Assembly: GCA_022827785.1 (NCBI GenBank)
Contig: JAJEIM010000039.1
Span: forward strand, 18,315-82,314
From: Acidimicrobiia bacterium
Lineage (GTDB): Bacteria > Actinomycetota > Acidimicrobiia > Spongiisociales > Spongiisociaceae
Length of the DNA: 64,000 bases
Direction of reading: 5' to 3'
Shown here: positions 1 to 64,000 of the stretch, piece by piece
Layout of the letters: every line of letters starts with the position of its first letter
Numbering within the stretch: the first letter of the stretch is position 1
The notes under the pieces: generated by a model
Told to the model about the DNA's origin: nothing
Seen by the model: the letters and a program-made list of their open reading frames with translations, nothing else
Databases searched by the model: none
Program-made: the position numbers and the translations under genes

Positions 1-1
1 C

Positions 2-442
2 GTGGTGACCGGTAGCCGGGGCGACGTGTACGACCGCTACCGGGTCCGGATCGGCGAGATGCACCAGTCGCTGCGCATAGTCGAGCAGGTGGCCGCCGCC
101 ATGCCCCGCGGCGACTACAAGACCGGCGACCGGAAGGTCTCCCCACCTCCCAGGCAGCGCATCGACGAGTCGATGGAGGCTCTCATCCATCATTTCAAGA
201 TCTACACGGAGGGTTTCAAGGTCCCCGCCGGGGAGACCTACGTGGCTATCGAGGCGCCGAGGGGGGAGTTGGGGTGTTACCTGGTGTCCGACGGGAGCGG
301 AGCGCCGTTGCGCATGCATACCAGGGCGCCTTCGTTCTCCAACCTCCAGGCGCTTCCGATCATGATGGCGGACTCGCTAGTGGCGGACACGGTGGCCTGC
401 ATAGCGTCGCTGGACCCGGTGATGGGCGATGTGGATCGGTAG
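2..442 (+). CDS. nuoD: NADH-quinone oxidoreductase subunit D, C-terminal part (5' end lies outside the window)
   Basis: The ORF runs off the 5' edge. The C-terminal sequence (HTRAPSFSNLQALP...SLDPVMGDVDR) is the conserved NuoD/49-kDa subunit terminus, and nuoE-N follow in canonical order. Confidence 0.9.
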   Translation: MVTGSRGDVYDRYRVRIGEMHQSLRIVEQVAAAMPRGDYKTGDRKVSPPPRQRIDESMEALIHHFKIYTEGFKVPAGETYVAIEAPRGELGCYLVSDGSGAPLRMHTRAPSFSNLQALPIMMADSLVADTVACIASLDPVMGDVDR

Positions 443-448
443 GCGGGG

Positions 449-2464
449 ATGACGTACGCCTGGTCGGAGGCCGCCGAGGAAAGGGCCCGGCAGATAATCG
501 CCAGCTACCCCCGGCCCCGCTCGGCGATGATGCCCCTCCTCTACATCGCCATGAAGGAGGATCTGGACCGGGGAGCGGACCGGCTCACCGAGGACGGCAT
601 GCGCCGGGTGGCGGACCTGGTGGGCGTGACTCCCGCCCAGGTGGTGGCGGTGGCCAGTTTCTACAGGATGTACAAGCGGGACCGGGTCGGGAAGTACCTG
701 GTGTCGGTGTGTACGTCCCTCTCGTGCTGGCTTGACGGCGCTGACGAGGTGCTCCATGCGGTCGAGGCCGAGGCCGGGGTGCCGGCAGGCCGCACCGACC
801 GCGACGGAACGATCACTCCCGAGCACGTCGAATGCATCGGTGCGTGCGGGGGGGCGCCCGCGGTCCAGGTCAACTACGAGTTCGTCGAGGGCGTCACGCC
901 CGGCAAGGCGAGGGACATGGTGCGCTGGCTTCGCTCCGAGGAGCCTGCGACGGTGACCGGTGACGAGCTCCAGACCAGGTTCGGCGGACGGACGGCGTTC
1001 CCCTGGGCCATCCCCGAACCGGCCGGCGCCTCCGGACCGGTTCCGGCCTGCGCGTCCCTGGGCACCGCGGTCCCGTCCAATGGCCGGGTCCCGGACCTGG
1101 ACACGTCGGAGACCGTCGGCAACGGCGATCTTCCGATGATCCTCACCGACCGGATGAACCGGCATCCGGTGAACAGCCACGCACTGGCCACCTACGAGGC
1201 CACCGGGGGTTACTCGGCCCTCCGCCGGGTGCTCGGCGACCCGGGCATGACCCCGGCCGGTATCACGGACGACATCAAGGCTTCCATGCTGCGGGGCCGC
1301 GGCGGGGCCGGGTTCCCTGCCGGTGTCAAGTGGAGCTTCCTGGCGCCGGCCCGCCCGTCATACCTGGTGGTCAACGCCGACGAGTCGGAGCCGGGCACAT
1401 TCAAGGACCGCCAGCTCATGGAGCGGGATCCGCACCAGATGCTCGAGGGCATCGTGATCGCCTCCTACGCTTCCGAGGTGAACCACGCCTTCGTGTACAT
1501 CCGGGGCGAGTACCCCAAAGCGGCCCGCCGGGTCGAGGCCGCTGTCGAGGAGGCCTACCGGGCCGGATACCTGGGTCGGGACATTCTCGGATCGGGCTAC
1601 GACCTGGAAGTGACCGTCCACCTCGGCGCCGGCGCCTACATCTGCGGGGAGGAGACCGCCCTGCTCAACAGCTTGGAGGGCAGGCGTGGCGAGCCCCGGC
1701 TGAAGCCGCCCTACTTCCCCGCCGCCAAGGGCCTCTACATGATGCCCACCATCGTGAACAACGTCGAGACCCTGGCCAACGTTCCCTGGATCATCATGGC
1801 GGGCGGTGCGGCCTATGCGGCCATCGGCCCGGAGGGTTCGCCGGGCAAGCGGATGTGCTCCATCTCCGGTCATGTCAACCGCCCCGGCAACTACGAGATC
1901 GTGGAGGGGCTGACCTGGCGGGATCTGATCTTCGACCTGGCGGGAGGCATCCGCAACGGGAACCGGCTCAAGGCGTGGGTGCCGGGCGGGGCCTCGGCGC
2001 CCTGGTTCGTCCCGGAACTCCACCTCGACACCGAGGTGACCAAGGAGGCGATCGACGGGAACGGATCGATGACCGGCTCCGGAGCGGTCATCGTGATGGA
2101 CCACACCACCGACATGGTGGCGGCGGCCGAGCGCCTGGTGCGGTTCTTCGCCCACGAGTCCTGCGGGCAGTGCACTCCGTGCCGCGAGGGGACCGTCTGG
2201 ATCGACCTGATCCTGCGGCGCATCATGGACCGCCAGGGCCGCCCGGTGGACCCTGACCTGCTCCTGGACGTGTCCGACAACATCTCGCCCGGACTCAACT
2301 GGCCCCCCGCGATGACCACCATCTGCCCGCTCGGGCCCTCGGCGGTGTCCCCGGTGGTGTCCCTACTCCGGTACTTCCGCGATGAGGTGGACGGCTACCT
2401 GGAGCAGGCCGACCTGCTGCAACAGGCCAACCTGGTGCCCGTGTCGATCGGCGCGACGCGATGA
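449..2464 (+). CDS. nuoEF: Fused NADH-quinone oxidoreductase subunits E and F (NuoE-NuoF in one polypeptide)
   Basis: Single uninterrupted 671-codon ORF. The first ~165 aa are NuoE-like (2Fe-2S ligands CTSLSC and CIGACGGAP), followed by a ~65-aa Pro/Gly/Ser linker. The last ~440 aa are NuoF-like (GRGGAGFPAGVKW, GAGAYICGEETALLNSLEG, ESCGQCTPCREG). Confidence 0.9.
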   Translation: MTYAWSEAAEERARQIIASYPRPRSAMMPLLYIAMKEDLDRGADRLTEDGMRRVADLVGVTPAQVVAVASFYRMYKRDRVGKYLVSVCTSLSCWLDGADEVLHAVEAEAGVPAGRTDRDGTITPEHVECIGACGGAPAVQVNYEFVEGVTPGKARDMVRWLRSEEPATVTGDELQTRFGGRTAFPWAIPEPAGASGPVPACASLGTAVPSNGRVPDLDTSETVGNGDLPMILTDRMNRHPVNSHALATYEATGGYSALRRVLGDPGMTPAGITDDIKASMLRGRGGAGFPAGVKWSFLAPARPSYLVVNADESEPGTFKDRQLMERDPHQMLEGIVIASYASEVNHAFVYIRGEYPKAARRVEAAVEEAYRAGYLGRDILGSGYDLEVTVHLGAGAYICGEETALLNSLEGRRGEPRLKPPYFPAAKGLYMMPTIVNNVETLANVPWIIMAGGAAYAAIGPEGSPGKRMCSISGHVNRPGNYEIVEGLTWRDLIFDLAGGIRNGNRLKAWVPGGASAPWFVPELHLDTEVTKEAIDGNGSMTGSGAVIVMDHTTDMVAAAERLVRFFAHESCGQCTPCREGTVWIDLILRRIMDRQGRPVDPDLLLDVSDNISPGLNWPPAMTTICPLGPSAVSPVVSLLRYFRDEVDGYLEQADLLQQANLVPVSIGATR

Positions 2465-4896
2465 GCGGCGGAGAGCGGGAGATGGTCGGCCTGACGATCG
2501 ACGGCGTGGAGGTGGAGGCGCCCGCCGGGGAGTTGCTGATCAAGGCGGCCGAGGACAACGGCACCCACATCCCGCGCTTCTGCTGGCACCCGCGGATGAA
2601 CCCGGTGGGGATGTGCCGGATGTGCCTGGTCGAGATCGAGACTCCTCGGGGCAGGATCATCGTCCCCTCCTGCATGCAGCCGGTCAACGAGGGAATGGTG
2701 GCGTACACGGAGTCGGCGCCCGCCAAGAAGGCGCAGGAAGGGGTTCTCGAGTTCCTCCTGGCTAACCATCCTCTCGACTGCCCGGTGTGCGACAAGGGCG
2801 GTGAGTGCCCGCTCCAGGACCAGACCATGTCCTACGGCCCCGGGGAGAGCCGCTTCGTGGAGGAGAAGCGCCATTTCGCCAAGCCGGTACCCATCAGCGA
2901 TCTGGTCCTGCTCGACCGGGAACGCTGCATCCTCTGCGCCCGCTGCACCAGGTTCTCGGACGAGATCTCGGGGGATCCGCTGATCGAGTTCCAGGGCCGG
3001 AGTGGCCACACCCAGGTGCTCACTTTCCCGGACGAACCGTTCAACTCCTATTTCTCGGGTAACACCGTGCAGATATGCCCGGTCGGGGCCTTGACCGCCG
3101 TCCCCTACCGCTTCCGGGCTCGACCCTGGGACCTCACCATCGGCGAGAGCACCGGGACGCTTCACACCGAGGGCGCCGGCCTCTCGGTCCACGTCTCCCA
3201 GAACCGCGTGCTCCGCTTCCTGGGTCTCGACATCGGGGCCACCAACCAGGGTTGGCTGTCCGACAAGGAACGGTTCGGCTTCGAGTTCATCGCTTCTCCC
3301 GAGCGGCTCCGCACCCCGCTGATCAAGGACGGGGCCGGATTCAGGGAGGCCGGGTGGGGCGAAGCACTGGACCTGGTGGCGGAGCGGCTCCGGCCTGCGA
3401 TCACCTCGGGGAATGGAGAGTCGGTCGCGGCGCTCGGCGGGGCGCGGGGCACCAACGAGGACGCCTACGCCCTGTCCAAGTTCATGCGGCTGACGGTGGG
3501 GTCGGACAACCTCGACGCCCGGCTCGGCGACGGCCTCCCCGCCAGGCTCCTCACCGGGTTGGCGGGTCGCGGCCGGATAGACGACCTCGAGACCGCTCGC
3601 ACCATCCTGCTGTGGGGCCCGGACCTCAAGGAGACCCACCCCATCCTCTACCTGCGGGTCAGGCGGGCCGCCCAAGAGTTGGGAGCGACGCTGGTCGTGG
3701 TCCATCCGCGCCGGACCGGGTTGGACGACCGAGCCGCCCACAAGCTGACCTACCGGCCCGGAGAGGGCTCGCAACTCCTGGACCGGCTGAAGGACGGCGC
3801 CGGGGAGCTCGGGGCGGTGCGGGAGGCGCTGGACCAGGGCCCCCTGGTCGCGCTGGTGGGGCGTCCCGGACTGGCCGAGGACCCCCGGCTGGCCGAGTCG
3901 GTGGCGGCCTTCGCCCGCTCCCTCGACGCGTCCCTGCTCCCGCTCGTCCATCGTGGTAACACCTTCGGAGCGCTCGACATGGGGGTGGCGCCCGGCCTGC
4001 TCCCGGGCCGCCTGCCGGTCGAGGGCGCGGCGGGACGCCTGGTCGACGCATGGGGCGCCGTGCCGCCGGGCCAGGGCCTCGACGCCGTCGGGATCGCCGC
4101 CGCCTGCAGTGCGGGGGAGATCGACGTGCTCATCCTGTGCGGCGCCGATCCGGCCCGCGACCTGGTGGGTTTCGACGGCTCCGCCGCCCTGTCCGGGGCC
4201 GGATTCGTGGTGGCGTTGGACCTCTTCCTCACCGACTCCTCCAGCCGGGCCGATGTGGTGCTCCCTGCGCTTGGTTTCGGCGAGAAGAAGGGCACGGTGA
4301 CCAACCTGGAGGGCCGGGTCCAGATGGTGAACCGGCTGGTGCCCGGACCCGGACAGGCGCGGGCCGACTGGTCGGTCCTGGATGACCTCGCCGATCGCCT
4401 CGGCCGCCCGCTCAACCTGGGCTCGGAGCGGGACATCGCCGAAGAGATCGCCCGGCTGGCGCCCGCCTACGCCGGCATCACCTGGGATCACCTCGAATGG
4501 GACGCCCAGGAGGGTGAGGTCGCCCCGATCGACCCGGCCGACCAGCCGTTCCTCCACGAGCCCCGCCATCAGGATCTCGACGGCCGGCTCGACGGCCACA
4601 CTCTCCACCTGGCCCGTACCCTCTACGACGACGGTGTGCTGCTCCGCCACTGCCCCTCCCTGGCGCCGCTGGCGCCGGGAGCGAGCGCCTACCTGACCCC
4701 GGCCCACGCCGCTTCGCTGGCGGTGACGGAGGGCGATGAGGTGGTGGTCCGGGCCGGGGATCGGGCGGTGCGGTTGCCGGTGCGGATCGATCCGAGCCTG
4801 GCTGAGGGGTCGGTGTACATCCCCTTCAACCAGCCCGGCCTGGAAGTCGTGGGCAACGCGCTCGGCGTTAGCGTTACCGCGGGGGAGCCGTCCTGA
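2461..4896 (+). CDS. nuoG: NADH-quinone oxidoreductase subunit G
   Basis: 811 aa with N-terminal Fe-S motifs (CRMCLVE, HPLDCPVCDKGGECPLQD, CILCARCTRF) and a molybdopterin-oxidoreductase-like remainder. ATGA overlap with the upstream gene. Confidence 0.93.
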   Translation: MSGGEREMVGLTIDGVEVEAPAGELLIKAAEDNGTHIPRFCWHPRMNPVGMCRMCLVEIETPRGRIIVPSCMQPVNEGMVAYTESAPAKKAQEGVLEFLLANHPLDCPVCDKGGECPLQDQTMSYGPGESRFVEEKRHFAKPVPISDLVLLDRERCILCARCTRFSDEISGDPLIEFQGRSGHTQVLTFPDEPFNSYFSGNTVQICPVGALTAVPYRFRARPWDLTIGESTGTLHTEGAGLSVHVSQNRVLRFLGLDIGATNQGWLSDKERFGFEFIASPERLRTPLIKDGAGFREAGWGEALDLVAERLRPAITSGNGESVAALGGARGTNEDAYALSKFMRLTVGSDNLDARLGDGLPARLLTGLAGRGRIDDLETARTILLWGPDLKETHPILYLRVRRAAQELGATLVVVHPRRTGLDDRAAHKLTYRPGEGSQLLDRLKDGAGELGAVREALDQGPLVALVGRPGLAEDPRLAESVAAFARSLDASLLPLVHRGNTFGALDMGVAPGLLPGRLPVEGAAGRLVDAWGAVPPGQGLDAVGIAAACSAGEIDVLILCGADPARDLVGFDGSAALSGAGFVVALDLFLTDSSSRADVVLPALGFGEKKGTVTNLEGRVQMVNRLVPGPGQARADWSVLDDLADRLGRPLNLGSERDIAEEIARLAPAYAGITWDHLEWDAQEGEVAPIDPADQPFLHEPRHQDLDGRLDGHTLHLARTLYDDGVLLRHCPSLAPLAPGASAYLTPAHAASLAVTEGDEVVVRAGDRAVRLPVRIDPSLAEGSVYIPFNQPGLEVVGNALGVSVTAGEPS

Positions 4897-5981
4897 TGGA
4901 CTGGATCGACCTGGGTCTGGTGGCGCTCCGGGTGGTGGTGGTCTTCGTACTGCTCCAGGTGGTGACCATCCTGCTCATCTGGTTCGAGCGCAAGGTGGTC
5001 GCCGACATGCAGAACCGGGTCGGCCCCGAGCGAGCCGGTCCGTGGGGGATACTCCAGACAGTGGCCGACGGTTTGAAGCTGTTCTTCAAGGAGCAGGTAA
5101 CGCCCCGCAAGGTCGAGCTCGGCCTCTACCTGGCCGCTCCGATGCTGGCCGCCGTTCCCGCCTTCCTCATGTTCATGGTGGTGCCCTTCGGCCGCCCTGT
5201 CCGGATCAACCTGGGAGGCCAGGAGCGGCTGATCCCCATCCAGGGCGCCGACCTCAACATCGGCCTGCTCTACGTGCTCGCCATGTCGTCGGTGGCAGTG
5301 TATGCGGTGGTGCTGGCCGGCTGGTCCTCGGGCTCCAAGTATCCGTTGCTCGGCGGGGTCAGGGCCACCGCCCAAGCCATCTCCTACGAAGCGGCCATGG
5401 GCCTGTCTCTGGTGCCGGTGGTGCTCTTCACCGGCACGCTCAGCCTCTCTGAGATAGTGGCCGCCCAGTCGGGGAGCCTGACCTTCTTCGACCGGGCGCT
5501 CAGCCTCCCGGCCTGGAACGTCTTCGTTCTCGCTCCCTCCTTCCTGATCTTCTTCATCGCCGCGGTGGCGGAGACCAACCGGGCGCCCTTCGACCTGGTG
5601 GAGGCGGAGCAGGAGATCGTCGGCGGGTTCCACACCGAATACTCCGGGCTTCGCTTCGCGCTGTTCTTCCTGGCCGAGTACATCAACATCTTCACCATGT
5701 CGGCCCTGGCCGTGACCCTTTTCCTGGGAGGGTGGTCGGGTCCCACATGGGACGGCACGCTGCCGCTGCTCGTGAGCGCCATCCTCCCGACCGTGTGGTT
5801 CATGCTGAAGGTGGTGTTGTTCCTGTTCATGTACGTATGGCTGCGCGCCACGCTCCCGCGCCTCCGCTACGACCAGCTGATGACGCTCGGCTGGAAACGG
5901 CTGATACCGGCCTCGCTGGTGTGGTTGTTCTTCATCGGAGGGGCGATGGCTGTGCGGCAGTTCGGGCTTCCGTGGGGGTGA
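4896..5981 (+). CDS. nuoH: NADH-quinone oxidoreductase subunit H
   Basis: 361-aa polytopic membrane protein with ND1/NuoH signatures ([27 protein letters not shown]; [16 protein letters not shown]). Start overlaps the nuoG stop. Confidence 0.93.
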
Positions 5982-5982
5982 C

Positions 5983-6663
5983 ATGGGACCGGTAGAGGCA
6001 TTCCTGCGAGGGATGGCGGTGACCGGCCGCCAGTTCATCGCCACCATCACCGGCCGGGGCCTGGTCACCACCCGGTACCCGAAGGTGATGCGGGAGAAGC
6101 CGCAGCGCTTCCACGGCCGGCACGTCCTCAACCGCTACGAGGACGGGATGGAGAAGTGCATCGGCTGCGAGCTGTGTGCGGGCGCCTGTCCGGCCCGCTG
6201 CATCTACGTCCGGGGGGCCGACAACCCGGTGGACGAGCCGGTGAGCCCGGGGGAGCGATACGGCTTCGTGTACGAGATCAACATGCTGCGCTGCATCTTC
6301 TGCGGTCTCTGCGTTGAGGCCTGTCCCACCGAGGCCATCACCCACACGCAGCTGTTCGAGATGTCGACCACCAACCGGTCCGACGCCATATACACCAAGA
6401 CCGAGTTGCTGGTGGACGGAGACGGCCGGCCCAACCACATGTTCGACACGGACCGGTTCGCCGACTTCGACGAGTTGGCCAAGGCCGACGGATGGATGCG
6501 GGCCACGGCCCCCCAGGGCCGGGCCGCCTACGAGGGCCGGGTCGCCTGGTCGGATTCCGCGGGCGTGGGTGTCCGCCCGCCGGAGCGCGGCCAGTCCGGG
6601 CTTCCCGACGAGGCCGTCGCGGATGAAGGGGCGGCTGCGACATCGGAAGGCGCCGACGGCTGA
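5983..6663 (+). CDS. nuoI: NADH-quinone oxidoreductase subunit I (with a C-terminal Ala/Gly-rich extension)
   Basis: Two 4Fe-4S ferredoxin motifs, [12 protein letters not shown] and [12 protein letters not shown]. About 55 extra C-terminal residues beyond the ferredoxin core. Confidence 0.92.
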
Positions 6664-7247
6664 TGGTCGAGCTGGTCATCTTCGTGCTCATGGGGGCGGT
6701 GACCCTCGCCGGAGCCATCGGAGTGGTCCGGGCCCGCAACCCCGTGTACGGGGCGATGGGCCTGATGGCCACCCTTTTCGCCCTGGCGGTCTTCTATGTG
6801 GTCCACCTGGCGCACTTCGTGGCGGTGGTGCAGGTGATCGTCTATGCCGGAGCGGTCATCACCCTGTTCCTCTTCGTAATCATGTTCGTGGGCGTGGACC
6901 GGGCCGAGGACCTCAAGGAGAAGCTGGCGGTGCAGCGACCGGTGGCGCTGATCGTCCTGGTGGGGGTGGTGGTACTCGCCGGCGTGCTGGTGGTTACCGG
7001 CCGCTTCGACTGGGTGATCTCCTCCGGCGAGCCTCCGGTGGTGCGCGGGACCATCGAGGAGATCGGCGAGAACCTCATCTCGATCGGTTCGCCGTCCGAC
7101 CGCCAGGCCTCCAGGTGGCTGCTGCCGTTCGAGGCCACGTCCCTGCTCCTCATCGTGGCGGCCGTGGGGGCGATCGCCCTGGCCTTCTACCGCCCGCGCC
7201 GCAAGGACGAGCCACCCGCCGGCCCGGACACCGGCCCCGGGTCATGA
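6663..7247 (+). CDS. nuoJ: NADH-quinone oxidoreductase subunit J
   Basis: 194-aa hydrophobic protein in the nuoJ position. Start overlaps the nuoI stop (TGATG). Confidence 0.88.
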
Positions 7248-7561
7248 TCGAGTCCGTGGTCGTCACCCCCGGCTGGTACATGACGCTGGCCGCCGTCCTG
7301 TTCCTCATCGGATCGGGCGGCCTCCTGCTACGCAACAACGCCCTCGTCATGTTCATGTCCGTGGAGCTGATGCTCAACGCCGTCAATCTCACCTTCGTGG
7401 CGGCCGCCCGCGCCCACGGTGACATCGGCGGGCAGATGGCGGTGCTGTTCGTGCTGGTGGTGGCGGCGGCCGAGGTGGCGGTCGGCCTGGCCATCATCGT
7501 GTCGATCTTCCGAACCCGCCGCACCGCCTCGGTGGACGAGCTATCGGAGTTGTCGGGATGA
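7244..7561 (+). CDS. nuoK: NADH-quinone oxidoreductase subunit K
   Basis: The ATG at 7244 overlaps the nuoJ stop (ATGA). The 105-aa product [51 protein letters not shown]... is a typical NuoK/ND4L. It is the C-terminal part of track ORF 6314..7561. Confidence 0.9.
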
Positions 7562-7634
7562 GCCGTGCCCGCAGGGACGGTGGTCCGGCCGGCTGCTCCC
7601 GGGCCCCGGCGCCGCGCCCCGTCCGGGTGGCGCC

Positions 7635-9536
7635 ATGACCGGCTACCTCTGGATCGTCATCGTGCTGCCGCTGGCGGGCGCCCTTTTCAACCACTTTCTC
7701 GGACGCCGCATCGGGGAGCCCCGTGCCGCCGGCCCGGCCATCCTGGCGGTGCTCGGATCGTTCGCCTTCGCGGCCGTGGCGGCCCGGGACTTCTTCATCT
7801 CGGCCGGTTCCTCCGAGCAAGCGGTGGCGGTGGTGCACCTGTTCGACTGGATACCGGGCCTGGGCGCCAGGGCCGAGCTGCTCTGGGATCCCCTGTCGGC
7901 CACCATGACCCTGGTCGTAACAGGCGTGGGCGCCCTCATCCACATCTACTCGGTGGGGTACATGCACGGTGATCCCCGGTTCGGCCGGTTCTTCACCTAC
8001 CTGAACCTGTTCATCGCCTCGATGCTGATCCTGGTGCTGGCCAACAACTTCGCCCTCCTGTTCGTGGGCTGGGAGTTGGTGGGTCTCTGCTCCTACCTGC
8101 TGATCTCCTTCTGGTACACCCGTCCGTCGGCAGCCGCGGCCGGCAAGAAGGCGTTCGTGGTGAACCGGGTCGGGGACTTCGGCTTCATGGTGGCCCTGAT
8201 GATCATCTTCCTATCGTTCGGCACCCTCTCCTACACGGAGGTGCTCCACGATCCCGGAACGGTGATCGGCGCCGGCACCGCCACCGCCATCGGCCTGCTG
8301 TTGCTGGTGGGTGCCGCCGGCAAGTCGGCCCAGCTCCCCCTTCACGTATGGCTGCCCGACGCCATGGAAGGCCCCACTCCGGTGTCGGCCCTGATCCATG
8401 CCGCCACAATGGTCACGGCGGGCGTCTACATGGTGGCGCGGTGCGCGGCCATCTTCGGCCTGTCGGATGTGGCCGGCGGGGTCGTAGCCACGGTGGGGGC
8501 GCTCACGGCCCTGCTGGCGGCCACCATCGCCATCGCCCAGCGCGACATCAAGCGGGTGCTGGCCTACTCGACCATCAGCCAGCTGGGTTACATGTTCATG
8601 GCGGTGGGCGTGGCCGGATACGTGGCGGGCCTGTTCCATCTCGTCACGCACGCGGTCTTCAAGGCGCTGCTGTTCCTGGGGGCCGGATCGGTCATCCATG
8701 CCATGGCCGATCAGCAGGACATGAACAGGATGGGCGGTCTGCGCCGGAAGCTGCCGCTCACCCATGCCACCATGCTGATCGCCACCCTGTCGATAGCCGG
8801 CATCCCGCCGCTGGCGGGGTTCTGGTCGAAGGACGAGATCCTGGCGGTCATGTTCTATGCGGGCGGGTACTACACCGTGCTGTGGGCCGTGGGCCTGGTG
8901 ACCGCCCTGCTGACCGCTTTCTACATGGCGCGCCAGTACTTCATGGTCTTCTCCGGCGAAGGCCGCTGGGACGAGGGGGTGGACCCGCACGAGTCGCCCC
9001 GGGTCATGACCGTCCCGCTGGTGATCCTGGGCGCCCTGACACTGGTGATCGGTTTCGTCAACACCCCGTTCCGGCTGAGCTTCGAGCATTTCCTCGATCC
9101 TGTGTTCCACTCGGTTCCGGTGGCGCACGCCCCCGAGGACGGCTTCCTGCTGGCGGCGCTCGCGCTGGTCTCGGTGGCCGCAGGGCTGGTGGGCATCCTC
9201 ATCGCCTACCTGATCTACGGGCGGGCTTCGGAGGAGGTCCGGGAGCGCCTGCTGGGCCGGGTGCGCCGGCCCCTCATGGCCTGGGAGCACGGCTACTGGA
9301 TCGATGACGTGTACGGGAAGGTGATCGTCGAGCCGGGGCTGCGGATCGCGGATTGGAGCGCGGGCGTTCTGGACCAGCGCGCCATCGACGGGCTGGTCAA
9401 CGGGGTCGGGGTCGCGGTGCGCCGGCTCGGGGCCCGTCTGCGGCCTCTCCAGTCGGGATTCGTGCGTGCCTACGGCTCGCTGCTGGCTGCGGGCGCCCTC
9501 CTGGTGGTCGGCTGGATCGTGGTGAGGGGTATCTGA
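7635..9536 (+). CDS. nuoL: NADH-quinone oxidoreductase subunit L
   Basis: Track ORF 7419..9536. The plausible start is the ATG at 7635 (MTGYLWIVIVLPLAGALFNHFLG...). ND5/NuoL antiporter-like membrane protein. Confidence 0.9.
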   Translation: MTGYLWIVIVLPLAGALFNHFLGRRIGEPRAAGPAILAVLGSFAFAAVAARDFFISAGSSEQAVAVVHLFDWIPGLGARAELLWDPLSATMTLVVTGVGALIHIYSVGYMHGDPRFGRFFTYLNLFIASMLILVLANNFALLFVGWELVGLCSYLLISFWYTRPSAAAAGKKAFVVNRVGDFGFMVALMIIFLSFGTLSYTEVLHDPGTVIGAGTATAIGLLLLVGAAGKSAQLPLHVWLPDAMEGPTPVSALIHAATMVTAGVYMVARCAAIFGLSDVAGGVVATVGALTALLAATIAIAQRDIKRVLAYSTISQLGYMFMAVGVAGYVAGLFHLVTHAVFKALLFLGAGSVIHAMADQQDMNRMGGLRRKLPLTHATMLIATLSIAGIPPLAGFWSKDEILAVMFYAGGYYTVLWAVGLVTALLTAFYMARQYFMVFSGEGRWDEGVDPHESPRVMTVPLVILGALTLVIGFVNTPFRLSFEHFLDPVFHSVPVAHAPEDGFLLAALALVSVAAGLVGILIAYLIYGRASEEVRERLLGRVRRPLMAWEHGYWIDDVYGKVIVEPGLRIADWSAGVLDQRAIDGLVNGVGVAVRRLGARLRPLQSGFVRAYGSLLAAGALLVVGWIVVRGI

Positions 9537-9537
9537 C

Positions 9538-11082
9538 ATGAGCGGGTTCTCCACTCTCACCGCCCTCATACTGGTGCCGGTGGCCGGCGCCGTGATCGTG
9601 ATGCTCATCCCGGAACGCCGCCGGGAGCTGGTGCGGCCCCTGGGGGTGGTGCTCAGCCTGCTGCCGGTCCCGCTGGCCGGCGGGCTGTTCCTGGCGTTCG
9701 AAAGGGGAGAGGCGGGATTCCAGTTCGTGGAGCGGTCCGTCTGGATCGACCGCCTGGGCGTAGGCTGGCATCTGGGGGTCGACGGTATCTCGCTGCTCCT
9801 GGTCCTGCTGACGACCGTCCTGGTCCCGGTCGCACTGGCCGCTTCCGGCGGCATCGATCACCGGGTACGGCTGTTCGTGGCCATGATCCTGCTGCTGGAG
9901 GCGGGGCTGATCGGGGTGTTCCTGTCGCTCGACCTGTTCCTCTTCTTCGTCTTCTTCGAGGCGATCCTGGTCCCGATGGCGTTCATCATCGGCATCTGGG
10001 GGAGCGAAAACCGCGTCTACGCGGCGGTCAAGTTCTTTCTCTACACGGCGCTGGGCTCGGCCCTGATGCTGGCCGGCATCATCGCCCTGGCCCTCATCCA
10101 CCGGGAGCAGGTGGGCGAGATCAGCTTCTCGTATCTCGGGATGCTGGACCTCGATCTCGGCCTCGATACCCAGCGGTGGTTGTTCGGGGCGTTCCTGGTG
10201 GCCTTCGCCATCAAGGTACCGGTGTTCCCGCTCCACACCTGGCTTCCTGACGCCCATGTGGAGGCGCCCACCGCCGGATCGGTGCTGCTGGCGGGAGTCC
10301 TACTGAAGCTCGGCACCTACGGGCTCCTCCGGTTCAACCTGCCCCTGTTCCCCGAGGCGACCCTCGACTTCGTGCCTCTCCTGGCCACCCTGGCGGTGGT
10401 GGGGGTGATCTACGGAGCGGTGGTGGCCATCGTCCAACCCGATCTGAAGAAGCCGGTGGCCTACTCCTCGGTCAGCCACCTGGGCTTCATAGTCCTCGGG
10501 ACCTTCGCCCTCACCTCCCAGAGTCTGGAGGGGAGCGTGGTCCAGATGATCAACCACGGTCTCACGACCGGAGCACTGTTCCTGCTGGTCGGGATCCTCT
10601 ACGAGCGCCGTCACACCAAGGCCATCGCCGACTTCGGGGGCCTCGCCTCGTCGATGCCCGTTTTCGCGGGCCTGTTCCTTTTCATCGCCTTCGCCTCAAT
10701 CGGGCTGCCGGGCCTGAACGGTTTCGTGGGCGAGTTCCTGATCCTCGTGGGAAGCTACCCGACCCTGCCGGTGTACACGGTGCTATCAGCCACCGGTGTC
10801 ATCCTGGCCGCGGTCTACCTGCTGTGGGCTTACGAGCGGGTCTTCACCGGCGAGATCACGAACCCGGCCAACCGGCAGGTCCCGGACCTGTCGATCGGGG
10901 AGACCCTGGTCTTCGTGCCGCTGGTGGCGCTCATAATCGTGCTGGGCGTCTACCCGAAGGTGGCGCTGGACGTGATCGGTCCTTCCACCGACGCGGTCCT
11001 GGAACGGGTGGAGGCCACCACCGGGTTCACGGCGCCGGAACCGGGCGGTGACCGTCTCGTGGTATCGGGGAGCGGGGAATGA
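9538..11082 (+). CDS. nuoM: NADH-quinone oxidoreductase subunit M
   Basis: 514-aa ND4/NuoM-like antiporter subunit (FAIKVPVFPLHTWLPDAHVEAPTAGSVLLAGVLLKLGTYG). Confidence 0.92.
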   Translation: MSGFSTLTALILVPVAGAVIVMLIPERRRELVRPLGVVLSLLPVPLAGGLFLAFERGEAGFQFVERSVWIDRLGVGWHLGVDGISLLLVLLTTVLVPVALAASGGIDHRVRLFVAMILLLEAGLIGVFLSLDLFLFFVFFEAILVPMAFIIGIWGSENRVYAAVKFFLYTALGSALMLAGIIALALIHREQVGEISFSYLGMLDLDLGLDTQRWLFGAFLVAFAIKVPVFPLHTWLPDAHVEAPTAGSVLLAGVLLKLGTYGLLRFNLPLFPEATLDFVPLLATLAVVGVIYGAVVAIVQPDLKKPVAYSSVSHLGFIVLGTFALTSQSLEGSVVQMINHGLTTGALFLLVGILYERRHTKAIADFGGLASSMPVFAGLFLFIAFASIGLPGLNGFVGEFLILVGSYPTLPVYTVLSATGVILAAVYLLWAYERVFTGEITNPANRQVPDLSIGETLVFVPLVALIIVLGVYPKVALDVIGPSTDAVLERVEATTGFTAPEPGGDRLVVSGSGE

Positions 11083-12521
11083 CCGGCGTCTCCTACCTGG
11101 CGGTAGCACCCGAGATCATCCTTACCGCGGGGGCGGTGGTGGTGCTGATGGTGGACGTGTTCGCCCGGCCCTCGTCCCGCGTACACGGGTGGCTGGTCTC
11201 GGCGACCTACGCGCTCGTCGCGATCGCGATCGGGTTCCAGTGGCGCCGGGTCGACATCGACGGACCCGGCCTGTCGTTCGGAGGAACCCTCCTCCTGAAC
11301 CACCTATCGGTGACCGTGCGGGCCGTCCTGCTGGTGACGGCCGTGTTGGGTACGGCCGCAGCCTGGCGGATGCTGATCGGGCTGCGCCGCCGCGCCGCCG
11401 AGGGAGTCGCCCTGGTCATGGTGGCGACGGTCGGCTTCATGCTGATGGGCGCCTCGGCCGACCTGGTGATGACCTTCGTTGCGCTGGAGGTGGGCTCGAT
11501 CGCCCTCTACGTGCTGGCCGGCATCGTGCGCAGCTCGCCGGCGGGCGACGAGGCGGCCATGAAGTACTTCCTGCTGGGCGCCTTCGCCTCCGCCATCTTC
11601 ATCTACGGCGGGGCGCTGATCTACGCGGCGGCAGGCAGCACCAACGTCTACGAGATAGCGGCCCGCCTGTCGGGCGTTCATGTGGTCCGTCCGGCGGTAC
11701 TGCTGATCGGGATCGGCCTGATCGTGGTCGGCCTGGGTTTCAAGGTCACCGCGGCGCCATTCCACTCCTGGGCGCCGGACGTCTACCAGGGCGCTCCGGC
11801 AGGAGTAGTTGGGTTCATGGCGGCCGTGGCCAAGATCGGAGGCTTCGCCGCCCTGCTCAACATCCTGACCGGCGGCTTCGAGCGCTACTCCGGGGCGTGG
11901 GGTGATGGCCTGGCCCTGGTAGCAGCGGTGTCCGTGATTCTGGGGACCCTGATGGCGATCCAGCAATCGGACGTGCGGAGGATGCTGGCGTATTCGGGAG
12001 TGGCCCATGCCGGCTTCATCCTGACCGGGCTGGCGGCAGGGCTGGTGGCCAGTTCAGGAATCCTGTTCTATCTGGCCACCTACTCGGTCATGGTGGTGGG
12101 GGCGTTCGCGGCGGTGACGGCGGTCAGCGGTCAGGCCGCCACAGGTAGCTCCTTCGAGGAGTACCGAGGCCTCGGCCGGCGGTCGCCCGTGGTGGCGGCG
12201 GTTCTGGCCACACTGATGATCGCCATGTCCGGCATGCCCCTCACCACCGGGTTCATCGGCAAGTTCCAAGTGTTCACCTCTGCTTGGGAGGGCGGATACG
12301 AATGGCTGGTGATCACCGGCCTGCTGGCATCGGTGGCGGCTTTCTTCTTCTACCTGCGGCTGGTGGTGGTGATGTACTTCGGTGGAGAGGACGGCGACGG
12401 AACGACCCTCGAAACAGCCCGGAGCATCCGTTGGGTGCTGGTCTTCTCGGCCGGCGCATCCGTGTTGCTGGGCGTCTTCCCCGGCCCCCTGCTCGACGTG
12501 TTGAACCGGGTCGGTGCCTAG
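11079..12521 (+). CDS. nuoN: NADH-quinone oxidoreductase subunit N
   Basis: 480-aa ND2/NuoN-like subunit (FKVTAAPFHSWAPDVYQGAPAGVVGFMA). ATGA overlap with nuoM; last gene of the nuo series. Confidence 0.92.
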   Translation: MTGVSYLAVAPEIILTAGAVVVLMVDVFARPSSRVHGWLVSATYALVAIAIGFQWRRVDIDGPGLSFGGTLLLNHLSVTVRAVLLVTAVLGTAAAWRMLIGLRRRAAEGVALVMVATVGFMLMGASADLVMTFVALEVGSIALYVLAGIVRSSPAGDEAAMKYFLLGAFASAIFIYGGALIYAAAGSTNVYEIAARLSGVHVVRPAVLLIGIGLIVVGLGFKVTAAPFHSWAPDVYQGAPAGVVGFMAAVAKIGGFAALLNILTGGFERYSGAWGDGLALVAAVSVILGTLMAIQQSDVRRMLAYSGVAHAGFILTGLAAGLVASSGILFYLATYSVMVVGAFAAVTAVSGQAATGSSFEEYRGLGRRSPVVAAVLATLMIAMSGMPLTTGFIGKFQVFTSAWEGGYEWLVITGLLASVAAFFFYLRLVVVMYFGGEDGDGTTLETARSIRWVLVFSAGASVLLGVFPGPLLDVLNRVGA

Positions 12522-12533
12522 AAAGGTACTGAA

Positions 12534-13772
12534 ATGTCCCGTCGGCCCGATCGGTGGCAACGAAATCCCTGGTCGAAGTGTCGCAGGTCGACCCTTCCCC
12601 GTCCTGTTGGGCACCTCTCGGAGCGTCCGGCCCTACGACTGTTCGGGCTGGGTCTGGTGGCACTCCTCCTGACGGCCGCCGGCGCTCCCGAGGCCCTCCA
12701 AGCGGTCAGCGGGGACATATACATCGTCCCGGAGGAGGAGGTGGTGGGCGAGAACCTCTACGTCTCGGCCTCGGTGGTCCGGATCCACGGGACGGTCGAG
12801 GGTGACCTTGTGGTTCTGGCCACCAGCCGCCTCCAGGTCACGGGCGCGGTGGAGGGGGACGTGGTCGGTTTCGCCCGGACGGCGTCGATCAAGGGTGCTG
12901 TCGGAGGGTCGGTCCGGCTGGCCGGTGTCGACCTCGAGGTGTCGGGCGAAGTGGGCGATGAAGTGGCCGTACTGGCCCGCGACGTGGTGCTGGGGGGCGA
13001 GATCGGTGGGGATGCGCTGGTTTGGGCGATGAGACTCCTGGCCGAAGGCGGGCTGGGTCGTGACCTGGGAGGCCGGACCCTCTGGGCGACGATCGACGGC
13101 TCGGTGGGCCGGGACGTGGAGATGACTGTCGACCACCTCCGGGTGGGTCCGGTCGCCGCGATCAGCGGAGACCTGGGCTATCGAAGTGCCGACGAGGCCG
13201 AGATCGACCCGGGTGCGTCCATCGGAGGCACTCTGGTGCGCCGGGCGCCCCTCGCGCCGGACCTCTGGTTGAGGGCGGGACGCCTCCTGGGAGGTCTGGT
13301 GGTCTTCTTGCTGTTCATCGCCATGGGGTTGATGGCGATCCGCTTCCGGCCGGGATGGCTCTATGCCTGCGTCGAACGCGTGCGCAGGCGCCCTGTAGGA
13401 ATCGTGATTCGGGGGATAGTCGCCCTCCTGATCCTGACCCTGCCGGTGACCGTCCCTGTCCTGGCCATCTGGGCCGGGCCGCCCGGCGTGGTGACGGCTG
13501 CCGTGACTGCGGGTCTGGTGAGCCTCGTTCCGGCCCTCCTGGCGTTCCTGCTCGCGTTCATCGCGGGGTCGGTGCCTGTAATCGTGTGGGCGTGGGGCCT
13601 GGTGACCAGGTTCCGGATGGGACCTTACGGGTCGTTCCTGGCGGCCGCCCTGTTGTTCGTGATCCTCCTCCAGGTTCCGTACGTGGGAGGGGTCCTGGCG
13701 ACGGTGCTGCCGGTCATGGCCCTCGGTGTCGCCTTCCGCAACCTGCCACAACGGTGGCGAAGGGTCTCCTAG
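12534..13772 (+). CDS. Membrane protein with bactofilin-like (polymer-forming, beta-helical) repeats and a multi-TM C-terminal domain
   Basis: An AAAGG Shine-Dalgarno lies 7 nt before the ATG. The protein has a basic N-terminus plus one TM, then ~190 aa of degenerate G-x-V/I-x-G-D/E-V/L repeats (HGTVEGDLVV, TGAVEGDVVG, KGAVGGSVRL, SGEVGDEVAV, GGEIGGDALV), then 4-5 TM helices. It starts 13 bp after nuoN on the same strand. Confidence 0.6.
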   Translation: MSRRPDRWQRNPWSKCRRSTLPRPVGHLSERPALRLFGLGLVALLLTAAGAPEALQAVSGDIYIVPEEEVVGENLYVSASVVRIHGTVEGDLVVLATSRLQVTGAVEGDVVGFARTASIKGAVGGSVRLAGVDLEVSGEVGDEVAVLARDVVLGGEIGGDALVWAMRLLAEGGLGRDLGGRTLWATIDGSVGRDVEMTVDHLRVGPVAAISGDLGYRSADEAEIDPGASIGGTLVRRAPLAPDLWLRAGRLLGGLVVFLLFIAMGLMAIRFRPGWLYACVERVRRRPVGIVIRGIVALLILTLPVTVPVLAIWAGPPGVVTAAVTAGLVSLVPALLAFLLAFIAGSVPVIVWAWGLVTRFRMGPYGSFLAAALLFVILLQVPYVGGVLATVLPVMALGVAFRNLPQRWRRVS

Positions 13773-13789
13773 AAGCCGGTGGTCTACCT

Positions 13790-16363
13790 CTAGCGTTTCC
13801 TCTTCTTGGGCGGCCACTTGCCCTGGCTCTTCAGCTTCTCCCGCTTGGCGGAGAGAAGCCGGGCGGCCTCCTCCGGGCCTAGACCGGCCACGGCGTCCTC
13901 CCTGACCGAGACGTTCACGGAGCCATCGGTGAGGTATGGCCCGTACCGTCCCGTCTTGATCACCATCTCGCTCCCGGACTCCGGGTCCTTGCCCATCTCT
14001 TTCAGGGGTGGTGCGGCCCGCCCGCCCCGGCGGGTCTTCGGCTGGTTCATCACCGTGACGGCCTCTTCCAGGGTGATGTCGAAGAGCAACTCCTGGTCTG
14101 CCAGATTCCGGTACTCGCTACCCATCTTCAGATAGGGTCCGTAGCGTCCCAGACCCGCCAAGATGGCCTGGCCGCTGTCGGGATGGACCCCGACCCGGCG
14201 CGGCAGGGAGAGCAGGCGCAGAGCGTCCTCCAGGCTCAGCGAGTCCAGTTCCATACCGGTCAGCAGGGAGGTCCGCTTGGGCTTCTGGCGGGACCCGGTG
14301 ACCTGCTCGCCAAGCTGCACGTAGGGCCCGTAGCGTCCGTTGCGGGCCAGGACGGTCAGACCCGAATCGGGATCGGTGCCCAGGATCTTGTCGCCCGAAG
14401 GAGCATCGAGGAGCTTGACGGCTCTTTCGAGGGTCAACTCGTCCGGCGGCAGGTCGTCCGGTATCGAGGCTCGATCCTCGCCCCTCACCAGATACGGGCC
14501 GTACCTGCCCACCCGCGCTACCACCTCGGCGCCGGAGGGGTCCTCCCCGATGCGGATGAAGAGGCTGCGGGGGTCGATCTCCTTGACGCGGTCGGTAGCG
14601 ATCAACTCCAGCAGGCCGGGGGATCCGTTCCCGTGGAAGAAGCGACTCAGCCAGGGAACCTTCCGCTCCTCGCCCCGGGCGATCTTGTCGAGGCCGTCCT
14701 CCATGCGGGAGGTGAAGCCGTAGTCGACCAGGTGGTCGAAGTGGCGTTCCAGTAGCTCGGTGGTCGCGAACGCCGTCACCGACGGGACCAGCGCAGTCCT
14801 CTTCTTGAACACGTAGTCGCGCTCGATGATCGTGGATACGGTGGAGGCGTAGGTGGACGGCCTGCCGATTCCCCTGTCCTCGAGTTCCTTGATCAGGGAG
14901 GCCTCGCTGTACCGGCTCGGCGGCTCCGTGCGGTGTTCCCTGGCGAGGGCGTCCTGGGCGGTGACCCGGTCGTCCACCTCGAGCCGCGGCAGGTGACGCT
15001 CCCGATCAGCCTGGGCGTATGCCTTCAGAAAGCCGGGGAAGCGGATGACGAGGCCCGACGCCTCGAACGCCGCGTCCGTTCCGTTCTCGAGAACGGTCCC
15101 CGCCCGGACCCGGGTGGACTCGCCGCGGGCCGGTGCCATCTGCGAGGCCAGGGTGCGGGCCCACACCAGTTGGTAGACCAGGTGCTGGTCGCGGTCGGAC
15201 ACCAGCGACACCACTTCCTCCGGTGTCTTCCACCGGTCGCCGGCGGGCCGAATGGCCTCGTGCGCCTCCTGGGCGTTGGCCACCTTGCCGGTGTACCGGA
15301 TGGGTCCGGGGGGCAGGTAGTCCTTGCCGAACCGCCTGGCCACTTCGGAGCGGGCCGTCTGCAGGGCGGTCTCCGACAGGGTGATGCTGTCGGTCCGCAT
15401 GTAGGTGATGTAGCCGTGCTCGTAGAGGGACTGGGCGGCCCGCATGGTCCGGCCCGGCTCGAACCGCAGCCTGGTAGAGGCTTCTCGTTGCAGGGTCGAC
15501 GTCCGGAAGGGAGCCTGGGGTTTACGGGTATACGGCCTGCGGTCCACCGACCGGATCCGCAGCAGGGAGCCCTCGAGCGCCCGGGCGAGCCGGGCCGACC
15601 GGTCCTCGTCCAGGAGTATGACGCCGGTGGGCTCCAGGTTCCCCTTGGAGTCGAAGTCCTTGCTCGCGGCCGGACGCACACCGTCAACGGCTACCAGATG
15701 CGCCTGGAAGTCCTCACCGCCGCCGGTGACGAGCCGGGCCTCCACATTCCAGAAACTCGCCGATCGGAATGCAATCCGCCGGCGCTCCCGCTCCACCAGC
15801 AGGCGCACGGCCACGCTCTGCACCCGTCCCGCGGAGAGGCCCCTCCTGACCTTGCGCCACAGCACGGGCGACACGCCGTAACCGACCAGCCGGTCCAGGG
15901 TTCGCCGGGCTTCCTGGGCGTCCACCCGGTAGCTGTCGATGGACCGGGGATTGGCCAGGGCGTTGCGGATCGCACCCGGTGTGATCTCATGGAACACCAT
16001 GCGGTGGGTCGGGATCTTGGGCTTCAACACCTCGGTGAGGTGCCAGGCGATGGCCTCTCCCTCGCGGTCCTCATCGGTAGCCAGGTACAGCTCGGATGCC
16101 TCCTTGGCCGCCTGCCGCAGCTTGGACACGATCCGGCGCCGGTCCCCGGGAACGATGTACAGGGGTTCGAAATCGTTGTTGACGTCGACTCCCCAGTTCT
16201 TGGCCCATGCCTGGTCCCGGTACTTGGCAGGGATCTGGTTGGCACGGTTGGGCAGGTCGCGAATGTGCCCCTGGCACGATTCCACCCGGTAGCCCCTTCC
16301 CAGGTAGCCCCCGATGGTCTTGGCCTTGGCGTTGGATTCGACGATGATGAGCGGTCTGTCCAT
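13790..16363 (-). CDS. topA: DNA topoisomerase I
   Basis: 857 aa with a Toprim N-terminus (LIIVESNAKAKTIGGYLG...), the DEDREGEAIAWH motif, and repeated C-terminal GRYGPY(L/V) elements typical of actinobacterial TopA. Confidence 0.95.
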   Translation of the reverse strand: MDRPLIIVESNAKAKTIGGYLGRGYRVESCQGHIRDLPNRANQIPAKYRDQAWAKNWGVDVNNDFEPLYIVPGDRRRIVSKLRQAAKEASELYLATDEDREGEAIAWHLTEVLKPKIPTHRMVFHEITPGAIRNALANPRSIDSYRVDAQEARRTLDRLVGYGVSPVLWRKVRRGLSAGRVQSVAVRLLVERERRRIAFRSASFWNVEARLVTGGGEDFQAHLVAVDGVRPAASKDFDSKGNLEPTGVILLDEDRSARLARALEGSLLRIRSVDRRPYTRKPQAPFRTSTLQREASTRLRFEPGRTMRAAQSLYEHGYITYMRTDSITLSETALQTARSEVARRFGKDYLPPGPIRYTGKVANAQEAHEAIRPAGDRWKTPEEVVSLVSDRDQHLVYQLVWARTLASQMAPARGESTRVRAGTVLENGTDAAFEASGLVIRFPGFLKAYAQADRERHLPRLEVDDRVTAQDALAREHRTEPPSRYSEASLIKELEDRGIGRPSTYASTVSTIIERDYVFKKRTALVPSVTAFATTELLERHFDHLVDYGFTSRMEDGLDKIARGEERKVPWLSRFFHGNGSPGLLELIATDRVKEIDPRSLFIRIGEDPSGAEVVARVGRYGPYLVRGEDRASIPDDLPPDELTLERAVKLLDAPSGDKILGTDPDSGLTVLARNGRYGPYVQLGEQVTGSRQKPKRTSLLTGMELDSLSLEDALRLLSLPRRVGVHPDSGQAILAGLGRYGPYLKMGSEYRNLADQELLFDITLEEAVTVMNQPKTRRGGRAAPPLKEMGKDPESGSEMVIKTGRYGPYLTDGSVNVSVREDAVAGLGPEEAARLLSAKREKLKSQGKWPPKKRKR

Positions 16364-16370
16364 GAGGTCT

Positions 16371-16399
16371 TAATATCCTCATTCTGTCGGGCTTGTCAA
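16371..16399 (-). promoter_or_regulatory. Candidate sigma-70-type promoter of topA, positioned for a leaderless mRNA
   Basis: The minus strand reads TTGACA (16399-16394), a 16-17 nt spacer, then GATATT/ATATTA (to 16371). Only 7-8 nt remain before the topA ATG at 16363. Confidence 0.4.
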
Positions 16400-16813
16400 A
16401 ACGGGGCGGTCGCCGGCGACCGGCCGGTCCGGGACGATACTGCCCGAGCCCCACCGGCTACGAGCGTAACCGGAGGGTGCGACGCGACATCGGAGGGTGC
16501 TGGAATAGCCCCCGCAAGGGGGTCGCCCGCTAGCGACCGGTGCCAAGCCAGGTACTTGGCCAACCGGCGAACCCCGCTAGATTCACTTTCAGTACCCTCC
16601 TAGAGGACGACCATAGAACTAGTACGCAAAGGCGCTTTCGCCAGGCTCTGGTGGGCAAGCGCCGCCTCTTCGTGGGGCGACTGGATCACGTTTTTCGCCA
16701 CGCTGGCGCTGGCCGAACGCATAGGTGGCAGCACCGCGGTCCTGGTCCCCCTGGTCAGCCGGATTATCCCCAGCCTCCTACTCGGTTCGCTGGCAGGTGT
16801 CCTGGCCGATCGA

Positions 16814-17977
16814 TTGGACCGCAAGTGGACGATGGTGCTCTCCGATGCCGGACGCGCGGTCGTAGTCCTCTGGCTGGTGCTGGCCAATGATCTGGTCACC
16901 ATTGCCATCATCTCCTCGATTCTCGAGATCCTGACCATGGTTCGCCAACCCGCTCGGGAGGCGGCCGTGCCCACGCTGGTCGATACGGAACAGTTGGTGA
17001 AGGCCAACAGCTTCTCCGCGGCCGCCGCCTACGGAACCGCTCCGATCGGCGCGGCCACCTGGTCGGGCCTGGCCGCCCTCTACGCGCTGGTGGGCGCGGT
17101 GGGTCCGATCGACCGGGCCCCCGACCTGGCCTTCGCCTTCGACTCCCTGACCTTCCTGGTTTCCGGGGCGATCGTGGCCACCATCGGCATCCCCAAGCCG
17201 ACCCTGGCCGAGGGGAGCGGCGCCGGGGACCGGAAGGGTCGGGACTGGCTGCAACCGTTGCGCGACCTGGTGGAGGGCTTTGCCTTCGTCACCCGGACCC
17301 GTACCGTCCGCCGGGTTGTGTTCGGGATGGCGGTGGCCCTCTTCGGCGGGAGCGCTCTGCTGCCCCTGGGCCAGTCGTTCGCCAGGACCGTCCTGCGAGG
17401 AGGCGATACGGGGTTCGGGGTGCTGGTCACGGCCCTGGGCGTCGGGGTGGGTCTGGGCATGTTGGGGGTGGCCGTGTTCAGTTCCGACCGGACCCGTTTC
17501 GACCTGACCTATGCCCTGAGCCTGGCCCTGGCCGGTCTGGCCATCGCGCTGGCCGCTTTCGCCCAGACCATCATCGGGGCGGCCGGGTGGGTGCTGGTCG
17601 GTGGGATCGGGACCGGCGTGGCCTACGTCACGGGCTTCACCCACCTCCATGGCGAGGTGGACGACACGCTCCGAGGACGCACCTTCGCGGCCCTGTTCAC
17701 GCTGGTCCGTATGGCCATGCTGGCCTCGTTCGCGCTCGCGGTGGTGGTGGCAAACGCTCTCGACGGCATCTTCCCCGCCCCGTTCGACAGCGGCATCCGG
17801 AACCTCTTCGGGTTGTCCGGCGTTCTGATCCTGGCCACGGGCTCGCTGCTGATCATCGCCATCAGGTCGGCTCTCCTCAAAGATGTCCCGCCAGAGGTAC
17901 GTCGGTCGATCAGGGACACCTCCCGTGCCTTCGGCTCGATGAGGGGCCGTCGGGGCGACTCCGGGTACCGCGATTGA
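16814..17977 (+). CDS. MFS transporter (the coding frame probably begins upstream, near 16613)
   Basis: The ORF track starts at the TTG at 16814. The same frame is open back to 16604 and encodes the expected first MFS helices (FARLWWASAASSWGDWITFFATLALAERIGG...). The only start-like codon with an SD (AGAGGA 16602-16607) is the ATA at 16613. Confidence 0.8.
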   Translation: MDRKWTMVLSDAGRAVVVLWLVLANDLVTIAIISSILEILTMVRQPAREAAVPTLVDTEQLVKANSFSAAAAYGTAPIGAATWSGLAALYALVGAVGPIDRAPDLAFAFDSLTFLVSGAIVATIGIPKPTLAEGSGAGDRKGRDWLQPLRDLVEGFAFVTRTRTVRRVVFGMAVALFGGSALLPLGQSFARTVLRGGDTGFGVLVTALGVGVGLGMLGVAVFSSDRTRFDLTYALSLALAGLAIALAAFAQTIIGAAGWVLVGGIGTGVAYVTGFTHLHGEVDDTLRGRTFAALFTLVRMAMLASFALAVVVANALDGIFPAPFDSGIRNLFGLSGVLILATGSLLIIAIRSALLKDVPPEVRRSIRDTSRAFGSMRGRRGDSGYRD

Positions 17978-18008
17978 ACCGGTGCCAGGCGGCGGGAGGC
18001 TGGTGCGA

Positions 18009-18608
18009 ATGAACCGTTACGTGGCGCTCGAGGGGATCGAAGGGGCCGGCAAGACCAGCGTTTCGGCCGCACTGGCCCTTCGCCTCGAGGAGGCCGGCCA
18101 CGAGGTGATAAGGGTGCGCGAACCGGGAGGAACCGCGGTTGGGGAAGGCTTGCGGCAGCTCCTCCTAGACGGGCCTCCGGTAACGCCCTGGGCCGAGGCG
18201 CTGATGTTCGCTGCGGCTCGGTCCCAACTGGTCACCGAGGTGATCCGTCCCGCCCTCGATCGGGGAGCCTGGGTGCTCAGCGACCGCTCCGTCTACTCGT
18301 CGCTCGCCTACCAGGGTGCGGGCCGCCGGCTGGGCATGGATAGCGTCCGCCGGATCAACCGGCCCGGCCTGGCGGGTACCTGGCCCGAGGTGGTAGTGCT
18401 GCTCACCGTTTCTCCGCAGCAGGGCCTGGCGCGCCAGGCCAGGCCGGATCGGATCGGCTCCCAGGGGCTTCAATTCCAGCGGGCGGTCGCCGAGGGTTTC
18501 GCCAGACTCGCCGGCGAAGAACCGGAGCGCTTCGTAGTGATCGACGGTGGGCGTCCGATGGAGCAGGTGGTAGCCGCCGCCTGGGACGCCTTGGAGGCCC
18601 GAGCCTGA
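18009..18608 (+). CDS. tmk: Thymidylate kinase
   Basis: MNRYVALEGIEGAGKTS P-loop and DRSVYSSLAYQG motif. The track ORF starts at 17982; the ATG at 18009 gives the canonical N-terminus. Confidence 0.9.
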   Translation: MNRYVALEGIEGAGKTSVSAALALRLEEAGHEVIRVREPGGTAVGEGLRQLLLDGPPVTPWAEALMFAAARSQLVTEVIRPALDRGAWVLSDRSVYSSLAYQGAGRRLGMDSVRRINRPGLAGTWPEVVVLLTVSPQQGLARQARPDRIGSQGLQFQRAVAEGFARLAGEEPERFVVIDGGRPMEQVVAAAWDALEARA

Positions 18609-19678
18609 TGTCAGGGTTGTCCATCGGCGCCGGGATCATCGGCCACCGGGCCACCCTGGACGCGCTGGGCGCCGAGGCGAAGTCCCCGGCCCATTCCTAC
18701 CTGTTCGCCGGGCCGTCCGGTGTCGGGAAGGCCACCGTGGCCCGCTCCTTCGCGGCGGAGCTGGTGAGCCGGTCGGAGGCGGGCAGGGATCGGGTGATGC
18801 GGAACAGCCATCCCGATGTGGTGGTGATCCAGCCCGAGGGACGGGCCGGGTTCGGGGTCGGCCAGTCCCGGGAGGCGATCACCGCGGCCAGCCTGCGCCC
18901 CGTGGAGGCCGACCGGAAGGTGTTCATCCTCGACGAGGCTTCGACGATGACGGAAGCGGCGGCCAACGCTCTCCTGAAGACCCTGGAGGAGCCGCCGCCC
19001 CGGACGGTGTTCGTCCTGGTCGCCGAGTCGGCCGACGACCTCCCTGCCACGGTGGCGAGCCGTTGCAGGATGGTCCGCTTCGGCCGGGTGCCGGAGGGAG
19101 TACTGGCAGCCGCGCTGGTGGAGCGGGGGGTCGAGGCGGAGAGGGCGTCGATGATCTCCCGGATTGCGGGGGGAAGGCCGGGGCTGGCCCTGGACATGGT
19201 GATCGGTGACGAGGCGGCCACGTTCCGGAGCTCATGGCTGGCGGTTCCGGGCCGGCTCCCGTCCGAGCCCGGCGACGGTTTCCGCCTGGCCGAGGAAATG
19301 CTCGAGGCCCATGAGCCGCTCCTGGAAGGGATCAAGGTCCGCCGCGAGCAGGAGATCGAGTCCCTCAAGGCACGCGGACTCCCGGTACCCAAGGCGTTAC
19401 GCGACAGTTACGATCGCGCCCTGCGGCGGACAGGCATGTCGTTGCTGGTCGCCGGCCTGGACATGCTGGCCTCCTGGTACGTCGACGCGGCGTCCGTTCA
19501 GCACGGTGGACCGGTTCGCAACCCGGACGTTCCGACGACCGAGCTGGCGAAGGTGCCGGCCCGTCCGGCGGCGCGCTCGGCGGAACTGGTGATCGATGCC
19601 GGTGTCCAGATCCGGCAGAACCAGCGTCCCAGGCTGGTGCTGACCTGGCTCTTCAACCGTCTCGCCGACGGTGCCTAG
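18608..19678 (+). CDS. holB: DNA polymerase III subunit delta'
   Basis: HSYLFAGPSGVGKATVARSFA Walker A, then VFILDEASTMTEAAANALLKTLEEPP. Start overlaps the tmk stop, reproducing the conserved tmk-holB pairing. Confidence 0.88.
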   Translation: MSGLSIGAGIIGHRATLDALGAEAKSPAHSYLFAGPSGVGKATVARSFAAELVSRSEAGRDRVMRNSHPDVVVIQPEGRAGFGVGQSREAITAASLRPVEADRKVFILDEASTMTEAAANALLKTLEEPPPRTVFVLVAESADDLPATVASRCRMVRFGRVPEGVLAAALVERGVEAERASMISRIAGGRPGLALDMVIGDEAATFRSSWLAVPGRLPSEPGDGFRLAEEMLEAHEPLLEGIKVRREQEIESLKARGLPVPKALRDSYDRALRRTGMSLLVAGLDMLASWYVDAASVQHGGPVRNPDVPTTELAKVPARPAARSAELVIDAGVQIRQNQRPRLVLTWLFNRLADGA

Positions 19679-19786
19679 CCAGTTGCTAGTTGAACTGTTG
19701 CGAAGTGTCTTGAAGTACTGGACCACTGACCACTGACAACTGGGCCATCTGTAACATCACTCAAGAAAGCAATACGAGGTAGAAGG

Positions 19787-20452
19787 ATGAGCATCGGCAA
19801 TCCGTTCATCTCGCCCGACCTGTACGAGTACATCCTGGCCGTCTCTCTCCGGGAGGACGACCTGGGCCGGGAGCTCAGGGAGGTGACCGGGCGCCTACCC
19901 GAGTCCAACATGCAGATCTCGCCGGACCAGGGCCAGTTCATGGGCATGCTGGTGAAGCTCATGGACGCGACCCGCATCATCGAGGTCGGAGTGTTCACCG
20001 GCTACAGCAGCCTTTGCATGGCCCGGGCGATGCGGGACGGCGGCACGCTGGTGGCCTGCGACGTCAGCGTCGACTACACCGATGTGGCGCGCCGCTACTG
20101 GGAGCGGGCGGGCGTGGCGGACCGGATCGATCTGCGGATCGGCCCCGCCGTCGAAACGCTGGACTGCTTGATCCGGGAAGGCAGGGATGGGGAGTTCGAT
20201 CTGGCCTTCATCGACGCCGACAAGGAGAACTACCCCGAGTACTACCGGCGCTGCCTGTCCCTGTTGCGGTCGGGAGGGCTGGTGCTCCTGGACAACATCC
20301 TCTGGAGCGGCCGGGTGGTCGACCCTGCCGACACCGGCCCCCGCACCTCCATTCTGCGGGACCTGAACGCCGAAGTCGGTCGGGATGACCGGGTCGCCGA
20401 CGTGACGCTGCTGCCGGTGGCCGACGGCCTGCTCATGGCCCGCAAGGTCTGA
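19787..20452 (+). CDS. Class I SAM-dependent O-methyltransferase (caffeoyl-CoA O-methyltransferase family)
   Basis: 221 aa with IIEVGVFTGYSSLCMARA (SAM motif I), FDLAFIDADKENYPEYY and GGLVLLDNILWSG, characteristic of family-3 O-methyltransferases. Confidence 0.85.
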   Translation: MSIGNPFISPDLYEYILAVSLREDDLGRELREVTGRLPESNMQISPDQGQFMGMLVKLMDATRIIEVGVFTGYSSLCMARAMRDGGTLVACDVSVDYTDVARRYWERAGVADRIDLRIGPAVETLDCLIREGRDGEFDLAFIDADKENYPEYYRRCLSLLRSGGLVLLDNILWSGRVVDPADTGPRTSILRDLNAEVGRDDRVADVTLLPVADGLLMARKV

Positions 20453-20527
20453 CGGCGACCGCAGCACCGGGATGGCCGGCCGTCTGACCTGCGCAGGTGG
20501 GGGAGGCTCTTCGCCTACCCTCCCGGT

Positions 20528-21559
20528 ATGAAGATCGGCTCATCCATGCGTTCCCCCGAAGGCGACTCGGTCAGTTGGACGCGTTTCCGGGCCGGGATGG
20601 GCGTGCTGGGCCTGGTACTCGTTCTCGGCACCGTGGGCTACATCCTGCTGGGCCTGCCATGGCTCGACGCCCTCTACCAGACGGTCATCACCATCTCGAC
20701 GGTCGGCTACCGGGAACTGGGCACGTTCGGCACTCGCTACCAGGTGTTCACGATCTTGCTGATCCTGTTCGGGACCGGCACGGCTCTGTATACCCTCGGG
20801 GTCCTGATCGACACCATGTTCGAGGCCAGAATTACGGGACACTTCCGGAGGCGAAGGATGAAGCGAGGAATCGATCGGCTCAGCGGCCACGTCATCCTGT
20901 GCGGATACGGCCAGGTGGGGCAGGCGATCTGTGAGGAGATAACCCGGAGCGGGAGGCGGGTGGTCATCGTCGACCGTTCGCTCCCGGACCGGGTGGGCGG
21001 TTCGTTCGATATCCCGGTGGTCAAGGGCGATGCCACCGACGACGCCATCCTGCTCCGGGCCGGACTCGACCGGGCGGCAACGCTGGTCCTTGCTCTCGAC
21101 TCCGACGTAGACAACCTGTTCGTGGCGCTGACGGCCCGGTCCTTCAACCCCGAGATCTTCATCGTGGCAAGGGCCAACCACCGGGCCGCCATCAGCAAGC
21201 TGCAGCAGGCCGGCGCCGACCGGGTGGTCAACCCCCACCAGATCGGCGGGGCGCACATGGCGGCCCTGGTGGCGCAGCCGGAGGTGGTGGACTTCCTCGA
21301 CGTGGTGATGCAGGACGGCCGCTTCGAGGTCCGGATGGAGCATTTCGAGATCGCTTCGGACTCGCAACTTGCCGGACGCGCGCTGGGAGAAGCGGGTATC
21401 CGGCGCCGGACCGGGAGCACCATCCTGGCGATCCGGCGCGACGAGACCTTCCTGACCAACCCGGATGGGCAGTTGGTGCTGGAGACCGGGGACATCATCA
21501 TCGCGCTCGGCACCGAGGACGACCTGCGAGAGCTTCAAGCCCACGCGACCGGGACCTGA
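20528..21559 (+). CDS. Two-TM ion channel with RCK/TrkA-N and TrkA-C gating domains (K+-channel family, atypical filter)
   Basis: TM1, a pore helix carrying TISTVGYRELG, then TM2, followed by HVILCGYGQVGQAI (Rossmann RCK-N) and a TrkA-C-like C-terminus. Confidence 0.8.
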   Translation: MKIGSSMRSPEGDSVSWTRFRAGMGVLGLVLVLGTVGYILLGLPWLDALYQTVITISTVGYRELGTFGTRYQVFTILLILFGTGTALYTLGVLIDTMFEARITGHFRRRRMKRGIDRLSGHVILCGYGQVGQAICEEITRSGRRVVIVDRSLPDRVGGSFDIPVVKGDATDDAILLRAGLDRAATLVLALDSDVDNLFVALTARSFNPEIFIVARANHRAAISKLQQAGADRVVNPHQIGGAHMAALVAQPEVVDFLDVVMQDGRFEVRMEHFEIASDSQLAGRALGEAGIRRRTGSTILAIRRDETFLTNPDGQLVLETGDIIIALGTEDDLRELQAHATGT

Positions 21560-21607
21560 CCCATCGCTCCGGCCGCTATCCGGGGGCCTCTGAGCAGGAT
21601 CGGATGG

Positions 21608-22225
21608 GTGGTGCTGTGGCCGTTGGCGAGGGTTCTGGCCGCCTGGTTCCCGTATTCGGTGGTGCGCAGGGCGCCGTTACCGAAGGGCCCCTTCGTGGCG
21701 GCCATCAACCACTTCTCGTTGCTCGATCCGCCCATCGCGGGCCTGGCCCTGCGCCGGCCCGTGCGGTTCCTGGCCCTCGACGAGATCTGGGGTGTTCACC
21801 CGGCCCTCGATGCGGTGCTCACCGTCTTCGATTCCATCCCGGTGTCCAGAACCGACCGCCGGGCCCTCGGTGCGTTGAGAGCGGCCCTCCGTCACCTGGA
21901 GTCGGGCCGTCCCGTCGGCGTGTTCCCGGAAGGACGGCGGGTGGCGGCCTGGGGGGAGGTCCCGCTCAAGACAGGCGCGGCCTGGCTGGCGGTTCGGGCC
22001 TCGGTTCCGGTCGTCCCCGTGGCCATCTGGGGGAGCCGGCACGCCATGCCGGGGGACAGGATGAGGATAAGGCGCGCCCCCATCAGGGTGGTGGTCGGAT
22101 TACCGATCGACCCCAAGCCGCACCTGGAACAGCCCAGCCCCGTGGAAACCCTCAACGAGTCCATCCGCTCCGCCCTCGACCGGGAACTGCGCCAGTTGGA
22201 AGCCGCCTACCCCGTCGGTGAATGA
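21608..22225 (+). CDS. plsC: 1-acyl-sn-glycerol-3-phosphate acyltransferase family protein
   Basis: NHFSLLD (HX4D catalytic motif) and VFPEGRR motif. 205 aa. Confidence 0.85.
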   Translation: MVLWPLARVLAAWFPYSVVRRAPLPKGPFVAAINHFSLLDPPIAGLALRRPVRFLALDEIWGVHPALDAVLTVFDSIPVSRTDRRALGALRAALRHLESGRPVGVFPEGRRVAAWGEVPLKTGAAWLAVRASVPVVPVAIWGSRHAMPGDRMRIRRAPIRVVVGLPIDPKPHLEQPSPVETLNESIRSALDRELRQLEAAYPVGE

Positions 22226-22260
22226 GGGTTTGAGTCGCCGACCACTAGAATTGCCGGACC

Positions 22261-22332
22261 AGCCGGAGTAGCTCAGGGGTAGAGCAGCTCACTCGTAATG
22301 AGCAGGCCAGGGGTTCGAATCCCCTCTCCGGC
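22261..22332 (+). tRNA. tRNA-Thr (anticodon CGU)
   Basis: Hand-folded cloverleaf. Acceptor stem GCCGGAG/CTCCGGC, D arm GCTC-AGGGGTA-GAGC, anticodon arm GCTCA-CTCGTAA-TGAGC (CGT). Variable loop AGGCC, T arm AGGGG-TTCGAAT-CCCCT, discriminator T. CCA is not encoded. Confidence 0.9.
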
Positions 22333-22359
22333 TCGCATGCATCACGCGGTTCGCTTGCC

Positions 22360-22384
22360 GGGAAGCGGAATCTCACCGGCCGGT
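22360..22384 (+). promoter_or_regulatory. Candidate SigH/SigR-type (autoregulatory) promoter
   Basis: GGAAGC-N16-GTT (GGAA at 22360-22363, GTT at 22382-22384) matches the actinobacterial SigH/SigR GGAAYA-N16-17-GTT pattern. It lies ~48 nt upstream of the sigma factor ATG. Confidence 0.4.
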
Positions 22385-22431
22385 TCAAGAAGGCGATCGC
22401 TCATGGGCAGCGGGTAGCCGGGACGGGACGG

Positions 22432-23010
22432 ATGGCAGACAGGGCGAACTTCGAGCGGGACGCGATGCAGTACGCGCATCCCCTCTACTCCGCCGCCTTG
22501 CGCATGACCCGCAACCGGGCCGATGCCGAGGATCTGGTGCAGGAGACCTTCCTCAAGGCCTATCGGGGTTACGATGGTTTCCGGGAGGGGACCAACCTGC
22601 GTGCCTGGCTATACAGGATCCTGACCAACACCTTCATCAATCGATACCGGCAGCAGCAGCGCCGTCCTCACGAGGTCGATCTGGACGGGGTGGAGAGCCT
22701 CTATCTCTACAAGCGCGTGGCCACGGCCGAGACCGATCGAGCGGCGCGCTCGGCGGAGGACGAGGTATTCGACAAGCTAGAGGGGTCGGACGTGCGGCAG
22801 GCGATCGACAAGCTGCCCCGCAAGTACCGGATGCCGGTGCTGATGGCCGACCTCGAGGGATTTTCCTACAAGGAAATCGCCGGAATGCTGGAGATTCCCA
22901 TCGGAACCGTGATGTCCAGGCTCCATCGCGGAAGAAGGGCGCTGCAGAAGCTATTGTGGCATACGGCGGAGGAGCGGGGGTTCCGTACCACCGACGGGGA
23001 AGGGGATTGA
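22432..23010 (+). CDS. sigH: ECF RNA polymerase sigma factor, SigH/SigR-like
   Basis: Region 2 ([40 protein letters not shown]) and region 4 ([23 protein letters not shown]). Followed by an overlapping ZAS anti-sigma gene. Confidence 0.85.
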
Positions 23011-23246
23011 TGCGCCGCAACTCGTGTTTCCGGGCCGCGTCCAGGCTCTACTCCTATCTCGACGGCGAGATACGGGCCATCCGGCGGATCCGGATCCGGC
23101 TGCACCTCAGGCAGTGTCTGAACTGCGAACGCGCCTTCCTATTCGAGAAACGGCTGCGCGGGTTCATCCGTGAACGTGCCCGGGTCGAGGCTCCTCCCGA
23201 AGTGGTAGAGCGCATCCGCCGCCTGATCCGCGAACGCTCCTCCTAG
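23010..23246 (+). CDS. rshA: Zinc-binding anti-sigma factor (ZAS family, RsrA/RshA-like)
   Basis: The ATG at 23010 overlaps the sigma factor stop (TGATG). The 78-aa product has an N-terminal Cys (NSCF) and the H-x3-C-x2-C motif (HLRQCLNC). Confidence 0.8.
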   Translation: MRRNSCFRAASRLYSYLDGEIRAIRRIRIRLHLRQCLNCERAFLFEKRLRGFIRERARVEAPPEVVERIRRLIRERSS

Positions 23247-23258
23247 TTTCACCGCCCC

Positions 23259-24212
23259 GTGGGCAAGATGGGGGAGTCGTGGCGCACCCGGGTCCGAGCC
23301 GCCGCCACCGGCCCGTTCGGCCACATCGAATACCCGCTTCGCCACACCCTGGACTTCCCCGGCGACCCGGGCGTGTGCGGTCCCGGGTCGGCATCCTGGT
23401 CGGTGATCTCGGACGTGGCCGCCTTCGTGGGCGGCATCAGAGCCTTGCTGATCCAGAGCGCCCATCCGGAGGTGGTGGCCGGGGTTGCCGACCACTCCCG
23501 CTACCGGGTCGATCCGCTGGGCCGGCTGTCCCGGACCTCCGCCTACGTCACCGCCACCACGTTCGGCGCCGCCCCGGAGGTGGAGCGCGCCGTCAAGGCT
23601 GTGCGCGGGGCCCATAACCGCGTGCAGGGAACCTCCCATCGCGGGCGGTCCTATGCTGCAGCCGCTCCGGACCTGTCCGCCTGGGTGCACAACGTGCTGA
23701 CCGATTCGTTCCTGGCCGCACACCGGGCATTCGGGGCGGCCGGCCTGACCGCGGCCGACGCCGATCGCTTCGTGCGGGAGCAGGCCCGGATCGGGCGGAT
23801 GCTGGGTGCCGAGCCGGTGCCCGAGGAAGCGTGCTCGCTATCGCGCTGGGTGGCGGATCATCCGGACCTGGCTCCGTCACCGGGTATGCGGGCGGCGGTG
23901 GACTTCCTGGCGGACCCGCCGCTCGACCGGTTACAGAAGGCCGGTTACCGGTTCCTCTACCTCGGTGCGGTCTCGATCATTCCCGGCCGGATCAGGGACT
24001 TGCTCGGGATCCGGCTGCGCCGGGGCAGCCGTACGGCCGGCGCCGCGGGGGTGAGGCTGCTCCGGTCCGTGCTGGGGTTCTCGCCCACCTGGAACCTGGC
24101 GCTGATCCGCACCGGCAGCCCGGTTCCCGAAGGTGTGTTCCGCCAACCTCTCCCCGTCGACATCCCGCCCGGCTGGCAGCCACCCGGCCGCGGGGACGAG
24201 TTCCATCGGTGA
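23259..24212 (+). CDS. MpaB/DUF2236 family oxygenase
   Basis: 317 aa with LLIQSAHPEVVAGVADHSRYRVDPLGRLSRTSAYVTATTFG, typical of the ER-bound oxygenase MpaB/rubber oxygenase (DUF2236) family. Confidence 0.7.
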   Translation: MGKMGESWRTRVRAAATGPFGHIEYPLRHTLDFPGDPGVCGPGSASWSVISDVAAFVGGIRALLIQSAHPEVVAGVADHSRYRVDPLGRLSRTSAYVTATTFGAAPEVERAVKAVRGAHNRVQGTSHRGRSYAAAAPDLSAWVHNVLTDSFLAAHRAFGAAGLTAADADRFVREQARIGRMLGAEPVPEEACSLSRWVADHPDLAPSPGMRAAVDFLADPPLDRLQKAGYRFLYLGAVSIIPGRIRDLLGIRLRRGSRTAGAAGVRLLRSVLGFSPTWNLALIRTGSPVPEGVFRQPLPVDIPPGWQPPGRGDEFHR

Positions 24213-24232
24213 GGCTGGTACAATCGTTTGCC

Positions 24233-24538
24233 ATGGCAGGGGCGGCACAGACCAGGGCGTTCAAGGGGTCGGTCGCCTGGTTGCTGGTGGGGTTGGTCGC
24301 CTGCGCCTGGCTGGTCGCTTCCCCCCTTCAGGCCGGTGCGGCTGATGAGACCCCGGCGGTAGACGCGCCCGTGCCCGCTGTTCCGGTTCCCGACGATCCA
24401 CCTGCGGAACCCGAACCCGAATGGTCTTACCGGTTCCTGGTACCGGCCACGCTGCTACTCGGCACCGCCGCGGTGGTCGGCGCCATCATCATGTACTTCG
24501 TGAGGGTCACCAAGAACCGCTACCGCGTTATCAGGTGA
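24233..24538 (+). CDS. Small secreted/membrane-anchored hypothetical protein
   Basis: ATG at 24233 inside track ORF 23831..24538. It has a signal-like helix (WLLVGLVACAWLVASPLQAGA), a Pro/Glu-rich spacer, a C-terminal TM (LLLGTAAVVGAIIMYFV) and a basic tail. Confidence 0.5.
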   Translation: MAGAAQTRAFKGSVAWLLVGLVACAWLVASPLQAGAADETPAVDAPVPAVPVPDDPPAEPEPEWSYRFLVPATLLLGTAAVVGAIIMYFVRVTKNRYRVIR

Positions 24539-24569
24539 GGCCGCCGAGGCCGCGCAGGGCCCTGCTGCC

Positions 24570-25622
24570 GTGGGGTTCCGACTGATGCAACCCGAACACC
24601 ATGCCCGAACGCTTCGTGTGGCCGGATACCTGGCGGGCTCCTATCCGCTGGCGGACAGCTACCACCTGGCCGGCCTCGAGTCGATGGCCCCCACCCTCGT
24701 CCGCCGAGCGGGCGCCATGGTCGAGGAGGAAACCGGCTTTTCCGGCCCGGGCGAGCCCGGCGTGCTGGTCATCGACCGGCTCACCTGGGTGGAGCGCAAC
24801 CTGGCCTTCTTCGCCGAGTTGCTGCGTCCGGTGGAGGAGAGGTTGGAGGAGCATGCCGGGCAGAACGGGTCGGGCCACCGCCTTGCCGGGCTCCTGATGG
24901 CGATGGAGACCGGAGCCGTGCTGGGGCTGCTGTCGCGGCGCGTCCTGGGCCAGTACGAACTGCTCCTGCCATCCGACGACCGGGCGGACCAGATCTGCCT
25001 GCCCGCGCCCAACATCCTCGAGATGGAGAGGAAGTTCCAGCTCCGTCCCGGCGATTTCCGGTTCTGGGTGGCTCTTCACGAGGTCACGCACCGGCTCCAG
25101 TTCGTGGGCGTTCCGTGGCTCCGGGAGTACTTTCTGGGCCTGGCCAGAACCCTGGTGTCCCTGTCCACGCCCGAGGACCCGTCGCGCCTGGAGATCCTCA
25201 TGTCCCGGGCGGGCCAGGCCATCAAGGAGGGCAGGCCCCCGGTGGGAGAGGCCGGGGTGCTGGGCTTGATGGCCACCCCCGGCGAGTTGGAGCACCTCGA
25301 CCGGGTGCAGGCGCTCATGTCGCTGGTCGAGGGACACGGGCATGTGGTGATGGACCGGATCGGAGAGCGGCATCTGGCCACGTGGAAACGGATGTCCGAT
25401 CTCTTCACCCGGCGCCGGCACAATCCTCGTGTCAAGGCGCTGCTGCGCCTGTCGGGGTTGGAAATGAAGCTGCGACAGTACGACGAGGGACGCGAGTTCA
25501 TCCTGGCTGTCGAGCGGCGGGCCGGATGGTCGGCGGTGGACCGAGCCTGGGAGTCGCCCGAGACCCTGCCCACCAGAGCGGAGATCAAGGCCCCCGAGGC
25601 GTGGTTGGCTCGCGTCGCGTAG
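24570..25622 (+). CDS. Zinc-dependent metalloprotease (DUF2342 family)
   Basis: 350 aa with an HExxH motif (ALHEVTHRLQF). Its position upstream of tilS-hpt-ftsH is typical of actinobacterial genomes. Confidence 0.7.
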   Translation: MGFRLMQPEHHARTLRVAGYLAGSYPLADSYHLAGLESMAPTLVRRAGAMVEEETGFSGPGEPGVLVIDRLTWVERNLAFFAELLRPVEERLEEHAGQNGSGHRLAGLLMAMETGAVLGLLSRRVLGQYELLLPSDDRADQICLPAPNILEMERKFQLRPGDFRFWVALHEVTHRLQFVGVPWLREYFLGLARTLVSLSTPEDPSRLEILMSRAGQAIKEGRPPVGEAGVLGLMATPGELEHLDRVQALMSLVEGHGHVVMDRIGERHLATWKRMSDLFTRRRHNPRVKALLRLSGLEMKLRQYDEGREFILAVERRAGWSAVDRAWESPETLPTRAEIKAPEAWLARVA

Positions 25623-25648
25623 GGCAACTCGGCGCCGAGGTCGTCTCC

Positions 25649-26953
25649 ATGGTCGGACGGGCGCTCGGGGAAGGGTCCGGCCGGTTGGTGGTGGCGCTGA
25701 GCGGAGGCGCCGACAGCGCGGTCCTGGCGTGGGCGCTCCGGGAGTCAGGGAGCAACCCCCGAGCGGTGCACGTCCACCACGGCTGGCCCGGCTCGGACAG
25801 GATGCAGTCGGCGGCCAGGGCCGTTGCGGACCGGCTCGACCTCGAGTTGGCGATCGTGGTGGTGGACACCTCCCGGTCGGGCTCGCCCGAGGCCGTGGCC
25901 CGCGAGGCGCGCTACCAAGCCCTCGAGCGCGGGCTGGGCACAGGGGAGCGGATCGTCACCGGCCATACGCTTGACGACCAGGCGGAGACGGTTCTGGGCA
26001 ACCTCCTGTGGGGATCCGGGCTGGACGGGCTGAGAGGCATCCACCGGCACCGTCCCGGCCTGGTGCGTCCCCTGCTCGAGGTGACCAGGACCCAGACCCG
26101 GGAGCTGGCTGCATTGCTGAGGTTGCCGTTTGCCGACGACCCGGCCAACCAGGATGCCTCCTACCGGCGGGTCAGGATCCGCCGCGCCCTGGCCGGATGG
26201 GAGCGCACCCTGGCCCCCGGCATAGGCCGGAGGCTGGCCGACCTGGCCCGGCTGGTCGAGACCGACCTGGCCTTCCTCGACCGGGCGAGCGCGACCGGCC
26301 GGGTGGAGAGCCTCGGGGGATCGGTGCGGGTCGCGGCCGGCGAGATCCGCACCTTGGAGGCTGCCCTGGCGGCCCGGGTGGTCCGGCGGGCCCTGCGGAC
26401 GATCGGTGAGGGTTATCCGGGCGCCCGGCGTGACGTGGATGTGGTGTTGAGAGCGGCCGTGGACGGCACGGAAGGTCGTGTCTCCGGTGGACACCGGGTA
26501 GCCCGGGTGGGGGCTTACGTGGTGATCGGCTCCGGGGACCGGCCTGCCGGCCCGCCGCCGACGCCTCTGTCCGTGCCGGGAGCAACCCGGTGGGGCACCT
26601 GGAACTGGGAGGTTCATGAGCATCCGGGGCGTCCCGAGGCGTTCCCCCTCTCCCGGTGGCGCCAGGTCTTCGACGCCCGCGCCCTTCCCCGGAGCGCGGC
26701 GATGGTGCGGCCGGCAGGGGGTGATGACCGGATCGCCATGGCACGGGGAGGCAAGCGGGTGGCGGACGCGCTGTCCGAGGCCCGTATCCCGTCCGCCGAG
26801 CGGCCGGGATGGCCGGTGCTGGCAGTAGGTGGTGCGGTGGTATGGGTGCCAGGAGTTCGCCGGGCTTATCGTGGATGGGTCGACAAGGATACGATGGGGT
26901 ACGTCGAGGTAGAGGTAACGAGGGAGGGGCGGTGGAAGCCGGTCGGGTCTTGA
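25649..26953 (+). CDS. tilS: tRNA(Ile)-lysidine synthase
   Basis: ATG at 25649 inside track ORF 25115..26953. PP-loop VVALSGGADSAVLAWAL, HHGWPGSD and TGHTLDDQAETVLGNLLWG motifs. Confidence 0.88.
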   Translation: MVGRALGEGSGRLVVALSGGADSAVLAWALRESGSNPRAVHVHHGWPGSDRMQSAARAVADRLDLELAIVVVDTSRSGSPEAVAREARYQALERGLGTGERIVTGHTLDDQAETVLGNLLWGSGLDGLRGIHRHRPGLVRPLLEVTRTQTRELAALLRLPFADDPANQDASYRRVRIRRALAGWERTLAPGIGRRLADLARLVETDLAFLDRASATGRVESLGGSVRVAAGEIRTLEAALAARVVRRALRTIGEGYPGARRDVDVVLRAAVDGTEGRVSGGHRVARVGAYVVIGSGDRPAGPPPTPLSVPGATRWGTWNWEVHEHPGRPEAFPLSRWRQVFDARALPRSAAMVRPAGGDDRIAMARGGKRVADALSEARIPSAERPGWPVLAVGGAVVWVPGVRRAYRGWVDKDTMGYVEVEVTREGRWKPVGS

Positions 26954-27459
26954 TCAGTGAGGAGGAGATCGCCCAGCGCCTGCGCGAGATGGGCGAGGAG
27001 ATCTCCCGTGACTATCACGGCGAGAGGCTGCTGGTGGTGGGCGTGCTGCGGGGGGCCTTCATGGTGATGGCCGACCTGGCCCGGCACATCAGCATCCCGG
27101 TGGAGTTCGACTTCATGGCGGTGTCCTCGTACGGCTCGAGTACCAAGTCGTCGGGCGTGGTGCGGATCCTCAAGGACCTGGATGAGGAGATCGCCGGCCG
27201 CCACGTGCTCCTGGTGGAGGACATCGTGGATTCGGGGCTCACCCTCGACTACCTGCTGCGGACGCTCCGGCTGAGGAATCCGAGCTCGATCGAACTGGCC
27301 ACGCTGTTGCTGAAGGAGGGAACTCAACGGGTCCCGGTCGAGGCCAGATACGTGGGCTTCCGGATCGGACCCGAGTTCGTGGTCGGCTACGGCCTGGACT
27401 ACGACCAGCTCTACCGCAACCTTCCCTATGTCGGGGTCCTGGACGAGCATTCGTTGTAG
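26932..27459 (+). CDS. hpt: Hypoxanthine phosphoribosyltransferase
   Basis: LISEEEIAQRLREMGEEISRDY..., with PRPP motif VLLVEDIVDSGLTL. The start is ambiguous between the GTG at 26932 and the TTG at 26950 (the latter overlaps the tilS stop). Confidence 0.88.
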   Translation: MEAGRVLISEEEIAQRLREMGEEISRDYHGERLLVVGVLRGAFMVMADLARHISIPVEFDFMAVSSYGSSTKSSGVVRILKDLDEEIAGRHVLLVEDIVDSGLTLDYLLRTLRLRNPSSIELATLLLKEGTQRVPVEARYVGFRIGPEFVVGYGLDYDQLYRNLPYVGVLDEHSL

Positions 27460-27617
27460 GAATTGCCACAGGCGGCGGGAAGCACTCCGTGGGTGCGATA
27501 CATCTTCGTGTAGGCTCGTTTCTCCCGTAGGATGGGGACCGCGAATCTCCGCTACGCCACGATTCCGGGCTGACCGGGTCTCTCGCCGCGCCACGGCAGC
27601 AACATGGGGAAGGGATA

Positions 27618-29543
27618 TTGAGTAGGACCACCCGCACCATTGTTCTGTACGGTCTCGTGGTGATGGCTCTGGTGCTGCTGGGCCAGCGGTTCCTGAACCC
27701 GGCCGCCGAATCGGGTGAGATCGACCTGAACGTTTTCGAGCAGCTGGTGGAGAACGGCTCCGTCGCCGAAGTCACCATCCTCCCGAGTTCCAATGCCGTA
27801 GAGGGCGCGCTGGCCCCGGGAGTCACCGTCCCGGACGTCCCGACCGAGTTCCGGGTTCTCTACACGCCGGACTACGAGGGGACGCTCACCGAGTTGCTCC
27901 TCGGCAACGATGTCAAGGTCATCATCGATCCCGAGCCGCCCGGGTTCTGGGCTCTGATCGTCGGGTTCCTTCCGTGGCTCCTGATCTTCGGTTTCATGAT
28001 CTTCGTGATCATGCAGATGCAGAGCGGTGGAAGCCGGATCATGCAGTTCGGCAAGGCGAAGGCCAAGCAGGTGACCAAGGACCAGCCCAAGGTCACTTTC
28101 GAGGATGTGGCCGGGCTCAAGGAGGCCATCGAAGAGTTGGGGGAGATCAAGGACTTCCTGGAGTCCCCGCAGAAGTTCCGGGCGATGGGCGCCAAGATTC
28201 CCAAGGGAGTACTCCTCTACGGGCCTCCAGGTACCGGCAAGACCCTCCTGGCCCGGGCGGTAGCCGGTGAGGCCGGCGTCCCGTTCTTCTCGATCTCCGG
28301 TTCGGACTTCGTAGAGATGTTCGTGGGTGTTGGCGCCAGCCGGGTCCGTGACCTTTTCGAGAAGGCCAAGTCGTCGGCGCCGGCCATCATCTTCATCGAC
28401 GAGATCGATGCGGTGGGACGGCACCGGGGCGCCGGTCTTGGTGGTGGCCACGACGAGCGGGAGCAGACGCTGAACCAGCTTCTCGTCGAGCTGGACGGTT
28501 TCGATGTGGCCAGCGGGGTGATCGTGATCGCCGCCACGAACCGGCCCGACATCCTCGACCCTGCCCTGCTCCGGCCGGGGCGTTTCGACCGCCAGGTCGT
28601 GGTTGATCGTCCCGATCTCAAGGGGCGGAGAGCCATCCTCGATGTCCACGCCAAGGGCAAGCCGGTCTCCGAGGACGTGGACATGGAGGCCATTGCCCGC
28701 CAGACCCCCGGGTTCACCGGCGCCGACCTCGCCAACCTGATCAACGAAGCCGCCCTGCTGGCAGCGCGTCGGGACAAGGAGCTGGTCGAGCCCAGCGAGC
28801 TCGAAGAGGCCATCGACCGGGTGATCGCGGGCCCCGAGCGCAAGAGCCGGGTGATGAGCGACCACGAGAAGAAGGTCACCGCCTACCACGAGGGGGGACA
28901 CGCCCTGGTCGGTTTCGCCCTGCCCAACGCCGACCCGATTCACAAGGTGACCATCATCCCCCGGGGCCGGGCGGGCGGCTACACGCTGGCGCTCCCGACT
29001 GAGGACCGGAACTACATGCGCCGGTCGGAGCTGACCGACCAGCTGGCCATGCTGATGGGGGGCCGGGCCGCCGAGGAACTGATCTTCGTCGACCCGACCA
29101 CCGGTGCGTCCAACGACATCGAAAAGGCCACCGAGCAGGCCCGGCGAATGGTCATGGAGTACGGGATGAGCGACGAACTCGGTCCCATGAAGTACGGGAA
29201 GAACCACGCCGAGGTATTCCTCGGGCGGGACTATTCGAGCCAGCAGGACTATTCCAACGATGTGGCGGCGGCGATCGATGACGAGGTTCGGGCACTGCTC
29301 GGCCAGGCCCATGAGGAGGCCAGGCGGATACTCACCACCCATTTGGAGGCACTGCACCGGCTGGCCGACCGGCTGATCGAGGTGGAGACCCTGGCCGCCG
29401 ACGAGATCACCGAGATCCTCGCCGATGTGCCGAAGTGGGAGGCCAGGCACGGCTCGGATCCCCGCATCCAGGCGCCGACCGGCAGTCCGGGGCTGGTGGA
29501 GGGGGTGGCGGCCGCCAGGGCCACCGATCCGATCTCTCGCTGA
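27618..29543 (+). CDS. ftsH: ATP-dependent zinc metalloprotease FtsH
   Basis: Two N-terminal TM helices, AAA+ Walker [19 protein letters not shown], Walker [33 protein letters not shown], and zinc site HEGGHALV. Confidence 0.96.
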
Positions 29544-29545
29544 TC

Positions 29546-30127
29546 ATGAGCGGCCGGGGCATCGACCAGGCTGCGATCCGCGCCGCCGTCCGACAGATAC
29601 TGGCGGCGATCGGCGAGGACCCCGACCGGGAGGGTCTCAGCGAGACCCCGCTGCGGGTGGCTCGCATGTACGCCGAGGTGTTCGACGGTATCCAGCGCGA
29701 TCCCAGGGAGGATCTTTACAGGGTATTCGTGGCCGACCAGCACGAGGAGATGGTGCTGGTGCGCGACATCCCGTTCTATTCGATGTGTGAGCACCATCTG
29801 CTCCCCTTCTACGGCACCGCCCACGTGGCCTACGTGCCGGACGGCCGGGTGACCGGGCTCTCCAAACTGGCGCGCCTGGTCGACGGTTTCGCCCGGCGGC
29901 CCCAGATGCAGGAGAGGCTCACCACCCAGGTGGCCGATGCCCTTGTGGAGGTGCTGTCGCCCCGGGGCGCATTGGTGGTCGTGGAGGCTCGACACCTATG
30001 CATGGAGATGCGAGGGGTGGAGAAGCCGGGTGCGGTCACCCAGACCTCGGCGGTCCGCGGACAGTTCCGGCGCAGCGCCGCCACCCGGGCCGAGGCGTTC
30101 TCGCTGATCAACCGGGGCCGCGTGTGA
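29546..30127 (+). CDS. folE: GTP cyclohydrolase I
   Basis: ATG at 29546 inside track ORF 29435..30127. [22 protein letters not shown] and RPQMQERLT motifs. Confidence 0.92.
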
Positions 30128-30144
30128 GGCGACCGAGGTGGCAC

Positions 30145-30987
30145 GTGAGGGGTGCCGTCCTCGACCCGAACCGGGGCACCATCGTCATGGGGGTGGTCAA
30201 TACCACGCCCGACTCCTTCTCGGACGGCGGGCGTTGCCCGTCGGAGGACTCGGCGGTTGCCAGGGGTCTCAGGATGTGGCGCCAGGGCGCCCACATCGTG
30301 GACGTGGGGGGCGAATCCACCCGGCCGGGCGCAGCCGAGGTTTCCGAGCAGGAGGAGCTCGGGCGAGTCGTGGGCGTGGTGGCACGGTTGACGGCCGCAG
30401 GCGTGCTGGTGTCGATAGACACCTCAAAGCCGGGGGTGGCCGAGGCGGCCATCGAGGCCGGGGCGGCGGTGCTCAACGACGTCACGGCCCTGGAGGATCC
30501 CGGGATGGCACGCCTGTGCGCATCCGCCGGGGTGGGCGTGGTGCTCATGCACATGCGCGGCAATCCCCGCACCATGCAGACCGATCCCCATTACGCCGAC
30601 GTGGTCGCCGAGGTCGGCGAGTACCTGCGGGGGAGGATCGAGGCGGCAACGGCGGCGGGCATAGACCCGAGGGCGATAGCGGTCGATCCGGGAATCGGCT
30701 TCGGCAAGACCCTTCACCACAACCTGGCCCTGCTCAACGGCTTACCCGAGCTGGCGCAGCTGGGCCGGCCGGTCCTCGTAGGGGCGTCGAGAAAGGCCTT
30801 CCTCGGCGCGCTCACCGACCGGCCCGTGGAGGAGAGAGACGGTGTCACCGCGGTGGCGTCGGGCATCGGTGCCATCTTCGGCGCCTCGGTCATGAGGGTC
30901 CACGATGTGCCGTCCACGCGGGATGCGCTGGCGCTGGCTGACGCTATGGTGGCTGTTATGGATGAGGGTGATGCCGACCGGCAGTGA
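30145..30987 (+). CDS. folP: Dihydropteroate synthase
   Basis: IVMGVVNTTPDSFSDGG, DVGGESTRPGA and DPGIGFGKT motifs. The start (GTG at 30145) is chosen in-frame in track ORF 29998..30987 and is uncertain by a few codons. Confidence 0.9.
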   Translation: MRGAVLDPNRGTIVMGVVNTTPDSFSDGGRCPSEDSAVARGLRMWRQGAHIVDVGGESTRPGAAEVSEQEELGRVVGVVARLTAAGVLVSIDTSKPGVAEAAIEAGAAVLNDVTALEDPGMARLCASAGVGVVLMHMRGNPRTMQTDPHYADVVAEVGEYLRGRIEAATAAGIDPRAIAVDPGIGFGKTLHHNLALLNGLPELAQLGRPVLVGASRKAFLGALTDRPVEERDGVTAVASGIGAIFGASVMRVHDVPSTRDALALADAMVAVMDEGDADRQ

Positions 30988-31447
30988 GCCACGGGACTTC
31001 GCCTGGGTCATCCAGGATCGCCTCGCCACATCCTCTCGGGTGGGCGGTCAGGGTATCCAGCATCGGCGGGTACGGCGCGAGCAGGAGATTTCCTGGCTGG
31101 TAGAGGCTGGATTCAACACCGTGGTGTCGCTGCTCCCCGGCAACCAGAACGTTCGCAGCTACGAGAGGGCCGGCATAGAGGTCCATCTGGCGCCGGTTGA
31201 CAACGATCACGAGGAGGAGGCGGTCGCGCACGCCTTCGAGATCCTGGAAAAGGCCTTGGCCGACCCCGACTGCAAGGTCCTCGTCCACCGGGACTTCGTG
31301 GACGATACCGTGGGTGGCATCCTGGCCGGGTTCGTGGTCTTCGCCGGGCTGGTGGATGACCCGCGCGTGGCGGCGATGGTCATCCAGGAGATCATCGGAC
31401 GCCCCCTCGGTCCGGGCGGTCGGGCCCTCATACCGTCTCCGGCCTGA
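30971..31447 (+). CDS. Dual-specificity-phosphatase-fold protein with a degenerate active site
   Basis: The layout matches the Cys-phosphatase fold (WVIQDRLATSS; AGFNTVVSLL; YERAGIEVHLAPVDND). The HCxxGxxR(S/T) P-loop position reads VHRDFVDDTVGG, with no Cys and no Arg. Start is ATG 30962 or 30971. Confidence 0.55.
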   Translation: MPTGSEPRDFAWVIQDRLATSSRVGGQGIQHRRVRREQEISWLVEAGFNTVVSLLPGNQNVRSYERAGIEVHLAPVDNDHEEEAVAHAFEILEKALADPDCKVLVHRDFVDDTVGGILAGFVVFAGLVDDPRVAAMVIQEIIGRPLGPGGRALIPSPA

Positions 31448-31489
31448 CTTGCCGCTTTCCCGGTTCCACGCTTCCGGGTAGGCACTCTT

Positions 31490-31561
31490 ATGTTCGAACG
31501 CTTCACCGACCGGGCCCGCAGGGTGGTGGTTCTTGCCCAGGAGAATGCGCGGTCCGGATGA
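31490..31561 (+). pseudogene. 23-codon relic of a clpC N-terminus, now a coupled upstream ORF of folB
   Basis: ATG at 31490 encodes MFERFTDRARRVVVLAQENARSG-stop. The first 21 residues match the conserved ClpC/ClpC1 N-terminus (MFERFTDRARRVVVLAQEEAR...) except for one position. The TGA (31559-31561) overlaps the folB ATG (31558-31560). Confidence 0.7.
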
Positions 31562-31983
31562 GTGCCGTTCCCGGGGCCAGCGGACCTGCGGCGGCGGATC
31601 CTGTCGACTCGATAACGCTGCGGGGGCTGCGGGTACGCGCCCACCACGGGGTCATGGAGCAAGAACGCGCCGACGGCCAGACCTTCGTGGTGGACGTCAA
31701 GGCCCTTCTCGATCTGTCCGATGCCGGCACGACCGACGAACTCTCGTCCACGCTCGACTACGGGATCCTGGCGGAGGCGATCCACCGGCGGGTATCCGGC
31801 GAGCGATGGAACCTGATCGAACGGGTGGCGGAGCGGGTGGCCGATCTGGTCCTCGAGGACGGCCGGGTGGTTCGGGTGGAGGTCACGGTGCACAAGCCGG
31901 AGGCGCCGATCGGGGTGGAGTTCGAGGACGTCTCGGTGACCGTGATCCGGCCACTTCCCGTACCGGAGTCGTCGCCGGGGTGA
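31558..31983 (+). CDS. folB: Dihydroneopterin aldolase
   Basis: 141 aa with ITLRGLRVRAHHGVMEQERADGQTFVVDV...DYGILAEAI...VEVTVHKPEAPI, typical FolB. It has an N-terminal ~15-aa extension. Confidence 0.9.
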   Translation: MSAVPGASGPAAADPVDSITLRGLRVRAHHGVMEQERADGQTFVVDVKALLDLSDAGTTDELSSTLDYGILAEAIHRRVSGERWNLIERVAERVADLVLEDGRVVRVEVTVHKPEAPIGVEFEDVSVTVIRPLPVPESSPG

Positions 31984-32474
31984 GGGCGGCCATCTCCCTG
32001 GGGGCCAACCTGGGCGACCGGGCGGCCAACCTCGTCAGCGCTCTGGAACGCATCCGGGCGCTGGGGAGAGTGGAGGCGAGCTCCGGCGTGTACGAGACCG
32101 CGCCGCAGGGTGTGGTCGACCAGGAACCCTTCTACAACGCGGTGGTGCTGGTGGACACCCGGCTCGACCCGGTGGAACTGGTGGGCCGGCTCCTCGAGAT
32201 TGAGAAGGAGATGGGCAGGTTCAGAGGACCGCGCTGGGGCCCGCGGCTGATCGACCTCGACCTGATCCTGTATGGCGACCGCAGCATCCGTACCCCGTCG
32301 GTGGAGGTGCCCCATCCTCGCTACCGGCAGCGCCGGTTCGTTCTGGAACCCCTGGTCGAGGTGTGGCCCCATGCATGTGACCCGGACGGCACTCCCGTGG
32401 CCGACCTGCTCGGGGCGGTGTCCGGCCAGGCGGTGGCCCCGATCGACGTGCCCGGCTGGCCCGCCGGGCGTTAA
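31980..32474 (+). CDS. folK: 2-amino-4-hydroxy-6-hydroxymethyldihydropteridine diphosphokinase
   Basis: The GTG at 31980 overlaps the folB stop. AAISLGANLGDR, YETAPQG, PRLIDLDLILYGD and VPHPRYRQRRFVLEPL motifs. Confidence 0.9.
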   Translation: MRAAISLGANLGDRAANLVSALERIRALGRVEASSGVYETAPQGVVDQEPFYNAVVLVDTRLDPVELVGRLLEIEKEMGRFRGPRWGPRLIDLDLILYGDRSIRTPSVEVPHPRYRQRRFVLEPLVEVWPHACDPDGTPVADLLGAVSGQAVAPIDVPGWPAGR

Positions 32475-32512
32475 CCCCGGTTCTTTCCGGTTCGCTCCTA
32501 GACTGCCCGGTT

Positions 32513-32833
32513 GTGATCGGTTTCCTGAAGGCAATTCGCGGGTTGCTGATCCTGGTCGCCCTGCTGCTGGCGGTCATCCCCCTGGTGATGCTGGTCAGCC
32601 TGCTGACCGGCGGCACGGGATACGGCCTGTGCGCCGACGGTCTGGCCAGGTGCGACACCGCCTTTCTGACCGGACCGGCGGTAGCTGCCCGCATCTGCCT
32701 CGCGCTCCTCATGGTGGCCGCGGCCGTCCGGGTGATCTCCCGGATCGTCAGCCGGGTCGAGAAACACCGCCGCTGGGAGGACGTCCGGTCCCACTACTCG
32801 GACCTGGTCAACTGGACCGACCGCCTGCGCTGA
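32513..32833 (+). CDS. Small integral membrane protein (occupies the position of the DUF3180 protein after folK in other actinobacteria)
   Basis: 106 aa with 2-3 predicted TM helices (LLILVALLLAVIPLVMLVSLL; ICLALLMVAAAVRVI). Function unknown; the family assignment rests on synteny only. Confidence 0.5.
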   Translation: MIGFLKAIRGLLILVALLLAVIPLVMLVSLLTGGTGYGLCADGLARCDTAFLTGPAVAARICLALLMVAAAVRVISRIVSRVEKHRRWEDVRSHYSDLVNWTDRLR

Positions 32834-32843
32834 GGCGGGCATC

Positions 32844-33317
32844 CTATACCCCGGTCTCCTCCATGATCTCAGCGATGGTGTGGCTCACTAGATAGAGGCC
32901 CTTGGCGGTCACGCTCCTGGCGTCGTCGCCCGCGTCGAGCGATCCGCTGATCACCAGCCGGTTGCCCCTGCGCTCCTCCACCCGTGCCCGCAGATCGATC
33001 AGCCCGCTGACACCGACCGGGCGGCGGTAGCGCAGCTCCAGCTTTCCGGTCACCGACAGCACCTGCTCCTGGAGGATCCCGGCCCACACCAGGATCTCGT
33101 CCAGGGCGGTGGCGGCGATCCCGCCGTGGAGGTTGCCGACGGTGCCTTGGAGGTCGTGGCGGGCGTTGAAGGTCGCTACCACATCGTCTCCCCGGATGTC
33201 GAAGTCGTCGAGGTGGAGGCCTATCGGGTTGGCCCGCCCGCAGGCGAAGCACTCGTCTCCGGTATGTCGCCGGAGAGCGTCCACTATCCGGGCGACCGGC
33301 GGGACGGGTTCAGCCAA
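32844..33317 (-). CDS. PaaI-family hotdog-fold thioesterase
   Basis: 157 aa with CFACGRANPIGLHL and GNLHGGIAATALDEILVWAG, the typical PaaI/4HBT motif. Confidence 0.8.
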   Translation of the reverse strand: MAEPVPPVARIVDALRRHTGDECFACGRANPIGLHLDDFDIRGDDVVATFNARHDLQGTVGNLHGGIAATALDEILVWAGILQEQVLSVTGKLELRYRRPVGVSGLIDLRARVEERRGNRLVISGSLDAGDDARSVTAKGLYLVSHTIAEIMEETGV

Positions 33318-33870
33318 ACCGGATCACGCCGCCGTCGACCGACACCACCCGGGTAACCGACCAGACCGGCCAACCTCGTTCCTCGATCAGGCGGCGGGCG
33401 CCCACCCAGGCCTTCTCGATGGCGAACACGGCCCCCAGCATCTCGCAGCCGAGCTCCTCCACTATCTCGCCCAGCGCCAGCGCGGTCCGCCCCTGGGCGA
33501 GGAAGTCGTCGACGACCAGTGCCCTCATCCCGGGCTGGAGCACGTGGCGGCGGATCTCGATCGTGTACTCGAAACCCTTCGTGGCCGACCGGACCTCCTT
33601 GCTCACGGCCTCCCTCGGCCCCGGCAGGACGTACTTCTTGGCATAGACCATGGGGAGAGACAGTTCCGAGGCGGCGGTCAGGGCGGGAGGTATCCCGCTC
33701 GCCTCGGCGGTGACGATGACATCCGGCCGGAGCGGAGCGGCGATGGCGGCGATCCGGCGACCGAACTCAACCATGACGGTGGGATCGACCCGATGGTTCA
33801 GGAAGGTGTCGGCGCTGATGATTTCGCCGCTGACGCTTGACCGCTCAAGTATGTAGCGCTCGAGATCCAT
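33310..33870 (-). CDS. xpt: Xanthine phosphoribosyltransferase
   Basis: 186 aa with ISADTFLNHRVDP, IVTAEASGIPPA, and PRPP motif ALVVDDFLAQGRTA. Confidence 0.88.
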   Translation of the reverse strand: MDLERYILERSSVSGEIISADTFLNHRVDPTVMVEFGRRIAAIAAPLRPDVIVTAEASGIPPALTAASELSLPMVYAKKYVLPGPREAVSKEVRSATKGFEYTIEIRRHVLQPGMRALVVDDFLAQGRTALALGEIVEELGCEMLGAVFAIEKAWVGARRLIEERGWPVWSVTRVVSVDGGVIRFG

Positions 33871-33921
33871 GCGGCCTGCACAATAACCTGTCTCCGCCTG
33901 CCGACCGCCGTCGGGGTCGGT

Positions 33922-34608
33922 TCAGTCGGGCGGGAGCGACTTCGGTTCGAACGGGCACAGCCCGGAGAGTTCGCATTCCCAGCATCGGGGCTTGCGAGCG
34001 CTGCATGTGTCCCGGCCGAACTGGATGATCCGCATGGAGAGATGCTGCCACTCGTGCTTGGGCACGAGGGCCTTCAGGTCCTGTTCGATCCTGGTGGGGT
34101 CGTCCTCGATCGTGAGCGAGAGCCGGTTGGTGATCCTCCGGACGTGGGTGTCCACCGCGATGGCCGGCTGACCGAACGCCTCGGCCAGCACCACGGAAGC
34201 GGTCTTGCGCCCCACACCCTTCAACGTCACCAGCTCGACCATGTCGTCCGGAACGACTCCGCCGTACCGATCCACCAGGTTCTGGGCCAGGGCGATGATC
34301 GAGCGGGTCTTCTGCCGGTAGAAGCCGGTGGAGAAGATCACCTTCTCGACCTCCTCGGGGTCGGCGGCGGCCAGGTCATCGGGGGTCGGCCAGCGGGCGA
34401 ACAGCTCCGGGGTGGCCCGGTTCACGTTCTCATCGGTGGTCTGGGCGGATATGACCGTCGAGACCAGCAGTTCGAAGGGGTTGGTGTACTCGAGAGCCGT
34501 CCCGATCTCCGGATAGCGAGCGGCGAGCCGGTTGACGACACGCCGGGCGTAGCCCCGCTCTCTCGCTGACGGAACGGTTCCGTCCGCCCGTACCTCACCT
34601 CTGGCCAT
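33922..34608 (-). CDS. nth: Endonuclease III
   Basis: HhH-GPD (LVTLKGVGRKTASVVL), the catalytic region, and a C-terminal 4Fe-4S cluster loop C-x6-C-x2-C-x5-C (CSARKPRCWECELSGLC). Confidence 0.92.
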   Translation of the reverse strand: MARGEVRADGTVPSARERGYARRVVNRLAARYPEIGTALEYTNPFELLVSTVISAQTTDENVNRATPELFARWPTPDDLAAADPEEVEKVIFSTGFYRQKTRSIIALAQNLVDRYGGVVPDDMVELVTLKGVGRKTASVVLAEAFGQPAIAVDTHVRRITNRLSLTIEDDPTRIEQDLKALVPKHEWQHLSMRIIQFGRDTCSARKPRCWECELSGLCPFEPKSLPPD

Positions 34609-34682
34609 GATCGTTCCAGCTTATAGCTCCGGCTCCCCGGCATCGACGGCGGTCACGCGCCCATAAGCTTGCGGATCAGTTC

Positions 34683-35963
34683 ATGTTCCGGATAACCGAA
34701 GACGACCGCGCCATCGCCCGCCTCGCCATTCCGGCTCTGGGGGCGCTGGCCGCCGAGCCTCTGGTGGCGCTGGTGGACACCGCCTTCGTCGGACGCCTCG
34801 GTGAGGTGCCCCTGGCGGCCATGGGGGTGGTGACGGGCATTCTCGGCATGGCTTTCTTCGTCTTCATCGCCCTGGCCTATGCGGGAACGCCGCTCATCGC
34901 CCGGGCGATCGGGATCGGCGACGGCGACCGGGCGGCACAGCTGGCCGGCCAATCCCTGTTCGTGGCGGCCGTGCTGGGGGCGGCCGGACTGGTCCTGGTC
35001 GAGGGCGCCGCTCCACAGCTGGTCGGCCTGATGGGCGCCGGTCCGGATGTGGCACCCCACGCGGTTTCCTACCTGCGGATCCGTGGCCTCGGCTTGCCCG
35101 CTCTCCTGATGATCACCGTAGGGCACTCGGTGTACCGGGGGGTGGGCGACACCCGAACCCCCATGTTCATCAGCATCGGCCTCAGTCTTGTCAACCTGGT
35201 TCTCGATCCCGTGTTCATCTTCGGATTCGGATGGGGCCTGGCCGGCGCCGGGTTCGCATCGGTGATCGCCCAGACCCTGGGCGGCGGGGCCTTCTTTTTC
35301 TTCTTCCTGACCGGGCGTACGGGGCTGGTCCTGCGGTGGATCCGGCCCAGGTGGAAGGACCTGCGGGAATTGATCGGCGCCGGGACGGCTCTATTCGTTC
35401 GGACCTCGGCGATCGTGGCCGCACTCACGGTGGCTGTGGCGGTCGCCGCCCGCCTCGGCGACACCGAGGTGGCCGCCCACCAGGTGGCGGCGCAGGTCTA
35501 CATTTTCCTGAGCCTGGTCGTGGATGCGGTGGCGATCGCCGCCCAGAACCTGGTGGCCGGCCACCTCTCCACCGACCGGGCGGCCGCCAGCCGCTTCTCG
35601 CAACGGATGCTCCTCTGGGGGCTGTGCTGGGGAGTGCTCCTGGCGGCGGTGTTCTGGCTTATGCGTCACGACCTGCCCGGGTGGTTCACCACCGATCCGG
35701 CGGTGGCGGCGCTGGTAATCACCCTGATGCCGATCGTCGCCCTGAGCCAGCCCCTCAACGGCCTGGTCTTCGTGCTGGACGGCATCATGATCGGCGCCAC
35801 GGAGTTCACCTACATGGCCAAGGCGATGGTCTTCGCCGCGGCGGTCGGATGCTCGCTGATGTTGATGGCCGGATCGATCAGCGCCGTCTGGTGGGCGCTG
35901 GTCACCATGAACGTTCTCCGCCTGGCGACCCTGTACCGGCGTTACCGGTTGGTGGTCATGTGA
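34683..35963 (+). CDS. MATE family efflux transporter
   Basis: 426 aa with 12 TM helices. N-terminus IARLAIPALGALAAEPLVALVDTAFVGRLG is typical of MATE/DinF-like pumps. Confidence 0.85.
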   Translation: MFRITEDDRAIARLAIPALGALAAEPLVALVDTAFVGRLGEVPLAAMGVVTGILGMAFFVFIALAYAGTPLIARAIGIGDGDRAAQLAGQSLFVAAVLGAAGLVLVEGAAPQLVGLMGAGPDVAPHAVSYLRIRGLGLPALLMITVGHSVYRGVGDTRTPMFISIGLSLVNLVLDPVFIFGFGWGLAGAGFASVIAQTLGGGAFFFFFLTGRTGLVLRWIRPRWKDLRELIGAGTALFVRTSAIVAALTVAVAVAARLGDTEVAAHQVAAQVYIFLSLVVDAVAIAAQNLVAGHLSTDRAAASRFSQRMLLWGLCWGVLLAAVFWLMRHDLPGWFTTDPAVAALVITLMPIVALSQPLNGLVFVLDGIMIGATEFTYMAKAMVFAAAVGCSLMLMAGSISAVWWALVTMNVLRLATLYRRYRLVVM

Positions 35964-37171
35964 CCCATCTCGTCGCCGAGTGTTTCGGGAATGACTAGTT
36001 GGGCGAGCATCGCCACCACCACCCCCACGCCCAGGGCGGTCACGGTCAGCGGCAGGCTCCAGGCCTCGATCGTGGTTCCGGCGATGGTAAGCCCGAGAAT
36101 CGACCCGAGCACGGCCACCGTATGCAGCCATTGGGTGGCGGTGGCCCTGATGGCGGTGGGGAACAGCTCGGTTCGCTGGGCGGCGCTCACGGGGATGGCG
36201 GCCGAACTGCCGAAGGCTGACAGCGTGGCGGCCACGATGAGCAGATCCTCGCTCGACACCCAGTAGAAGCCGATCCCGCCAGCCAGTCCGATGACCAGCG
36301 AGAGGAGGATGGCCGGCTTGCGTCCCAGCGTGTCGCCCATGCGCCCACCGAGGAAGAAGCCGGTCCCTCCCAGCGTGCCGCCGATCAGCAGGATGCGAGC
36401 CGCCGCGGACGAGGTCAGACCGAGACCGTTGACGAGACGTTCGAGCGCGAACGTCACCGCCACGGCCGAGAAGGCGCTTACCGAGAGGCTGTAGATGCCG
36501 GCCAGCCAGAAACGTCCGGCAAAGCGACCGAACAGGGGGGCGAATACGCGGCCGCCACCGGCGTCGAAGCGGAACACCCTGCTCTCCTCGACCCTCCCCC
36601 TCAGCCACAGGTAGATGGGCAGGCCGGCCACCGATGCGGCGAACAGGAGGCGCCAGCCGGCCTCGCTCGTCTGGGCGATCGGCAGGGCGAGGAGTCCCGC
36701 TCCCGATCCGAGGGCTACGGCGGTGGAATAGAGGCTGATCGCCCAGGCCCGGTTGTTCCAGTTGACCTGCTCGGCCAGCAGGACCGTGGCCAGCATCGCC
36801 ATGGCTGCCGAACCCATGCGAGCGACCACCTGCAGGGCGGCGTACACGGTGGGGGAGAAGGCCGCCGCGGTGGCTCCGGTGGCCACCATGAGCATCAGGT
36901 ACGCCGTCAGGAAGGGACCTCGACGTCCCCAGCGGTCGCCGAACACGGCGTACACGACGGCAACCAGGGAACCGATGCGGGCGATGGCGAACAGGTAGCT
37001 CATGTCGGCCCTGGACAGTTCGAACGTGAGCCGGACGAAGGGGAGGGTGTTGACGGCCTGGGTCTGCACGTATCCCTGGAACAGGCCGGCCAGATACATC
37101 AGGCCCAGCAGCCGCCAGTCATCCCTGCGATAACCGGAGGCCGGCCCGAACATGCGAAGCAGCGATTTCAA
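35942..37171 (-). CDS. MFS transporter
   Basis: 409-aa polytopic membrane protein with an MFS loop motif (GDRWGRRGPFL). Convergent with the MATE gene, overlapping by 22 bp. Confidence 0.85.
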   Translation of the reverse strand: MKSLLRMFGPASGYRRDDWRLLGLMYLAGLFQGYVQTQAVNTLPFVRLTFELSRADMSYLFAIARIGSLVAVVYAVFGDRWGRRGPFLTAYLMLMVATGATAAAFSPTVYAALQVVARMGSAAMAMLATVLLAEQVNWNNRAWAISLYSTAVALGSGAGLLALPIAQTSEAGWRLLFAASVAGLPIYLWLRGRVEESRVFRFDAGGGRVFAPLFGRFAGRFWLAGIYSLSVSAFSAVAVTFALERLVNGLGLTSSAAARILLIGGTLGGTGFFLGGRMGDTLGRKPAILLSLVIGLAGGIGFYWVSSEDLLIVAATLSAFGSSAAIPVSAAQRTELFPTAIRATATQWLHTVAVLGSILGLTIAGTTIEAWSLPLTVTALGVGVVVAMLAQLVIPETLGDEMGHMTTNR

Positions 37172-37307
37172 GGTCTAGATCCGGTGGTTGGTCGGACGAT
37201 GGACGGATCGGAGTGATGGTCCGGGCCCGTAGCGGCGAGCCAACCCGGTGTCGCAGGGACCATCCCCACCAGGATACCCCGCACCCCCATCTTCATCGGT
37301 GTTCCGG

Positions 37308-37886
37308 TCATTGCCCTCGCGAGCCGACCCGTTTCACGTAGGCGATCGAACCCAGGAGGCGGTCCTCGGGTATGTCGTAGTAGGTACGGAGAACGGACTC
37401 GGACTCGGCAGCCGGCCGGTAGCCGTTCTTCTCCAGGAAACCGCGGGCCTTGTAGTTGGCCGTGTAGGTGCCTGCCACGATCATCCTGACCGAGTCGGGC
37501 GAGATCTCCTCGGCGCGGCGGATCAGGGCGCCTGCGACCCCGCTTCGCTGGTGCTCGGGGAGGACGTAGATATGGCGAAGTAGCAGCACGTCCCCGATGG
37601 GCTCGCTACCGGTCACCCCCACCAGGCGCCGGTCCGAGAAGGCGCCCCACCACGTCATCCGCTCTGCCTCGGCATCCCAGCCGGACTCGTCCATCTCCGG
37701 ACTGTGGAGTTCCTCCGGCGGGAGGAACTCCCGGTACCAGGCAGCCGCCGTGTTGATCACGCCGACCGCCGCCCTTCGTTCCGCGGATCCCAACTCCCGG
37801 ATCGCCGGGCCGGCATCTGGGGGCGATGGCAGGTCGGGCGGGATCAACGGACCTTCCCCGGGCGGTTGACAATGCGGGACCGGCAA
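37308..37886 (-). CDS. GNAT family N-acetyltransferase
   Basis: The C-terminal half has the acetyl-CoA motif (IYVLPEHQRSGVAGALIRRAEE). The Pro-rich N-terminal ~30 aa make the true start uncertain. Confidence 0.75.
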   Translation of the reverse strand: MPVPHCQPPGEGPLIPPDLPSPPDAGPAIRELGSAERRAAVGVINTAAAWYREFLPPEELHSPEMDESGWDAEAERMTWWGAFSDRRLVGVTGSEPIGDVLLLRHIYVLPEHQRSGVAGALIRRAEEISPDSVRMIVAGTYTANYKARGFLEKNGYRPAAESESVLRTYYDIPEDRLLGSIAYVKRVGSRGQ

Positions 37887-38053
37887 GGCCGGGTCCGGCT
37901 AACGGTACACGTTGGCGACCGTCCGTATCCCTCCATCGATAGCAGGCCGGTGGTGGGTGGCTCCGCGCCGGGCAGATCGTGCGATCTTGCGGTCGATTGC
38001 CTACTATGAGAACCCGTCAGACATGGCCGAGTGGCTAGGAGGCGGAGTTCCGG

Positions 38054-39112
38054 ATGGTCAAGATCGTGCATATCGTGGGGACGGGGACGATCGGGGAGCC
38101 CTTGATCGGTCTCATGGCCGACAACCGGGAGGCCTTCGGTATCGACGAGGTGACTTTTCACAAGCGAACGCCCCTGCTTCGCGAGCGGGGCAAGGTCAAC
38201 GATCTGGTGAGCCGCGGTGCCCATCTATCGGTCGACCAGGATCGCTGGGCCGGATTCGAGGAGTTGGGTCACGCCCCCAAGCTGGAGGCCTGGGAAGCCA
38301 TCGAGCGGGCGACGGTGGTCGTCGACTGCACCCCGGCGGGCAACGAGAACAAGGAAAAGTACTACCGGCACGCCTCCGGCCCCGGCGGGTTCCTCGCCCA
38401 GGGTTCCGAGTTCGGCTTCGGCAAGATGTACGCCCGGGGCATCAACGATCAAGCTCTCGAGCGGGACGAGGACCGCTTCCTCCACATCGTGTCGTGCAAC
38501 ACCCACAACATCGCCGTGCTGCTCAAGACCCTCGGATTCGATGCGGACGGGACCAACCACATAGTCGAGGGATCCTTCCTCTGCATTCGGCGGGCCAACG
38601 ACATCAGCCAGACCGGCGGGTTCATCCCGTCGCCGGAGGTGGGTACCCATTCCAAGGGGAGATTCGGCACCCACCACGCCAAGGATGCCCATCACCTCTT
38701 CCAGACCATCGGGGAGGACCTCGACCTGTTCTCGTCGGCGATCAAGGTCAACAGCCAGTACATGCACGCATTGCATTTCGAGATCGTTCTGGACCAGGAG
38801 ATCAATACCCGGGAGGCCCTGGAGCGCCTCATGGAGAACCCGAGGGTGGCGGTCACCTACAAGCGTTCGGCCGGTGAGATCTTCTCCTTCGGGCGAGATC
38901 ACGGCTATTACGGGCGCATTCTCAGCCAGACTGTGGTTCCGGTGGAGACGCTGGCCGTGCGGGGCGGCAACCGCATCGTCGGGTTCTGCTTCACCCCGCA
39001 GGACGGCAACCCGATGCTCTCCACCGTGGCCGCAACCCTCTGGTACCTGCATCTGGACGGCTTCGACGACCGCCTCGACGTGCTGGCCCGCTACGTGTTC
39101 CAAGAGGTCTGA
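38054..39112 (+). CDS. Type II (archaeal-type) glyceraldehyde-3-phosphate dehydrogenase homologue
   Basis: Rossmann N-terminus KIVHIVGTGTIGEPL and catalytic IVSCNTHNI (archaeal GAPDH has VSCNTT). GTHHAKDAHH aligns with the archaeal SHHGPDV, and there are further matches (MHALHFEIVL; ENPRVAV). Confidence 0.65.
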   Translation: MVKIVHIVGTGTIGEPLIGLMADNREAFGIDEVTFHKRTPLLRERGKVNDLVSRGAHLSVDQDRWAGFEELGHAPKLEAWEAIERATVVVDCTPAGNENKEKYYRHASGPGGFLAQGSEFGFGKMYARGINDQALERDEDRFLHIVSCNTHNIAVLLKTLGFDADGTNHIVEGSFLCIRRANDISQTGGFIPSPEVGTHSKGRFGTHHAKDAHHLFQTIGEDLDLFSSAIKVNSQYMHALHFEIVLDQEINTREALERLMENPRVAVTYKRSAGEIFSFGRDHGYYGRILSQTVVPVETLAVRGGNRIVGFCFTPQDGNPMLSTVAATLWYLHLDGFDDRLDVLARYVFQEV

Positions 39113-39157
39113 ACTGTTGCCGGCTACCGGACCACTGGCCGCCGCCGCCGCCGACCG

Positions 39158-40696
39158 GTGAGGATGACGCGACCGCCGGTCCTCGCTGCCGGCCTGGTGC
39201 TGGCACTGACCACCATGGCCTTGTTGCCGGCGGGCGCGGCCGTATCAACGGTGCTGCCCGGGTACGTCGAGGAGAGCCGCCCGTTCGCGGATGTCTCGCC
39301 GGACGGGCGCCGTGCTGCGATGATCGAGGCCCTCGACGCGCTCGGGATATTGGAGGGGACCGAGTGCGCGACCGGACGCTTCTGTCCGGAGGAGCCCATC
39401 GAACGCTCGGTCATGGCGGTCTGGCTGGTCCGCGCGGTCGACCACCAGGACGAGCCCGACCCCGTCCCCGGCCGTTTCACGGACGTTGGCGCGGAGGATT
39501 GGTGGTCCGGTTACCCCGAGCGACTCGCCGAGTTGGGCATCAGTCAGGGATGCAGCACGAGTCCGCCGCGTTTCTGCCCTTCCGACGCAGTCACGAGGGG
39601 GGCGATGGCCAGCTTCCTCACCAGGGCGTTCGACCTGGAGCCCGCCGAGGCGGCGGGCTTCGTCGACCTGGCCGGAACGGTGCATACCCCGAACATCGAC
39701 TCGGCGGTGGCGGCAGGGTTGGTGAACGGCTGTTCCACGGATCCGCTTCGCTTCTGTCCCGACGAATCCGTCACCAGGGCCGAGATGGTCGAATTCCTGG
39801 CCAGGGCCTTCGACCTGGCGCCTCCGGCAATCTACGAAGAGGTGGCGGAGGAGCATGGGATCCTCCACCTCATATCCGGGTACACCACCCATCACGACTG
39901 CTGCGCGGCTCGGGTCACCAACCTCCAGCTCTTCTCCGATACCGTGACCGGGACGGTGGTGCAGCCGGGCGCGCGGCTGAGCCTCAATGGGCTGGTGGGC
40001 CGCCGGACCGTCGAGAAGGGATACCTGCCGGCGGACACCTGGGTGGTGGATCGGGTCTCGGATACGGTCGGCGGGGGAATCAGCCAGTACGCGGCCACCA
40101 TGTACAACGCCATTTTCTGGGGAGGGTTCGTCGGCAGCTCCTCCCGGCCCCACAGCGTGTACATCTCTCGCTACCCGCCCGGTATCGAGGGAACCCTCGA
40201 CTATCCCTCCATCGATCTGGTATTCCGTAACGACACCAAGAGCCCGGTTCTGGTGGTCAGCGACTACACGGACACCTCCCTGACGGTGAAACTGTACGGG
40301 GACAACGACGGGAGAGCGGTGATCGGGGAGTGGAAGGACGGTTGGCATACTCTGAAGGTGGTGACACCGGGCGGGCCGGGTGCCCGGACGGTCACCGGCG
40401 ACGTCTCCCGTCCCTATCGCTACGTCGACCCGCCCTCGACCCGGTACATCTCCAACCCGGACCTGGAGATCGGTGAGTCGATCGTGCTCCAGCCGGCCCG
40501 GAAAGGCTGGACCGTGCGTATCGACCGGACCGTCACCGTCAGTGGCAGGGACAGGGATCAGTCGTGGTGGGTCAGCTACAGACCGGTCCGCGCCATAATC
40601 GAGGCCCACCCCTGCGTGATCAGCGACAGTTGCCCGCCAGAGGAGGAACCTGCCGGCGAGGACGAGAACGGAGACCTGGAGCCGCAGCCGGTCTGA
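39158..40696 (+). CDS. Secreted protein with three SLH-like repeats and a VanW domain
   Basis: Signal peptide (LVLALTTMALLPAGAAV). Three ~55-aa repeats follow: F(A/T/V)D(V/L)...(C)...RFCP...(T/S)R..M..(F/W)L.RA. The C-terminal region has the VanW-type motif GGGISQYAATMYNA. Confidence 0.75.
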   Translation: MRMTRPPVLAAGLVLALTTMALLPAGAAVSTVLPGYVEESRPFADVSPDGRRAAMIEALDALGILEGTECATGRFCPEEPIERSVMAVWLVRAVDHQDEPDPVPGRFTDVGAEDWWSGYPERLAELGISQGCSTSPPRFCPSDAVTRGAMASFLTRAFDLEPAEAAGFVDLAGTVHTPNIDSAVAAGLVNGCSTDPLRFCPDESVTRAEMVEFLARAFDLAPPAIYEEVAEEHGILHLISGYTTHHDCCAARVTNLQLFSDTVTGTVVQPGARLSLNGLVGRRTVEKGYLPADTWVVDRVSDTVGGGISQYAATMYNAIFWGGFVGSSSRPHSVYISRYPPGIEGTLDYPSIDLVFRNDTKSPVLVVSDYTDTSLTVKLYGDNDGRAVIGEWKDGWHTLKVVTPGGPGARTVTGDVSRPYRYVDPPSTRYISNPDLEIGESIVLQPARKGWTVRIDRTVTVSGRDRDQSWWVSYRPVRAIIEAHPCVISDSCPPEEEPAGEDENGDLEPQPV

Positions 40697-40737
40697 GCCT
40701 CGCAGGGCGCTTTGACCACCCTCCTAGACTCTCCGCA

Positions 40738-42105
40738 GTGAGGTCGAGCACCAGTCCCAGCATCCACATAACCACCCTTGGCTGCTCCAAGAACCAGGTC
40801 GATTCCGACAAGGTGTCGGCCATGCTGCACCAGGCCGGCTACCGTTCCGCCGGATCTCCCGAGGAGGCGGATGTGGTGATGGTCAACACCTGCGCCTTCA
40901 TCGAGGCTGCCAGAGCCGAGTCGGTCGAGACCATTCTCGATCTGGAGGACGCCCGGGCGGAGGGCGCCCGAATGGTGGTGATGGGATGCATGGCACAGCG
41001 TTTCGGAACCGATCTGGAGGAGGCGCTGACCGGAGTCGACGCGGTCGTGGGCCTGGACCGCTACGGCGAGCTGGTGGGCATGCTCGACTCGATGACCGGC
41101 TGGGCGCCGGTGCGCCTGGGTCCCCGGCGCTCACCCATGGACATCCTCGACCTGGCGCACCGACCCACCCCGGTCTTCCCCTACGCGTACGTGAAGGTGG
41201 CCGAAGGATGCGACAAGACCTGTGCCTTCTGCGCCATACCGCTGATACGAGGCAGCCAACGCTCGCGGCGTCCCACCTCCATCCGGGACGAGATCGAGCG
41301 CCTGTGCCGGGCCGGTGTCTCGGAGATCGTCCTGGTCGCCCAGGACCTGGCCGCCTACGGGCGCGACATCGGGGTGGAGACCAGGGATACCATCGTGGAC
41401 CTGCTCCGGTTCGTCTCCGATGTCGATGAGTTGGCCCGGATGCGCCTGCTCTACCTCTATCCCACCGAGATCCGGCCCGCCCTGATCGAGGAGATGGTCA
41501 CCAACCCCAAGCTGGCGCCCTACTTCGACCTCAGCCTCCAGCACGCCGCCCGCCGGCTGCTCCGGTCGATGCGCCGTCCCGGAAGCACCGCCAGCCACCT
41601 GCGCCTCATCGCCAGGATCCGGGACGCCGAGCCGGAGGCCGCGCTGAGGTCCTCGTTCGTCGTCGGCTACCCGGGCGAGACCGACGACGACGTGGACGAG
41701 CTGATCGAGTTTCTTGGCGAGGCCGAACTCGACTGGGCCGGCTTCTTCCCGTACTCGCCGGAGCCGGGCACGGCGGCCGTCGACCTGCCGGGCCGGATAG
41801 ACCCGGACGAGGTGACCGACCGGGTGCGGGAGTTGAGCCGGGTCCAGGAAGCGATCACAGCCCGGCGCAACGCCGAGCAGGTGGGGAGGCGGCTTACCGT
41901 CCTGGTCGACCAGGTGGAGGACGGGGTGCCGGTGGGACGTTCCTACCGGGAGGCACCCGACATCGACGGCATGATCTGCCTGGACGCCGGAGAGCCCGGC
42001 GAGTGGCTGGAGGTCGAGATAACGGGCAGTTACGAGACGGACCTCACCGGCGAGGTCCGTCCCCGGGCCGCTGAGGATCCGGCCGGGTCGAGGAGCCCGG
42101 AGTGA
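40738..42105 (+). CDS. rimO: Ribosomal protein S12 methylthiotransferase
   Basis: GTG at 40738 in track ORF 40564..42105. IHITTLGCSKNQVDSD (UPF0004 domain), radical-SAM CDKTCAFCAIP, and a TRAM C-terminus. Confidence 0.88.
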   Translation: MRSSTSPSIHITTLGCSKNQVDSDKVSAMLHQAGYRSAGSPEEADVVMVNTCAFIEAARAESVETILDLEDARAEGARMVVMGCMAQRFGTDLEEALTGVDAVVGLDRYGELVGMLDSMTGWAPVRLGPRRSPMDILDLAHRPTPVFPYAYVKVAEGCDKTCAFCAIPLIRGSQRSRRPTSIRDEIERLCRAGVSEIVLVAQDLAAYGRDIGVETRDTIVDLLRFVSDVDELARMRLLYLYPTEIRPALIEEMVTNPKLAPYFDLSLQHAARRLLRSMRRPGSTASHLRLIARIRDAEPEAALRSSFVVGYPGETDDDVDELIEFLGEAELDWAGFFPYSPEPGTAAVDLPGRIDPDEVTDRVRELSRVQEAITARRNAEQVGRRLTVLVDQVEDGVPVGRSYREAPDIDGMICLDAGEPGEWLEVEITGSYETDLTGEVRPRAAEDPAGSRSPE

Positions 42106-43349
42106 TCGTAGAGGTGCTGGCGGTCGGGACCGAGCTCCTGCTGGGCCAGACAGTCAACACCAACGCCGCCTACCTGGGGGAGCGTTTCGCTGAGCTGGGC
42201 CTCGATGCCCACTACCAGGTGGTGGTGGGGGACAACCACGACCGCATGGTGGACGCCATCCGGACCGCACTCTCACGGGCCGACGCCCTGATCATCACCG
42301 GCGGCCTCGGGCCCACCCAGGACGACATCACCCGGGCCGCCATCTGCGAGGCGGCCGGGCGCCGGATGCTGTTCAGCGAGGAGCAGGCCGCCCGCCTGAG
42401 ATCCTTCTGGGATCGCTTGGGCCGGCCGTTTCCGGAGAGCAACCTGTGCCAGGCCGAGTATCCGGAGGGCGCCGAACAGCTCCTCAATCCACGAGGAACT
42501 GCTCCCGGCCTGTTCCTTGACCACGACGGGGTGTTGGTCTTCGCCCTGCCGGGGGTTCCGGCCGAGTTGTACGGCATGCTCGACGACCATGTCCTGCCCC
42601 GGCTTCGCACGGCCACCGGCGCCGGAGAGGTTCTGGTGAGCCGGGTGCTGCGAACCTGGGGTCACGGCGAATCGGCGGTGGCGGATCTGCTGGATGACCT
42701 GTACCGCGCCTCTTCCAACCCTTCGGTGGCCTTCCTCGCCTCGGCCGGTGAGGTCAAGGTACGCCTGTCGGCCAAGGCGAGTTCCGAGACGGATGCGATG
42801 GCCCTCATCGAACCGCTCGAGGATGAGGTACGCCGCCGGATGGGAGAGTCCGTCTTCGCCACCGACGATGAGACCCTTGAACAGATCCTCCTCGACGAGC
42901 TGCGGGTGAGGGGATGGACCATCGGTACGGCCGAGTCGGTCACCTCCGGGATGGTGGCTGCCCGGCTGAGTCTCCTTCCGGGGGCGTCGGCGGTGTTCCG
43001 GGGCAGCGTCATCGCCTACGCCACCGACGTGAAGCGGGACATCCTCGGGGTGCCTTCGGAGACGATCGAGTCCCATGGGGTGATCGGCGCCGAGACCGCC
43101 GTGGCGATGGCGGAGGGAGCGGCCCACGTCCTCGATGTCGATGTGGCGGTGGCCACCACCGGTGTAGCGGGTCCGGACTACCTGGGTCATCCGCCGGGGA
43201 CGGTCGCCGTGGCGGTGCGTACTCCCCTCGATACCCGATCCAGGCTCCTGCGGATGCCCGGAGACCGGGAGAGGGTCAGGGCCTATTCCACGACCACGGT
43301 ACTCCAGCTGGCCCGGCTCGGCATCCTGGGTGAGTGGTGGGGGGAGTGA
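42102..43349 (+). CDS. cinA: CinA family protein (competence/damage-inducible; NMN amidohydrolase domain)
   Basis: MIVEVLAVGTELLLGQTVNTNAAYLG MoCF-like N-terminus and a PncC-type C-terminus (TIGTAESVTSGMVAARL...TGVAGPD). Confidence 0.9.
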   Translation: MIVEVLAVGTELLLGQTVNTNAAYLGERFAELGLDAHYQVVVGDNHDRMVDAIRTALSRADALIITGGLGPTQDDITRAAICEAAGRRMLFSEEQAARLRSFWDRLGRPFPESNLCQAEYPEGAEQLLNPRGTAPGLFLDHDGVLVFALPGVPAELYGMLDDHVLPRLRTATGAGEVLVSRVLRTWGHGESAVADLLDDLYRASSNPSVAFLASAGEVKVRLSAKASSETDAMALIEPLEDEVRRRMGESVFATDDETLEQILLDELRVRGWTIGTAESVTSGMVAARLSLLPGASAVFRGSVIAYATDVKRDILGVPSETIESHGVIGAETAVAMAEGAAHVLDVDVAVATTGVAGPDYLGHPPGTVAVAVRTPLDTRSRLLRMPGDRERVRAYSTTTVLQLARLGILGEWWGE

Positions 43350-43906
43350 CCGCCCCGTCCCTGAACCGCTACTTCGTGGCCCTGTCCCTCCGACCGGAGA
43401 TCCGTTTCGCCGTGAGGGACTGGCGTGACACTCTGGATCTGCCGGGCCGGCCGGTGCCGCCGGAGAAGTTCCACGTCACCTTGCGGTTCGTGGGGCCGGC
43501 CGACCGGGTCGGGCAGGAGCGGGTCATTGGGGCCCTGGACGCCGCCGATCTCGGCCCGTCCTTCCCGTACCGGATCGGAGGGCTCGGGACCTTTCCGAGG
43601 CCGCGCAAGGCGACGGTGGCGTGGGCCGGTTTGGAGGGCGACGGGGGCAGGTTGTCCGTGCTGGCCTCGGTGGCCGATGCGGCGGTGGCCTCGGCCGGGT
43701 TCGGCCACGAGGAACGTCCCTTTCGAGCCCACCTCACCCTGGCGAGGATCCGACCCCCGATGGACCTCCGTGCTGCGGTAACCGCCGCCCCTCCCGCCAG
43801 AGTTCGCGCCCGCGCCACCGAGGTGGTGTTCCACCGGAGTCGCACCGCGGGTTCCCGCACCACCTACCACCCGTTGGAGAGGTTCTCGCTGGCCCGAGCG
43901 GGGTAG
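43334..43906 (+). CDS. thpR: RNA 2',3'-cyclic phosphodiesterase (2H phosphoesterase, LigT/ThpR)
   Basis: Two HxT motifs (FHVTLRF and AHLTLAR) at the expected spacing. 190 aa. Confidence 0.85.
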   Translation: MVGGVTAPSLNRYFVALSLRPEIRFAVRDWRDTLDLPGRPVPPEKFHVTLRFVGPADRVGQERVIGALDAADLGPSFPYRIGGLGTFPRPRKATVAWAGLEGDGGRLSVLASVADAAVASAGFGHEERPFRAHLTLARIRPPMDLRAAVTAAPPARVRARATEVVFHRSRTAGSRTTYHPLERFSLARAG

Positions 43907-44020
43907 GGGGGTGCTGAAAAGGTGGGGATGGGTTGGCCCGCGATGCCTCTACCTGGGATTTCGTCGGTGACTGGCAAGCCGGGTGGAAATGCTGGTGTTA
44001 CTCCGAGCCGCCGTGTAAGG

Positions 44021-44041
44021 TATAATGCGAACATTTGTTCG
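44021..44041 (+). promoter_or_regulatory. Distal recA-region promoter: consensus -10 TATAAT immediately followed by a LexA SOS box
   Basis: TATAAT at 44021-44026. CGAACATTTGTTCG at 44028-44041 is a perfect GAAC-N4-GTTC palindrome (Gram-positive/mycobacterial LexA box, TCGAAC-N4-GTTCGA type). Confidence 0.75.
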
Positions 44042-44230
44042 TGACATCCACAAGTGCTGTGATCTGTCTCTGTGGAATGGCGGTGTGGGGTTACTACCTC
44101 TGGTTATTTCACAGACAGGCCACTAACCTTGGCTGTGGATAACACGACTGTAGTTCGGCAGGTGTAATTGGTGTATATCGAGTCGAATTTCGAGGTCTGC
44201 CCGGCCGGGCGAGGAGGAATCGGCAGTTTC

Positions 44231-44252
44231 TGTCACACCCCCTCCTTACCTT
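44231..44252 (+). promoter_or_regulatory. Proximal recA promoter of RecA-NDp type (LexA-independent DNA-damage promoter motif)
   Basis: cTGTCAcac-N8-TAcctT matches the mycobacterial tTGTCRgtg-8nt-TAnnnT consensus. Its -10 ends 58 nt before the recA ATG. Confidence 0.6.
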
Positions 44253-44310
44253 TGGTCGCGTAACAGACCCGGCACGAATCCGTCGGCTCGATGACACAAA
44301 GGAGTTACCG

Positions 44311-45348
44311 ATGAAGAACAAGGAACGGACGCAGGCTCTGGACACGGCCATGACGCAGATAGAGCGGCAGTTCGGCAAGGGATCCATCATGAGGCTCGGT
44401 TCGACCGCCGCCCAGAAGATCGCCCATATTTCCACCGGGGCGCTGTCCCTCGACCTGGCCCTCGGGATCGGGGGAGTGCCCAGGGGGCGCATAGTCGAGG
44501 TGTACGGTCCCGAATCGAGCGGGAAGACCACCCTCGCTCTTCATATCGTGGCCGAGGCCCAGCGCAACGGAGGGCTGGCCGCCTTCGTGGACGCCGAACA
44601 TGCCCTTGACCCCATCTATGCGAAGGCGGTCGGGGTGGACATCGACGAACTCCTGATCTCCCAGCCCGACACGGGCGAGCAGGCCCTGGAGATAGCCGAC
44701 ACGCTGATCCGCTCCGGAGCTCTCGATGTGCTGGTGGTCGACTCCGTGGCCGCGCTGGTGCCCAGGGCCGAGATCGAGGGCGAGATGGGCGATACCCATG
44801 TGGGTCTCCAGGCCCGGCTGATGTCCCAGGCCCTGCGCAAGCTGACGGCCAACGTCAACCGGTCGATGACCACCGCCATTTTCATCAACCAGCTCCGCGA
44901 GAAGATCGGAGTGATGTTCGGTTCCCCGGAGGTCACACCCGGTGGCCGGGCTCTGAAGTTCTATTCGAGCGTGCGCTTGGATATCCGTCGCATCGAAGCG
45001 ATCAAGGACGGTAGGGAACAGATCGGCAACCGGGCGCGGGTGAAGGTGGTCAAGAACAAGCTGGCGCCTCCTTTCCGCATGGCCGAGTTCGACATCATGT
45101 TCGGGCAGGGCATCTCCCGCGAGGGCAGTCTCCTGGACGTGGCGGTGGACGTCGGTATCGTCAGGAAGAGCGGCGCCTGGTATACGTTCGAGGGCGACCA
45201 ACTGGGGCAAGGCCGCGAGAAGGCGAAGAGATTCTTGCGCGAGAATCCCGACCTGGCGATGTTGCTCGAGGCGAAGGTCCTGGCGGCGGTCGGGATCACA
45301 GATCCTGAGGAAGCCGGGTCGGAGGCTGTAGAAGTCGGGTCCGAATAG
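44311..45348 (+). CDS. recA: Recombinase A
   Basis: AAAGGAG Shine-Dalgarno precedes the start. [22 protein letters not shown] and Walker [18 protein letters not shown]. 345 aa with no intein. Confidence 0.97.
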
Positions 45349-45523
45349 CGACGGGAGGGCATCGGACAGGCCCGGGCCGGCGGATCAGGCTCACTCGACC
45401 GAGCGAGTCCGTTCTGTCGGCGGCCGCCTCCTGGTTAGCCTTTCCGAATCAGAGAGGGCTCACATCGCGGAACCATCGTGAGTCCGCTCCGCGTAACTCC
45501 GAGCACCCGGGAAGGGGCTGGCC

Positions 45524-46552
45524 GTGTCCGACCGTCCACGAGATCGATCAGGATCCGAACGCTCCCGCCGCACGTCCCGTCCCGGCCGGCCCGGCGGTAA
45601 ACCGCAGAAGGGCCGGCGCCGCGGACCGGGAGCAGGCGGCCGCTCCGGGCGGTCCGGAGGCGGGCCCTCACGACCCCGCAAGGGCGGGCCGGGCGCCAAA
45701 CCTCGCTCCGGGCGGGCATCGGGTCCGCGTCCCAAGTCCGGGCGCGGCCCGGCGCCGCGATCGAAGGGTCAAAGGTCCGCCCGGTCCGGCGCCGGTGCGC
45801 GATCCAGGGACGATCGTAAGACGCCGGGACGGGGTCGCCGGTCTGAGCAGGAGACACGGGGGCGACCGGCGGGGCGTAAGCCGCCCCACGCCGGAGCGGG
45901 CGCGCAGAACCTGCCGCGCTGGATGCGAGATGAGATCCACCGGGTAACCCGGAAGGAGCGCCGGGATGCTGCGCTGCTGCTGCTGTCGGGAGCGGTCGAT
46001 TCCTACGGCAACGATGCATTCCCGGCCGCACGCCGCAAGCTGTTGGAGGCCAAACAACTCAGTCCGCGGTCATCGACGATCCGCGAGTTGCTGGGGCTCA
46101 GTTGCTACCGGTGCCGGAATTGGGACGAAGCGCTGGCCGAGCTCCGCGCCTACCGGAGGCTGACCGGGGACACCGTCCACATGCCAGTGGAGATGGATTC
46201 TCTCCGCGCACTGGAGCGCGACCGCGACGTGGAAGTGACATGGGGCCGGTTCCTGGAGCTCGGCGGCGATCGACCCACCGAGGCCGAGGCGAGGGTCGTC
46301 TATGCGTCTTACCTGCTGGACCGGGGAAGGGCTGCGGAGGCGTGGGAAGTCGCCGGACCCGACCGTCTTCATGCCGATGCCCAACCCTACGAGCGGCGGT
46401 GCTGGTTCGTTGCCGCCCGAGCCGCCCTGGCGTTGGGGGAGGTGGATCCGGCCGCTCAGCTGGCCGAGGCGATCCGCCGAGCGGATCCGGACATGCCCGG
46501 CCTCGAGGACCTGCTCCGCCAGGTCGAGGAAGCCGGGCCAGCACGGAGCTAG
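45524..46552 (+). CDS. Hypothetical protein: ~130-aa Arg/Gly/Pro/Lys-rich disordered N-terminus plus a TPR-like helical C-terminal domain
   Basis: 342-codon ORF with a GTG start. The N-terminus holds quasi-repeats such as KPRSGR, RPKSGR and APRSKG. The C-terminal ~200 aa are helical repeat-like (WDEALAELRAYRRLTGD...AEARVVYASYLLDRGRAAEAWEV). The true start could be the internal ATG at 45923. Confidence 0.55.
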   Translation: MSDRPRDRSGSERSRRTSRPGRPGGKPQKGRRRGPGAGGRSGRSGGGPSRPRKGGPGAKPRSGRASGPRPKSGRGPAPRSKGQRSARSGAGARSRDDRKTPGRGRRSEQETRGRPAGRKPPHAGAGAQNLPRWMRDEIHRVTRKERRDAALLLLSGAVDSYGNDAFPAARRKLLEAKQLSPRSSTIRELLGLSCYRCRNWDEALAELRAYRRLTGDTVHMPVEMDSLRALERDRDVEVTWGRFLELGGDRPTEAEARVVYASYLLDRGRAAEAWEVAGPDRLHADAQPYERRCWFVAARAALALGEVDPAAQLAEAIRRADPDMPGLEDLLRQVEEAGPARS

Positions 46553-46684
46553 CCCGGATCGACCGCCACGTTGCCGGGCCACGCCCGGCATGGCCGGCGA
46601 TCAGGCACGACCCGGCTGTCCGAGTTCCGTCCGGTTCTCGATAACATCTATAAACACCTACAAAGCACGTGTAGAGATACATCA

Positions 46685-46706
46685 TGTCACACAGGCACCA
46701 TAAGTT
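46685..46706 (+). promoter_or_regulatory. RecA-NDp-type promoter motif upstream of the SSB paralogue
   Basis: aTGTCAcac-N8-TAagtT, with the TGTCACAC octamer identical to the recA copy. Its -10 ends 44 nt before the ATG at 46751. Confidence 0.6.
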
Positions 46707-46750
46707 GGTCTACCTATCGCACTTCCCCAGTGGCGAAAGGAGCCAATCTC

Positions 46751-47107
46751 ATGACCAAGAGGGACAATCAGGCCAAGACAGAGGACGCCCGGCGGCACGA
46801 CCGCAACGAGGTTGCCCTGCGAGGCGTGCTGACCACCGCACCTGAGCATCGGGTGTTCGGGTCGGGAGCATCGCTGGCCCGCCTGTTGGTGACGATCCGC
46901 CTGTCCGCTCCGAGAAGCAGGACCGACGTCATCCCGGTAACGGTCTGGGAACCGGACGCGGCCGTCATCGAGGCTGAACGCGGGACTCCCGTCGACGTGA
47001 TCGGTCAGGTGCACAGGCGCTTCTGGACTGACGCCGAGGGCCGTCACAGCCGGGTCGAGGTGGTCGCGACCGAGATCGAACTCGGGAAGATCGAGGCTAC
47101 AGCCTGA
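46751..47107 (+). CDS. Single-stranded DNA-binding (OB-fold) protein paralogue lacking the acidic C-terminal tail
   Basis: AAGGAG Shine-Dalgarno lies 8 nt upstream of the ATG. 118 aa with the SSB pattern NEVALRGVLTTAPEHRVFGSGASLARLLVTI...VIPVTVWEP...GTPVDVIGQVHRRFWTDAEGRHSRVEVVATEIE. There is no Gly/Pro-rich linker and no D-D-D-I-P-F-type tail. Confidence 0.7.
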   Translation: MTKRDNQAKTEDARRHDRNEVALRGVLTTAPEHRVFGSGASLARLLVTIRLSAPRSRTDVIPVTVWEPDAAVIEAERGTPVDVIGQVHRRFWTDAEGRHSRVEVVATEIELGKIEATA

Positions 47108-47202
47108 AACTGTCTTGCGAAGCAGGCAGCCGGGCCGCGCACGGCCACCGGGACAGTCAGGATGGATGGCGGACTATGCGCTCCATGGCGGGATAATGGA
47201 AT

Positions 47203-47970
47203 ATGCGAGCCGTTCGTCCCCGATGGATCATCTTCTCGGTTCTGGTGGCCGTCGTGTCGGTCGCCTGCGTCTGGTTGGGTTTCTGGCAGCTGAGTCGTCT
47301 AGAGGAGCGCAGGGCGTCCAACGCCGTCCTCGAGGCCAGGCTGGCGCGCCAACCCATCCCGCTCGAGGATCTGGTGGCCGCGCTCGGGCCGGCGCAGGGG
47401 ATAGAGGTCGATCCGGCCGACTACGAGCACACGAGAGTCACTGCCAAGGGAAGGTTGACCGACCGCGGCAGAGTGCTGGTCCGCTCCCAGGTCGAGCGTG
47501 GGCAGGCCGGGGTGCACGGTGTCTACGCCATGGAGTTGGACGACGGAACCGCCGTCCTGGTGAATGTCGGCTGGTTCCCGCTCGACGTCGAGATCGGCTC
47601 GATTGGCGACGCCTTCGGGGAGTCGGGGCAGGTCGACCTGACCGGCCTTGTCCGGGCCGACCAGAAGAGGCCCGCCCTGGGCCGAGCGGAACCTGCCGGC
47701 CGCCTCGACACGGTGGCGCGGATCGATATCGACCGGATCCAGCAGCAGGTTGAGTTGCCGCTCCAGCCGTTCTGGATCCAGTTGGTCGAACCGCACGACC
47801 CGGGCCGCCTTCCCATCCCTGTCCCGCTACCCGAAACCGACGAAGGATCCCACCTGTCCTATGCGGTGCAGTGGTTCTCGTTCGGCGCCGTCGCCGTTGT
47901 CGGCTATGTCGCGCTGATGCGTAGGGAGTTCAGGCCGAGCCGTCCGCGGAAGGCTCGGGCAGCGGATTAG
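47203..47970 (+). CDS. SURF1 family cytochrome oxidase biogenesis protein
   Basis: N-terminal TM plus LGFWQLSRLEERRASN (SURF1 signature), a C-terminal TM and HLSYAVQWFSFG. Confidence 0.85.
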   Translation: MRAVRPRWIIFSVLVAVVSVACVWLGFWQLSRLEERRASNAVLEARLARQPIPLEDLVAALGPAQGIEVDPADYEHTRVTAKGRLTDRGRVLVRSQVERGQAGVHGVYAMELDDGTAVLVNVGWFPLDVEIGSIGDAFGESGQVDLTGLVRADQKRPALGRAEPAGRLDTVARIDIDRIQQQVELPLQPFWIQLVEPHDPGRLPIPVPLPETDEGSHLSYAVQWFSFGAVAVVGYVALMRREFRPSRPRKARAAD

Positions 47971-48448
47971 CCAGGTCCTCGATGACGCTGACCGAGGGTA
48001 TCCGGCCGAACACCTCCGGGTCGACGGAGATCTTGGTGGAACGGTTTCCTCCGCCCACGATGATCTTGTCGAGCGACATGATCCGGGCGTCCACATAGAC
48101 CGGAAGGTTCTCAGGGAGTCCGAAGGGAGTGACCCCACCGATCTCCATACCGGTCAGCTGCATCGTCAACTCGGCGGAGGCGAAGGACAGCTTCCGTACT
48201 CCGAGGAGGCCACGCACCCGGCGGTTCACGTCGAGCCGGGTGGTGGCAGTGGCGACGCATACGGCGTTGCGTCCAGCCGGACGCTTCGAAGCCACCACGA
48301 TGGCGTTGGCCGACTGCTCCGGGGAGTAGCCGTACCGCGCGCAGAAGTCCGCCGTGTGGGTGAATGCCGGGTCGATGTCAATCACCGTGAAGTCGGCCTG
48401 AAGGGCCACCAGAGCCTCCTGTACCCGCTGAGCGATGTTGTTACCCAT
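47930..48448 (-). CDS. YbaK/EbsC-type aminoacyl-tRNA editing (deacylase) domain protein
   Basis: Start taken at the internal ATG (48448) of track ORF 47930..48586. Motifs SANAIVVASK...and MEIGGVTPFGLPENLPVYVDARI...IVGGGNRSTKI are typical of the YbaK/ProX family. Confidence 0.75.
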   Translation of the reverse strand: MGNNIAQRVQEALVALQADFTVIDIDPAFTHTADFCARYGYSPEQSANAIVVASKRPAGRNAVCVATATTRLDVNRRVRGLLGVRKLSFASAELTMQLTGMEIGGVTPFGLPENLPVYVDARIMSLDKIIVGGGNRSTKISVDPEVFGRIPSVSVIEDLANPLPEPSADGSA

Positions 48449-48524
48449 GATCCGGCTGCATGGTGGCAGGAGTGATGATCCGAGCCAACCTCGACCTGTC
48501 CGAGACGTGCGATACTCAGACCCA

Positions 48525-48728
48525 ATGGCAATCGATCCGGCGCTCGCCGAAATCCTGGTGTGCCCTCTCAGCAAGGCGTCTCTCAAGGAGGTCGACGGCG
48601 CTCTCGTCTCGACTGATCCGGAGACCAGGATGCGCTACCGGATCGAGGGCGCCATTCCGGTCATGCTGGTGGAAGAGGCCGAACGGATGCCGATGGACGA
48701 ATGGAAGGAAGCGATGGCACGTGGCTGA
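48525..48728 (+). CDS. Trm112 family (UPF0434) small protein
   Basis: 67 aa: MAIDPALAEILVCPLSKASLKEVDG...YRIEGAIPVMLVEEA, the canonical Trm112/YcaR pattern. Confidence 0.8.
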   Translation: MAIDPALAEILVCPLSKASLKEVDGALVSTDPETRMRYRIEGAIPVMLVEEAERMPMDEWKEAMARG

Positions 48729-49077
48729 TCCGCACAACGACACCGTTTTCGGGATGATTCTTCGAGGGGAGATACCTGCCGACCTCGTCTACGAGGACGA
48801 CCTTGCCATTGCGTTCCGGGACGTCGCCCCGCAAGCCGAAGTCCATGTACTGGTGATTCCGCGCCGGCACATCCGTAGCCTCGCTCACGCTGCGGAGAGC
48901 GACCATGCGCTGCTCGGCCATCTACTGAACGTGTGCGCGGCGGTTGCCGCTCAGGAGGGAGTGGCCGAGTCGGGATACCGGGTGGTCACCAATGTCGGAG
49001 GGGATGGGGGACAGTCGGTCGATCATCTCCATTTCCATGTTCTGGGCGGGCGGCGGATGGGGTGGCCCCCGGGCTGA
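48721..49077 (+). CDS. HIT (histidine triad) family nucleotide hydrolase
   Basis: The GTG at 48721 overlaps the Trm112 stop. TVFGMILRGEIPADLVYEDD and the histidine triad HLHFHVLGG. Confidence 0.88.
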   Translation: MADPHNDTVFGMILRGEIPADLVYEDDLAIAFRDVAPQAEVHVLVIPRRHIRSLAHAAESDHALLGHLLNVCAAVAAQEGVAESGYRVVTNVGGDGGQSVDHLHFHVLGGRRMGWPPG

Positions 49078-49183
49078 TCGCAGTTCCGGAGAGCCGTTCC
49101 TTCCGCGGATCGCTTGTACGAGTTAGGAAGGTCTCCTTGATACCCTCCGTCGGGCTCGCACCGGATCAGGGATAGGAGGCACG

Positions 49184-50248
49184 ATGGAGTCTGCCCGGGC
49201 CCGGCGCTGCGTGGGAGGGCGACGATCGGGTCGTCCCGCTGATCGCCTTGCTGGGGTGTTGGCCGCCGTCCTTCTCCTGTTAGCCCCAGGCTGCTCGGCC
49301 GGAAGCGAGGATCGCACGGTCGAAGTCGGCTTCTATGCCTTCTTCGAACCGGTGAGCTCATCCGCGGACGCGGATCCCGAATCGTCCGGTTTCGACACTC
49401 ACATCGGATACGAGGCCGACCTGCTCACGGCGATCGAAGCGATGGAGGGCCACGGCTTGCGGTTCAACCGGACCGCCATCTCTCAATGGACCGGCATCTG
49501 GCTGAGGCCGGCTACCGACGAGTTCGATCTTGTGGGAGGCGGTATCACCATCCTCGAAGCCCGTACCCGGGACGAGTCCGGCGACCCGGTCGTGGTGTTC
49601 ACCGACGGCCACATCGACTTCAGCCAGTCGCTCCTGGTGCGTGTCGAGGATGCGGCACGACTCCCGGATCACGATGCGTTGATGCCCACCGATGTGGTGG
49701 GAGTGCTGCCCAATACGACCGGCGAGGCCAGGTTGCTCCAGATCCTCGGAGTGGCGGACGAGGACGGGGGCTTGGCAGCGGGCACCCGGATCGATACGCC
49801 ATCCGGCTCGGTCACGGTGGAGACGGACGGTTCGCTCGTTATAAGCGCCGCCCGGGTGTCACCGGAGCTGGGACTCCGCGCCCGCCTCATCCCGGCCGAA
49901 TCGCACCGACCGCAGGTCCTCTACCTGGGAGAAGAGCCCGGAGCGGAGGTAGGGGAGGCGGAACTCCTAGCGGCATTGTCCAAGGGGACGATCGACGCGA
50001 TAGCCCGAGGCACCGCCGGCAACACGCTGGCCGCAGCCGCTTCCGACGGCGCCTTCGTGGTCACCGCCCTCGACTCCCGCCCGGAACGAGGAGGCTTCGT
50101 GGTCGGCATCGACGACACCACACTCCTCCGCCAGATCAACCAGGCCGTCTCCTGGCTCACCGACGGGGGCCGGATCGGCATGGCCGAGTGGTTGGCCGAT
50201 CCGCGGGTCTTCCTCGACCGGGCCGCTCGCTGGGATGGCGGGTCCTGA
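49184..50248 (+). CDS. Solute-binding lipoprotein, family-3 (amino-acid-type) periplasmic binding fold
   Basis: Lipobox LLLLAPGCSAG. YEADLLTAIEAMEG...DLVGGGITILEARTR resembles the SBP_bac_3 pattern. There is no adjacent permease or ATPase. Confidence 0.6.
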   Translation: MESARARRCVGGRRSGRPADRLAGVLAAVLLLLAPGCSAGSEDRTVEVGFYAFFEPVSSSADADPESSGFDTHIGYEADLLTAIEAMEGHGLRFNRTAISQWTGIWLRPATDEFDLVGGGITILEARTRDESGDPVVVFTDGHIDFSQSLLVRVEDAARLPDHDALMPTDVVGVLPNTTGEARLLQILGVADEDGGLAAGTRIDTPSGSVTVETDGSLVISAARVSPELGLRARLIPAESHRPQVLYLGEEPGAEVGEAELLAALSKGTIDAIARGTAGNTLAAAASDGAFVVTALDSRPERGGFVVGIDDTTLLRQINQAVSWLTDGGRIGMAEWLADPRVFLDRAARWDGGS

Positions 50249-50282
50249 CGGTGGATCCTGAGGGTCGGGAAGGGCATCTCGC

Positions 50283-51416
50283 GTGATCGGGCCTCCGGAT
50301 GTGGGACATTCCGCCGCGTCTCGGCGGCGCCGGCGGCGTGGGATCGCGACGCTTCTCATACCGCTGCTGGTCGCCTGCGGGTTCGGGTCCGACCAGACCG
50401 AGGATGTGCCCTCACCGGTCTGCGCGTCCGGGCAGATCGACGGCGAGGTGGTGCTGCTCAGCCGTCCCGGTCAGATGTCGCCGGAGGTCATCGACCGGTT
50501 CGAGGAGCGCTACGCGGTGGATGTCATGGAGTTGTTCTACGAGACGGACGATGAGATGCTCTCGCGCGTGACCGCAGGCGCAGACCCGGTGGATGTGGTG
50601 TTGTTGCCCCAGGACCTGGCAGCGATTCTCTGGCGCGGAGGCCAACTCCATACGCTTGACCCGATCGCATTGCCGGGTCGGGTGAACCTCGACGCCCAAC
50701 TCGCACAACCGACCTCGGATTCCGAGGGCTTCTACACGGTACCCCTCGTGTGGGGCACGGTTGGGATCGGTTTGAATGTCAACGTGGTGGCGGACGCTGC
50801 CGAGACGAGCTGGGGGCTCATCTTCGATCTCTCCCAGGCCTGGTTATACGCTGGCCGGGTCTCGCTCCTCGACGATCCCCGCCAGGTCATGGCCGCCGCC
50901 ATGTTCCACCTCGGCTACTCGCCGAACTCGATGAACCGGGACCAGGTGCGGGAAGCGGGCCGGGTGGTGGGGGAGGCGAAGGCCCACTTGTGGGGATTCG
51001 ATTCTGACGACTACGCAACCAGGTTGGCCGACGGGGGGCTCGACCTGGCACAGGGCAGATCGGATGACTTCTTAGCGGCACTCCCACCCGAGTCGGACGA
51101 TTTTCGTTACGTCCTGCCTCGGGAAGGTGCCGCGATCTGGTTGGAGTCGATGGCCGTGCCGATCACCTCCCAGCATCCTTGCAGCGCCCATTCCTTCATA
51201 GACTTCATACTGGAGCCTCGGATGGGGGCACTCGTGGCCGATCACATCGGGGAGGCGACCCCCAACATCGCATCGCTGTCGCACCTGAGGCCCGAGACCG
51301 CTGCCAACCGGACGCTCTATCCGACGCTCCGGGCCAGAGAGCGCCTGGTGCTCCTCCAATACACTGAGGAACTGGATCTCCTTTACGCGGAGGAGTTCGC
51401 TCTTCTTGTCGAATAG
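50283..51416 (+). CDS. Solute-binding lipoprotein, PotD/PotF (polyamine-type) family
   Basis: Arg-rich signal peptide and lipobox (RRRRRRGIATLLIPLLVACG). The body resembles spermidine/putrescine-binding proteins (VIDRFEERYAVDVMELFYETDDEMLSRVTAG...VDVVLLPQD). Confidence 0.65.
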   Translation: MIGPPDVGHSAASRRRRRRGIATLLIPLLVACGFGSDQTEDVPSPVCASGQIDGEVVLLSRPGQMSPEVIDRFEERYAVDVMELFYETDDEMLSRVTAGADPVDVVLLPQDLAAILWRGGQLHTLDPIALPGRVNLDAQLAQPTSDSEGFYTVPLVWGTVGIGLNVNVVADAAETSWGLIFDLSQAWLYAGRVSLLDDPRQVMAAAMFHLGYSPNSMNRDQVREAGRVVGEAKAHLWGFDSDDYATRLADGGLDLAQGRSDDFLAALPPESDDFRYVLPREGAAIWLESMAVPITSQHPCSAHSFIDFILEPRMGALVADHIGEATPNIASLSHLRPETAANRTLYPTLRARERLVLLQYTEELDLLYAEEFALLVE

Positions 51417-51474
51417 GAGGATGTGGAAGGTGGGGAGGACCGGAGCCATGCGGTGGGCGAATTAGTCTGAGCGG

Positions 51475-52182
51475 GTGGCGAGCACCGTTCCCAAGCTCCG
51501 CCCGGTTCTCAAGAATCGGGCTCCCAACCTCCGGGTGGAAAAGCGGCTCTGGGAGGTCGGACACGATGTCGTGGTCGGCGTTGACGAGGTCGGAAGGGGT
51601 GCCTGGGCAGGCCCCCTGACAGTCGGAGCAGCCGTCATCCCCAAGGACCGGCGCATTTACAAGCTACGCGACTCGAAGATGCTCACCGAGACTGAGCGGG
51701 AGGCCCTGTTCAACCGCATTGCCGGCTGGTGTGTCCGGTGGTCGGCCGGCCATGCCGACCCAGAGGAGTGTGACCGGCTGGGCATGTCGGAAGCCCAACG
51801 CCTGGCTGCTCACCGCGCGCTCGAAGGCTTGGGCCTGACACCGGACCGCATCCTGATCGATGGTCGCTGGGATTTCGTGGGTGGGTCGAGAACCATCAGG
51901 CTGGTCCGGGGGGATGCAACCTCCCTCTCCATATCTGCGGCCTCGATACTCGCCAAGGTGACGCGCGACCGGATGATGCGCCGCCTCGCTGCCCACTATC
52001 CGAACTACGGTTTCGAGAACAACAAGGGCTACCCGTGTCCCACTCACAAGGCCGCGCTGCAGGCATGGGGTCCCTCTGCCATCCACCGCCGGAGCTGGGT
52101 GTTCATGGACCATATGCCATGGACCGGGGTCCCACGCTACGTGAGACCGGACCCGCAGGGCGTACTCTTCGACTCAGGCTGA
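51475..52182 (+). CDS. rnhB: Ribonuclease HII
   Basis: VVGVDEVGRGAWAGPLTVGAAV catalytic motif, DSKMLTETERE, and ASILAKVTRDRMM. Confidence 0.9.
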   Translation: MASTVPKLRPVLKNRAPNLRVEKRLWEVGHDVVVGVDEVGRGAWAGPLTVGAAVIPKDRRIYKLRDSKMLTETEREALFNRIAGWCVRWSAGHADPEECDRLGMSEAQRLAAHRALEGLGLTPDRILIDGRWDFVGGSRTIRLVRGDATSLSISAASILAKVTRDRMMRRLAAHYPNYGFENNKGYPCPTHKAALQAWGPSAIHRRSWVFMDHMPWTGVPRYVRPDPQGVLFDSG

Positions 52183-52246
52183 AACAAAGGTTGCCGTTCA
52201 AGTAGAAGGTTGAGTAGATCGCGGAGGCCGGACTACGGTTGAAGGT

Positions 52247-53041
52247 CTAGCTCCGCAGGAAACCGGCGATGGCGTCTATCACCTGGTCGGGCTGTTCGAC
52301 CATCATGATGTGTCCGGCGCCGGCGATGGTTACCTCCTGCAGACCGGGCAGGTGTTCCCGTAGAGGCGCTGCCGCCCTGGACGGTGTCATGATGTCCAGC
52401 GAGCCGCGGATGAGAAGCGCCGGGCACCGGATCCGGCCCGCCGCTCCAGCGCCGCCGTCGTAGTCGTTACAAGCGTGGAGGTCCGAGGCTAGGACTCCGG
52501 CGGGCGACCGTTCCCACAACCGGGTGGTGCCGCCCATCATCCAGAGACCGGGTGTCTGGTGTCCGCCCAGGTGGAAGGGCTTGCCGTGACCCCAGGACGA
52601 CATCAGTTCGTAGGCCACGTGCTCTCCCTTCTCGGACGCGGCCAGCAGACTGGGGTGAACCCTGATGGCTGCTGCCCCTCCGCACATAGTGAGGGTGGTA
52701 GCGCAGCCCGGATGGCGCGCCGCAGCTTCTAGGGCGATCAGCGCCCCCATCGAATGACCCACCAGGTGGGCCCCGCCGAATCCGGCCGCCACGACCAACT
52801 CGGCCACCCAGTCGGCATAGTCTTCGATGGCGCCGAGCGCCGGACCGTCGGATGTGCCGTGACCGGGAAGGTCCACCGCCAGTACCGAGAAGCCGTGGTG
52901 CGCGAAGTAGCGAGTTTGCAGTTGCCAGGTGGTCTTGTCGAGTGCTGCTCCGTGGATGAACACGAGGAGCGGCAACCCGTGATCGAGATCCCGCCCTCCG
53001 GTGGTGGCGGAGACCCTGGCGCCCCTGACGGTCAGGTCCAT
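52247..53041 (-). CDS. Alpha/beta-fold hydrolase
   Basis: 264 aa with the HG oxyanion motif (VFIHGAALD), nucleophile elbow GHSMGALIA, and C-terminal GAGHIMMVEQP. Confidence 0.8.
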   Translation of the reverse strand: MDLTVRGARVSATTGGRDLDHGLPLLVFIHGAALDKTTWQLQTRYFAHHGFSVLAVDLPGHGTSDGPALGAIEDYADWVAELVVAAGFGGAHLVGHSMGALIALEAAARHPGCATTLTMCGGAAAIRVHPSLLAASEKGEHVAYELMSSWGHGKPFHLGGHQTPGLWMMGGTTRLWERSPAGVLASDLHACNDYDGGAGAAGRIRCPALLIRGSLDIMTPSRAAAPLREHLPGLQEVTIAGAGHIMMVEQPDQVIDAIAGFLRS

Positions 53042-53048
53042 TCCGACC

Positions 53049-54341
53049 CTACCGCTGCGAGGCCCGCAGGGCGGCGGCCAGGTCGTCCACCAGGTCGTCC
53101 GGATCCTCCAGGCCCACCGAGAGCCGGATCAGGTCCTCCCCGACCCCGACCCTGGCCAGCTGTTCGGGGCTCATGGTCGAATGTGTGGTCGAGGCAGGGT
53201 GTATCACCAGTGATTTGGCGTCCCCGACATTGGCCAGATGCGAGAAGATGCGGAGGCGCTCGATGAACCGCCGGCCGGCCTCCCGCCCGCCCTTGATGCC
53301 GAACGCCAGAATGGCGCCGCACCCATCGGGCATCAACCGGGCCGCCCGATCATGGTCGGGGTGCTCGGGCAGATCGGGATGGCTGATCCAGGCCACTTCG
53401 TCCCGGCCGGCCAGGAAGTCCAGCACCACCCGGGTGTTGGCTACGTGTCTCTGCATCCGGATCGCCAGGGTCTCGATGCCCTGGAGGATGTAGAAGGCGT
53501 TCTGCGGGGCCAGTGGCGCACCGAAGTCCCGCAAGCCTTCCACCCGTCCCCGGATGATGAAGGCCTGGGTTCCGAACTCCTCGGTGAACCTGAGGCCGTG
53601 GTAACTGGGATAGGGCTCCGTCAGCGTGGGGAACTTCCCGGAGGCCTCCCAGTCGAAACGCCCGCTGTCGACCAGCGCGCCGCCCACGGCCAGCCCGTGC
53701 CCACCGATGAACTTGGTGATGGAGTGATAGGAAAGGTCGACGCCCCAGTCGAAGGGGCGGAACAGGTAGGGCGTGGCAAAGGTGTTGTCCAGCATGAAGG
53801 GCACGCCGGCCTCGTGCGCGATGGCCGCCACCGCTTCCACGTCCATGATCTCCAGACCGGGGTTTCCGAGCGTCTCGCCGTACACCAGCCGGGTCTCGGG
53901 ACGGATAGCGTCCCGGAAGCCGTCCGTGTCCCGCGGATCGACGAACGCGGTCCGGATCCCGAAACGGGGGAGTGTGGTCGCCAGCAGGTTGTTGGATCCC
54001 CCGTACAGGGATGAGGAGGAGACGATATGGTCACCGGCGCCCATGAGGGTGGCTATGGCCAGGAAGAGGGCGGACATGCCCGAGGCGGTGGCTATCGCCC
54101 CGACGCCACCCTCGAGTGCGGCCAGCCTTTCCTCCAGGGCGGCCACGGTCGGGTTCGAAATCCGGCTGTAGATGTGGCCCTGCCGCTCCAGGTTGAACAG
54201 GCCGGCCGCATGCTCCACATCCCGGAACACGTAGGAGGTGGTTTGATAGATTGGGATCGCACGGGCGCCATGGTCGGAATCGGGATGGTGCCCGGCATGC
54301 ACGCTCAGCGTGTCGAAATTCAATAGTTTGGGATCAACCAC
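53049..54341 (-). CDS. metY: O-acetylhomoserine/O-acetylserine sulfhydrylase (PLP-dependent)
   Basis: 430 aa with FDTLSVHAGH, YSRISNPTV, the PLP-lysine region HSITKFIGGHG, and C-terminal IRLSVGLEDPDDLVDDL. Confidence 0.88.
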   Translation of the reverse strand: MVDPKLLNFDTLSVHAGHHPDSDHGARAIPIYQTTSYVFRDVEHAAGLFNLERQGHIYSRISNPTVAALEERLAALEGGVGAIATASGMSALFLAIATLMGAGDHIVSSSSLYGGSNNLLATTLPRFGIRTAFVDPRDTDGFRDAIRPETRLVYGETLGNPGLEIMDVEAVAAIAHEAGVPFMLDNTFATPYLFRPFDWGVDLSYHSITKFIGGHGLAVGGALVDSGRFDWEASGKFPTLTEPYPSYHGLRFTEEFGTQAFIIRGRVEGLRDFGAPLAPQNAFYILQGIETLAIRMQRHVANTRVVLDFLAGRDEVAWISHPDLPEHPDHDRAARLMPDGCGAILAFGIKGGREAGRRFIERLRIFSHLANVGDAKSLVIHPASTTHSTMSPEQLARVGVGEDLIRLSVGLEDPDDLVDDLAAALRASQR

Positions 54342-54437
54342 CGGCTCTCCTATCCGGGCGAACAGAGCCTAACGCTGCCGGCGCGCCGGCAGGGAAGGCG
54401 GTGGGGTGGTAACGGGCCGGAAGGCAGGAGGAGCCGC

Positions 54438-55121
54438 ATGGACGAGGTGTCGATCAGCTATCGCGGCGACTTGCAGGCCACCATCACCATCGAGCGGCCC
54501 GAGACGCTGAACTCCCTGGCAGCGTCCACGCTGACCGCCCTGGCCCGGGCGGCGGCCGAAGTGTCGGCCCGCCGGGACTCGCTCAAGGTGGTGCTGCTGG
54601 AGGGGAGGGGCCGGGCGTTTTCCTCCGGGCTCGACCTGCGCATGCTGGAGCCCGACTGCGGAGTCCCGGTCCGGGAGATAGTCCGGGGCGGCGAGGCAGT
54701 GATGGAGGCATTCGACGCCATCCCGGCGGTCACCGTGGCGGTGCTGAAGGGGGCGGTCGTGGGCGGCGGCGTGGTGCTGGCCTCGGCGTGCGACCTGCGG
54801 GTCGCTGCTGACGACACCTATTTCGCCCTTCCGGAGGTAGACCTGGGAGTCCCGGTTCGCTGGGGTGGCGTTCCCCGGCTGGTTCGTGAACTGGGACCCT
54901 CCCTGGCCCGGGAATTGCTGTTGACCTGCCGTCCGTTCACCGCCCAGGAGGCCAAGGCGGCCGGATTCCTAACCGACTCGGTTCCTCCCGGAGAACTCGA
55001 TGATGCGGTCCGGGAACTCGTGGAGACCTTGTGCGGCAAGCCGGCCCATCCCCTCCGAGCCGTGAAACGGAGCATCGCCGAGGCGGTCGAGACCATGGCC
55101 CCTGCCCGGACCGGGTTCTGA
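54438..55121 (+). CDS. Enoyl-CoA hydratase/isomerase (crotonase) family protein
   Basis: 227 aa with ITIERPETLNSL, GRGRAFSSGLDL and AVLKGAVVGGGVVLASACDLRVAA, the crotonase oxyanion-hole motifs. Confidence 0.85.
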   Translation: MDEVSISYRGDLQATITIERPETLNSLAASTLTALARAAAEVSARRDSLKVVLLEGRGRAFSSGLDLRMLEPDCGVPVREIVRGGEAVMEAFDAIPAVTVAVLKGAVVGGGVVLASACDLRVAADDTYFALPEVDLGVPVRWGGVPRLVRELGPSLARELLLTCRPFTAQEAKAAGFLTDSVPPGELDDAVRELVETLCGKPAHPLRAVKRSIAEAVETMAPARTGF

Positions 55122-55158
55122 GCGGCGTCCTGAACGCCCGGCCGGCGAAGCAGATCGG

Positions 55159-56916
55159 CTACAGGTCGGCCGCCCCGATGTCGAACAACACCTGATCCCC
55201 ACCTGTAACGGCACCGTGAAGAGCCGTGCTGAGCGGCAACAGCTGTTCGAGGTAGAAACGGCACGTGGCCTGCTTATGGCGATCTCCTGCGGCGATCGCC
55301 GCCGAAGCGGACTCGGCCATCATCGCTCCGGCCGCCACACCTCCGAACATGAGGCAGTAGGGACTCGCACCCGCCAGCACCCGGTTGGGCCGGTCGCTCG
55401 CGGCGAGGAGCCGGCCGGTGGCGTCCTCTAGTCGAGAAAGGGCCTCTTCGAGACTGTCCGCCGCTCCATGCCACTCCGCCTCGCGCAAGGCGGTCACTGA
55501 AGGTGACAACGACCGGATGTATGACTTCACGAACCTGCCTCCGTCGATGGGAAGTTTGCGCATTACCAGGTCGATGGCCTGAATGCCGTTGGTCCCCTCG
55601 TAGATCGGGGTGATTCGGGCGTCGCGCCAGTGCTGGGCGGCGCCGGTCTCCTCGATATAGCCCATGCCCCCGTGTACCTGGATCCCGATCGAAGCGACCT
55701 CCACGCCTATTTCCGTGCACCACGACTTGACGACGGGGGTGAGGAGCGCCAGGCACTTGGAGTGCAGGCGGCGCTGATCGTCGTCCGGCGCGTCGCGTGA
55801 CAGGTCCTGATGCATGGCTGTCCGGTAGATCAGGGCGCGCATCGCCTCCGTGTAGGACCGCATGGTCAGCAGCATCCGGCGCACGTCCGGGTGATCGATG
55901 ATCGGTGAAATCGGATCTGTGGCCCCGACCGCACGGCCCTGCCGCCGCTCCCTGGCGAAGGCGACGGCCTGCTGGTAGGCCCGCTCCGCCACGGCCATAC
56001 CCTGGATGCCGACCGACACCCGGGCCGTGTTCATCATCGTGAACATGTTCCGCATGCCTCTATCGACTTCTCCGAGGAGGTAACCGACCGCTCCACCCCG
56101 GTCCTCGCCGTAGACCATGACGCAGGTAGGCGTGGCCTTGATGCCCAGCTTGTGCTCCAGCGACACCACTTTGACGTCGTTGCGCTCGCCCGGTTCGCCG
56201 CTCCCGTCCGGCAGGAACTTGGGCACGATGAACATCGAGATGCCCTTGGTGCCGGGTGGGGAACCGGCAATGCGGGCTAGCACCAGATGGATCACGTTGC
56301 TCGCCATGTCATGGTCGCCGTAGGTGATGAAGATCTTGGTTCCGGTGAGGCGGTAGGTTCCGTCCCCGGCAGGATGGGCCCGGGTTTCGAGGGCGCCCAC
56401 ATCGGATCCGGCCTGGGGCTCGGTGAGGTTCATCGTGGCCGACCACTCACCGGTGATCAGCCTGGGAAGGTACAGGTCCCGCTGCTCGTCGGTTCCGTGG
56501 GCGGTGAGGGCGGAGATGGCGCTGGTGGTCAGCAGCGGCCCGGTACTGAAGGAGAGGCATCCCGAGGTGAAGAGTTCCTCGACCGCCACCCCCAGGATCC
56601 GGGGCATGTGGGCGCCGCCCCACCGGGCCGGTGCGCCGATCGTTCCCCACCCGGCGTTCACGTAGGCCTTGTAGACCTCCTGGAAACCGGGCGGGGTAGC
56701 CACCCGGCCGTCCTCGAGGGTTGACCCCTCCACGTCCCCAACCCGGTTGAGAGGCGCCACCAGGTCCTGTACGAAGCGAGCGCACTCGTCCAGAAGCGAA
56801 CCCACCACGTCCTGCTCCACGTGCCGGAACGGTTCGAGGCCGAGGACGCGATCGAGGCCGGCGATATGTTCGAGGGCGAAGTGGACGTCTCGGAGCGGGG
56901 CCACGTAGCCGGACAT
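55159..56916 (-). CDS. Long-form acyl-CoA dehydrogenase (FadE5/AidB-like, with an extra C-terminal domain)
   Basis: 585 aa with MNLTEPQAGSDVGAL, IFITYGDHD, GGMGYIEETGAAQHWRDARITPIYEGTNGIQA, and a ~130-aa C-terminal extension. Confidence 0.88.
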   Translation of the reverse strand: MSGYVAPLRDVHFALEHIAGLDRVLGLEPFRHVEQDVVGSLLDECARFVQDLVAPLNRVGDVEGSTLEDGRVATPPGFQEVYKAYVNAGWGTIGAPARWGGAHMPRILGVAVEELFTSGCLSFSTGPLLTTSAISALTAHGTDEQRDLYLPRLITGEWSATMNLTEPQAGSDVGALETRAHPAGDGTYRLTGTKIFITYGDHDMASNVIHLVLARIAGSPPGTKGISMFIVPKFLPDGSGEPGERNDVKVVSLEHKLGIKATPTCVMVYGEDRGGAVGYLLGEVDRGMRNMFTMMNTARVSVGIQGMAVAERAYQQAVAFARERRQGRAVGATDPISPIIDHPDVRRMLLTMRSYTEAMRALIYRTAMHQDLSRDAPDDDQRRLHSKCLALLTPVVKSWCTEIGVEVASIGIQVHGGMGYIEETGAAQHWRDARITPIYEGTNGIQAIDLVMRKLPIDGGRFVKSYIRSLSPSVTALREAEWHGAADSLEEALSRLEDATGRLLAASDRPNRVLAGASPYCLMFGGVAAGAMMAESASAAIAAGDRHKQATCRFYLEQLLPLSTALHGAVTGGDQVLFDIGAADL

Positions 56917-57040
56917 GACCCGCGATTCTAGAAGCGCAGGACAGGCTACCGGCCGGGGCGCCTACTACTCCTGACGTGACCGTGGGACCCGATCCGTAAC
57001 GCCCGGTTCTTTTCGCGCTCTCGCAGAGAGGGCTCGAAAC

Positions 57041-57062
57041 TGTCACAGGCCCCCGATACGTT
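57041..57062 (+). promoter_or_regulatory. Orphan RecA-NDp-type promoter motif in a gene-free spacer
   Basis: cTGTCAcag-N8-TAcgtT on the plus strand, between two minus-strand genes. It has the same architecture as the recA and ssb-paralogue copies. Confidence 0.5.
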
Positions 57063-57224
57063 GCCTATCGCCAAGCACCTATACCGGCCGAGGCTACGAG
57101 ACCGATCGGAAGGGCCGGGACTGCGGGAACATGACAGCTTATGGAGCGAAGGCCGAACCGTCCGGCAGCCGGCCGGCCGCGGCCTACCCCGCTCCAACAG
57201 GATGGGTGGTGGCGGGGGCGGGGC

Positions 57225-57247
57225 CCGGTGCGGAGCACCGGTCTTTT
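57225..57247 (+). terminator. Plus-strand intrinsic-terminator-like hairpin
   Basis: CCGGTGC-GGA-GCACCGG (7-bp GC-rich stem) is followed directly by TCTTTT. On the minus strand the hairpin is followed by a G/C run, so the polarity is plus. No annotated plus-strand gene ends here. Confidence 0.45.
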
Positions 57248-57273
57248 GGCGAGGTGCCGGGGGGATGGTGGGG

Positions 57274-58425
57274 CTAGAGCCGATCCAGGCCTCGGGCCAG
57301 GTCCTCGATCAGGTCCTCGACATCCTCGAGGCCGACGGAGATGCGCACCAGCCCGTCGGTTATGCCGACCCGGAGGCGCTCCGGCTTCTCCACATCGGCG
57401 TGGGTCATGGTGACCGGGTGGGTGATCAGCGACTCCACCGACCCGAGGTTCTCGGCCAGCGTCCATACCCGGAGGGATCCCATCAGCGACTTGGCGGCCT
57501 CGACGCCGCCCTCGACCTCGAACCATCCCATGGCGCCGTATCCTGAAGCCTGCTCGGTGGCCAGTTCGTGCTGGGGGAACGACGCCAGCCCCGGGTAGGA
57601 GACAGTGGTCACCCTGGGATGGCCCTCCAGGAACTCGGCCACGGCCATGGCGCTGGCCGATTGGCGCTCCATACGCTCGCTGAGGGTCTTGCTCCCCTGG
57701 AGCGTCAGCCAGGCCACCATGGGCGACATGATCAGGCCCGCGGCGTTCTGCACGAAGGCCACCGCCTCCGAGAGCGCCTCCGTCCGGCATACCACCGCTC
57801 CGCCCACGGTGGCGTTATGGCCGTCGAAATACTTGGTGGTGGAGTGCACCACCAGATCAGCGCCCAGCTCGAGCGGGCGCTGGAAGTAGGGGGTGAGGAA
57901 GGTGTTGTCCACCGCGTGGGGAATGCCCAGCGATGTGGCGATCTCCGAGACTCCGGCGATGTCGGTGTACTTGAGGGTCGGGTTGGCGGGCGTCTCGGTG
58001 AAGACGAGCCTGGTCCGTTCGTTGATCGCGGCCGTCACCGCCTCGAGATCGGACGTGTCCGCGAAGGTGAAATCGACCCCGAATCGGGTGAACACCTTGG
58101 TGGCCAGGCGGTAGGTGCCCCCGTAGGCGACATCGCTGACCACAACGTGATCCCCCGCGTTGAGCAGGGCCATGAAGACGGCGTTGGTGGCGGCCATACC
58201 GGTTCCGAACGCCGCCGAAGCGAACCCGCGCTCGAGCTTGGCGATCCGTGCCTGCAGCGCCGTCACGGTGGGATTGGCGGACCGGGAGTACGAGTAGCCG
58301 GTGGCCATGTAGTCGTCCACGGACGGCTGCACGAAGGTGGTCGACTGATGGATGGGCGTGAGGATGGCGCCGCTGGCGGGGTCGGGCGTCACGCCGGCAT
58401 GTATCTGGTCTGTTCTGAACCCCAT
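57274..58425 (-). CDS. Cys/Met-metabolism PLP enzyme (cystathionine gamma-synthase / gamma-lyase family)
   Basis: 383 aa with YSRSANPTV, the PLP-lysine region HSTTKYFDGHN, SLGSVESLITHPVTMTH, and VRISVGLEDVEDLIEDL. Confidence 0.88.
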   Translation of the reverse strand: MGFRTDQIHAGVTPDPASGAILTPIHQSTTFVQPSVDDYMATGYSYSRSANPTVTALQARIAKLERGFASAAFGTGMAATNAVFMALLNAGDHVVVSDVAYGGTYRLATKVFTRFGVDFTFADTSDLEAVTAAINERTRLVFTETPANPTLKYTDIAGVSEIATSLGIPHAVDNTFLTPYFQRPLELGADLVVHSTTKYFDGHNATVGGAVVCRTEALSEAVAFVQNAAGLIMSPMVAWLTLQGSKTLSERMERQSASAMAVAEFLEGHPRVTTVSYPGLASFPQHELATEQASGYGAMGWFEVEGGVEAAKSLMGSLRVWTLAENLGSVESLITHPVTMTHADVEKPERLRVGITDGLVRISVGLEDVEDLIEDLARGLDRL

Positions 58426-58504
58426 CGGCCTCCTCGGACGGGTGACAGGTTACCCCGACGTTCGGGATATCCCGGCACCGCGCGCGTTACCATCGCCCGG
58501 CGGG

Positions 58505-59512
58505 ATGATGAAGCGGGCGCACAAGATCACGACCACCGAGATGCACACCGGCGGGGAGCCGGTCCGGATCGTCGAATCCGGGTACCCGCCCATCCCGGGG
58601 GCCACCATCCTGGACAAGCGCCGCTACGTCCTCGCGGAGCTCGATCACCTGCGTACGGCCCTGATGCACGAACCGCGCGGCCACGTCGACATGTACGGGG
58701 TGATCCCGGTGGAACCCGACCTTCCCGAAGCCGACCTCGCGGCGCTCTTCATGCACAACTCGGGTTATTCCACCATGTGTGGCCACGCCGTCATCGCTCT
58801 GGGCAGGTATGCGGTGGACAGGGGACTGGTTCCGAAGGCAGCGCCCGAGACCAGGGTCGTAATCCAGTGTCCCTGCGGGCCGGTGGCGGTCCGCGTCGAG
58901 GTGAGCGAAGGAAACGCCGGTGCGGTCTGTTTCGAGAGCGTGCCTGCCTTCGCCCACTCCCTTGATCTTAAAGTAGAAGTAGAAGGTTATGGGTCGGTCT
59001 TGTGCGATGTGGCGTACGGGGGCGCCTTCTACGCGGTAGCCGACGCCGGGCGGTTCGGGCTCGAGGTTCCGGGTTCCGCGGTTGCTGACCTGGTCAGGGC
59101 CGCCGACGCACTATCCGCGGCGGTGCGGGAACGCGTCGAACTAGTCCATCCCGATGCCGGTGACCTGGGCTATCTGTACGGATCGGTCCTCACCGACGGC
59201 CAGGACGACGCACCTCTCTCGGCCAACGTGTGCGTGTTCGCCGACTCGCAGGTGGACCGGAGTCCGACCGGGTCGGGAGTGACCGCCCGGATGGCCATCG
59301 GCCATGCCCGTGGGCAGGTGTATCCGGGGGAGGTACGTACCTTCGAGAGTGTTACGGGATCGACCATGACCGGCCGGGTCGTGGCAGAGAGTACGGTCGG
59401 TGACCTGGCGGCGGTCACGGTGGAGGTGTGCGGGAGGGCCTACTACACCGGCGCCGCATCGTTCATCATCGAGCCGGACGACCCGTTCCGTCACGGCTTC
59501 CTGGTCAGATAA
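58505..59512 (+). CDS. Proline racemase superfamily enzyme, Cys/Thr type (predicted trans-3-hydroxy-L-proline dehydratase)
   Basis: ATG at 58505 within track ORF 58352..59512. TTEMHTGGEPVRIV; the first catalytic position is Cys (YSTMCGHAVIA) and the second is Thr (DRSPTGSGVTA). Confidence 0.75.
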   Translation: MMKRAHKITTTEMHTGGEPVRIVESGYPPIPGATILDKRRYVLAELDHLRTALMHEPRGHVDMYGVIPVEPDLPEADLAALFMHNSGYSTMCGHAVIALGRYAVDRGLVPKAAPETRVVIQCPCGPVAVRVEVSEGNAGAVCFESVPAFAHSLDLKVEVEGYGSVLCDVAYGGAFYAVADAGRFGLEVPGSAVADLVRAADALSAAVRERVELVHPDAGDLGYLYGSVLTDGQDDAPLSANVCVFADSQVDRSPTGSGVTARMAIGHARGQVYPGEVRTFESVTGSTMTGRVVAESTVGDLAAVTVEVCGRAYYTGAASFIIEPDDPFRHGFLVR

Positions 59513-59981
59513 CCCGCGTGAGTTCAGCTTCGAGGTGAACTTGAAAGGGCTGGCCGACCGCGGCCATCCACAGCTGGTACCGCATGGTGTCTCCGTCCAC
59601 CCTGATGGAGCGCTCGACCCGGGACACCTCGACCGCCGTGGGGCTCGTCCTGACTTCCCTGGATCTCAATTGCACTTGGTTGCCGTCGATCGTTCCCGTG
59701 TGGACCTCGACGATTCCCGTCGGCTGGGCGATGACCAACTCGGCGCCGTCGGGACCTCCGGGCCGGATGTAACCCGATTCGGAGTGGAGCGGTTCGCCCT
59801 CTCCACCCGCTCGCCTGGTTCTTTGCAGGTATGCGATGAACGGTTTGCCGGGGCCCGGCGTGAAGATGGCTTCCTCGACGTAGTCGAAGGGCTCGATGGT
59901 CGGGTACCGGCCGCTACCCGTGCCTCGCCAGGTACCGACCAGGAAGGCCAGCGAGTTCAGGTCGGGATGCGCTCGGTTCAC
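59505..59981 (-). CDS. Nitrobindin/THAP4-like heme-binding beta-barrel protein (DUF1794, FABP-like)
   Basis: 158 aa with [30 protein letters not shown] and the C-terminal beta-barrel pattern typical of the UPF0678/nitrobindin family. Confidence 0.7.
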
Positions 59982-60634
59982 CGCGGTGCCGGTACCCGGC
60001 AGGACACTCCCGTTCCCTTGAGGCCGCAGTAGCCGTTGGGGATTTTGGCCAGGTACTGCTGGTGGTAGTCCTCGGCGTAGTAGAAGGGCGGCGCCGGCCG
60101 GATCTCGGTAGTGACCGGTCCGAAGCCCCGAGCGGCCAGATCCCGCTCGTAGGCTTCCTTGGTCTGCTCGGCAGTCTCGCGCTGGACGTCGGACGTCCAG
60201 TAGATCGCCGACCGGTACTGAGTGCCCCGGTCGTTACCCTGGCGCATCCCCTGGGTCGGGTCGTGTTCCTCCCAGAAGCGCTTCAGCAGGTCTCCGTAGG
60301 AGACGGCCTCCGGGTCGAACACCACCATCACCGCCTCGGTGTGCCCCGTGTATCCACTGCAGACCTCCCGGTAGGTCGGATTGGGGGTGAATCCCCCCTG
60401 GTATCCGGCTGCGGTCGTGTACACCCCGGGGATCTGCCAGTAGATCCTCTCCACGCCCCAGAAGCAACCCATGCCGAAATAGGCGATCTCCATACCCTCC
60501 GGGAACGGCGGTGCGATGGTTCGCCCATGCACGAAGTGCGGCAGGGGTGCCAGGACCGGGGTGTCCCGTCCTGGCAGGGCGGAATCCTCCGAGATCAACA
60601 GGTTCTTGGTCCGGAACATCAACCCCACCCTCAT
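59978..60634 (-). CDS. msrA: Peptide-methionine (S)-S-oxide reductase
   Basis: GMGCFWGVE catalytic motif and [15 protein letters not shown]. Alternative ATG at 60619. Confidence 0.92.
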
Positions 60635-60756
60635 TGCCTCCTGGAATCCTACTCCCGGGCCGGTACTTACTCGCGCGCCCGGATTCCGTCATGGAGTGCT
60701 TCGCGGTTCGATGCCGTTAGGGTCCGGGGCCGGAGTCAACTTGGAGGTGTGCACGG

Positions 60757-61602
60757 ATGCGCGTCGGGGTGAACATTTTCCTCACCGAGTACTCGATCCA
60801 ACCGGTTCAGTTGGGGGAGGAGTTGGAGGCTCGCGGATACGAGTCGCTCTGGGTGGCGGAGCACAGCCATATCCCGACCAGCCGCGACACTCCCTGGGGT
60901 GGGCGGAAGGATGCTCCGCCGCTGCCGAAGGAGTACAGCTACACCTACGACTCGTTCGTGGCGCTGGCCGCGATCGCAGCGACCACCGATCGGCTGAAGG
61001 TCGGCACCGGCATTGCCCTGGTGGCGCAACGGGATCCGATCTGGCTGGCCAAGGAGGTGGCCTCGCTGGACATCATCTCCGAAGGACGGTTCGAGTTCGG
61101 GATCGGGTTCGGCTGGAACCGGGAGGAGATGGCTAGCCACGGCGTCGATGCCCGGACGAGGCACAGGTTGGTCCGGGAGAAGATCGCTCTGATGAAGGCT
61201 CTTTGGACCGAAGACCGGGCTTCCTACCGGGGAGAGATGATCAGCATGGAGGAGAGCTGGGCGTGGCCCAAGCCCTACCAGAAGCCGCATCCCCCCATCG
61301 TGATGGGGAGTGCAGGAGGCCCCATGGCGCTGGCGGCGGTGGCCGAGTACTGCGACGGCTGGATGCCGGTGCACCCGCAGGACCTGGCCGGAGACATCGC
61401 CAGGCTGCATGCCCTTCTCGAGCAGGCCGGAAGGGATCCGGCGGAGGTGGAGATCGGCGTCTACGGTACCAGTCCCGATCCGGACAAGTGGGAGGAGTGG
61501 GAAGCCCTGGGGGTGTCCCGGGTGCTCATCTTCCTGCCTCCCGCACCTGCTGATGTCGTGGTGCCGTTACTCGATCAGCATCGTCACCTGATAGGCGACT
61601 AG
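60757..61602 (+). CDS. LLM-class (luciferase-like) F420-dependent oxidoreductase
   Basis: 281 aa with MRVGVNIFLTEYS...GYESLWVAEHSHIP...FEFGIGFGWNREEM, typical of the TIGR03619-like F420-dependent LLM group. Confidence 0.8.
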   Translation: MRVGVNIFLTEYSIQPVQLGEELEARGYESLWVAEHSHIPTSRDTPWGGRKDAPPLPKEYSYTYDSFVALAAIAATTDRLKVGTGIALVAQRDPIWLAKEVASLDIISEGRFEFGIGFGWNREEMASHGVDARTRHRLVREKIALMKALWTEDRASYRGEMISMEESWAWPKPYQKPHPPIVMGSAGGPMALAAVAEYCDGWMPVHPQDLAGDIARLHALLEQAGRDPAEVEIGVYGTSPDPDKWEEWEALGVSRVLIFLPPAPADVVVPLLDQHRHLIGD

Positions 61603-61737
61603 CCCCGTCCTCGACCGGCCGGGGTACGGGTGGGCCGGGGTTCTCCGCAACGGCACTGCGGCGATGGGTGAAGAGCCCTGAGTTCCGGTAGACGGCTCGG
61701 GGAGCTTTCGGGGTTCCTTCTGCAGAGCTACGGTCCG

Positions 61738-63240
61738 GTGTCCAATAGGCTGCATCGTATGGAGGCCGAGCCGACGGAGAGGATGCAGACCGGACCGGAG
61801 CAATACGGCGCCCGAGCTGGATTGCGCAGGGTGGGGAAGGGCGGTATCCGGCCGGCGGCTCTCGGCATCCTGGTGTCGATCCTGGTGTTTCTCGCGGGTA
61901 CCGTATCGGCGCAGGAGCCGGGGGGTGAGGCGTGTCCCGCCACGATCCCGTCATCCGGCTTCGCGGACACCGAGGACCTGAGCGACGAGTCGGTCCGGGC
62001 CATCGACTGCGTGGCCCATTACGGGATCACCACCGGGACCAGCCCCACCACCTACTCGCCGCATGACCACCTGACCCGGGCCCAGATGGCTCGCTTCCTG
62101 ATCAGAACAGCGTCGGCGCTCGGTGTGGAGCTTCCGGCCGGCGATTCCATGCCCTTCGAGGACATCTCCGGCCTTGACGCCGACGGGCAACGGTCGGTAG
62201 CCCGGCTGCACGAGTTGGGGATCACGACCGGGAGACGGCCGGGACAGTTCGATCCTGACGCTCTCGTCGGTCGCCGCCAGATGGCCCTGTTCCTTGCACG
62301 CACGCTGGCCGCCGCGGGCATTGCGGGCGAAGGAGATCCTGACGCTCTTCCTTACTCGGACCTGGAAGGATGGTCGGACGAGGCGTTGGGCGCGGTGGCG
62401 GGACTGGCGGCTCTGGGGATCGAGTGGCCGGCCGCCACGGACCTGTTCGAGCCGGTGCTTCCGGTTACCCGTGAGGAGGCGGCTCTCCTGCTGGCAGGCG
62501 TCCTCGAAGCCGGAGGCGCTAGCCATGTGGTGCTTGCCATCGAGGTGTCCAGCGCCACGAGTCTCCACGACGAGGGGATCGTGGTCACCGTCACCGCCAC
62601 CAGGCCGGACGGAAGCCCCTACCGCGGGCTACTGGTCGACATGTTCGTCTCGGGATTCGGTCACAGGTACGACGGCACCTGCTTCCTGGTGACCGATGCC
62701 CGGCTGTACGGCGTCGACGCCGGCACGGCCGAGGACTGCGTGATCGATCGGGCCGACCCTCGCACCAACTACCTGGGACAGATCAAGGCAAGCCTGGCGC
62801 ACGGGCCTCGGGCCGCGACGAGCCGGATCTATGCCTGGGTCGGGGATCTCGGGCAGGAGTTCCGGGAGACCCGTCCCCATCAAGTTTGGGTTGAAGTTGA
62901 ATGGACGGATGTCCCGGATCGCGTGGAGATCGACGGTCCGATCGAGGCGCGCTACGAGGAAGTGGTGGAAGTCGAGGTGCGGCTGATCGGGTCCAACCGA
63001 GGTCGGCGGCAGCTGGTCATGATGGTGATCCGTGACGGGGTCACCGTCCACAGGGTGACGCGGACGACGCCGTACAGCGGGAGGGTGGACTTCGTGTATG
63101 TCGGTCCGGACGACCCCTCCTCCAACAACGACGACGAGCTGGTGGAGGTCATCAAGGTGTTCTGGGACCGCAACGGGAACTGGATACATGACGGGCCGGC
63201 CGAGATATCGGATGAGACCACCGTCACATGGGACGACTGA
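61738..63240 (+). CDS. Secreted protein with three SLH repeats and a beta-rich C-terminal domain
   Basis: TM/signal (ALGILVSILVFLAGTVSAQE). Three SLH-like repeats follow: FADTEDLSD...HLTRAQMARFLIRT; FEDISGLD...VGRRQMALFLART; YSDLEGWSD...VTREEAALLLAG. The GTG start is uncertain (in-frame ATGs at 61759 and 61783). Confidence 0.7.
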   Translation: MSNRLHRMEAEPTERMQTGPEQYGARAGLRRVGKGGIRPAALGILVSILVFLAGTVSAQEPGGEACPATIPSSGFADTEDLSDESVRAIDCVAHYGITTGTSPTTYSPHDHLTRAQMARFLIRTASALGVELPAGDSMPFEDISGLDADGQRSVARLHELGITTGRRPGQFDPDALVGRRQMALFLARTLAAAGIAGEGDPDALPYSDLEGWSDEALGAVAGLAALGIEWPAATDLFEPVLPVTREEAALLLAGVLEAGGASHVVLAIEVSSATSLHDEGIVVTVTATRPDGSPYRGLLVDMFVSGFGHRYDGTCFLVTDARLYGVDAGTAEDCVIDRADPRTNYLGQIKASLAHGPRAATSRIYAWVGDLGQEFRETRPHQVWVEVEWTDVPDRVEIDGPIEARYEEVVEVEVRLIGSNRGRRQLVMMVIRDGVTVHRVTRTTPYSGRVDFVYVGPDDPSSNNDDELVEVIKVFWDRNGNWIHDGPAEISDETTVTWDD

Positions 63241-63256
63241 CGATCGGGGATCTGAC

Positions 63257-64000
63257 ATGAACGTGATGAGGGAATGGATGTCCATGGTCGCGGTGCTCGC
63301 CGTCCTGGTCGGAGCATGTGGAGGAGACCCGGCGGAGACGGAACCCGGCACCGGAGCCACAGGCTCCACTGTCGATGCTGTCACCGATCCCACCGTGGAC
63401 GAGGCCGCCGGCAGCACGACCGCCGGGACGCAGGCCGGCGCCACCGGCAGCGGGAACGACCAGGAGGAGGGCGAACCCGAGACGCTGGAGGATTTCCTCG
63501 GGTTCGGATTCGATGATCCGGAAGGCAATGCGGCCTTCGCTGCGGACATGGAGCGTCGGGTCCAGGAGTCCATCGCCTCCTGCATGGCACAGGAAGGGTT
63601 CGAGTACATCCCGGCCGTCCGGCCGCAGGGTCTCGGCTTCGTCGCCTCAGACCAGGAGGAGTTCGCCCGGGAGCGGGGGTTCGGGATCACGACCTGGTTC
63701 GGCGAGGAGGATCTCTTCTCGTCCGGGGATGAGGACTGGGTGGATCCGAACGCCGAGATCGTCGCGTCGCTCTCGGAGTCGGAGCGGGATGCTTACCGAG
63801 AGGTGCTCTATGGAGAGAGCACATTCGGCGATCCCGGCGCGTCCGGAGACGTCGAGTCGGTCGGCGATCTGTGGGGAAGCGGTTGCAACGGGAAGGCCTA
63901 CGAGGAGGTCTTCGGAGCGATGAACGCAGTCTTCATCGAACTCGGGCCCCAGCTGGAGGAACTCAACCAGCGGGTTGAGGCCGATCCCCGTTTCCGGGAG
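63257..64000 (+). CDS. Lipoprotein of unknown function, N-terminal part (runs off the 3' edge)
   Basis: Not in the ORF track because no stop lies in the window. I read the frame from the ATG at 63257 to 64000 (248 codons) with no stop. It has a signal peptide with lipobox (MVAVLAVLVGACGG), a Thr/Gly/Ala-rich linker, then an acidic domain. Confidence 0.6.
   Translation, partial: MNVMREWMSMVAVLAVLVGACGGDPAETEPGTGATGSTVDAVTDPTVDEAAGSTTAGTQAGATGSGNDQEEGEPETLEDFLGFGFDDPEGNAAFAADMERRVQESIASCMAQEGFEYIPAVRPQGLGFVASDQEEFARERGFGITTWFGEEDLFSSGDEDWVDPNAEIVASLSESERDAYREVLYGESTFGDPGASGDVESVGDLWGSGCNGKAYEEVFGAMNAVFIELGPQLEELNQRVEADPRFRE

Follow-up and report, generated by a model that had tools for sequence, protein, structure and literature searches.

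The window analysed here, a 64-kb stretch of DNA from an acidimicrobial MAG, contains a 357-bp spacer (56917-57273) that separates the start of an acyl-CoA dehydrogenase gene (fadE) from the stop of a gene for a PLP enzyme. The plus strand of this spacer carries the TGTC-type motif that the initial annotation had placed at 57041-57062, which reads TGTCACAG-GCCCCCGA-TACGTT, and, 160 nt 3' of it, the hairpin CCGGTGC-GGA-GCACCGG followed by TCTTTT (57225-57247). A terminator scan returned this hairpin as the single terminator-like site, on the plus strand, within 56500-57700. The spacer had also been described as devoid of a credible ORF, and this held, as none of its four ORFs gave a Pfam match and no frame was kept among the copies of the spacer described below. 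Searches with Rfam returned only a tRNA from the 64-kb window at gathering thresholds, noise only from the spacer at E values up to 10, and nothing at the elements in three other copy-bearing loci; the gathering thresholds of the Rfam 15 families, including 6C, 6S, Ms1, Y RNA and riboswitches, were not reached by the spacer unit. No repeats were found inside the 64-kb window.

Table 1. Features of the spacer, its flanking genes and the related promoters, in coordinates of the 64-kb window
Feature	Position	Strand	Remarks
recA promoter	44231-44252	+	TGTCACAC-N8-TACCTT; reference regulon member; kept in L169-L171
SSB-like gene promoter	46685-46706	+	TGTCACAC-N8-TAAGTT; kept in L162, L163, L169-L171
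Acyl-CoA dehydrogenase (fadE), 585 aa	55159-56916	-	JGI name of relatives: 3-(methylthio)propanoyl-CoA dehydrogenase
T-tract/CGCG box TTCTTTTCGCGCTCTC	57007-57022	+	about 60 nt upstream of the predicted start site
-35-like hexamer TCGAAA	57034-57039	+	spaced 17 nt from the -10; seen when all promoters were aligned
-26 box TGTCACAG, PafBC/RecA-NDp type	57041-57048	+	TGTC invariant, flanks vary
-10 hexamer TACGTT	57057-57062	+	TAYRTT in 8 of 10 distinct copies
Predicted non-coding transcript, about 180 nt	57068-57247	+	covariance model R1; no Rfam match
P1 outer	57070-57072 with 57211-57213	+	GCC/GGC
P1 inner	57076-57079 with 57205-57208	+	CACC/GGTG
P2	57084-57089 with 57113-57118	+	CCGGCC/GGCCGG; apex palindrome CCGATCGG at 57102-57109
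P3	57143-57148 with 57190-57195	+	GGAGCG/CGCTCC; encloses P5 and the junction 57177-57189
P5	57162-57166 with 57172-57176	+	CCGGC/GCCGG; U-G and G-U variants in L170, L171
Conserved junction inside P3	57177-57189	+	
Conserved G-rich tract GGGGGCGGGGC	57214-57224	+	between P1 and terminator
Intrinsic terminator	57225-57231 with 57235-57241, then TCTTTT to 57247	+	stem covaries
Cys/Met-metabolism PLP enzyme	57274-58425	-	

The TGTCA...TANNNT architecture of the spacer motif had been noted in front of recA and of an SSB paralogue as well, and the three sites together had been taken to exceed chance. A search with the pattern TGTCR-N11-TANNNT gave exactly these three matches in the 64-kb window (44231, 46685 and 57041), all of them on the plus strand, intergenic and correctly oriented. 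The first lies 59 nt upstream of the RecA ORF (Pfam RecA, E 6e-141) and the second 5' of a gene for an SSB-family protein of 118 aa. The enrichment of this a-priori pattern is modest, with 0.62 matches expected in the window and three or more found in 7 of 100 shuffles. A tighter pattern, TGTC-N12-TANNTT, which is partly post hoc, found the same three sites against 0.13 expected and reached three in none of 100 shuffles. Across 171 loci (1.18 Mb), the form of the motif proper to this clade, TGTCAYAS-N8-TAYNTT, was found only at recA, ssb-like and element promoters.

An alignment of the promoters of all copies of the spacer unit (loci of other genomes are denoted by L numbers) showed TGTC to be unchanged throughout, even in the most divergent copy, with varying bases on either side. 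The spacing TGTC-N12-TA is constant in all copies, and the -10 element departs from TAYRTT in two L164 copies, where it is TACGTA. A -35-like hexamer, TTGAAA or TTGAAC, stands at a spacing of 17 nt elsewhere in the family; its counterpart in the window has four of six consensus matches, and no such hexamer was present in the recA and ssb-like promoters in the same alignment. The recA box in the window and in L169-L171 is TGTCACAC or TGTCACAG followed by N8-TACCTT, the octamer of L169-L171 being TGTCACAG. The ssb-like promoter reads TGTCAYAC-N8-TAYATT in the five other genomes having the gene, with TAAGTT as its -10 in the window. In every genome sampled, recA and the ssb-like gene likewise retain the TGTC core and its spacing. 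Further upstream, most copies carry the T-tract/CGCG box as TTTTTCGCG(T/C)TCTC, which is missing from the L162 group; an UP-like element or a duplication scar are candidate roles for this box.

Actinobacteria respond to DNA damage mainly through the PafBC regulon. Its promoters in mycobacteria have the consensus tGTCgg(N10)tA(N3)T, are described as lacking a -35 element, and are recognised by PafB through two guanines of the GTC triplet, nearly invariant across Actinobacteria (PMC8635444). The spacer site has the -26 TGTC (GTC) core 12 nt 5' of a TANNNT -10, and the motif is also found at recA and at the SSB-like gene of the same genome, as expected for the PafBC-type class. Judged by its sequence, the promoter fits the defining features of the RecA-NDp/PafBC class, with which it shares the bipartite layout, the spacing, the invariant GTC and a recA gene under the same box. 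It differs from the described members in that the box precedes a predicted non-coding RNA, in that the local consensus is TGTCAYAS rather than TGTCGGTG, in that position 5 of the box is C or G, not A (TGTCC/TGTCG), in half of the family copies, and in that the family promoters have the -35-like TTGAAA. Given this hexamer and the variation at position 5, some PafBC-independent transcription is plausible. A further difference lies in the host, an acidimicrobial MAG that showed no pafBC in the 81 kb read: no WYL/PafBC gene was found in the window by tblastn or in the Pfam lists for 81 kb of its contig, and the contig extension of about 17 kb had no extra copy of the unit, no extra motif site and no pafBC, leaving the 81 kb without any further site or copy. 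In L012, another actinobacterial MAG, TGTCACTG-N8-TACGTT lies directly 5' of a gene for an HTH-WYL regulator.

The spacer unit (about 57007-57247, plus strand) belongs to a small family of at least eight distinct copies; among the genomes sampled, it was confined to uncultured Acidimicrobiia of one narrow clade. The same spacer holds a homologous unit in L082 and L083 (fadE about 90% identical), in L163 (84%) and in L169, and further copies were detected with an HMM built from these sequences. In the lineage of L164, L165, L166 and L002 (fadE 76%), the unit again occupies the spacer between the PLP-enzyme gene and fadE and is inverted relative to both genes. Three copies lie within 10 kb in the L164 lineage, the second (about 81% identity across 290 nt) being flanked by gcvP and a gene for proline racemase and the third, a divergent one, lying next to the RNase HII gene. 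In L162, L170 and L171 the unit sits instead between two substrate-binding-protein (SBP) genes, and the PLP-fadE spacer of L162 is occupied by a GcvT-family gene. Copy number is otherwise low, with one copy in 81 kb of the window's contig and one per 20-kb locus in L169-L171, and no matches to the unit were found in viral contigs and plasmids. The GTDB species-level relatives L003-L006 and the loci L084 and L168 have PLP-fadE spacers of 17-126 nt without the unit and were thus unusable for covariation analysis. A direct repeat of 14-15 nt, TTTTTCGCG(T)TCTC, occurs at about -60 and again just past the terminator. One L164 copy has it in exact form, whereas the L162 group does not have it on the 5' side.

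Within the unit, the promoter region, GCCAAGCAC, GGGAACA, ATGGAGCGA, GGCATGGCCGACCACGCTCC, the G-rich tract and the terminator form conserved blocks with diverged stretches between them. Mean identity of the unit (0.69-0.71) is no higher than that at four-fold degenerate sites of fadE (0.73, closest pair), so that constraint is visible only as these blocks and as the compensated stems described below. Each unit has its own promoter and intrinsic terminator, is intergenic, and is independent of its neighbours, as seen from its inversion in L164 and its relocation in L162, L170 and L171. The initial annotation had made conservation in relatives a test of its proposal, and what is conserved is a self-contained module running from promoter to terminator. 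Because this layout is kept despite the changes in orientation and position, the unit is best regarded as an autonomous gene and not as a leader, a 3'UTR or a relic.

The secondary structure was derived from a manual structural alignment, in which every row was checked against its sequence, and from a covariance model (R1) seeded on seven copies, because MAFFT with RNAalifold had misaligned P2, P3 and the terminator. R1 matches 57068-57245 with 165 bits (E 2e-36), the window copy being a member of the seed, and these limits agree with the transcript ends proposed beforehand, about 57069-57247. Copies outside the seed were matched with E values of 1e-6 to 1e-33 (3e-33 for L082 and 1e-6 to 1e-17 for the L164 copies, three in number), and 23 loci of more distant Acidimicrobiia gave no match. 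Compensatory changes have preserved six helices, of which the terminator is one. The molecule is closed by P1, in which GCC-AAG-CACC (57070-57079) pairs with GGTG-GT-GGC (57205-57213); the outer G-C pair of this helix becomes A-U in the divergent copy and G-U in L162 and L170, and CACC becomes CACU, with a U-G pair, in the L082 group. P2 is replaced in other copies by ACCGGTA/TACCGGT, GCCGGG/CCCGGC, CGGTCGAG/CTCGACCG or ACAGCC/GGCTGT, with four pairs changed on both sides. P3 reads GGGAUG/CGUCCC in the divergent copy, which amounts to two double changes and one U-G pair, and the terminator stem varies as GCCCGGC/GCCGGGC and GCGGGC/GCCCGU and contains U-G pairs in the L162 group and in L163.

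The manual alignment contains 283 Watson-Crick, 9 G-U and 7 mismatched cells. In the alignment used for covariation, which was fitted to the model and comprises only five or six independent lineages, 92.3% of the cells can pair, against 81.3% after shuffling and 30-43% when the partners were slid; eleven pairs are changed on both sides, a number matched by none of 500 shuffles, and the covariation score is 0.267 against 0.100. Folding of single sequences gave neither strand an advantage over shuffles (z = -0.26), so that one sequence alone would show no structure, and independent folds of individual GC-rich copies regained the consensus helices only in part. Of the hairpins proposed from the window sequence, CCGGCC/GGCCGG proved to be P2, compensated and with the predicted palindrome as its apex, while CCCCGC (57187) with GCGGGG (57212) is present but unconserved and its place is taken by P3. 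P2 is capped by a perfect palindrome in four of the five subfamilies, although the sequence of this apex varies (CCGATCGG, GCCAATTGGC or TTCGAA).

We favour the plus strand for the predicted RNA. By our own tally from the alignments, there were about 10 independent G-U events on this strand, each of which would give an A-C mismatch on the opposite one, against 3 A-C events, all three of the latter on terminal branches. The G-U events comprise the CACU of the L082 group, the GGU shared by L162 and L170, U-G pairs of several terminators, and, in L170 and L171, wobbles within P2 and P5. Predicted energies of the two strands differ little (-48.4 against -45.4 kcal/mol), and the choice of strand thus depends for the most part on the U-tract, the promoter and the counts of wobble pairs. 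The covariance analysis that had been suggested as a check on the spacer has thereby yielded covarying helices whose G-U pairs fit the plus strand.

Other readings of the unit have to be weighed against a dedicated RNA gene. The copies in different spacers and in both orientations, the three L164 copies within 10 kb and the direct repeat that flanks most copies would suit a small mobile or duplicating DNA cassette, made up of a promoter and a terminator and spreading from one intergenic site to another, whose hairpins would serve the DNA element and which would lack a dedicated RNA function. Correia/NEMIS-type MITEs are comparable in being small intergenic modules with promoter and terminator signals that are found in either orientation. 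The unit, however, is free of terminal inverted repeats and of a variable target-site duplication, a transposase is absent from its surroundings, its flanking repeats are direct and of the same sequence at every site, and its low copy number and the lack of viral-contig or plasmid matches are likewise not those of a MITE or REP. Moreover, its RNA-type helices lying far from the ends covary, only one of the two strands tolerates G-U pairs, and selection acts on the promoter core. We consider a cassette of this kind a doubtful explanation, while recognising that mobility and RNA function are mutually compatible. An inverton (invertible promoter) was rejected because the flanking repeats are direct and not inverted.

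A cis-regulatory role, as leader, riboswitch, 3'UTR or terminator of fadE, of the PLP enzyme or of an SBP gene, could be envisaged from L162, L170 and L171, where the unit lies directly 5' of a co-oriented SBP_bac_8 gene with its terminator just before the ORF, and from one L164 copy that points towards fadE. In contrast, the units of the window, L163, L082, L083 and L169 run towards the 3' end of a gene that converges on them, and no ORF follows downstream; in L164 the unit is inverted in the same spacer, and a further L164 copy likewise has a convergent gene ahead of it. The structure is kept in all these contexts, which makes a cis-acting element unlikely. Antisense control of the PLP gene by read-through was rejected as a general function since the orientation differs in L164.

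It is more improbable still that the unit is the fossil of a lost plus-strand gene whose promoter and terminator survived a deletion. The GcvT/DmdA-like gene of L162 would be an example, as it encodes a 408-aa GCV_T protein in this very spacer on the same strand as the element, and an 11-mer, ACATGACAGCT, is common to the unit and the start-codon region of GCV_T. This 11-mer has an E value of only about 0.26, however, and no other DNA or protein similarity to GCV_T or its flanks was found; nor would a relic retain conserved blocks and compensated helices in five or more lineages, or have paralogues in other spacers.

SOS-controlled small toxins exist in enterobacteria, and the initial annotation had left room for a damage-inducible micro-protein beside a small RNA. 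A 48-codon ORF is present in the window (57131-57277), and some copies have ORFs beginning MER. The ATG at 57131, however, is ATA, AGA, TAG or missing in other copies, the start 'ATGGAGCGA' is TAGGAGCGA in L162, and indels disrupt the frame: copies differ by 1 nt, by 2 nt (the window from all others) and by 4 nt (L082 from L083, although the two are nearly identical). Third codon positions show no excess of substitutions, and the ORF would run through the terminator. With such indels and an unconserved start codon, we take a micro-protein or type I toxin to be excluded for practical purposes; what survives of the proposal is the structured non-coding RNA unit, which the comparison supports. 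That motif and hairpin merely coincide in a non-functional spacer, as the modest enrichment of the a-priori pattern might suggest, is hardly credible, given that the three sites are kept at orthologous positions in several genomes, that the motif is otherwise absent from 1.18 Mb and that the whole unit is conserved and structured.

The reading that we favour, and hold to be probable though by no means certain, is that the spacer carries a stand-alone gene whose product would be a structured RNA, non-coding and about 180 nt long; the gene belongs to a low-copy sRNA family and has a promoter of the PafBC type. On the comparative evidence, we regard the new sRNA family as real and its membership of the damage regulon as probable; among these bacteria it may be the first such member that is an RNA. 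In the mechanism that we propose, RNA polymerase with the housekeeping sigma factor would initiate at about 57068, 6-8 nt downstream of the -10 TACGTT, with the help of a PafBC-like WYL activator at TGTCACAG after DNA damage, and the RNA would be induced together with recA; the weak -35-like hexamer may allow some basal sigma-A transcription. Transcription would end at the hairpin and U-tract (57225-57247). The RNA is predicted to fold into the closing helix P1, which would join the 5' end to the G-rich 3' region, the variable hairpin P2 and a P3/P5 domain with strongly conserved unpaired junctions. It may then act in trans, by base-pairing or protein binding, through the unpaired segments GCCAAGCAC, GAGGGAACA and GCAUGGCCGACCA, whose invariance makes them the best candidates for interaction surfaces.

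To our knowledge, 6C RNA alone among actinobacterial sRNAs has been linked to DNA damage up to now. It rises about two-fold after mitomycin C in Corynebacterium glutamicum and resembles the family described here as a stand-alone structured actinobacterial sRNA with a link, here predicted, to DNA damage (PMC6789036). The same paper, a 2019 study of PafBC, states that up to then no mycobacterial sRNA had been implicated in the PafBC response (PMC6789036). The Rfam model of 6C does not match the family, however; 6C has two C-rich loops and is phylum-wide and single-copy, whereas the present RNA is G-rich with a multi-helix fold, restricted to one clade and variable in position. The LexA-controlled small RNA/toxin loci of enterobacteria, istR/tisB, dinQ/agrB and symR/symE, are likewise small unannotated units joined to a damage regulon through their promoters, but the family has an activator box instead of a LexA operator and neither a toxin ORF nor an antisense partner. 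Bacterial Y RNAs, which together with Rsr are UV-induced in Deinococcus, are structured ncRNAs of similar size with paired 5' and 3' ends and a plausible link to stress. Unlike these, the family has no rsr/TROVE gene nearby in the gene lists, lacks both a long Ro-binding stem and a tRNA-like module, and is without an Rfam match.

Taken on its sequence evidence, the family would be a new member of the small RNA genes of stress regulons that matches no Rfam family, and as such a new family for Rfam-style annotation. More speculatively, and at present with little confidence, the RNA can be viewed as the first RNA component of the actinobacterial LexA-independent (PafBC/WYL) response, co-induced with recA and the SSB-like gene and acting on the response itself. 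In such a role it might bind a protein via its conserved junctions (a WYL/Sm-like domain, the SSB-like OB fold or RNA polymerase) or else associate with itself via the palindromic apex of P2, rather than simply pair with mRNA. Whatever its mode of action, a conserved, structured RNA gene with the promoter type of recA would add a post-transcriptional or RNA-protein layer to the PafBC response and would extend the logic of PafBC promoters to the deep-branching class Acidimicrobiia. It would also imply that autonomous RNA genes, shifting in place and direction over evolutionary time, can go unnoticed in long 'empty' spacers when MAGs of uncultured and apparently sponge-associated bacteria are annotated.

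A promoter box of the PafBC/RecA-NDp type, TGTCAYAS-N8-TAnnTT, was found in front of both recA and the gene of a 118-aa SSB-family paralogue located two genes downstream of it. The box was retained in all of the relatives sampled (L162, L163, L169, L170 and L171), and because of this conservation a PafBC-type damage regulon appears to be present in this Acidimicrobiia clade. The 5' leader of the ssb-like gene, GGTCTACCTATCGCACTT, was likewise almost invariant.

In L012, a distant actinobacterial MAG, TGTCACTGGTCTCCGATACGTT lies directly upstream of an HTH-WYL regulator gene, which is probably leaderless, and this placement suggests that the WYL regulator gene is itself located behind a promoter of this type. 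Matches to the box were also observed upstream of uncharacterised genes in two loci from more distant Acidimicrobiia, reading TGTCATAG-N8-TATAAT in L005 and TGTCATAG-N8-TAGGTT in L098.

Coordinates of the features described, in the window and in loci from other genomes
Feature	Locus	Position
recA/ssb-like box	window	44231-44252, 46685-46706
	L162	20294
	L163	11704
	L169	8365/10719
	L170	8404/10679
	L171	8377/10679
Box match	L005	1093-1114
	L098	1334 (minus strand)
HTH-WYL gene	L012	5790-6532 (minus strand)
P2 apex palindrome	window	57102-57109
	L162	about 16765
	L164	about 9580
G-tract run	window	57205-57224
Flanking direct repeat	window	57007-57022, 57242-57254
	L164	957-971, 1204-1218
Palindrome before fadE	window	56922-56932
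Direct repeats before fadE	L164	3840-4000
GcvT-family gene	L162	8582-9808

Within the predicted structured RNA encoded between the PLP-enzyme gene and fadE, the variable hairpin P2 has a perfectly palindromic apex. The apex sequence changes from one subfamily to another (CCGATCGG, GCCAATTGGC or TTCGAA), and the palindrome could serve in kissing-loop dimerisation or as a protein site. The G-tracts of a run kept in all copies of the unit, GGTGGTGGCGGGGGCGGGG, are sufficient for a candidate two-tier G-quadruplex, either in the RNA or on the non-template DNA strand. The unit is bracketed by a direct repeat, TTTTTCGCG(T/C)TCTC, at about -60 and just past the terminator, which is an exact 15-mer in one copy of L164. 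Behind the 3' repeat, L164 carries a stretch resembling a second, truncated promoter region. The repeat could be an integration site, a UP-like element or a scar left by tandem duplication.

In the window, the fadE start codon is preceded at a distance of a few bases by the palindrome TTCTAGAA, which may be a fadE operator; L082 and L083 conserve it, and L162 and L163 do so in part. No obvious Shine-Dalgarno sequence was seen in this region. In L164, where the RNA unit next to fadE is inverted, the AT-rich segment separating the two contains two direct repeats of TTACTGAT(A/G)AC, a candidate regulator site; this pair is absent from the window.

In the close relative L162, a 408-aa GcvT-family (DmdA-like) gene is inserted between the PLP-enzyme gene and fadE, in the exact place of the window's RNA gene, and the fadE homologues carry the name 3-(methylthio)propanoyl-CoA dehydrogenase (DmdC). 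On the basis of these two assignments, the neighbourhood looks like a cluster for DMSP or methionine catabolism.
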